In this document: positions 1-15,474 of the stretch, piece after piece | Layout: the number at the start of each line of letters is the position of its first letter | How positions within the stretch are numbered: the first letter of the stretch is position 1 | IMG/VR virus record: IMGVR_UViG_2660238360_000003 | Reading direction: 5' to 3' (one strand) | DNA from: a virus | Taxonomy: Duplodnaviria > Heunggongvirae > Uroviricota > Caudoviricetes | Length of the DNA stretch: 15,474 bases | The notes under the pieces: generated by a model | Database searches by the model: none | Told to the model about the DNA's origin: nothing | The model's input: only the letters and a program-made list of their open reading frames with translations | Made by a program: the position numbers and the translations under genes

Positions 1-189
1 CTACTTTTGTTGCGCAAACTCTGCCAGCAACGGCCAGCGTTTTAATGCCGCGGCCAACTGTTCGCGTTGGGAAATATCGGCATAATCAATATCAGGCAGT
101 GAAAATGCCTGCTTTAACGCCACAATATCATTCTGGAAGATATAGCCTATCGCGGGATCAGGCAGAGTATCTGGTTCATTGTTATTCAT
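1..189 (-). CDS. hypothetical small protein (62 aa), unrecognised; lies left of an assembly gap
   Basis: ORF with ATG at 187-189 and TAG at 1-3 on minus strand; no convincing Shine-Dalgarno; not recognised by me; separated from the rest of the window by the N-run. Confidence 0.3.
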   Translation of the reverse strand: MNNNEPDTLPDPAIGYIFQNDIVALKQAFSLPDIDYADISQREQLAAALKRWPLLAEFAQQK

Positions 190-257
190 ATTGCTTGATC
201 CGGTGATGCTGCCAACTTACTGATTTAGTGTATGATGGTGTTTTTGAGGTGCTCCAG

Positions 258-267
258 NNNNNNNNNN
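258..267. other. assembly/scaffold gap (run of 10 N)
   Basis: Ten consecutive n characters in the sequence. Confidence 0.97.
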
Positions 268-472
268 ATCAGACCAGAACGCCAATTACAAGCAAAAATC
301 AACAAAACAGTATTAGTTGATTGTTATCTCTGACTTCATACTCCTGCTCCTGTCAGGGTTTTGGCGTAATTCTTCAGTATTCGGTAATCGGTCAAAACAG
401 AACCGGGGAAACGATATAAGCGCAGACGCCCCCAGCGGTGGCGAAGACGTTCTGCCATATAAAACTCAAACA

Positions 473-835
473 TCATTCATTCCCCATTTCGGTGATGGTC
501 AGTTCCAGCCTCCCACCTTTGGTAACAGGCATCTTCACAACGCGGTAATCAACGACCTGAGCATCATCCAGCCAGAAACCTGCTTTAGTGAGTGCGTCAA
601 AAGCGGCTTTTTGCAGATTATCCAGGTCACGGCGACGGCGATCCGGCATGTGGCACTCAATGCGGATTTTCACAGGCATAGCCAGGCCGATATCCAGCAT
701 TGCGTTTTTAATGATTCGGGCGACGTTATCGCGGTATGCCTGCCCCTCTGCGCTGACGTGCGTGCGCCCGCGATTATGGCGGTAATAGCGATTATTGCTC
801 GGAGGCCAGGGTAATGTGATGCTGTAGGTATTCAC
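473..835 (-). CDS. rusA: RusA Holliday junction resolvase (120 aa)
   Basis: Translation [24 protein letters not shown]... matches my recall of E. coli DLP12 RusA; GTG start overlaps the stop of the upstream gene (GTGA). Confidence 0.9.
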
Positions 836-1122
836 GCCTTAATAACCCCCTCTTTCAGCCAGATAACCTGTGTTCTCGCCATACCTTCCAGCGCGCATTC
901 TTTTGCATATGCAGCATCGACAAAATGTGTGCGGCGGTCGATTTCGTCGTGGCAGGCAGAACATGCAATGGTGGCAATCAGGTCTGGCGGTTTGGTACCG
1001 GTGCCGCACAATCCAGTCAGCCGGATATGTGCCAGTACAGACGTTTCAGGGTTGCCATTACATACGCCAGGGATTCTTACCTGGCATTCCCGACTACGCG
1101 CTGCTTTTCTCAAATCAGCCAT
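832..1122 (-). CDS. ybcO: YbcO-like DUF1364 protein (nin region, cysteine-rich; 96 aa from the internal ATG)
   Basis: [37 protein letters not shown]... resembles DLP12 YbcO; start chosen at the ATG preceded by AAGGAGG rather than the longer ORF-track start at 1161. Confidence 0.75.
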
Positions 1123-1261
1123 GATTCCTCCTTGCTGCCAGTCGCAACCATTTTTTATCAACCAGGCTGGCGGTATATCCGAGCAGTGTTGGTATTTCGG
1201 AAGGCTTCAGCTCCGGTTTACGCTTACGACGATCTGGTACTCTGTAGATGTGTCCGTTCAT
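1115..1261 (-). CDS. ninE: NinE-like small basic protein (48 aa)
   Basis: Below the ORF-track size cut-off; read by hand on minus strand as [48 protein letters not shown]; position between ybcN and ybcO and basic composition match NinE; stop overlaps ybcO start. Confidence 0.55.
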   Translation of the reverse strand: MNGHIYRVPDRRKRKPELKPSEIPTLLGYTASLVDKKWLRLAARRNHG

Positions 1262-1284
1262 GACACGAATAAGCGGTGTAGCCA

Positions 1285-1740
1285 TTACGCCTCCTGCTTG
1301 TCGCGGAGCAGCTGGAACTCGCAGCTCTGCGGAATAGTCAGGTGGCAGCCAATATTCACCGCCCAGGCTTCAACCTTACACAGGAAGACATACATCTCTC
1401 CGGTATCAAGATCGGAGGTATGGCGTAACGACTGGATAGTGGTGATATCACCGGTTACGACATCAACCAGGTCTTTGGTTTCATAACCGAGATATGTGTG
1501 TTTGAGAGCATCTTTTACCCAAGCTGGAGTGGCGAACGTTTTACCCTTGCTGATGAGGTATTCACTGATTTCGCTGTACCACATGTGGCTGAGTGCATTC
1601 TGGGAAAGACTGCGTCTCTCGCGCCACGGTTTAAGCACCATGCGAAAGCATTTGCCGTCCTCCAGATAAGGCTGGATCTGCCGACCGATAGCGGTGAAGT
1701 TACCGCGATGCAATTTGATACCATCTTGTGGGAGGTTCAC
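1285..1740 (-). CDS. ybcN: YbcN / NinB(Orf)-family recombination mediator (151 aa)
   Basis: [30 protein letters not shown]... with RSLSQN motif as in NinB-family proteins; GTG start preceded by GGAGGT at correct spacing. Confidence 0.8.
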
Positions 1741-1980
1741 GCTTCACCTCCGCAGAGGTCAAACGTTGGATGCAAGATATCGCAGGTGCATTTCTGCATC
1801 TGTGACTGGTTGAAAGGTGTTCTGATTGTCGTTTGCACTTTGAGTCCCCTCAAAGCGCAGAAGTCACCGGAGTTGTTCAGGCTCCGATGACATGATTATG
1901 GCGAGTTGATTATGATGAATCAATAGGTTCTTATGTCAAATGAACACTAGATCCAAAGGAGGGTAACAATTATCATAGCC

Positions 1981-1998
1981 AATGAGATTAATCTCATT
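1981..1998. promoter_or_regulatory. perfect 18-bp palindrome AATGAGATT/AATCTCATT just upstream of the RBS of the 472-aa gene; candidate operator
   Basis: The two 9-bp halves are exact reverse complements; followed by AAGGAA and ATG at 2016. Confidence 0.4.
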
Positions 1999-2015
1999 TT
2001 TAATAAGGAAATTTC

Positions 2016-3434
2016 ATGAAATATTTCTCAACTGGTTTTTATGTTTCAAACTCCACATCTCTAGCTGAGATCTTTAATGAATGTTTTTCTTGGGTAAACG
2101 ACTCACCACATACAACTTTTATTCCAGCACAATTAGTATGTGATTATAAAAGCGAGGAGTACTTCATAGAGTCTAAAAATGAAAGAATTGATATAATAAC
2201 TTATAAAAACAAAGATACTAGTTTAGGCTGTTTTAGGTATTCGAAAATATCTGAGCCACACAAATGGGTAACAGATATTTCAATTAATAAAAATCTCAAA
2301 ACTGATACCATGTGGATTCAGGTGGAATCTAGCGTTGTAAGCCAAGATGCAGCTTATCTAGCCCCGCAACCTAAGAAACCATTAGTTGTTATGAGATTGA
2401 TTGATAAATTTTCTGGTGGTCTTGATGATATTTTCAAGGTGTCAGTCGAACCTCATTCCTTAGATGATACTGATGAACATTTAAATATAGCAGCTAAAGT
2501 TATAAATGGTGAAACTGACAACAGACTACCAATAATATACGTTAGCTCCAAGTATTTTTTTAATGAACATGCTCACAATATCATCCCAGAACGCCTTGCA
2601 AGAAAGGTATGCGGATTAGCACATGTATTAATTGAGCCTAGCAATAGACTATTTTCTATTAAGCTAAAAAATGAGACAAATGCTAAAAATGCCTATGCTG
2701 GTGCTGTTGGTATCTATTGGCCACGGGGTCAAAATATCAGTTTTTATCGCCGTGGTGAGAAAACCGCAAAAGAATTTGAAGATGAGTTATTTGATGATGT
2801 TGTAAGAGCTACGACTACAATGGCTCCTGTCTCAGATAGTGGATGGAGTGAGATACAAACCAGAAAAACGAAAGACTCTATTAACTCACTCAAAGAAAGA
2901 GGAGAATACACACGCGAACTGATGGCGCTTTACGAAGCCGATAATGTTGCGAAAGATGACCAAATAGAAGATCTTAAGCATAAGATCTCCTCTTTAGAGC
3001 ACAGAGTACGCACTCTTCAATCACAAGCTTCAGCCCAAGGAAGCATTGTGCTTAATGCTGGTGAAGAGACTGATTTTTTTGATGGAGAAATCAAAAATAT
3101 AATTATTGACGCACTAAAAACTGCCATAAAAAATAAAAATGAATTTGGTAGAAGCTACCATATCTTATCATCCCTAATTGCCAATAATGAATACAATAAA
3201 GAAACCGAGAGTCGCCGCCAATTACTTAAAAGGACTTTAACAGGTTACAGAAGCATGGATAGCGCAACACAAAGAAATTTAAAGGACTTAGGTTTCAGTG
3301 CGTCAAGCGATGGAAAACACTGGAAGTTAACATATAATGAAGACCCTCGATATTCCTATATTTTACCTAAAACAGGAAGTGACCACAGAGGTTCTTTAAA
3401 TGCTATCTCGGATATAGCAAACATTATTTTCTAA
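2016..3434 (+). CDS. hypothetical protein (472 aa), AT-rich accessory (moron) gene of unknown function; candidate anti-phage/abortive-infection protein
   Basis: Long uninterrupted ORF in a visibly AT-rich segment where random ORFs are short; ATG preceded by AAGGAA; opposite strand to the flanking pR-operon genes; followed by a strong hairpin; no Walker A or other motif I can assign. Confidence 0.8.
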   Translation: MKYFSTGFYVSNSTSLAEIFNECFSWVNDSPHTTFIPAQLVCDYKSEEYFIESKNERIDIITYKNKDTSLGCFRYSKISEPHKWVTDISINKNLKTDTMWIQVESSVVSQDAAYLAPQPKKPLVVMRLIDKFSGGLDDIFKVSVEPHSLDDTDEHLNIAAKVINGETDNRLPIIYVSSKYFFNEHAHNIIPERLARKVCGLAHVLIEPSNRLFSIKLKNETNAKNAYAGAVGIYWPRGQNISFYRRGEKTAKEFEDELFDDVVRATTTMAPVSDSGWSEIQTRKTKDSINSLKERGEYTRELMALYEADNVAKDDQIEDLKHKISSLEHRVRTLQSQASAQGSIVLNAGEETDFFDGEIKNIIIDALKTAIKNKNEFGRSYHILSSLIANNEYNKETESRRQLLKRTLTGYRSMDSATQRNLKDLGFSASSDGKHWKLTYNEDPRYSYILPKTGSDHRGSLNAISDIANIIF

Positions 3435-3441
3435 TAAATTT

Positions 3442-3469
3442 CAATAGCACTCACAAATGAGTGCTATTG
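3442..3469. terminator. hairpin (12-bp perfect stem CAATAGCACTCA / TGAGTGCTATTG, loop CAAA) between convergent genes; weak U-tract
   Basis: Exact inverted repeat 8 nt after the stop of the 472-aa gene; only TT follows on plus strand, so intrinsic-terminator function is uncertain. Confidence 0.5.
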
Positions 3470-3485
3470 TTGCCACTGAATTACT

Positions 3486-3740
3486 CTATTTAAATTCAAC
3501 TTTTATCCCTTTGTTTAGCAGGGCATCAGAAACTGCCTTTTTTGTAACATTTATCCCTGCAAGCAATGCTTTATGCATTGGTCCCTTAAAAATTTCTACT
3601 TCTTCTTCAGTGAGTTTAGGCAATGTAATATAAATAACATCTTTCATCTGCTTGTTTTTATAGCATGAGCTTCTTGTGTGCTTACAATCGATATTTTCTT
3701 TATTTCCCAAAACATCATCCCCTTTATAATTCAGTTCCAC
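3486..3740 (-). CDS. hypothetical small protein (84 aa as tracked; possibly 53 aa from internal ATG at 3647)
   Basis: ORF inside the same AT-rich island, convergent with the 472-aa gene; tracked start is GTG with no clear RBS; not recognised. Confidence 0.3.
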   Translation of the reverse strand: MELNYKGDDVLGNKENIDCKHTRSSCYKNKQMKDVIYITLPKLTEEEVEIFKGPMHKALLAGINVTKKAVSDALLNKGIKVEFK

Positions 3741-3804
3741 ACATCAATTATTTAGTTATCACGAATGTCGTAAAACTAAAATTAGTAACAATAATTGCTC
3801 ATAC

Positions 3805-4092
3805 CTACTCTCTTCCATATAAAGCCAACACCCGCTTCATCGCGGCACTTTGACGACACTCCTTAAAAATCAGATTCGTGCTCACCTTTCCTTCCCGTTC
3901 TTCTCTGGTAGCGAACCGGTAATACACCGTTCGCCAGACCTTACCATCAACGACCAGGATTCCTGACCGCGCCATTTTAGCCGCAGCCTGATTTATGCTG
4001 GTTACGGTTGCGCCTGTTACCGCGGCAACGTCCTGCGCACAGAAGTTCTTATGAGTCCCCAGGTAATGAATAATTGCCTCTTTGCCCGTCAT
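3805..4092 (-). CDS. ren: Ren protein (lambda-type, 95 aa)
   Basis: MTGKEAIIHYLGTHKNFCAQDVAAVTGATVTSINQAAAKMARSGILVVDGKVWRTVYYRFATREEREGK... matches my recall of lambda Ren; ATG overlaps P stop (ATGA). Confidence 0.9.
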   Translation of the reverse strand: MTGKEAIIHYLGTHKNFCAQDVAAVTGATVTSINQAAAKMARSGILVVDGKVWRTVYYRFATREEREGKVSTNLIFKECRQSAAMKRVLALYGRE

Positions 4093-4790
4093 ACACTTGC
4101 TCCTTTCAGCCCAAACTTCGCTTTGATTTCTGCGATCTTCGCCAGAGCCTGAACACGATTAAGCGGTCTCCCGCCCATGACAGGAAGTTGTTTTACTGGT
4201 TCAGGTATCGCCTCACCACGGTTAATTCGCGCTGTCATACAGGCCAGTTCATCGGCAGCCTTGCGCCGTAATTCCGCATCAGTCAGCGCATTGGCCCGCA
4301 TGTTCTGATACAGGTTGGTAACCAGCCAGTAGTGCGCGTTTGATTTCCACGGATAAGACTCTGCATCTGGATACAGGCCACGTTTCCGGCAATACTCGTA
4401 AACCATATCAACCAGCTCGCTGGCGTTTGGCAGCCCGGCGGTAACGGATGCTTCTTCCCGGCACCAGGCAACAAACTGCCCGGGTGATGGCAGGAATGGT
4501 CGATTCTGCCGACGGGCTACGCGCATTCCTGCGTTAACCTGTTCCATCGTGGTGATCCCGTTTTCCCGGAAAGCCAGAACCCACTGGCGGCGGATTTCGT
4601 TCAGTTCGTTCTGGTCCCGGTTAGCCAGGCTCGCCGGGAAAGTTGCCAGTAACTGGCTGAACACACCATTGATGATCTGCGCTACCTGTTGTACCTGCGG
4701 CTTTTCGTCGTACTGTTCCGGCATGTTGTTGGCGATCCGGCGCATCTGCTCACGGTCAAAGTTAACCATCTGTGCGGCGATGTTTTTCAT
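4089..4790 (-). CDS. P: replication protein P (DnaB helicase loader), lambda-type, 233 aa
   Basis: MKNIAAQMVNFDREQMRRIANNMPEQYDEKPQVQQVAQIINGVF... essentially lambda P; ATG overlaps O stop. Confidence 0.95.
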   Translation of the reverse strand: MKNIAAQMVNFDREQMRRIANNMPEQYDEKPQVQQVAQIINGVFSQLLATFPASLANRDQNELNEIRRQWVLAFRENGITTMEQVNAGMRVARRQNRPFLPSPGQFVAWCREEASVTAGLPNASELVDMVYEYCRKRGLYPDAESYPWKSNAHYWLVTNLYQNMRANALTDAELRRKAADELACMTARINRGEAIPEPVKQLPVMGGRPLNRVQALAKIAEIKAKFGLKGASV

Positions 4791-5716
4791 AAATCCACCC
4801 CGTAAATCCAGTCAGTGTTTGTCAGGTCGAGTTTTGATTTTCCGGCTATCACGCCAGCCTGTTGCTTGTTACGGTTGATTTCGAGTTGGGTCCACTTGTC
4901 GCGGAGTTTGGCCGGACTTAGCACGTTACCGGACCAGAAGTTGTCCTGGCATGCCCAGCGGAACAGCACGCACATGTCGCGGTGGTTACGGCCGTCACGT
5001 TCACGCATCAGGCGGATATCGTTAGCCCACCCTGCAAAATTCGGTTTTCTGGCTGATGGCGCGATGGTCTTCACCATGTCAAACATCCACTCTGCGGCGG
5101 TCAGGTCTTCTGCTGTCCCCCACCTGCTGCCGCTCTGAATTGCAGCATCTGGTTTCTCCACAGGAAGATCGTTTTCTGGTTGGTCAGAGGATTCGCCAGA
5201 ATTCTCGGACGAAAAAGGTTTTATATTGTCTTTTGTTAGTTTGTATTTTGTGTTTACCTGATTCGGGTAAGTGCCTTTACCTGATTTGGGTAAACTTTTC
5301 TTACCTGATTCAGGTAAATTTACCTCTTTCAGGTAAACTTTATTTTTCTTACCTGATTCGGGTAATGTTGACCATTCACTGACCACATTATTAATGCCGA
5401 TATTCCGCCCGCTCTGAATAAAAATCCCACGCTTTACCAGAACACTTTTTGCAGCAGAACACTTGTGCGGCAATATCCCGGTCAACTCGGAAAGTTGCTC
5501 GTTGCTCACCCAATCCAGTTTTTTATTAAAGCCATATGTTTTGCGCATGACAGCCAGGAAGACCAGAAGCTGGTGCTGTGTTAATCCGGCCAGCATCACA
5601 GCTTCCAGCAACTCATTTGCAATGCGCGTATAACCATCATCGAGATCTGCCACGCGCGGCTCCTTTTGTGCCGCATCCGGCACTGGAAAATTGAATATCT
5701 CAGCAGTGTTTGCCAT
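4787..5716 (-). CDS. O: replication initiator O, chimeric: lambda-type C-terminal domain, non-lambda N-terminal iteron-binding domain (about 309 aa from ATG at 5716)
   Basis: C-terminal half ...SGESSDQPENDL...TAEDLTAAEWMFDMVKTIAPSARKPNFAGWANDIRLMRERDGRNHRDMCVLFRWACQDNFWSGNVLSPAKLRDKWTQLEINRNKQQAG... matches lambda O; start taken at MANTAEIFNF with GGGAGG RBS, not the longer ORF-track start at 5806. Confidence 0.88.
   Translation of the reverse strand: MANTAEIFNFPVPDAAQKEPRVADLDDGYTRIANELLEAVMLAGLTQHQLLVFLAVMRKTYGFNKKLDWVSNEQLSELTGILPHKCSAAKSVLVKRGIFIQSGRNIGINNVVSEWSTLPESGKKNKVYLKEVNLPESGKKSLPKSGKGTYPNQVNTKYKLTKDNIKPFSSENSGESSDQPENDLPVEKPDAAIQSGSRWGTAEDLTAAEWMFDMVKTIAPSARKPNFAGWANDIRLMRERDGRNHRDMCVLFRWACQDNFWSGNVLSPAKLRDKWTQLEINRNKQQAGVIAGKSKLDLTNTDWIYGVDL
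5254..5365 (-). repeat. replication origin iterons: five ~17-bp repeats (TTACCTGATTCGGGTAA and variants) inside O, flanked by an AT-rich stretch (about 5205-5253)
   Basis: Copies at 5254-5270, 5277-5293, 5301-5317, 5320-5336, 5349-5365; arrangement mirrors lambda ori but the repeat sequence is different. Confidence 0.8.
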
Positions 5717-5802
5717 AATTCCTCCCGCAATGAGTGTGTTACGATTTGCACCTGAAAGTCGGTTCTGTTCCCGCAGACCGACTTTCGCCATTTCTGAACC
5801 TG

Positions 5803-6342
5803 TCATATTGCCCCCAGCATGGTGGTCACCATCGCCATTAATGGACCAGCCAGATCCGGGTCCACACGAAACATCGACACAATACCTTCACTCATTTCCT
5901 TCAGTTTCTGGTGGCGTGGTGCGTTGAGAATGACAGCCTGTTTTGCCTCACTGAGTTCCTTTTCCATTTCAGCCAACCGAGTCATGAAGCTATCCTGCTC
6001 AACCAGGTAACCGCGATATTCCAGCGGTAGTACCGCCAGAATTGCCGGGGTCAGTTCACGCACGTTATTTCGGTATTTTTCAGAATCGAATTTGTTATCG
6101 AGGAAGCGGAACAGCTTCTGGCGTGCACGGCTGACATCATCAGGGAAATCGATGGTGCCGTCGCCCTGCTCCCGATACTCATTCACAATGAGTGCGGCAA
6201 CGACATCCTGATTATCTACAGCCGACCAGGCGCGGACGGCATCACGGATTTTTTCGTGGCCTGGAGCTTGTTTTGTTTGAGAACGATTTATCACCGCAGT
6301 CGGAATAAATCCGCTAGTCTGTTGGTATGTAAGTGGTTGCAT
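5803..6342 (-). CDS. YdaT-family protein in the cII position (179 aa)
   Basis: ATG preceded by AAGGAG; segment ELTPAILAVLPLEYRGYL resembles my recollection of Rac YdaT; sits between cro-like gene and O. Confidence 0.55.
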   Translation of the reverse strand: MQPLTYQQTSGFIPTAVINRSQTKQAPGHEKIRDAVRAWSAVDNQDVVAALIVNEYREQGDGTIDFPDDVSRARQKLFRFLDNKFDSEKYRNNVRELTPAILAVLPLEYRGYLVEQDSFMTRLAEMEKELSEAKQAVILNAPRHQKLKEMSEGIVSMFRVDPDLAGPLMAMVTTMLGAI

Positions 6343-6411
6343 AATTGACTCCTTTAGTTTGAATTGACTGTTAAGTTGATTGCTTATTGTTAAAGAGCGT
6401 GAAATGGAAAT

Positions 6412-6642
6412 TTAAGCTGCGTTCTTTTCGGTGTGTGGAAACAACTTCGGAAGATCCGGGCGAATCTGGTATGCCTTCACAACTCCACCAGTAGCCGTAA
6501 CAATGCTGCCGACATGTTCAGGGGATACCTTTGCTTTGTTGTGAAGCCACTTATAGACGGCCTGCTGTGAAACTTCGCAGGCATCGCCTAGTTTCTTTTG
6601 TGAACCAACGATATTGATCGCTGTTTTGATTGCTGGGTTCAT
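6412..6642 (-). CDS. cro: Cro-like HTH regulator (YdaS family, 76 aa)
   Basis: MNPAIKTAINIVGSQKKLGDACEVSQQAVYKWL...ATGGVVKAYQIRPDLPKLF; GGAGG RBS 5 nt upstream of ATG; divergent from the repressor gene. Confidence 0.75.
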   Translation of the reverse strand: MNPAIKTAINIVGSQKKLGDACEVSQQAVYKWLHNKAKVSPEHVGSIVTATGGVVKAYQIRPDLPKLFPHTEKNAA

Positions 6643-6746
6643 AACAACCTCCGTGGTTAATCCGAATAAAGATTAAAACTATGGTTGTTTTTAGTCAACA
6701 ACCATTTTCGTTTGATGAAATAAAACCTTGGTTGTACATTTGATCT
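6643..6746. promoter_or_regulatory. OR-like divergent control region: palindromic operator ATGGTTGTT-N7-AACAACCAT (6681-6705), second GGTTGT site (6728-6736), candidate pR and candidate leaderless pRM
   Basis: pR candidate on minus strand: -35 TTGACT (plus-strand 6693-6698) and -10 TAATCT (plus-strand 6670-6675); pRM candidate on plus strand: -35 TTGATG 6712-6717, 17-bp spacer, -10 TACATT 6735-6740, which places +1 at the cI ATG 6747, and cI has no Shine-Dalgarno. Confidence 0.55.
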
Positions 6747-7436
6747 ATGAAAACAACACTCTCAGAAAGACTTAAAGAAGCCAGATTAGCGCGAGGCCTT
6801 ACACAAAAGGCGCTTGGGGATTTGGTCGGGGTTAGCCAGGCTGCTATTCAGAAAATCGAAACAGGGAAAGCTAACCAAACAACTAAAATCGTGGAGATCG
6901 CGAACGCTTTGGGTGTGCGCGCAGAATGGTTATCTTCTGGCGTTGGAAATATGTCAGACAGTACAGTGCAACCAATACAATCAACTGTCAGCCATTCCAA
7001 ATACTTCAAAATTGACGTTCTTGATATAGAAGTCAGTGCCGGGCCAGGTGTAATCAACCGTGAGTTTGTAGAAGTTCTACGCTCGGTTGAGTACTCGTTT
7101 GACGATGCTCGTCACATGTTCGATGGCAGGAAGGCGGAAAATATCCGCATCATTAACGTGCGAGGTGACAGCATGTCAGGGACGATCGAACCAGGTGACC
7201 TGCTGTTCGTTGATATCACTGTTAAATCTTTCGACGGTGATGGCATCTATGCGTTTCTGTACGACGACACTGCCCATGTAAAACGTCTTCAAATGATGAA
7301 GGATAAGCTGCTGGTTATCTCTGATAACAAGAGCTACTCGCCGTGGGACCCGATCGAGAAAGACGAGATGAACCGGGTGTTCATATTCGGTAAGGTCATT
7401 GGAAGCATGCCGCAGACGTACAGGAAGCATGGTTAA
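6747..7436 (+). CDS. cI: CI-like prophage repressor (N-terminal HTH-XRE, C-terminal S24 LexA-like peptidase; 229 aa), not lambda immunity
   Basis: LTQKALGDLVGVSQAAIQKIETGK helix-turn-helix; C-terminal GDSMSGTIEPGDLLFVD...AHVKRL self-cleavage motifs; divergent from cro. Confidence 0.9.
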   Translation: MKTTLSERLKEARLARGLTQKALGDLVGVSQAAIQKIETGKANQTTKIVEIANALGVRAEWLSSGVGNMSDSTVQPIQSTVSHSKYFKIDVLDIEVSAGPGVINREFVEVLRSVEYSFDDARHMFDGRKAENIRIINVRGDSMSGTIEPGDLLFVDITVKSFDGDGIYAFLYDDTAHVKRLQMMKDKLLVISDNKSYSPWDPIEKDEMNRVFIFGKVIGSMPQTYRKHG

Positions 7437-7665
7437 TTTATCTACGACTTAAGGGAGCGAAGGTTAAGGTTTATACCACTCGGATTAGATATTGCACTAA
7501 ATTCTCTATAAGAACGCCAAATCTGTTTGCATATTTCAGTAAATATTCTCGTTGTTAGCTGAGATTTGTTGCTACTGTCAGCAAAATGTCCCCCTATCTC
7601 GTAGCGGTTTTTATTTCGAATCATTATGTTAAGATGTTTCTGATTATAATGAATGGAAACATAAA

Positions 7666-8046
7666 ATGAGAAAAATCCTAATCGCTGCCATGATGGCATC
7701 TGTATTGGCTGGGTGTGCTTCTTCAGGCAACCAGCAACTCAAAAATGAAACTGAAATTAGTGTCCAGTCTAAACTTCAGGAAGGTAAAACAACCAAGAAT
7801 GAGGTTAAATCTTACTTTGGTTCTCCTGATGCTGTTTCATATACTGACAGTGGAAACGAGATCTGGAAGTACGCCTTTGCAAAAGTAAAAGTTAATGGCA
7901 CCACTTTTATTCCATTCTATGGATTATTCCATAATGGAACGAACGGTACGAAAAAAGAACTTACTATTCTTTTTAACGATGACACGATTAAGAAATACAC
8001 AATGTCAGAAACCCAAATAAACTCGAAATCAGGTTGGGCTGACTGA
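7666..8046 (+). CDS. lipoprotein (126 aa) with possible BamE/SmpA-OmlA-like domain, in the rexAB position downstream of cI
   Basis: Signal peptide MRKILIAAMMASVLAGC with lipobox LAGC; AT-rich; GGAAAC upstream of ATG; possible own -10 TATAAT at 7645-7650; GKTTKNEVKSYFGSPD...WKYAF...LTILFN pattern recalls BamE-type lipoproteins. Confidence 0.75.
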   Translation: MRKILIAAMMASVLAGCASSGNQQLKNETEISVQSKLQEGKTTKNEVKSYFGSPDAVSYTDSGNEIWKYAFAKVKVNGTTFIPFYGLFHNGTNGTKKELTILFNDDTIKKYTMSETQINSKSGWAD

Positions 8047-8053
8047 TAATCAT

Positions 8054-8082
8054 ACCCGGCAACCGCGCCGGGTTTTCTTTTC
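8054..8082 (+). terminator. rho-independent terminator after the cI-lipoprotein unit
   Basis: Stem ACCCGGC / GCCGGGT with 6-nt loop, followed by TTTCTTTTCC. Confidence 0.8.
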
Positions 8083-8189
8083 CTCCCCCTCATAACTCAT
8101 ACCGTCCAAAAAACCACCACACCTCACTTCAGTTATCGCTATGCGATGCAAGTCACAAAATAAATCCATCCTAAATACAACCAGTTATA

Positions 8190-8250
8190 TTTAAAACAAC
8201 CGACAAAACAACTTTTGTTGTTGACGATAAAACAACTATAGTTTTAAATT
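8190..8250 (+). promoter_or_regulatory. candidate pL promoter and OL operator(s)
   Basis: -35 TTGACG 8221-8226, 17-bp spacer, -10 TTAAAT 8244-8249; inverted repeat AACAAC-TTTT-GTTGTT (8207-8222) overlaps the -35 and shares the hexamer with the OR palindrome. Confidence 0.45.
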
Positions 8251-8323
8251 AAATTCATCGCAACGACACAACGATACGGTAACCACCTGTTTCACCGTTG
8301 CGATGACCGCTTAGATCCGCAGT

Positions 8324-8734
8324 TTGAATTTCAGCAGGCTTCGGGGAGTGCGAGGGGTGAAACGGACGCGTGAACGTCGGTGTGACCAGCTGAAATCAAC
8401 ACAACACTTTATACCTCAGTCGCTTCAACGAGGCGGCTTAGTTATGACAACCGGCGGCCATCCACCGCCTGAATACGCGCAGAAGTCTCTATATGTTCAG
8501 CAGCCCAGCTTACGGGCAGGAGTTTTTATGGTTCATCAACATTACGGAACGCAGACCGTTAATCGCGGTGCGGTCATGCCAGGAATGCTGGTCAAACACA
8601 AAGATGGTACCTGGACTGCATCAGCTAATTTACGCGGACGGCTTTATCTGCATCGCGGCATCGAGCGCACTTATACCCGTGATTTGCTCGTAGAAGTTTT
8701 TCTCGACGGACGCGGTAACGGCCTGAATCACTAA
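8324..8734 (+). CDS. hypothetical protein at the head of the early-left operon (N / kil-cIII position); start uncertain (TTG 8324, GTG about 8351, ATG 8444, or ATG 8528 with AGGAG RBS)
   Basis: Open frame immediately upstream of gam; N-terminal region has an arginine-rich stretch KRTRERR reminiscent of N-protein ARMs, but the rest is unrecognised. Confidence 0.45.
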
Positions 8735-8809
8735 TCCCCTTTCCTGTTTTCCTAATCAGCCTGGCATTTCGCGGGCGATATTTTCACAGCCATTTTCAGG
8801 AGTTCAGCC

Positions 8810-9106
8810 ATGAACGCTTATTACATTCAGGATCGTCTTGAGGCTCAGAGCTGGGCGCGTCACTACCAGCAGATCGCCCGTGAAGAGAAAGAGGCAGAAC
8901 TGGCAGACGACATGGAAAAAGGCCTGCCCCAGCACCTGTTTGAATCGCTATGCATCGATCATTTGCAACGCCACGGGGTCAGCAAAAAAGCCATTACCCG
9001 TGCGTTTGATGACGATGTTGAGTTTCAGGAGCGCATGGCAGAACACATCCGGTACATGGTTGAAACCATTGCTCACCACCAGGTTGATATTGATTCAGAG
9101 GTATAA
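8810..9106 (+). CDS. gam: Gam, host RecBCD inhibitor (short 98-aa form only)
   Basis: [56 protein letters not shown]... matches lambda Gam residues 41-138; in-frame upstream sequence hits a stop at 8753 with no ATG, so the long form is not encoded. Confidence 0.9.
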
Positions 9107-9111
9107 AACGG

Positions 9112-9897
9112 ATGAGTACAGCACTCGCAACGCTGGCTGGGAAGCTGGCTGAACGAGTCGGCATGGATTCTGTCGACCCACAGGAACTGATCACCACTCT
9201 TCGCCAGACGGCATTTAAAGGTGATGCCAGCGATGCGCAGTTCATCGCATTGCTGATCGTCGCCAACCAGTACGGTCTTAATCCGTGGACGAAAGAAATT
9301 TACGCCTTCCCTGATAAGCAGAACGGCATCGTTCCGGTGGTGGGCGTTGATGGCTGGTCCCGCATCATCAACGAAAACCAGCAGTTTGACGGCATGGACT
9401 TTGAACAGGACAACGAATCCTGCACATGCCGGATTTACCGCAAAGACCGCAATCATCCGATCTGCGTTACCGAGTGGATGGATGAATGCCGCCGCGAACC
9501 ATTCAAAACCCGCGAAGGCAGAGAAATCACGGGGCCGTGGCAGTCGCATCCCAAACGGATGTTACGGCATAAAGCCATGATTCAGTGTGCCCGTCTGGCC
9601 TTCGGATTTGCTGGTATCTATGACAAGGATGAAGCCGAGCGCATTGTCGAAAATACTGCATACACTGCAGAACGTCAGCCGGAACGCGACATCACTCCGG
9701 TTAACGATGAAACCATGCAGGAGATTAACACTCTGCTGATCGCCCTGGATAAAACATGGGATGACGACTTATTGCCGCTCTGTTCCCAGATATTTCGCCG
9801 CGACATTCGCGCATCGTCAGAACTGACACAGGCCGAAGCAGTGAAAGCTCTTGGATTCCTTAAACAGAAAGCCACTGAGCAGAAGGTGGCAGCATGA
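9112..9897 (+). CDS. bet: Bet (Red-beta) single-strand annealing recombinase, 261 aa
   Basis: [66 protein letters not shown]... matches lambda Bet. Confidence 0.95.
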
Positions 9898-10574
9898 CAC
9901 CGGACATTATCCTGCAGCGTACCGGGATCGACGTGAGAGTTGTCGAACAGGGGGATGATGCATGGCACAAATTACGGCTCGGCGTCATCACCGCTTCAGA
10001 AGTTCACAACGTGATAGCAAAGCCCCGCTCAGGAAAGAAGTGGCCTGACATGAAAATGTCCTACTTCCACACCCTGCTGGCTGAGGTTTGCACCGGTGTG
10101 GCTCCGGAAGTTAATGCTAAGGCGCTGGCCTGGGGAAAACAGTACGAGAACGACGCCAGAACCCTGTTTGAATTCACTTCCGGCGTGAATATTACTGAAT
10201 CCCCGATCATCTATCGCGACGAAAATATGCGCACCGCCTGCTCTCCCGATGGTTTATGCAGTGACGGCAACGGCCTTGAACTGAAATGCCCGTTTACCTC
10301 CCGGGATTTCATGAAATTCCGGCTCGGTGGTTTCGAGGCAATAAAATCGGCTTACATGGCCCAGGTGCAGTACAGCATGTGGGTGACGCGAAAAGATGCC
10401 TGGTACTTTGCCAACTATGACCCGCGCATGAAGCGTGAAGGCCTGCATTACGTCGTGGTTGAGCGGAATGAAAAGTACATGGCGAGTTTTGACGAGATGG
10501 TGCCGGAGTTCATCGAAAAAATGGACGAGGCACTGGCTGAAATTGGTTTTGTATATGGGGAGCAATGGCAATGA
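9894..10574 (+). CDS. exo: lambda exonuclease (Red-alpha), 226 aa
   Basis: [65 protein letters not shown]... matches lambda Exo; start overlaps bet stop (ATGA). Confidence 0.95.
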
Positions 10575-10753
10575 AGCATCCTCACGATAATATCCGGGTA
10601 GGCGCGATCACTTTCGTCTACTCCGTTACAAAGCGAGGCTGGGTATTTCCCGGCCTTTCTGTTATCCGAAATCCGCTGAAAGCCCAGCGGCTGGCTGAGG
10701 AGATAAATAATAAACGGGGAGCTGTATGCACAAAGCATCTCCCGTTGAATTAA
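10571..10753 (+). CDS. lambda orf60a-like protein (exo-xis region), 60 aa
   Basis: [50 protein letters not shown]...; ATG overlaps exo stop; position matches lambda orf60a. Confidence 0.6.
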
Positions 10754-10917
10754 GAACGAGTATCGAGATGGCACATAGCCTCGCTCAAATTGGAGTCAGG
10801 TTTGTGCCAATACCAGTAGAAACAGACGAAGAATTTCATACGTTAGCCGCATCCCTTTCACAAAAGCTGGAAATGATGGTGGCGAAAGCAGAAGCAGATG
10901 AGAGAGACCAGGTATGA
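10726..10917 (+). CDS. lambda orf63-like protein (exo-xis region), 63 aa
   Basis: [63 protein letters not shown]; position and length match lambda orf63. Confidence 0.6.
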   Translation: MHKASPVELRTSIEMAHSLAQIGVRFVPIPVETDEEFHTLAASLSQKLEMMVAKAEADERDQV

Positions 10918-10927
10918 CAACCACTGA

Positions 10928-11209
10928 ATGCATTTTTCTGGCAGCGGGCTTCATATTCTGTGTGCTTATGCTTGCCGACATGGGGCTTGTTCAATGACAC
11001 CTCAGCAAGAAAACGCCCTTCGCAGCATTGCCCGTCAGGCTAATTCTGAAATCAAAAAAGCCAGACAGCAGTTTCCGGATAAAAACGTCGATGACATTTG
11101 CCGTAGCGTACTAAAGAAGCACCGCGAAACGGTAACGCTGATGGGATTCACACCGACTCATTTAAGCCTGGCGATCGGCATGTTGAACGGCGTCTTTAAG
11201 GAACGGTGA
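10928..11209 (+). CDS. lambda orf61-like protein (exo-xis region); true start probably the internal ATG at 10994 (MTPQQENALRSIARQ..., 71 aa)
   Basis: ORF in the expected position; neither candidate start has a strong RBS. Confidence 0.5.
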   Translation: MHFSGSGLHILCAYACRHGACSMTPQQENALRSIARQANSEIKKARQQFPDKNVDDICRSVLKKHRETVTLMGFTPTHLSLAIGMLNGVFKER

Positions 11210-11307
11210 ACATGAAAAGCAAAATCATCAGGGAGCTACAGGCTCCTTTTTTATTATTCGCATTCACCCTCAAGCGTATTAACCAACAATTCAGGGATTA
11301 ATGAAAG

Positions 11308-11529
11308 ATGGCAGACATAATTGATTCAGCATCAGAAATTGAAGAATTACAGCGCAACACAGCAATAAAAATGCGCCGCCTGAACCACCAGGCTATATCT
11401 GCCACTCATTGTTGTGAGTGTGGCGATCCGATAGATGAACGAAGACGACTGGCCGTTCAGGGTTGTCGGACTTGTGCCAGTTGCCAGCAAGATCTGGAGC
11501 TTATCAGTAAACAGAGAGGTTCGAAGTGA
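11308..11529 (+). CDS. TraR/DksA-family C4 zinc-finger protein (lambda orf73-like), 73 aa
   Basis: CCECGDPIDERRRLAVQGCRTCASCQ four-cysteine motif typical of the TraR/DksA family; length and position match lambda orf73. Confidence 0.8.
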   Translation: MADIIDSASEIEELQRNTAIKMRRLNHQAISATHCCECGDPIDERRRLAVQGCRTCASCQQDLELISKQRGSK

Positions 11530-11681
11530 GCGAAATTAACTAGAAGCCAAAGATAAAATCATCGCTGAGCAGGAGAAAATCGCTAACGGAGAAAAGACAG
11601 TAAGTCAGTATATGAAAACCGCATGATATCATCAGATAAAAATCGGTCGTAAAGCGAAATATTAATACCAGAACAAACGAG

Positions 11682-11705
11682 TCGAGGTAAATTATATTAC
11701 CTCGA
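11682..11705. terminator. hairpin (9-bp perfect stem TCGAGGTAA / TTACCTCGA, loop ATTATA) between convergent genes; candidate bidirectional terminator
   Basis: Exact inverted repeat between orf73 (plus) and the membrane-protein gene (minus); flanks are A/T-rich but not a clean U-tract. Confidence 0.4.
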
Positions 11706-11739
11706 TAAATTAACTAAAACTTGCCCGCTATATACTATA

Positions 11740-12342
11740 TCATTCAGTATCATCACGCGCGGTCTGTGCATATGTCACTACCGCACCTAATATATTAATT
11801 TTCTTTTCAACATAGATAATATTATCGTACTCATAATTGCCATACGGATAGCAAATGCGAATATTCTCATGTAGATCGGGGTCATCCACCTCAGCTCCAG
11901 AACAACTTTTTGAACTACCGGAAGTATACCGATACGGTGCAACGTAAGACGATGTCTCTCCAGGCAAAAAATAAGTTAGTGTCGTAAGGGGTATAATCAG
12001 AAAAAATCCAGCAAATATGCACATCCCTGCATAAACCTTAAGGTATGCTGACAGACTCTTCCAGCCGCTTTGTTTTACTATCCCCTTCTTAACCCAAAAC
12101 AGAGATAACAGAAAAGCTATTCCCATGCTAAACAGAATGTAATAGTGGGATATACTCTGATTAAGAAACGTGACCCTGTAGATATCTGCCCGCCACCAGA
12201 AGAAAAGGAAAATAAAGATCAGCCCTGAAACTGTCATGCAAATCAAATAAGGATACGAATCTTTTTTCATGTTTAGCGCCCATAAAATTTTTCCTGACCC
12301 GGACAAATTTACCATCCATTTTTTGCGCAGAAAATAGCTCAT
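11740..12342 (-). CDS. hypothetical integral membrane protein (about 175-200 aa, three predicted TM segments, soluble C-terminal tail), AT-rich accessory gene
   Basis: Hydrophobic stretches YLICMTVSGLIFIFLFFWW, YYILFSMGIAFLLSLFWV, VYAGMCIFAGFFLIIPLTTLTYFL; opposite strand to the pL operon; occupies the position of lambda ea22/ea8.5; start ambiguous (ATG at 12342, 12315 or 12270, none with a strong RBS). Confidence 0.6.
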   Translation of the reverse strand: MSYFLRKKWMVNLSGSGKILWALNMKKDSYPYLICMTVSGLIFIFLFFWWRADIYRVTFLNQSISHYYILFSMGIAFLLSLFWVKKGIVKQSGWKSLSAYLKVYAGMCIFAGFFLIIPLTTLTYFLPGETSSYVAPYRYTSGSSKSCSGAEVDDPDLHENIRICYPYGNYEYDNIIYVEKKINILGAVVTYAQTARDDTE

Positions 12343-12515
12343 TACTTACTGCACAATAATACACAAAATTGCGTAAATTTTTTGCATGGATTTTAGCTCT
12401 TTCAGCCGACATTTAAGGGGTAAATAGCATTTCCTAAAAGCAACTGCACCAACCCAACAGAATGGGCTACCGCTTACGTTGAGAGCAAAAAAGTGTATAG
12501 CAGCAATGAACAGCA

Positions 12516-12570
12516 TCCTCGCACTGACGAGGATTTCTTTTATCTGAACTCGCTACGGCGAGTTTTTTTA
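12516..12570 (+). terminator. two tandem rho-independent terminators
   Basis: Hairpin TCCTCG-CACTGA-CGAGGA then TTTCTTTTAT (12516-12545); hairpin AACTCGC-TACG-GCGAGTT then TTTTTTTA (12547-12570). Confidence 0.65.
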
Positions 12571-12741
12571 TGGAGATGATAAATGCACTTCCGAGTCACA
12601 GGTGAATAGAATGGAGAACCATTCAACAGAGTTATCGAAGCCGAGAACATCAGCGACTGCTATGACCACTGGATGCTGTGGGCGCAGATAGCACATGCAG
12701 ACGTAACCAATATTCGAATTGAAGAACTGAAAGAACACCAA

Positions 12742-12765
12742 GCCGCCTGATGGCGGTTTTTTCTT
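12742..12765 (+). terminator. rho-independent terminator just upstream of xis
   Basis: Hairpin GCCGCC-TGAT-GGCGG(T) followed by TTTTTTCTT. Confidence 0.7.
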
Positions 12766-12789
12766 GCGTGTAATTGCGGAGACTTTGCG

Positions 12790-13008
12790 ATGTACTTGAC
12801 ACTTCAGGAGTGGAACGCTCGCCAGCGACGCCCAAGAAGCCTTGAAACAGTTCGTCGATGGGTGCGCGAATGCAGGATATTCCCTCCTCCGGTTAAGGAT
12901 GGAAGAGAATATCTGTTCCACGAATCAGCGGTAAAGGTTGACTTAAATCGACCAGTAACAGGTAGCCTTTTGAAGAGGATCAGAAATGGGAAGAAGGCGA
13001 AGTCATGA
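12790..13008 (+). CDS. xis: excisionase Xis (lambda-type), 72 aa
   Basis: MYLTLQEWNARQRRPRSLETVRRWVRECRIFPPPVKDGREYLFHESAVKVDLNRPVTGSLLKRIRNGKKAKS matches lambda Xis; 3' end overlaps int as in lambda. Confidence 0.95.
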   Translation: MYLTLQEWNARQRRPRSLETVRRWVRECRIFPPPVKDGREYLFHESAVKVDLNRPVTGSLLKRIRNGKKAKS

Positions 13009-14056
13009 GCGCCGGGATTTACCCCCTAACCTTTATATAAGAAACAATGGATATTACTGCTACAGGGACCCAAGGACGGGTAAAGAGTTTGGATTAGGCC
13101 GAGACAGGCGAATCGCAATCACTGAAGCTATACAGGCCAACATTGAGTTATTTTCAGGACACAAACACAAGCCTCTGACAGCGAGAATCAACAGTGATAA
13201 TTCCGTTACGTTACATTCATGGCTTGATCGCTACGAAAAAATCCTGGCCAGCAGAGGAATCAAGCAGAAGACACTCATAAATTACATGAGCAAAATTAAA
13301 GCAATAAGGAGGGGTCTGCCTGATGCTCCACTTGAAGACATCACCACAAAAGAAATTGCGGCAATGCTCAATGGATACATAGACGAGGGCAAGGCGGCGT
13401 CAGCCAAGTTAATCAGATCAACACTGAGCGATGCATTCCGAGAGGCAATAGCTGAAGGCCATATAACAACAAACCCTGTCGCTGCCACTCGCGCAGCAAA
13501 ATCAGAGGTAAGGAGATCAAGACTTACGGCTGACGAATACCTGAAAATTTATCAAGCAGCAGAATCATCACCATGTTGGCTCAGACTTGCAATGGAACTG
13601 GCTGTTGTTACCGGGCAACGAGTTGGTGATTTATGCGAAATGAAGTGGTCTGATATCGTAGATGGATATCTTTATGTCGAGCAAAGCAAAACAGGCGTAA
13701 AAATTGCCATCCCAACAACATTGCATGTTGATGCTCTCGGGATATCAATGAAGGAAACACTTGATAAATGCAAAGAGATTCTTGGCGGAGAAACCATAAT
13801 TGCATCTACTCGTCGCGAACCGCTTTCATCCGGCACAGTATCAAGGTATTTTATGCGCGCACGAAAAGCATCAGGTCTTTCCTTCGAAGGGGATCCGCCT
13901 ACCTTTCACGAGTTGCGCAGTTTGTCTGCAAGACTCTATGAGAAGCAGATAAGCGATAAGTTTGCTCAACATCTTCTCGGGCATAAGTCGGACACCATGG
14001 CATCACAGTATCGTGATGACAGAGGCAGGGAGTGGGACAAAATTGAAATCAAATAA
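12986..14056 (+). CDS. int: tyrosine integrase Int (lambda-type), 356 aa
   Basis: MGRRRSHERRDLPPNLYIRNNGYYCYRDPRTGKEFGLGRDRRIAITEAIQANIELFSGHKHKPL... near-identical to lambda Int as I recall it, including the C-terminal catalytic region (...HELRSLSARLYEKQ...HLLGHKSDTMASQYRD). Confidence 0.97.
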   Translation: MGRRRSHERRDLPPNLYIRNNGYYCYRDPRTGKEFGLGRDRRIAITEAIQANIELFSGHKHKPLTARINSDNSVTLHSWLDRYEKILASRGIKQKTLINYMSKIKAIRRGLPDAPLEDITTKEIAAMLNGYIDEGKAASAKLIRSTLSDAFREAIAEGHITTNPVAATRAAKSEVRRSRLTADEYLKIYQAAESSPCWLRLAMELAVVTGQRVGDLCEMKWSDIVDGYLYVEQSKTGVKIAIPTTLHVDALGISMKETLDKCKEILGGETIIASTRREPLSSGTVSRYFMRARKASGLSFEGDPPTFHELRSLSARLYEKQISDKFAQHLLGHKSDTMASQYRDDRGREWDKIEIK

Positions 14057-14160
14057 TGATTTTATTTTGACTGATAGTGACCTGTTCGTTGCAACAAATT
14101 GATAAGCAATGCTTTTTTATAATGCCAACTTAGTATAAAAAAGCAGGCTTCAACGGATTC
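14057..14160 (-). other. attL (B-O-P'): lambda att core GCTTTTTTATACTAA (minus strand, 14130-14144), P' arm with Int arm-type sites toward int, bacterial B arm toward ybhC
   Basis: Reverse complement of 14113-14152 reads TGAAGCCTGCTTTTTTATACTAAGTTGGCATTATAAAAAAGC; arm-type motif CAGGTCACTATCAGTCAAAATAAAATCATTA present on minus strand at about 14060-14090. Confidence 0.9.
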
Positions 14161-14190
14161 ATTTTTCTATTTCATAGCCCGGAGCAACCT

Positions 14191-15474
14191 GTGAACACAT
14201 TTTCAGTTTCCCGTCTGGCGCTGGCATTGGCTTTTGGCGTGACGCTGACCGCCTGTAGCTCAACCCCGCCCGATCAACGTCCTTCTGATCAAACCGCGCC
14301 TGGTACCTCTTCTCGCCCGATTCTGTCGGCAAAAGAAGCGCAGAATTTCGATGCTCAACACTATTTTGCATCCCTGACACCAGGTGCTGCAGCGTGGAAT
14401 CCTTCCCCGATTACCCTGCCTGCGCAACCTGACTTTGTTGTCGGCCCGGCGGGCACTCAAGGTGTAACGCATACCACGATTCAGGCGGCGGTAGATGCGG
14501 CAATTATCAAGCGTACCAACAAGCGCCAGTATATTGCCGTGATGCCTGGTGAGTATCAGGGAACGGTATATGTCCCTGCCGCTCCGGGTGGAATTACTCT
14601 GTACGGTACAGGTGAAAAACCGATTGATGTGAAGATTGGGCTTTCCCTTGATGGTGGCATGAGCCCTGCCGACTGGCGTCACGACGTCAACCCGCGCGGC
14701 AAATATATGCCAGGTAAACCAGCGTGGTATATGTACGATAGCTGCCAGAGCAAACGCAGCGACAGTATCGGTGTTCTCTGCTCTGCGGTCTTCTGGTCAC
14801 AAAACAATGGCCTGCAACTGCAAAATCTGACCATCGAAAACACGCTGGGCGATAGCGTAGATGCAGGTAACCATCCGGCGGTGGCACTGCGTACTGATGG
14901 TGACCAGGTACAGATTAACAACGTTAACATTCTCGGTCGTCAGAACACCTTCTTTGTCACCAACAGCGGTGTGCAGAACCGTCTGGAAACGAATCGTCAG
15001 CCGCGTACGCTGGTGACCAACAGCTACATTGAAGGGGATGTGGATATCGTTTCTGGTCGCGGCGCAGTGGTGTTCGATAACACCGAATTCCGCGTGGTGA
15101 ACTCACGTACTCAGCAAGAAGCGTATGTGTTTGCACCGGCTACGCTGTCCAACATTTACTACGGTTTCCTCGCCGTAAACAGCCGTTTCAATGCTTTCGG
15201 TGATGGTGTGGCGCAACTGGGCCGCTCGCTGGATGTTGATGCCAATACCAACGGTCAGGTGGTGATCCGTGATAGCGCCATCAACGAAGGTTTTAACACG
15301 GCTAAACCGTGGGCCGATGCGGTGATCTCTAATCGTCCGTTTGCGGGTAATACCGGCAGCGTAGATGATAACGACGAAATACAGCGCAATCTGAATGACA
15401 CTAACTACAACCGCATGTGGGAATACAATAACCGCGGCGTGGGTAGTAAAGTGGTTGCAGAGGCGAAGAAGTAA
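14191..15474 (+). CDS. ybhC: YbhC outer-membrane lipoprotein (pectinesterase-like / acyl-CoA thioesterase), 427 aa; chromosomal gene flanking att-lambda
   Basis: GTG start preceded by GGAG; signal peptide with lipobox LTAC; sequence and length match my recall of E. coli YbhC; GC content typical of the E. coli core genome. Confidence 0.9.
   Translation: MNTFSVSRLALALAFGVTLTACSSTPPDQRPSDQTAPGTSSRPILSAKEAQNFDAQHYFASLTPGAAAWNPSPITLPAQPDFVVGPAGTQGVTHTTIQAAVDAAIIKRTNKRQYIAVMPGEYQGTVYVPAAPGGITLYGTGEKPIDVKIGLSLDGGMSPADWRHDVNPRGKYMPGKPAWYMYDSCQSKRSDSIGVLCSAVFWSQNNGLQLQNLTIENTLGDSVDAGNHPAVALRTDGDQVQINNVNILGRQNTFFVTNSGVQNRLETNRQPRTLVTNSYIEGDVDIVSGRGAVVFDNTEFRVVNSRTQQEAYVFAPATLSNIYYGFLAVNSRFNAFGDGVAQLGRSLDVDANTNGQVVIRDSAINEGFNTAKPWADAVISNRPFAGNTGSVDDNDEIQRNLNDTNYNRMWEYNNRGVGSKVVAEAKK

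Follow-up and report, generated by a model that had tools for sequence, protein, structure and literature searches.

A stand-alone anti-phage defence protein, allelic to DS-10 and with a putative HicA-like effector domain, in a cargo slot of a lambdoid prophage

Location and composition of the gene

The locus analysed here raises the question of what a long AT-rich gene may do for a lambdoid prophage when it lies against the pR-type operon, between ren and the nin genes. The window, i.e. the whole stretch of viral DNA that was analysed (15,474 nt; Caudoviricetes, IMG/VR record IMGVR_UViG_2660238360_000003), carries at this place a full-length ORF of 472 aa that starts with ATG and spans positions 2016-3434 of the plus strand. 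Since the operon is encoded by the minus strand, the ORF opposes it, as reported in an earlier note on this DNA. The features of the region are listed below.

1285-1740, minus strand: ybcN / NinB-like gene, left flank of the island (PHROG 72 NinB/Orf, E = 9e-52; RefSeq annotation)
1737-1838: ylcH-like ORF of 33 codons preceding the ybcN/NinB-like gene (from its translation)
1912-3825, no strand: AT-rich island with cargo, lying in the prophage between ren and ylcH-ybcN (GC content and limits of DLP12 homology)
2016-3434, plus strand: DS-10 allele, single-gene anti-phage defence protein (RefSeq WP_042028685.1, labelled 'hypothetical protein')
3486-3740, minus strand: small ORF of 84 aa from a GTG, or 53 aa from an internal ATG, co-directional with pR and convergent to the 472-aa gene
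3805-4092, minus strand: ren, bordering the island on the right (so annotated by RefSeq at the identical locus; homology to K-12 renD)
4089-4790, minus strand: P, pR-type operon
4787-5806, minus strand: O, pR-type operon
5803-6342, minus strand: YdaT-like gene, pR-type operon
6412-6642, minus strand: cro-like gene, pR-type operon

The island is ca. 1.9 kb long, and its limits (1911/3826) were placed where homology to DLP12 of K-12 is lost and where it returns. The AT-richness described earlier is borne out, with 34.5% GC in the island versus about 51% in the flanks (50.6% for 268-1911 and 51.0% for 3826-6342). Because pN is 0.147 and pS is 0.77 between the 472-aa gene and a 77%-identical homologue, the protein appears conserved with its synonymous sites saturated and, by this substitution pattern, ORF 2016-3434 is a real gene under purifying selection.

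Signals next to the gene

The ribosome binding site, perfect palindrome and strong downstream hairpin that had been noticed around the gene are all present, and a consensus scan adds a putative promoter.

1887-1916, plus strand: best sigma-70-like promoter match, ATGACA-18-TATGAT, 10/12 (putative)
1981-1998, no strand: perfect palindrome of 18 bp, AATGAGATTAATCTCATT, between the promoter-like site and the ribosome binding site
2005-2009, plus strand: Shine-Dalgarno-like AAGGA, 6 nt before the ATG (sequence inspection)
3442-3469, no strand: strong hairpin in the gap where the two ORFs converge (12-bp stem, 4-nt loop, -17 kcal/mol)

The palindrome occurs once within the window for a chance expectation of 0.01 and is possibly an operator specific to the island. 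A role as a family-wide operator was rejected, no counterpart being found upstream of 6 homologues in other contexts, and DNA homology to the 77%-identical homologue begins just 11 nt before the ATG. An RNA hairpin at this site was also rejected, its folding being not significant (z = -0.37). The hairpin at 3442-3469 is significant on both strands (z = -5.2 on the plus and -4.2 on the minus strand) and may act as a bidirectional terminator or insulator; a terminator scan flags it on the minus strand only, and it was discarded as a classic terminator of the 472-aa gene, the plus strand being devoid of a U-tract.

The ren|nin junction as a cargo slot

Comparison of 6 loci of this prophage family revealed 5 different cargo sets at the ren|nin junction, which is a cargo-exchange slot in this family; in K-12, DLP12 carries emrE-ylcJ-ybcK-ybcL-ybcM at the position corresponding to the island. 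This variable slot agrees with the earlier description of the gene as moron-like cargo in a lambdoid prophage. Among 5,426 complete genomes of E. coli, 24 have the whole island, and the protein, WP_042028685.1, has been seen on 450 contigs; neither the island nor the 472-aa protein had a DNA or protein match in 50,697 phage records. In a sister prophage, DS-6, another validated system, occupies the slot downstream of the repressor. The exchangeable ren|nin slot and the repressor slot are therefore both reasonable places in which to seek further defence genes. The integrase, which has a lambda-type arm-binding domain, adjoins a pectinesterase-like gene that is probably ybhC, and this neighbourhood suggests that the prophage sits at the lambda attachment site; it led to rejecting a location at the DLP12 locus by argU, as in strain EFF60.

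The small ORF of the island was considered as a partner gene and discarded: it is confined to the same 24 island-bearing genomes, its homologues are near-identical E. coli ones only, it is absent beside homologues of the 472-aa protein elsewhere, and no match was found in Pfam, PADLOC, PHROG or NCBIfam. In a 95%-identical variant it is intact, with an in-frame 12-nt insertion. The name 'phospholipase D-like domain-containing protein' that RefSeq gives to one variant is unsupported by Pfam.

Identity with DS-10 and published phage protection

DS-10 (working ID 'ZAPB', WP_087897267.1) comes from the DefensePredictor study (Science 2026; PMC13092281). Over the 399 residues used to compute identity, the last 73 of WP_087897267.1 being left out, 395 are identical in an ungapped alignment of two proteins that are both 472 aa long. 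The four differences in this range are conservative substitutions (positions 62, 124, 133 and 215). By this comparison the 472-aa gene is an allele of DS-10, 99% identical over the compared part.

For the published assay, a low-copy plasmid carrying DS-10 as one gene, under the native promoter predicted for it, was used in E. coli MG1655 (PMC13092281). The supplement lists it as a single-gene transcription unit, marked as validated and replicated, and Table S7 gives a decrease from 3e6 to 30 pfu for Bas1 (-log EOP of 5, i.e. ca. 10^5-fold less plating), smaller plaques for Bas3, and 0.74 log with smaller plaques for lambda, most of the 24-phage panel being unaffected (PMC13092281). DS-10 is thus active from its own upstream region, so a promoter must sit there. 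The protection given by this 99%-identical allele suggests that the window allele would protect E. coli likewise. An inactive or silent state of the window copy is highly improbable. In favour of it are the four substitutions seen in the compared part, a promoter known from a consensus match alone, and convergent pR transcription that could silence the gene; against it, all four differences fall in variable alignment columns with every invariant residue intact, the ORF has its full length, and this very protein recurs on 450 contigs.

The gene had been put forward in the earlier note as a candidate novel defence gene. Its defence part holds, given the 99%-identical DS-10 over the residues compared, and its novelty does not: the defence function of this gene is already known, having been published in 2026 for the 99%-identical allele, and for this reason it carries little weight as a discovery. 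The source paper classes DS-10 as a 'predicted novel defense gene' and does not count it among the remote or structural homologues of known systems; it gives a phenotype and a HicA HHpred match alone, with no mechanism, and no active-site mutant figures among the accessible entries of its supplement (PMC13092281). The authors place the HicA-like domain at about 416-471 (HHpred probability of 0.91), and their main text mentions neither thioredoxin, HEC nor lambdoid phages (PMC13092281).

Domain organization and homology to HEC-07

Searches of Pfam and NCBIfam with the 472-aa protein gave nothing but coiled-coil noise, and no meaningful match came from PDB sequence searches with the C-terminal or the full-length profile. 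Five parts were delineated using the AlphaFold model and family alignments.

2016-2375, plus strand: alpha/beta domain at the N-terminus (about aa 1-120), with a START/Bet v 1-like fold in the AlphaFold model
2376-2765, plus strand: thioredoxin-fold domain without CxxC, about aa 121-250, with motifs LPIxYVS, GxAHVxxEP and NxYxGxxGIYWP
2766-3047, plus strand: helical region with a long coiled-coil helix, about aa 251-344 (model; coiled-coil-only matches in Pfam and PDB)
3048-3245, plus strand: helical linker domain before the HicA-like domain, about aa 345-410, with invariant E351, E358 and R379
3246-3431, plus strand: HicA-like (dsRBD-like) domain at the C-terminus (aa 411-472), a putative RNase effector carrying a G-x-H435-x-K motif

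The coiled coil foreseen near residues 300-340 corresponds to a single long helix (300-337) in the model, preceded by helices at 251-268 and 277-294, and only coiled-coil sequence matches were obtained for it; the region 251-344, which is common to HEC-07, is probably an oligomerisation element. The hint of a PD-(D/E)xK nuclease in the N-terminal domain did not survive: the pattern D29-x13-D43-x-K45 is literally present, yet none of its three residues is conserved, D29 occurring in 13 of 41 homologues, D43 in 5 and K45 in 3; the D29-K45 region is a helix-loop-helix in the model, and the domain is START/Bet v 1-like and not a restriction-endonuclease fold.

The term 'orphan' also has to be abandoned, the family comprising 3,466 clusters at 50% identity and showing distant homology to HEC-07, a validated single-gene defence system of PADLOC whose tested protein is WP_033943166.1 of P. 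aeruginosa (Payne et al. bioRxiv 2024). Residues 9-367 align with HEC-07 over 339 columns (hhalign, 97.4%, E = 1.5e-11; residue 9 facing HEC-07 residue 31) at about 17% identity. In PADLOC, the HEC-07 model matches 41 of 41 family members, although for the 472-aa protein with 36 bits over a partial profile (107-366 of 553), versus 740 bits over 6-553 for true HEC-07.

HEC-07 has been described as an AdoMetDC-like N-terminus, a thioredoxin-like domain without CxxC, and a RelE-like RNase C-terminus with a conserved H543 (Payne et al. bioRxiv 2024). Common to both proteins are an N-terminal domain, a coiled coil and, between these, a thioredoxin-like domain that has no CxxC; each ends in a small RNase-toxin domain with a conserved His, putative in the case of DS-10. 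They differ in that HEC-07 is about 550 aa long and RelE-like at its end, whereas DS-10 has 472 aa and ends with the helical linker and the HicA-like domain; indeed, nothing in the HEC-07 profile resembles the last 128 residues of the 472-aa protein (probability of 0.2%). The N-terminal folds also bear different labels, AdoMetDC-like for HEC-07 and START/Bet v 1-like in the DS-10 model, but the homology holds regardless. Since a RelE-like RNase occupies the same position in HEC-07, the two families resemble a single sensor platform on which the mRNA-interferase effector has been exchanged. No link between DS-10 and HEC-07 was found in either source paper, no literature on the RefSeq accession or on 'HEC-07' was found besides the PADLOC preprint, and a domain-centric paper (NAR 2026) mentions neither HicA, RelE nor HEC.

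The C-terminal HicA-like domain

The earlier note had found no motif that it could assign. This stands insofar as there is no direct Pfam or NCBIfam family assignment; what had been overlooked is the C-terminal HicA-like domain. Comparison by hhalign (E = 4.7e-5) places H435 on the His of the E. coli HicA GSNH motif, which in HicA is the catalytic residue. H435, D443, R445 and Y446 are invariant in 41 of 41 homologues, G433 is found in 38 of 41, and the C-terminal model has a pLDDT of 88. As in HicA toxins (e.g. E. coli HicA, PDB 6HPB), the domain has an alpha-beta-beta-beta-alpha dsRBD-like fold of about 55-60 residues and a G-x-H-x-K-L motif, whose aligned His opens strand 2. Sequence similarity to HicA is close to the detection limit: the window protein does not match Pfam PF07927 (HicA), 6 of 25 members do so with a best E of 0.0042, and PADLOC HicA matches in the family are weak. 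Unlike HicA toxins, the HicA-like part is here a domain of a 472-aa protein with no HicB antitoxin gene nearby. Sequence and model together make this domain most likely the effector and, by analogy with HicA, a putative ribonuclease.

The most conserved motifs of the family, including the invariant H203 and E207, are found in the thioredoxin-like domain and not in the HicA-like domain, so that a catalytic role for the former would fit too. This bears on a reading in which the roles are reversed, the dsRBD fold of the HicA-like domain sensing phage RNA and the START-like/thioredoxin-like core acting as effector or ligand-processing enzyme. Such a reversal would accommodate the GxAHV motif common to HEC-07, the weak HicA match, and the double-stranded-RNA-binding nature of the HicA fold, as given in Gerdes 2024 (mBio). 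It is nevertheless unlikely: where defence systems exchange a module, it is usually the effector that changes, and in the present case HicA and RelE interferase folds share one position; the His aligned with that of HicA GSNH is invariant; and the thioredoxin-like domain is devoid of CxxC and matched no enzyme family by sequence in Pfam, NCBIfam or PDB. An effector role for the HicA-like domain is thus preferred.

Genomic contexts of the family

The family moves as a single gene in cargo slots of prophages, satellites, ICEs and plasmids. Homologues were found in the P2 gpA-gpQ hotspot in Morganella, at prophage ends next to HipA-like genes in Pseudomonas, in integrase-adjacent islands, in one ICE, and at a locus with Schlafen-like ATPase, HSP70-like and radical-SAM genes. 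No conserved partner gene was observed across the 10 homologue contexts compared, and no HicB-like antitoxin neighbour occurs here or near the homologues inspected.

In one further case, a 5.9-kb mobilisable ColE1 plasmid has the homologue as its main cargo, along with a RelE/ParE toxin gene. Together with the membership of the HicA-like domain in a toxin family and with the placing of fused HicA proteins among TA modules in Gerdes 2024 (mBio), this is the kind of context that a fused toxin-antitoxin module would have, one that retains prophages or plasmids by addiction and protects against phages as a side effect of plasmid expression. We give this explanation a small chance: post-segregational killing needs a separate unstable antitoxin, which a single polypeptide does not have, homologues occupy known defence hotspots, and the protection measured for DS-10 is both strong and phage-specific (10^5 for Bas1, none for most of the 24-phage panel).

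Proposed mode of action

The reading that we favour, with moderate confidence, is that of a DS-10 allele encoding a stand-alone defence protein, carried as lysogen-side prophage cargo in the ren/nin slot and acting as an auto-inhibited, phage-triggered mRNA interferase. DS-10 would be a single-chain 'sensor plus toxin' in which the coiled coil, together with the START-like and thioredoxin-like domains, makes up a scaffold, probably oligomeric and shared with HEC-07, that keeps the protein inactive and senses an infection signal. Activation would release the C-terminal HicA-like domain, with H435 in the place of the GSNH His, and the released domain would cut RNA, halt translation and so block phage growth, the outcome probably being growth arrest or abortive infection. 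The orientation opposite to pR would allow expression in the lysogen; more speculatively, prophage induction may produce antisense read-through over the gene.

A similar model, in which auto-inhibition is lifted by a phage product, is suggested in Gerdes 2024 (mBio). CapRel-SJ46 is the fused toxin-sensor that serves as a worked example; it differs in that its toxin is a tRNA pyrophosphokinase. The fused HicA proteins of Gerdes 2024 (classes 11-14) are likewise monocistronic, with a C-terminal HicA domain, and proposed for phage defence. Judging by their class descriptions, class 13 (340-440 aa, mainly helical N-terminus) and class 14 (SMC fusions) are set apart from DS-10 by its START-like and thioredoxin-like N-terminus.

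Conclusions

The gene can be annotated as DS-10 instead of 'hypothetical protein' in this prophage, in 24 complete E. coli genomes and on 450 contigs. DS-10 and HEC-07 may form two branches of one large unnamed single-chain immune superfamily, in which a START-like/thioredoxin-like/coiled-coil sensor would be joined to interchangeable HicA-like or RelE-like toxins and the infection signal would be read at the His and Glu of the thioredoxin domain, a proposal whose chances we hold to be evenly balanced. Homology to HEC-07, together with the exchange of the RNase end, provides a concrete, testable build plan for both systems and singles out residues for function, namely H435 in the effector and H203 and E207 in the shared core.

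Relatives of the 472-codon gene and its identity with DS-10

The 472-codon ORF of the window (2016-3434, + strand) had been described as an orphan in the earlier note, a view that does not hold: a word-indexed search recovered 75 full-length relatives, which come from Enterobacterales, Pseudomonas, Caulobacter and metagenomes, are annotated throughout as hypothetical and have no Pfam domain, and an exhaustive profile search returned 3,466 clusters (50% identity) at E <= 0.001, including 1,039 that reach E <= 1e-30. Nearly all of the best 150 clusters are 460-480 aa in length, and the exact window protein occurs on 450 contigs. Comparison with a 77%-identical homologue gave a pN of only 0.147 at a pS of 0.77 (saturated synonymous sites), which indicates that the gene is evolving under purifying selection.

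A literature search on prophage-encoded defence surfaced the DefensePredictor study (Science 2026, PMC13092281), which mentions a validated HicA domain and whose main text does not name DS-10. In its supplementary tables, DS-10 (working ID 'ZAPB') is classed as a 'predicted novel defense gene' and marked as validated and replicated; it is a one-gene system taken from an E. coli draft genome, and residues 416-471 of its 472-aa product (WP_087897267.1) correspond to HicA (6HPB) according to the authors' HHpred analysis (probability 0.91). No DS-10 mutant is found among the supplementary-table entries. Cloned into a low-copy plasmid together with its own upstream region, DS-10 reduced Bas1 from 3e6 to 30 pfu (-log EOP 5) and Lambda by 0.74 log with smaller plaques, and left the titre of Bas3 unchanged, again with smaller plaques (Table S7; PMC13092281). 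The defence function of DS-10 is thus established.

The window protein is identical to DS-10 at 395 of the first 399 residues as printed. Because this 99%-identical allele was tested, the window gene is very probably a defence gene, as the earlier note had guessed, and its presumed novelty is lost. That the window copy represents an inactive allele seems most improbable; its four differences from DS-10 (positions 62, 124, 133 and 215) all fall in variable alignment columns.

A scaffold in common with HEC-07 and a probably HicA-like C-terminus

When searched against the PADLOC library, the window protein gave a weak match to HEC-07, a one-gene P. aeruginosa defence that has been validated and was described as AdoMetDC-like and thioredoxin-like (without CxxC) domains with a RelE-like RNase having a conserved His (Payne et al., bioRxiv 2024). 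Profile-profile comparison of the window family with HEC-07 (the tested protein and 23 relatives) aligned window residues 9-367 with HEC-07 residues 31-423 over 339 columns (97.4% probability, E = 1.5e-11), a GxAHV motif being common to both. The PADLOC HEC-07 model matches all 41 window-family members weakly; true HEC-07 is matched from end to end, at 740 bits. No similarity to HEC-07 was detected by profile comparison in the last 128 residues (probability 0.2%), and the HEC-07 C-terminus (...RLYFFWDDExQVVVVGWLPSHLDNRAS) is RelE-like. Based on the N-terminal homology and the unrelated C-termini, DS-10 and HEC-07 have a scaffold in common and differ in their toxin-type end (probably HicA-like versus RelE-like), a link that, as far as searched, is stated in neither source paper.

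An AlphaFold model of the window protein (41 sequences, pLDDT 84) has four parts. Residues 251-344 are predicted to be helical, and the coiled coil proposed in the earlier note is the last of these helices, a single long one in the model (residues 300-337). In a separate model of residues 345-472 (pLDDT 88), four helices are followed by an alpha-beta-beta-beta-alpha unit for which HicA is the best Foldseek match (probability 0.72). The domain profile aligns with E. coli HicA (sequence identical to PDB 6hpb_A) at E = 4.7e-5 and pairs the invariant His435 with the His of the GSNH motif, which is catalytic in HicA. Pfam HicA_toxin was matched by 6 of 25 family members (best E 0.0042) and the PADLOC 'HicA-like' model by 6 of 41 (best 2.6e-5). 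Since these tests, each weak alone, agree with one another and with the HHpred result of the DS-10 authors, the C-terminal unit is likely HicA-like.

The AT-rich island and its surroundings

The ORF opposes the early operon, being located on the other strand:

6412-6642 (-), cro-like gene of the lambda-like early region
5803-6342 (-), YdaT-like gene, early region
4787-5806 (-), O, early region
4089-4790 (-), P, early region
3805-4092 (-), ren, early region, followed by a gap
3486-3740 (-), convergent small ORF, 84 aa with a GTG start or 53 aa with an internal ATG start
2016-3434 (+), 472-codon ORF
1285-1740 (-), NinB/YbcN-like gene, past the gap and after a ylcH-like mini-ORF
next (-), ninE, ybcO and rusA-type genes

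On re-check, the ORF, AT-rich island, RBS, palindrome, hairpin and coiled coil reported earlier were all present. GC content is 34.5% across 1912-3825 versus 50.6% and 51.0% in the flanks, and the island ends where homology to the K-12 prophage DLP12 breaks off (1911) and restarts (3826). Of 5,426 complete E. coli genomes, 24 have the island (gene and small ORF), which had no match in 50,697 phage records; the ren/P flank was found in 2,548 genomes. Five further loci with this flank (K-12 and four sampled) have four other cargo sets at the ren junction: emrE-ylcJ-ybcK-ybcL-ybcM, which fills the slot in K-12; emrE-ylcJ-ybcK with either an alpha/beta hydrolase or a P22AR-C-domain gene; and a YajG-like lipoprotein with a hypothetical gene.

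The gene at 12986-14056 encodes an integrase whose arm-binding domain is of the lambda type. After it comes a pectinesterase-like gene, probably ybhC (14191-15474, reaching the window end), with no tRNA gene in 12986-15474; the prophage therefore appears to be located at the lambda attachment site. In E. coli EFF60, a 100%-identical island lies within a DLP12-type prophage at argU, so that the island is common to prophages at apparently different sites.

The cII position is taken by a YdaT-toxin-domain protein (5803-6342, -; Pfam E = 4e-30), as in every sister prophage sampled. The ylcH-like 33-codon ORF (1737-1838, -), upstream of ybcN, has GTG (Val) at the K-12 start-codon position and is called partial by RefSeq in EFF60 and intact in other strains. 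In phage 82, a putative promoter and a regulator-binding repeat are annotated directly upstream of orf33, the equivalent ORF; in the window, this ORF adjoins the island at its left end.

Within the island, AAGGA lies 6 nt 5' of the ATG of the 472-codon ORF. A perfect 18-bp palindrome (1981-1998; chance expectation 0.01), with no equivalent upstream of homologues, may be a local operator, and a hairpin at 3442-3469 (-17 kcal/mol, z = -5.2), which has no U-tract on the + strand, could insulate two convergent transcripts. The small ORF remains intact and in frame in a 95%-identical variant despite a 12-nt insertion; its sole homologues are near-identical E. coli sequences, and profile searches gave no family match. 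Confined to the DS-10 island of E. coli and missing beside homologues of the window gene elsewhere, it is regarded as a local passenger. One RefSeq record names a variant 'phospholipase D-like domain-containing protein', with which no profile search agrees. As a guess, its 53-aa core (MKDVIYITLPKL...) might act as a small protein that binds DNA at the palindrome close by.

The cI-like repressor is followed directly, on its own strand, by a predicted 126-aa lipoprotein (7666-8046, +) whose signal peptide ends in LAGC. The lipoprotein has a weak BamE-like domain, falls in PHROG 3135 (function unknown) and gave no PADLOC match. Its position is that of rexAB in lambda, hence a second moron-like slot. 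In the sister prophage of E. coli MB98 (L031 8734-10307, cf. window 7440-8100), this slot holds a HipA-family kinase and a DUF3037 protein, WP_000210934.1, which the DefensePredictor tables list as gene 2 of DS-6; elsewhere among the sister prophages it is filled by a DUF6932 gene or by a hypothetical gene of 313 aa. It seems to be a second site at which defence genes are exchanged.

Mobility of the homologues

Elsewhere, homologues are always single genes at cargo positions. In Morganella the homologue lies in a P2-like prophage between gpA and the portal gene, a slot defined as a defence hotspot (Rousset et al. 2022). Pseudomonas homologues are found at prophage ends adjoining HipA-like kinase genes, those of Salmonella and E. 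coli adjoin integrases of DUF927-type islands, the Dickeya one is within an ICE and the Klebsiella one is the principal cargo on a ColE1-type plasmid of 5.9 kb. One homologue shares its locus with Schlafen-like ATPases, an HSP70-like gene and a radical-SAM gene. With the 77%-identical homologue, DNA similarity extends from 11 nt before the ATG to 4 nt past the stop, so that the coding sequence moves without its regulatory surroundings.

At two Pseudomonas prophage ends (L009/L010 6114-7839 and L025 6094-7813), the DS-10 homologue directly follows a gene for a HipA_C-type kinase and another of 235-249 aa, the latter with a weak HIRAN match in one of the two. As a DS-6-like pair, these genes may form a small defence cluster with the homologue.

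Proposed mechanism

From the folds, the invariant residues and the effector swap, we infer with some preference a single-chain protein that would be held auto-inhibited until its HEC-07-type scaffold reads a phage trigger, upon which the HicA-like domain would cleave RNA. A reversal of these domain roles is rather unlikely, and an addiction module is considered improbable. With the gene itself already known as DS-10, what the analysis adds is the HEC-07 link and a clear choice of residues for testing the mechanism.

Follow-up and report, generated by a model that had tools for sequence, protein, structure and literature searches.

A BamE-like lipoprotein gene in the cI-to-OL slot of a lambda-like Escherichia coli prophage: a predicted moron and candidate superinfection-exclusion factor

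The immunity region and its lipoprotein gene

The window, by which we mean the whole stretch of DNA that was analysed (15,474 nt, IMG/VR virus record IMGVR_UViG_2660238360_000003), is a lambda-like E. coli prophage. On the plus strand, the gene order is cI, the lipoprotein gene, an operator/promoter region, kil, gam, bet, exo, xis and int (12986-14056). Beyond int lies an ORF with a Pectinesterase domain (14191-15474), which we take to be the host gene ybhC. The minus strand, to the left, carries cro, a YdaT-type cII analogue, O, P, ren and nin-region genes. An essentially identical region, including a lipoprotein gene with 100% identity, has been deposited as part of Escherichia phage PhiR26_1; the gene is annotated there as “hypothetical protein / putative lipoprotein”. 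The features in and around the immunity region are as follows:

6412..6642, minus strand: cro-like regulator (YdaS/HTH), divergent from cI; Pfam YdaS_toxin 6.3e-17, P22_Cro 6.7e-5; Cro in PhiR26_1
6664..6735, no strand: OR operator/promoter region, with the inverted repeat ATGGTTGTT..AACAACCAT at 6681-6705
6747..7436, plus strand: cI-type repressor, 229 aa; Pfam Peptidase_S24 1.2e-18, HTH_3 5.4e-13
7437..7620, plus strand: AT-rich spacer, in the E. coli version of the cassette only; no terminator in a scan
7621..7665, plus strand: conserved upstream element, with a TG-extended −10-like sequence TGTTAAGAT, a short leader and a GGA Shine-Dalgarno at 7655-7657
7666-8046, plus strand: lipoprotein gene, 126 aa, ATG start
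7666-7713, plus strand: signal peptide, aa 1-16, MRKILIAAMMASVLAG, followed by C17
7714-7716, plus strand: predicted lipidated Cys17 in the lipobox L14-A15-G16-C17
mature N-terminus of the lipoprotein: conserved C-A-S-S-G-N
aa ~30-122 of the lipoprotein: BamE-like domain, with an inserted loop (aa 77-89) that holds a conserved F-I-P motif
8054..8083, plus strand: intrinsic terminator closing the cI-lipoprotein unit; hairpin at 8054-8073, then a T-run
8171..8256, no strand: OL operators and pL-like promoter; repeats D2, I1, I3, I8 and I9, and a promoter scan

The 229-aa repressor matches phrog_4 (“transcriptional repressor”) at 8.7e-73 and is annotated as cI in PhiR26_1. The OR region has the direct repeat D6 and the mirror repeats I1/I3 in common with positions 8206-8256; between 6664-6713 and 8206-8256, the operator-like mirror repeats comprise 28 nt that are 82% complementary and 26 nt that are 73% complementary. 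The word AAAACAAC occurs seven times, against 1.0 expected. The pL-like promoter, TTGACG-18-TAAATT at 8221-8250, reads into kil-gam-bet-exo. In lambda, rexA-rexB occupy the cI-to-OL slot of the immunity region. Since a repressor (6747-7436) lies upstream of the lipoprotein gene, mirrored operators flank it and a pL-like promoter follows, the gene occupies exactly the rexA-rexB slot, inside the immunity region between cI and OL/pL. This is the position assigned to it in the original prediction, made from the sequence alone, and the co-orientation with the repressor described there is equally plain, with both genes on the plus strand.

The gene is AT-rich, as had been noted, with a GC content of 0.381 (GC3 0.354), compared with 0.463 for the window and 0.47 for cI. 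It encodes a 126-aa lipoprotein, and the LAGC lipobox originally proposed for it stands: Cys17 is invariant in 81 homologues, among which G21, N22, P54, W67, Y69, P83 and F103 are near-invariant. Cys17 is followed by Ala at +2 and Ser at +3. The lack of Asp at +2, a further point of the original prediction, extends to the family, with Asp at this position in 0 of 84 relatives. The lipoprotein is predicted to be Lol-sorted to the outer membrane, having no inner-membrane retention residue.

The lipoprotein family is under strong purifying selection, with a median pairwise dN/dS of 0.044 (741 pairs; 81 distinct 381-nt alleles) and a length kept at 126 aa. The identical protein occurs on at least 1000 public contigs, and an exhaustive search at E ≤ 0.001 recovered 1332 representatives of 50% identity clusters. 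The low dN/dS and the recurrence of the identical protein indicate that the ORF is a real gene. To read it as decaying or meaningless filler of the cI-OL spacer, for which nothing speaks except the absence of a known function, is scarcely credible and already refuted by conservation, given the dN/dS, the constant length, the invariant lipobox Cys, and the numbers of clusters and contigs.

Family, fold and distribution

The relationship of the lipoprotein to BamE was assessed using profile comparisons. The protein itself scores 21.8 bits against the Pfam BamE domain, PF04355, for which the gathering threshold is 23.2, and 68 of the 81 homologues match PF04355 individually at E ≤ 0.01. When a profile of the lipoprotein family is compared with E. 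coli BamE, 92 columns align, at a probability of 93%; against BamE in the PDB, the profile reaches only E = 0.017. The top viral matches are SmpA/OmlA lipoproteins from Pseudomonas phages PP9W2 and B3. These data uphold the BamE/SmpA-OmlA resemblance that had been recognised from the sequence pattern, and the lipoprotein is predicted to be a single domain with a BamE/BLIP-like fold.

The lipoprotein is not a BamE orthologue, and the curated BamE orthologue model is absent among its 16 NCBIfam matches at E ≤ 1. Like BamE, it would be an outer-membrane lipoprotein, of similar size and with a two-helix plus three-strand fold, and the alignment of the two extends from end to end of the domain, taking in the G-x-T-x-x-x-V-x-x-x-x-G-x-P helix and the W-x-Y strand. 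However, they share only ~20% identity, and the prophage protein has a 14-residue insertion (residues 77-89, low pLDDT) with the conserved F-I-P motif at residues 81-83. The two proteins also differ in how the domain is anchored: BamE has a flexible tether, whereas in the prophage protein C-A-S-x-G-N comes right after the lipid anchor. This mature N-terminus is kept in 77 of ~84 relatives and is modelled within the sheet, suggesting that the lipoprotein is almost without a tether. Finally, BamE is a core gene, while the lipoprotein gene is a rare accessory carried on mobile elements.

The lipoprotein matches phrog_3135 over its full length (residues 1-124, 2.9e-48), a family that PHROGs lists as being of unknown function, and the identical E. 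coli gene carries the PGAP label “SEN1984 family lipoprotein” in three RefSeq genomes. The NCBIfam release that was used lacks a SEN1984 family model, and the protein is assigned to the SEN1984 / phrog_3135 family by the PGAP label and the phrog_3135 match. Most RefSeq genomes label the gene “outer membrane protein assembly factor BamE”, one says “BamD”, and the SEN1984 label is confined to the newest annotations. The name “BamE” is an over-annotation that should be replaced for this gene. The name-giving member, SEN1984, lies on ROD21, an excisable, mobilisable pathogenicity island of Salmonella Enteritidis, and its sole published description is a remark that Phyre2 finds it BamE-like. A literature search found no functional study of SEN1984 / phrog_3135 members, and no characterised phage lipoprotein of the BamE/OmlA type.

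The gene is present in 69 of 5426 complete E. coli genomes (1.3%), always at ≥99% identity and always within prophage DNA. In Citrobacter and Enterobacter prophages, it is always downstream of the repressor, on the same strand and last before the pL side, either directly after the repressor or behind one or two accessory genes. The 80 closest IMG/VR loci of the lipoprotein gene were used for a census of insertion slots. A repressor is upstream on the same strand in 54 of the 80, with at least seven repressor types represented; a tape-measure gene is just downstream in 21; and five are unclassified. A position before the tape-measure gene is likewise seen in Klebsiella phage RAH1, Alteromonas phage P24, Pseudomonas phage U7 and a myovirus-like E. 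coli phage-plasmid. Pseudomonas phage Lodos has the lipoprotein gene beside the integrase gene. Salmonella phage S107 has the order cI, BstA (PADLOC 9e-100, split in two ORFs), lipoprotein gene, and BstA shares the slot with the lipoprotein gene in locus L174 as well. Two loci have a 99% identical lipoprotein gene and the same spacer beside a different cI, suggesting that the cassette moves between immunity regions.

Relatives of the gene are also found on 135 plasmids, mainly from Burkholderia, of which 100 are predicted to be conjugative. On Burkholderia conjugative plasmids, the homologue is among the cargo near tra genes and a YadA-like adhesin gene, an arrangement that is suggestive, not diagnostic. 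More distant relatives were identified by a genome scan using an alignment of 13 closer sequences. In 76 species-representative genomes outside the close circle, the neighbours are mostly ordinary chromosomal genes, and family members are spread across many phyla. Given that most distant relatives are chromosomal, the family is best viewed as a cellular one with a wide distribution, and mobile elements as having acquired copies of it on repeated occasions. The chromosomal neighbours were considered as a source of functional clues and yielded none: they are heterogeneous, and the sole recurrent set (purA, hisS, ftsY, miaB-like) reflects synteny within the genus Bombella.

Transcription signals and moron anatomy

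The original prediction likened the lipoprotein gene to the lysogen-expressed genes downstream of cI in lambda, and so implied expression from the cI transcript only. This implication has to be revised, as the gene has its own conserved promoter-like element. The 45 nt directly upstream of the start codon accompany the gene in both insertion slots, and in relatives they are 70-80% identical to the window, compared with 37-52% identity at third codon positions and background identity from −120 to −46. The element includes TGTTAAGAT at 7627-7635, with the TG at 7627-7628 and the hexamer at 7630-7635, and the pattern TGnTAnnAT is found at −39 to −44 in 33 of 59 distinct upstream sequences. In Citrobacter locus L008, a promoter scan calls TTGACC-16-TAAGAT with an upstream TG. 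In the window, the −35 is poor, and the promoter scan calls no promoter at this site. The signals are thus consistent with a promoter of the gene's own at the level of the family.

Read-through from the cI transcript is also possible, because there is no terminator between cI and the lipoprotein gene; the fold of 7570-7625 has a z-score of −0.17. One class of loci has a cI-lipoprotein gap of just 51 bp and no promoter motif, so in this class the gene must be co-transcribed with cI. For the window, transcription is predicted to be possible by both routes, the gene's own element and read-through from cI, and we infer from these signals that the lipoprotein is expressed in lysogens. The spacer at 7437-7620 was found, using blastn and tblastx, solely beside lipoprotein genes that are 99-100% identical, including the two loci with a different cI. 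A minus-strand ORF at 7442-7699 has no Pfam match and is unannotated in PhiR26_1. The 229-bp post-cI spacer was also considered as a remnant of bstA or of a 302-aa Citrobacter gene, and this was rejected as it has no blastn or tblastx similarity to either.

Downstream of the gene, the clean intrinsic terminator that had been reported was recovered with strong statistical support. Six of the seven base pairs in the stem of the hairpin (8054-8073) are GC, and TTTTCTTTT comes directly after it; the hairpin folds at −14 kcal/mol (z = −3.65), and none of 200 shuffled sequences was as stable. A hairpin and T-run follow the lipoprotein gene in most related loci. In Salmonella phage S107, terminators flank the lipoprotein gene on both sides, which is the textbook arrangement of a moron. 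Two further properties expected of a moron are seen for this gene: its base composition deviates from that of its surroundings (GC 0.38 vs 0.46), and the cassette pairs with at least seven repressor types and has a second slot before the tape-measure gene. By its sequence signals, then, the lipoprotein gene is classed as a moron, a self-contained accessory unit in which a promoter-like element and a terminator enclose a single gene.

Three other candidate regulatory features were evaluated and set aside. A hairpin in the 5′-UTR (GTTTCT..GGAAAC, 7636-7660) that would mask the Shine-Dalgarno is weak (−6.6 kcal/mol, z = −1.7), and several relatives break the pairing without compensation. Moreover, if TAAGAT is the −10 hexamer, the 5′ arm of this hairpin lies upstream of the likely start site. 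A candidate RcsAB box, TAAGATGTTTCCGA, matches 10 of 14 consensus positions of TaAGaatatTCcta; this is a weak lead, and the candidate overlaps the −10 hexamer instead of lying upstream of a −35. A permissive Rfam search of 6300-8800 gave two chance-level matches alone, with E-values of 0.66 and 0.8.

Candidate functions and known systems

The lipoprotein probably alters the envelope of the lysogen, a function predicted from its sequence and setting. Superinfection exclusion at the level of the envelope is the leading hypothesis; we rank it first while regarding it as tentative and somewhat short of an even chance. In this model, the lysogen would express the lipoprotein from the gene's TG-extended −10 promoter, and probably by read-through of the repressor transcript as well. 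Lipidated at Cys17, the lipoprotein would sit on the periplasmic face of the outer membrane, with its folded domain held near the bilayer, since the conserved C-A-S-x-G-N segment itself belongs to the folded part. It would then bind a conserved envelope protein through the protein-binding surface of the fold, perhaps using the flexible F-I-P loop. The altered envelope would cause incoming phages, or other DNA-delivery machines, to fail at adsorption or at DNA passage, and such failed entry would constitute superinfection exclusion in a broad sense.

Support for the exclusion model comes from gene context. Both slots, behind cI and before the tape-measure gene, are known homes of exclusion or defence morons, and the placement is linked to lysogeny in the 54 of 80 loci where the gene is behind a co-oriented repressor. 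HK97 gp15, an exclusion moron, lies before the tape-measure gene in an equivalent slot. The mEpimmI Lpp lipoproteins, encoded in the structural gene cluster, have been shown experimentally to exclude phages by receptor (PMC11893012). No PADLOC defence model matches the lipoprotein. Linkage of the gene to one tail or receptor type was considered and ruled out. PhiR26_1 has a tape-measure protein (lambda H) with no relationship to that of S107 or to those of the tape-measure-adjacent loci, and the J proteins of PhiR26_1 and S107 align over the N-terminal 840 residues only, with different C-termini. These differences argue against a link between the gene and any single receptor specificity. Two further observations count against exclusion: most non-enteric relatives sit among housekeeping genes, and the slow evolution of the family across phyla argues for a universal cellular partner, not a phage-specific one.

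The same conservation keeps alive a second model, in which the lipoprotein is a BamE paralogue directed at the BAM machinery. Docked on BamA/BamD or on a nascent β-barrel, it would tune outer-membrane protein assembly, and it could help to insert the prophage's own barrels or change the display of RcsF and outer-membrane proteins; phage exclusion would be at most a side effect. This model draws on homology to BamE across the whole domain, on a shared compartment and lipid anchor, and on conservation across diderm phyla, as expected for a protein with a universal partner. The other cargo of PhiR26_1 also speaks for it: an OmpD-like porin, Lom and an omptin, three barrel-protein morons. A precedent has been described in TpgA, where the BamE-like domain is thought likely to bind the AtaA β-barrel directly (bioRxiv 10.64898/2026.01.22.700529). 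Against this, identity to BamE is ~20%, the 14-residue insertion and the much shorter N-terminal tether set the two proteins apart, no NCBIfam BamE model was matched, and the host retains its own bamE. We consider a BAM-directed function unlikely, although worth keeping in view.

A third model, also unlikely in our judgement, is that the lipoprotein is a general fitness or virulence factor of the envelope, similar to Bor or Lom, with a role in stress tolerance, serum resistance or colonisation and none in phage exclusion. Phages, plasmids and islands would then carry the gene because the host benefits. Many chromosomal copies are in ordinary contexts, SEN1984 is on the ROD21 pathogenicity island, the family is found on 135 plasmids, and the same prophage carries Bor, Lom and the omptin, all of which fit this model. 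However, nothing specific indicates such a phenotype, and the repeated placement of the gene in exclusion or defence slots would be a coincidence.

A more ambitious possibility joins elements of exclusion and assembly: as a BamE mimic, the lipoprotein could plug into BAM, or into another universal outer-membrane machine, from the periplasm, thereby reprogramming the surface display of the lysogen. We regard this as doubtful. If it were true, exclusion or resistance to competitors would be achieved by way of outer-membrane biogenesis instead of a single receptor, which would be a new route, and the same trick would have been reused by siphoviruses, myovirus-like phage-plasmids, conjugative plasmids and genomic islands.

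It is similarly improbable that the lipoprotein is an orphan immunity protein or inhibitor that neutralises a periplasm-acting toxin or enzyme of a competitor, such as a colicin M-like or lipid-targeting effector, a T6SS effector or a phage tail lysin. Such a role fits the fold, given that BLIP inhibits β-lactamase and BtiO neutralises a T6SS effector. However, these immunity proteins are described as rapidly evolving, whereas the dN/dS of this family is 0.044, and no toxin gene is consistently adjacent: no recurrent toxin neighbour was found among the 76 species loci, and none adjoins the lipoprotein gene in the window.

The family is of interest as a widespread one, with at least 1000 contigs and more than 1300 cluster representatives, that is routinely mislabelled as the BAM subunit BamE. 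Its presence in two exclusion or defence slots, on plasmids and on a Salmonella island makes it a well-defined candidate for lysogenic conversion at the outer membrane. Should the lipoprotein prove to exclude phages, the few exclusion lipoproteins so far described would gain a member with a different fold and probably a different target. Should it act on BAM, it would be, as far as we know, the first product of a mobile element to modulate how outer-membrane proteins are assembled; no other was found in the literature.

Among known systems, Cor (phi80, N15, HK022, mEp167), Llp (T5) and mEpimmI Lpp are also small phage lipoproteins, made in the lysogen or early in infection. Genes for mEpimmI Lpp are in the structural cluster, and relatives of the lipoprotein are likewise found within tail gene clusters. 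The original prediction had named Cor and Llp as precedents for receptor blocking, and this comparison did not hold at the level of sequence or fold. The four families that the lipoprotein matches in PHROGs all lack an assigned function; a tblastn search of 50,697 phage records gave 18 matching records, none of them T5, phi80, N15 or HK022; and no Cor or Llp entry is among the PDB or BFVD matches. A further difference is that the prophage lipoprotein has no link to one receptor-binding tail type.

Lambda rexA-rexB and BstA provide a parallel of position, since they too occupy the slot behind the repressor, inside the immunity region, and BstA is encoded beside the lipoprotein in S107. The proteins themselves are unrelated to the prophage lipoprotein. 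RexAB and BstA are abortive-infection systems of the cytoplasm or inner membrane, while the prophage lipoprotein is predicted to be exported to the outer membrane.

The closest parallels of fold are with periplasmic proteins that bind other proteins, a task for which the BamE-like fold is used: BamE binds BamA and BamD, and BLIP binds β-lactamase. BamE-like proteins also act as immunity proteins against periplasmic toxins, and these have been described as rapidly evolving. The prophage lipoprotein differs from BLIP, the T6SS protein BtiO, the Lipocone-toxin immunity proteins and TpgA in that no toxin or adhesin gene adjoins it in the window, and its slowly evolving family differs from BamE-like immunity proteins, which turn over rapidly. 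With SEN1984, the prophage lipoprotein has in common that it is BamE-like and is the cargo of a mobile element; SEN1984 is carried on the ROD21 island, whereas the prophage lipoprotein is encoded in an immunity region.

The upstream inverted repeat and the naming of the gene

The promoter-like element upstream of the lipoprotein gene lies, together with the ribosome-binding site, within a long imperfect inverted repeat at 7608-7665 of the window, with arms of 27 nt that are 74% complementary and separated by a gap of 4 nt. In relatives, the promoter-like element contains the palindrome GATTGCAATC. The RcsAB box consensus agrees with TAAGATGTTTCCGA at 10 of 14 positions. The inverted repeat could be a binding site for a regulator or a hairpin for translational control. 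Annotation of the gene is not consistent among RefSeq E. coli genomes, which call it BamE, BamD, hypothetical protein or SEN1984 family lipoprotein; orthology does not support the first two of these names.

Genes flanking the lipoprotein gene in related prophages

The slot between cI and the lipoprotein gene holds other cargo in Salmonella phage S107 (L002) and in two Citrobacter prophages (L007, L008), and a gene of 68-76 aa occurs on the 3' side in several relatives:
L002 2989-3911: defence gene BstA, split into two ORFs
L008 5003-5911: slot cargo
L007 5113-5917: slot cargo
L008 6413-6619 (-): small gene, convergent to the lipoprotein gene
L012 (a prophage locus with a related lipoprotein gene) 6510-6722 (-): small gene, convergent
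L002 4423-4650 (-): small gene, convergent

Because the two ORFs of S107 BstA (255 aa and 62 aa) match positions 3-238 and 237-291 of the BstA model, the sequence suggests that a frameshift or a sequencing error has split the gene. The Citrobacter cargo is uncharacterised and consists of either a 302-aa protein or proteins of 136 aa and 90 aa, for which there is no Pfam match on record and no PADLOC match; these are candidates for further lysogen-expressed functions. In prophages of Citrobacter, Enterobacter and Salmonella, the small convergent gene sits directly 3' of the lipoprotein gene; it recurs in many IMG/VR loci and is missing from the window. The copies in L008, L012 and L002 likewise have no Pfam match on record and no PADLOC match.

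Other genes of the window and of PhiR26_1

2016-3434 (+): AT-rich ORF of 472 aa in the nin region of the window, oriented opposite to its neighbours
11740-12342 (-): ORF of 200 aa in the window with several hydrophobic stretches, antisense to the early-left operon
15616-16713, 18489-18782, 39522-40121 and 46781-47734 of the Escherichia phage PhiR26_1 record (L177): further envelope morons

The counterpart of the 472-aa ORF in the identical phage PhiR26_1 is annotated as the anti-phage defence gene "PD-lambda-1"; PADLOC gave only a weak match for the window ORF, to HEC-07 (1e-9), and a Pfam search gave none. The 200-aa ORF, which has the exo-side genes on one side and xis/int on the other, also lacks a match in a Pfam search and may be another moron. 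Besides the lipoprotein gene, PhiR26_1 carries four envelope morons, which code for an OmpD-like porin, Bor, Lom and an omptin-type protease, so that the outer membrane of its lysogen is remodelled on several fronts.

A homologue on conjugative plasmids

L179 8986-16250: region of Burkholderia glumae plasmid p85s3p with the homologue and a YadA-like gene

On conjugative Burkholderia plasmids, a homologue of the lipoprotein gene lies ~2 kb upstream of a 4.7-kb gene for a YadA-like trimeric autotransporter. This proximity recalls Acinetobacter AtaA and its BamE-like helper, TpgA.

Follow-up and report, generated by a model that had tools for sequence, protein, structure and literature searches.

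A single-gene membrane-protein cassette of P2-hotspot origin in a lambdoid prophage and its possible role in phage exclusion

In a lambdoid prophage, the segment between orf73 and xis, which holds ea22 and ea8.5 in lambda, is occupied by an AT-rich cassette with a membrane-protein gene on the opposite strand. Sequence homology indicates that almost the entire substitution comes from the gpQ-gpA hotspot of P2-like phages, which is a new finding, and we are highly confident that the cassette holds a real accessory membrane-protein gene of that origin. The function of the gene is a more tentative matter, and our best guess is exclusion of phages at the envelope, to which we assign a probability of about 0.4. 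The window analyzed here is the whole 15,474-nucleotide stretch of IMG/VR virus record IMGVR_UViG_2660238360_000003, and all coordinates refer to it unless stated otherwise. The cassette is common: 905 of 5426 complete E. coli genomes carry it. It has no name, domain assignment or phenotype in the records. If the proposed function were correct, an exclusion function would have gone unnoticed in phage 434 and in roughly one sequenced E. coli in six. A phage-excluding family of this kind would represent a new envelope-level defence and would bear on host-range prediction and on phage therapy against E. coli, Shigella and Salmonella. The system is cheap to test, since a single small gene comes with control signals of its own, the promoter being a candidate.

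The features of the locus are as follows.

11527 to 11626, plus strand: ea22 remnants, comprising lambda-type 5' codons and a P2-like Ea22-like 3' end
11542 to 12514, no strand: whole substitution relative to lambda, 973 bp, 38% GC
11682 to 11705, minus strand: terminator-like hairpin 3' of the gene, 9-bp stem and 6-nt loop, then CTCGTTTGTTC, T-rich tail
11740 to 12270, minus strand: membrane-protein coding sequence, 176 aa, stop codon 11740-11742, start as in all distant homologues
12271 to 12342, minus strand: 24-codon N-terminal extension of the 200-aa ORF, with upstream stops in other alleles and disordered in the AlphaFold2 model
12306 to 12314, minus strand: candidate extended -10 element TGGTAAATT (TGnTAAATT), conserved in P2-like alleles
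12346 to 12516, minus strand: 56-aa ORF, a doubtful gene, labelled 'putative membrane protein' in the 434 record and 'hypothetical protein' by RefSeq
12349 to 12493, minus strand: P2-like backbone relic, the portal-side edge of the gpQ-gpA hotspot, with collinear matches and ~78 bp missing relative to P2-like phages
12515 to 12565, plus strand: tandem pair of intrinsic terminators belonging to the lambda backbone (pL operon), hairpins 12515-12534 and 12546-12565, fold z-score -4.4

Extent and origin of the substitution

Alignment to lambda sets the limits of the substitution and places the gene in the lambdoid exo-xis region, not in a P2 hotspot. The ea22 and ea8.5 segment of lambda is swapped exactly for 11542-12514, with a left flank (9722-11541) that matches lambda 32200-30380 at 96.8% identity and a right flank (12515-14144) that matches lambda 29355-27724 at 98.3%. 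An earlier note on this DNA had described an AT-rich replacement of ea22 and ea8.5 at this position, and both the alignment and the base composition bear this out: the GC content of the substitution is 38.3% compared with 49% in the left flank and 45% in the right, and along the ORF it runs from 0.36 to 0.41 against 0.45-0.53 in the flanks. The tandem terminators form the right-hand boundary and lie outside the cassette; their hairpins are kept in lambda, 434 and mEp332, and are annotated t-L4 in 434. A search of 11400-12900 against Rfam gave no meaningful match. A neighbour of the cassette, orf55, is knocked out in this window.

Homology to the hotspot edge of P2-like phages covers nearly the whole substitution (11540-12493). 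The core of this homology is a 758-bp unit (12407-11650) consisting of ~137 nt of upstream DNA, the gene and the hairpin, which is common to P2-like prophages at 76% identity. The cassette is present or absent in otherwise collinear lambdoid phages, between conserved neighbours, and is transcriptionally opposed to the pL operon. Together with the deviant GC content, the terminator-like hairpin of its own and the unit shared with P2-like prophages, this provides good support for the earlier proposal of a moron-type insertion.

Upstream of the gene, the backbone relic contains three degenerate repeats in 10-bp phase, TTACGCA (12376-12370), TTGTGTA (12366-12360) and TTGTGCA (12356-12350). At least 120 IMG/VR contigs contain the exact TTGTGCA triple repeat; 109 of them carry a P2-type portal and/or gpA, and none is lambda-like or carries this gene. 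P2-like contigs are conserved upstream of the repeats and diverge directly after the third. We considered the phased repeats as an operator, an activator site or a CII site and rejected this, as at least 120 P2-like contigs have the exact repeat in their backbone irrespective of cargo, the repeats are decayed here, and a YdaT-domain protein occupies the cII position of this prophage; the 'CII site' of the phage 434 record (window 12353-12366) falls within the relic. The P2-type cos 19-mer, allowing up to 4 mismatches, was not found beside the repeats in P2-like loci carrying the family, and the label 'cos-proximal' for this edge is an analogy with P2 itself only.

The opposite edge of the substitution carries remnants of ea22. 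At 11527-11541, five codons (MSEIN) are left from the 5' end of lambda ea22 before a stop, and lambda homology ends at 11541. The adjoining stretch, 11543-11626, is an out-of-frame Ea22-like C-terminal remnant of P2-like origin that reads EAKDKIIAEQEKIANGEKTVSQYMKTA up to a stop codon, and 11540-11583 is 77-80% identical to P2-like loci. In one such locus, L018, the convergent neighbour of the family gene is an Ead/Ea22-like gene (PF13935) beginning MSEINYQALRE. On the best explanation, a lambdoid phage captured the cassette from the gpQ-gpA hotspot of a P2-like phage, with loss of ea22 and ea8.5 and with the ea22 homologue probably serving as one recombination anchor. Whatever the gene does, the anatomy is a clear and datable case in which cargo of a defence hotspot in P2-like phages reached the exo-xis region of lambda with P2 backbone relics still attached and a shared ea22 homologue as the likely crossover point, and it illustrates how accessory repertoires move between unrelated temperate phages.

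The gene, its control signals and its predicted product

The minus-strand ORF at 11740-12342 (200 aa) is present as a mechanical ORF, and sequence comparison leaves it certain that the gene codes for protein. Relative to alleles that are 59-78% identical, dN/dS is about 0.1 (0.09-0.16), which represents strong purifying selection; the opposite-strand gene described earlier is real and not a chance ORF. Within the lambdoid allele, 12 synonymous and 12 non-synonymous polymorphisms indicate mild constraint only.

The earlier estimate of a roughly 200-aa protein holds for the ORF and probably not for the product, which is most likely a protein of 176 aa starting at ATG 12270. This shorter product is probable because every divergent homologue begins at the equivalent of M25, with in-frame stops 2-19 codons upstream in every other allele, and because residues 1-26 are disordered in the AlphaFold2 model (pLDDT <50). 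The ATG at 12342 was rejected as the start, the extension being closed by stops in all other alleles. Polymorphism in the extension among lambdoid alleles amounts to 1 synonymous and 2 non-synonymous changes. Positions 12271-12342 are probably untranslated and more likely represent 5' leader and promoter DNA.

This stretch includes the candidate -10 element, from which transcription would start near 12299. The motif TG(G/A)TAAATT is kept in E. coli and Salmonella P2-like alleles with 70-76% DNA identity and partly in more distant alleles. Its -35 is weak, and for this reason a consensus promoter scan did not flag it. A promoter that uses a repeat as -35, like the P2 old-tin promoter, was rejected as there is no conserved -10 at the right distance in the family. 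At the other end of the gene, the hairpin at 11682-11705 is part of the 758-bp mobile unit and, read by eye, is kept in L018, where an A-U pair has become G-C through changes in both arms. The gene had previously been described as flanked by hairpins; only this one belongs to it, and the other two (12515-12534 and 12546-12565) are lambda-backbone terminators on the plus strand.

Hydropathy analysis gives three hydrophobic helices (~29-52, 64-85 and 98-127, in 200-aa numbering), and AlphaFold2 places them at 29-57, 62-85 and 93-125, followed by a five-strand C-terminal domain (129-195) with pLDDT >90. The three helices and the soluble C-terminal tail anticipated from the sequence are both predicted, the tail as a folded domain. 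The predicted topology has a cytoplasmic N-terminus, three transmembrane helices and a periplasmic C-terminal beta domain, and an inner-membrane location is predicted from the helices and the positive-inside charge pattern. Counts of K+R and D+E are 5 and 0 in the cytoplasmic loop and 6 and 12 in the C-terminal domain; this distribution and the two invariant cysteines of the beta domain, C147 and C164, fit a periplasmic C-terminus, and the cysteines probably form a disulfide in the modelled barrel. The cytoplasmic segments are predicted to be only ~5 and 18 residues long, and conservation lies mostly on the predicted periplasmic face, which would also present the conserved loop IYRVTFL. In terms of fold class only, the C-terminal domain is modelled as a small OB-like five-strand barrel. 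Its resemblance to DUF1093/YxeA (PDB 3npp) and to NfeD-type proteins with helices and an OB domain is likewise one of fold class, with identity of ~11% and scores below significance, and Pfam gave no match to either family.

Family and distribution

The sequence was not recognized in the earlier note, and it can now be assigned to a family, although searches outside that family gave nothing. PHROG_1416, annotated 'unknown function', matches residues 113-200 (E = 7e-51), and by BLASTP the protein is 52% identical over 168 residues (E = 5e-57) to the representative of 'System #4, 3 TM' in Table S5B of Rousset et al. 2022, which has 470 occurrences in the E. coli P2 hotspot (PMC9122126). System #4 is the fourth most frequent entry of that catalogue of P2-hotspot cargo and was catalogued, not cloned (PMC9122126). 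System #4/PHROG_1416 and the window protein are the same single-gene, three-helix family with the same C-terminal motifs (CSGAxVxDPxL, IRICYPxGxY and EKRSNxLGxVV); they differ in that the home of System #4 is the P2 hotspot, whereas the window copy lies in the lambdoid exo-xis region. There was no match to the window protein in Pfam, NCBIfam or PDB sequences, and no model of PADLOC-DB v2 matched at E values up to 1. An exhaustive profile search through 1.84 billion representatives recovered just 61 proteins, and those of full length have this same architecture. One odd match, P0119 (3074 aa, repetitive), stayed below threshold in its Pfam matches and was set aside as spurious. Searches of the literature on mEp332, on the phage 434 exo-xis region and on the peptide motifs of the family turned up nothing on this gene.

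The lambdoid and P2-like members differ in diversity. The 65 lambdoid loci in IMG/VR represent a single allele at ≥97% identity with the ORF intact in every one, and the 15 P2-like loci carry alleles that are 47-80% identical. Independently isolated phages 434, mEp332 and 2B8 also carry the cassette. In E. coli, Salmonella and Klebsiella, the gene is found between the portal gene gpQ and the replication gene gpA, sometimes as the only cargo (loci L005 and L018); a StbA/Plasmid_stab_B pair adjoins it in L018. Intact orthologues also occur outside prophages, in a syntenic LysR-X-HAMP/GGDEF arrangement in at least 6 Enterobacter species and on chromosomes of Citrobacter, Pseudescherichia and Klebsiella sp. 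No neighbouring gene is conserved across the lambdoid, P2-like and chromosomal contexts.

Proposed function and alternative explanations

The suggestion of phage exclusion draws its support from the main home of the family in an anti-phage hotspot. The gpQ-gpA locus is the position of P2 old/tin and a validated hotspot of anti-phage systems (PMC9122126). In the sister P4 hotspot, 6 of 8 randomly chosen loci of unknown function were protective (PMC13586616). Against exclusion, machine-learning scores flag only 15-32% of unknown P2-hotspot proteins as antiviral (PMC13586616), the P2 hotspot also holds non-defence cargo such as the StbA/Plasmid_stab_B pair, several genera have intact orthologues outside prophages, and neither the PADLOC search nor the SieA comparison revealed homology to a known exclusion or defence protein. 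We rate an anti-phage role of any kind at slightly under even odds.

The mechanism that we envisage starts from a moron with a probable promoter of its own, one gene and a terminator hairpin. The gene would encode a 176-aa inner-membrane protein with the predicted OB-like barrel and IYRVTFL loop facing the periplasm. Being antisense to the pL operon, it could be expressed from the repressed prophage, and antiterminated pL transcription would oppose it after induction. As a lysogenic-conversion protein at the periplasmic face of the inner membrane, the product would exclude superinfecting phages, most likely through interference with genome delivery across that membrane. Its target could be a host inner-membrane or periplasmic component or the ejection or tape-measure proteins of the incoming phage. 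A specific block of genome entry, argued by analogy, is by itself rather unlikely. The broader picture is somewhat more tentative than envelope exclusion as such: a new and widespread single-protein defence acting from the periplasmic side of the inner membrane, in which a three-helix anchor and a disulfide-stabilized OB-like barrel would intercept the genome-delivery machinery of particular phages, carried by a cassette that is mobile between unrelated temperate lineages through ea22 homology.

Known exclusion proteins provide partial parallels. SieA of P22, likewise the product of an accessory gene in a prophage, is close in size (162-164 aa), is predicted to have three transmembrane helices and works at the inner membrane against phage DNA on its way in; its gene is expressed from a promoter of its own and runs opposite to the phage genes around it. 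In contrast to the window family, whose conserved domain is a predicted periplasmic beta-barrel, SieA has its conserved motif on the predicted cytoplasmic side, and it is confined to P22-like phages, between genes 16 and 9. No homology to SieA types A-C was detected (hhalign probability 0.3%), and the SieA motif FxRYPxEAxxFNK is absent from the window protein. HK97 gp15, a textbook moron with its own promoter and terminator, and T4 Imm are small inner-membrane proteins encoded by morons or accessory genes of phages, and both keep the genome from being delivered; they differ from the window family in helix number and in having no OB-like periplasmic domain. Pfam and PHROG searches of the window protein gave no sequence match to either. 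The closest parallel in position is P2 old/tin, which has the same slot and orientation as the family in P2-like phages, as the first cargo after the portal-side repeats toward gpA, and is also non-essential lysogenic-conversion cargo. Old belongs to the AAA-family ATPases and carries an exonuclease annotation, the P2 record gives Tin no membrane annotation, and neither is related to the family in sequence.

The strongest competing explanation, although itself unlikely, is an envelope or host-physiology factor that is unrelated to phage exclusion and carried as fitness cargo. Such a protein could, for example, confer orphan immunity to a toxin or bacteriocin that acts in the periplasm, modulate a host inner-membrane sensor or transporter, or provide tolerance to stress. 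The intact orthologues in ordinary chromosomal contexts fit a cellular envelope function of this type. However, the different contexts show no conserved toxin, transporter or sensor gene next to it, and the phage-borne clade resides in a locus whose tested cargo is usually anti-phage.

The earlier note had suggested superinfection exclusion or abortive infection with SieB-like logic; the pair is plausible as a whole, and the abortive variant is the less likely of the two, since the protein has hardly any cytoplasmic mass and lacks a conserved partner gene. An abortive-infection effector would depolarize or permeabilize the inner membrane upon infection and kill the cell, in a RexB-like manner. 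Defence systems commonly use small multi-pass membrane proteins as effectors (PMC9122126), and in P2-like phages the gene sits in a defence hotspot. Such a role is nevertheless improbable for a single-gene module with no conserved sensor partner, which is sole cargo in L005 and L018 and stands alone in chromosomes, where its orthologues are stable, and whose short cytoplasmic parts contrast with conservation on the predicted periplasmic face.

Comparably improbable is a passive hitch-hiker, functional in P2-like phages, unexpressed after transfer and retained in lambdoids only through recent capture. The near-monomorphic lambdoid allele, its mild constraint, the decay of the upstream P2-backbone repeats and the knock-out of orf55 next to it count in favour of this reading, but the ORF is intact in all 65 lambdoid loci and in large protein clusters, the cassette is frequent in E. 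coli genomes and present in independently isolated phages, and the candidate -10 element is intact.

The weakest alternative is the two-gene operon implied by the 434 and RefSeq annotation, in which a small 56-aa membrane partner would be translationally coupled to the 200-aa product; its stop lies 3 nt from ATG 12342 and both ORFs are annotated in 434, mEp332 and RefSeq, but we consider it very improbable in view of the stops that close the 200-aa extension in all other alleles and of the properties of the 56-aa ORF itself. This ORF is probably not a gene and was rejected as a partner: its ATG lies within the stem of a plus-strand terminator hairpin and is directly abutted by GAGG, leaving no spaced Shine-Dalgarno sequence; its body is P2-backbone relic DNA; and its polymorphism is 0 synonymous and 3 non-synonymous. 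No homologue accompanies any P2-like or chromosomal family member, and PHROG, Pfam, NCBIfam and PADLOC gave no match. Existing annotation is corrected in three respects: the start codon of the membrane-protein gene, this doubtful ORF and the 'CII site' of the 434 record.

The substituted segment between exo and xis

In BLAST comparisons against lambda, window 9722-11541 corresponds to lambda 32200-30380 (96.8% match) and window 12515-14144 to lambda 29355-27724 (98.3% match). As these two blocks end at 11541 and 12515, the 973 bp between them (11542-12514, 38.3% GC) replace the lambda segment containing ea22 and ea8.5. The earlier note had described an AT-rich gene on the opposite strand at this position, and this is borne out by the ORF itself, by the drop in GC (0.36-0.41 across the ORF vs 0.45-0.53 in both flanks) and by the limits of the lambda matches; the observation holds, and so does its structural reading. 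The features of this cassette and its edges are as follows.

Features of the substituted segment and its borders (window coordinates)
11527-11541: remnant of lambda ea22, comprising the first five codons (MSEIN) and then a stop
11543-11626: out-of-frame Ea22-like C-terminal remnant, matched at 77-80% by P2-like loci
11740..12342, minus strand: membrane-protein ORF as mechanically called, 200 aa
12376-12350: three repeats in 10-bp phase (TTACGCA, TTGTGTA, TTGTGCA), upstream of the gene
12516-12346, minus strand: 56-aa ORF just upstream of the membrane-protein gene, annotated in phage 434 and RefSeq
12515-12534 and 12546-12565, plus strand: terminator hairpins of the lambda backbone, also found in lambda and named t-L4 in 434

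The surrounding prophage is lambdoid, encoding P, O, a YdaT-domain protein, an S24 repressor, exo, xis and int, and a pectinesterase-like host gene adjoins its end in the window. The cassette is also present in phage mEp332 (99.5% identity to the window) and in the classical phage 434 and phage 2B8 (98.2%), and the 434 record annotates it as two 'putative membrane proteins'. Among 5426 complete E. coli genomes, 905 cover at least 80% of a query spanning 11530-12790. The membrane protein and the 56-aa ORF product are also encoded, 100% identical to those of the window, on a 3.6-kb contig assigned to 'Candidatus Nanosynbacter' (JARKOR010000073.1), together with an exo 96% identical; this contig almost certainly represents E. 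coli prophage DNA contaminating the metagenome bin.

Further features lie elsewhere in the window. A YdaT_toxin-domain protein occupies the cII position instead of a lambda-type CII, the pL operon includes a 126-aa ORF with a weak BamE-like match, and a 472-aa ORF has no Pfam match (5803-6342, 7666-8046 and 2016-3434, in that order). The orf55 homologue (lambdap35; ORF55 of 434) is knocked out at 12583-12609, where codon 9 is TAG vs TGG in lambda, 434 and mEp332, and the second pL terminator just upstream of it (about 12566) has a T-tract 2 bp shorter and one altered stem position. Between its orf55 and xis, phage 434 carries 437 additional bp that include ORF114 (434 record, 3735-4172) and are missing from the window (at 12759-12762) and from mEp332.

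Gene model and predicted protein

Comparison of homologues indicates that translation most likely starts at ATG 12270 (M25 of the 200-aa ORF, giving 176 aa) and not at 12342, because all divergent homologues begin at the equivalent residue (MKKxSYP), all other alleles have in-frame stops 2-19 codons upstream of the equivalent ATG, and residues 1-26 have AlphaFold2 pLDDT values below 50. The product of roughly 200 aa proposed earlier therefore describes the ORF, but most likely not the protein. The region 11740..12270 is coding beyond doubt, since dN/dS is 0.09-0.16 against E. coli and Salmonella alleles 59-78% identical. The 56-aa ORF is probably spurious because its start codon falls inside a plus-strand terminator stem and is immediately adjoined by GAGG, no other family member has it alongside, it consists of relic P2-like backbone DNA, and its polymorphisms are 0 synonymous and 3 non-synonymous.

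Hairpins do flank the gene on both sides, as the note had reported, but only the one at 11682-11705 (9-bp stem, T-rich tail), downstream of the gene and within the mobile unit, is part of the cassette, the others being lambda terminators. It is retained in an E. coli P2-like locus carrying a family gene (L018) with both arms changed. As a promoter, the strongest candidate is the extended -10 TGGTAAATT (12314-12306), which is kept as TG(G/A)TAAATT in alleles 70-76% identical in DNA and was not flagged in a consensus promoter scan. It would place the transcript start near 12299, within the supposed N-terminal extension. The gene is antisense to the pL operon, and expression from the repressed prophage with interference after induction would be expected.

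Hydropathy and AlphaFold2 concur on three transmembrane helices (approximately 29-57, 62-85 and 93-125 in 200-aa numbering), and AlphaFold2 places a five-strand C-terminal domain at 129-195 after helix 3, with a mean pLDDT of 79.6 for the whole model and 91.8 for this domain alone; the three hydrophobic helices described in the note were recovered. Five K/R and no D/E occur in the loop joining helices 2 and 3, and six K/R vs twelve D/E in the C-terminal domain; these charge counts fit a predicted N-in, C-out topology. Conservation is concentrated on the predicted periplasmic face, including the loop after helix 1 (IYRVTFL) and the motifs CSGAxVxDPxL, IRICYPxGxY and EKRSNxLGxVV, and C147 and C164, invariant throughout the family, are consistent with a periplasmic disulfide.

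A profile search run exhaustively over 1.84 billion representatives returned only 61 proteins; full-length matches are approximately 165-190 aa with one common architecture, and homologues are limited to Enterobacteriaceae. Pfam, NCBIfam, PADLOC and a PDB sequence search gave no match, and Foldseek against PDB and BFVD gave non-significant matches only. PHROG_1416 (unknown function) matches residues 113-200.

Capture from a P2-like accessory-gene site

Homologues 55-78% identical occur in P2-like prophages of Salmonella, E. coli and Klebsiella between portal gpQ and replication gpA, with transcription directed toward gpA and at times without other cargo. A 758-bp unit (window 12407-11650) comprising approximately 137 nt upstream, the CDS and hairpin 11682-11705 is common to the window and an E. 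coli locus of this kind at 76% identity, and collinear P2-like backbone homology reaches window 12493, with a gap of approximately 78 bp when compared with P2-like loci. In the E. coli P2-like locus L018, an Ead/Ea22-like gene (6622-7004, minus strand, PF13935 match), split over two frames, is convergent to the membrane-protein gene, and its product starts MSEINYQALRE vs MSEINSQALRE of lambda Ea22; Ea22 homologues therefore occur both in P2-like hotspots and in the lambdoid exo-xis region.

Because of the shared unit, the backbone homology and the ea22 remnants, nearly the whole substitution (11540-12493) derives from a P2-like hotspot, and an ea22 homologue is the likely left-hand crossover point. 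Transfer would have run from P2-like to lambdoid phages, a direction that rests on two facts: the relics are P2-type and allele diversity is lopsided, with 65 of 80 family loci in IMG/VR lambdoid, each with no less than 97% identity to the window, and the remaining 15 P2-like at 47-80%. The shared unit with its upstream DNA and hairpin supports the description of a moron-type insertion.

The three repeats might be taken for a signal of the gene itself. They are near-perfect TTGTGCA in family-bearing P2-like loci, and at least 120 IMG/VR contigs contain the triple repeat in its exact form, 109 of them with a P2-type portal and/or gpA, none lambda-like and none with the family gene. These contigs are alike upstream of the repeats and diverge directly past the third; the repeats are therefore a strongly conserved part of the P2-like backbone, bordering the hotspot on its portal side, and not a signal of the gene. 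P2 itself (3953-3985 of its record) has analogous ATGCA-type repeats in the same place (TAATGCA, TCATGCA, TGAATGCA), the third lying where annotated transcript starts would put the -35 of the old-tin promoter. The repeats may serve in terminase/cos recognition, as a shared cargo promoter or as a recombination boundary. This backbone relic also contains what the 434 record labels a 'CII site' (window 12353-12366).

In Salmonella P2-like prophages, two uncharacterised genes of 81 aa and 119 aa (about 5230-5890 in L004, L006-L010; no Pfam match) usually separate the portal gene from the repeats, on the upstream side of the membrane-protein gene. In Klebsiella P2-like prophages (L019-L021, 2281-5623), the hotspot contains, besides the family gene, genes for an AAA_16-type NTPase of 790 aa and a protein of 279 aa that look like a separate candidate defence system.

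Possible functions and significance

The gpA-gpQ locus, where P2 has old and tin, is on record as a hotspot for anti-phage systems (PMC9122126). 'System #4' of that study (Table S5B) is one '3 TM' protein with no Pfam domain and 470 occurrences, which was not among the systems cloned by the authors (PMC9122126); its identity to the window protein is 52% (E = 5e-57). Of eight unknown-function loci picked at random from the sister P4 hotspot, six were protective, and machine-learning scores flag only 15-32% of unknown P2 hotspot proteins as antiviral (PMC13586616).

We tentatively favour envelope-level exclusion of superinfecting phages by the window protein, a reasonable reading, with a tentative probability of roughly 0.45 for any anti-phage role; a block to genome entry specifically is less likely. 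A non-phage envelope function, the main rival, is given about the same weight as the genome-entry block, and is supported by intact chromosomal orthologues outside prophages in a syntenic LysR-X-HAMP/GGDEF slot of at least six Enterobacter species (L011-L013, L027-L030, L034, L035), by stand-alone chromosomal orthologues in Citrobacter (L025), Pseudescherichia (L031, L032) and Klebsiella sp. (L014-L016, L033), and by the non-defence cargo of the P2 hotspot, such as the StbA/Plasmid_stab_B pair adjoining the family gene in L018. Periplasm-facing action is a likelier mode than that of a sensor or effector of abortive infection, because the protein has nearly no predicted cytoplasmic mass and no conserved partner gene. 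The protein has no homology to SieA of P22.

The gene fits a known kind, the prophage moron for a small membrane protein, and would be a new family within that kind. Its sequence is already public as a hypothetical or putative membrane protein, without name, domain assignment or phenotype, and was counted once as P2-hotspot cargo. Added here are the corrected gene model, a predicted periplasmic OB-like domain, the recognition of the lambdoid cassette, including that of 434, as a captured P2-like hotspot fragment with backbone and ea22 relics, and the placement of the 434 'CII site' in P2-derived DNA. The family is neither surprising in kind nor the answer to a long-standing question; it is common, cheap to test and sited in a defence hotspot. 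In both of the two most distant members among the contexts inspected (L022, L023), a Polyketide_cyc (SRPBCC) gene adjoins on short metagenomic contigs and may represent a conserved chromosomal neighbourhood.
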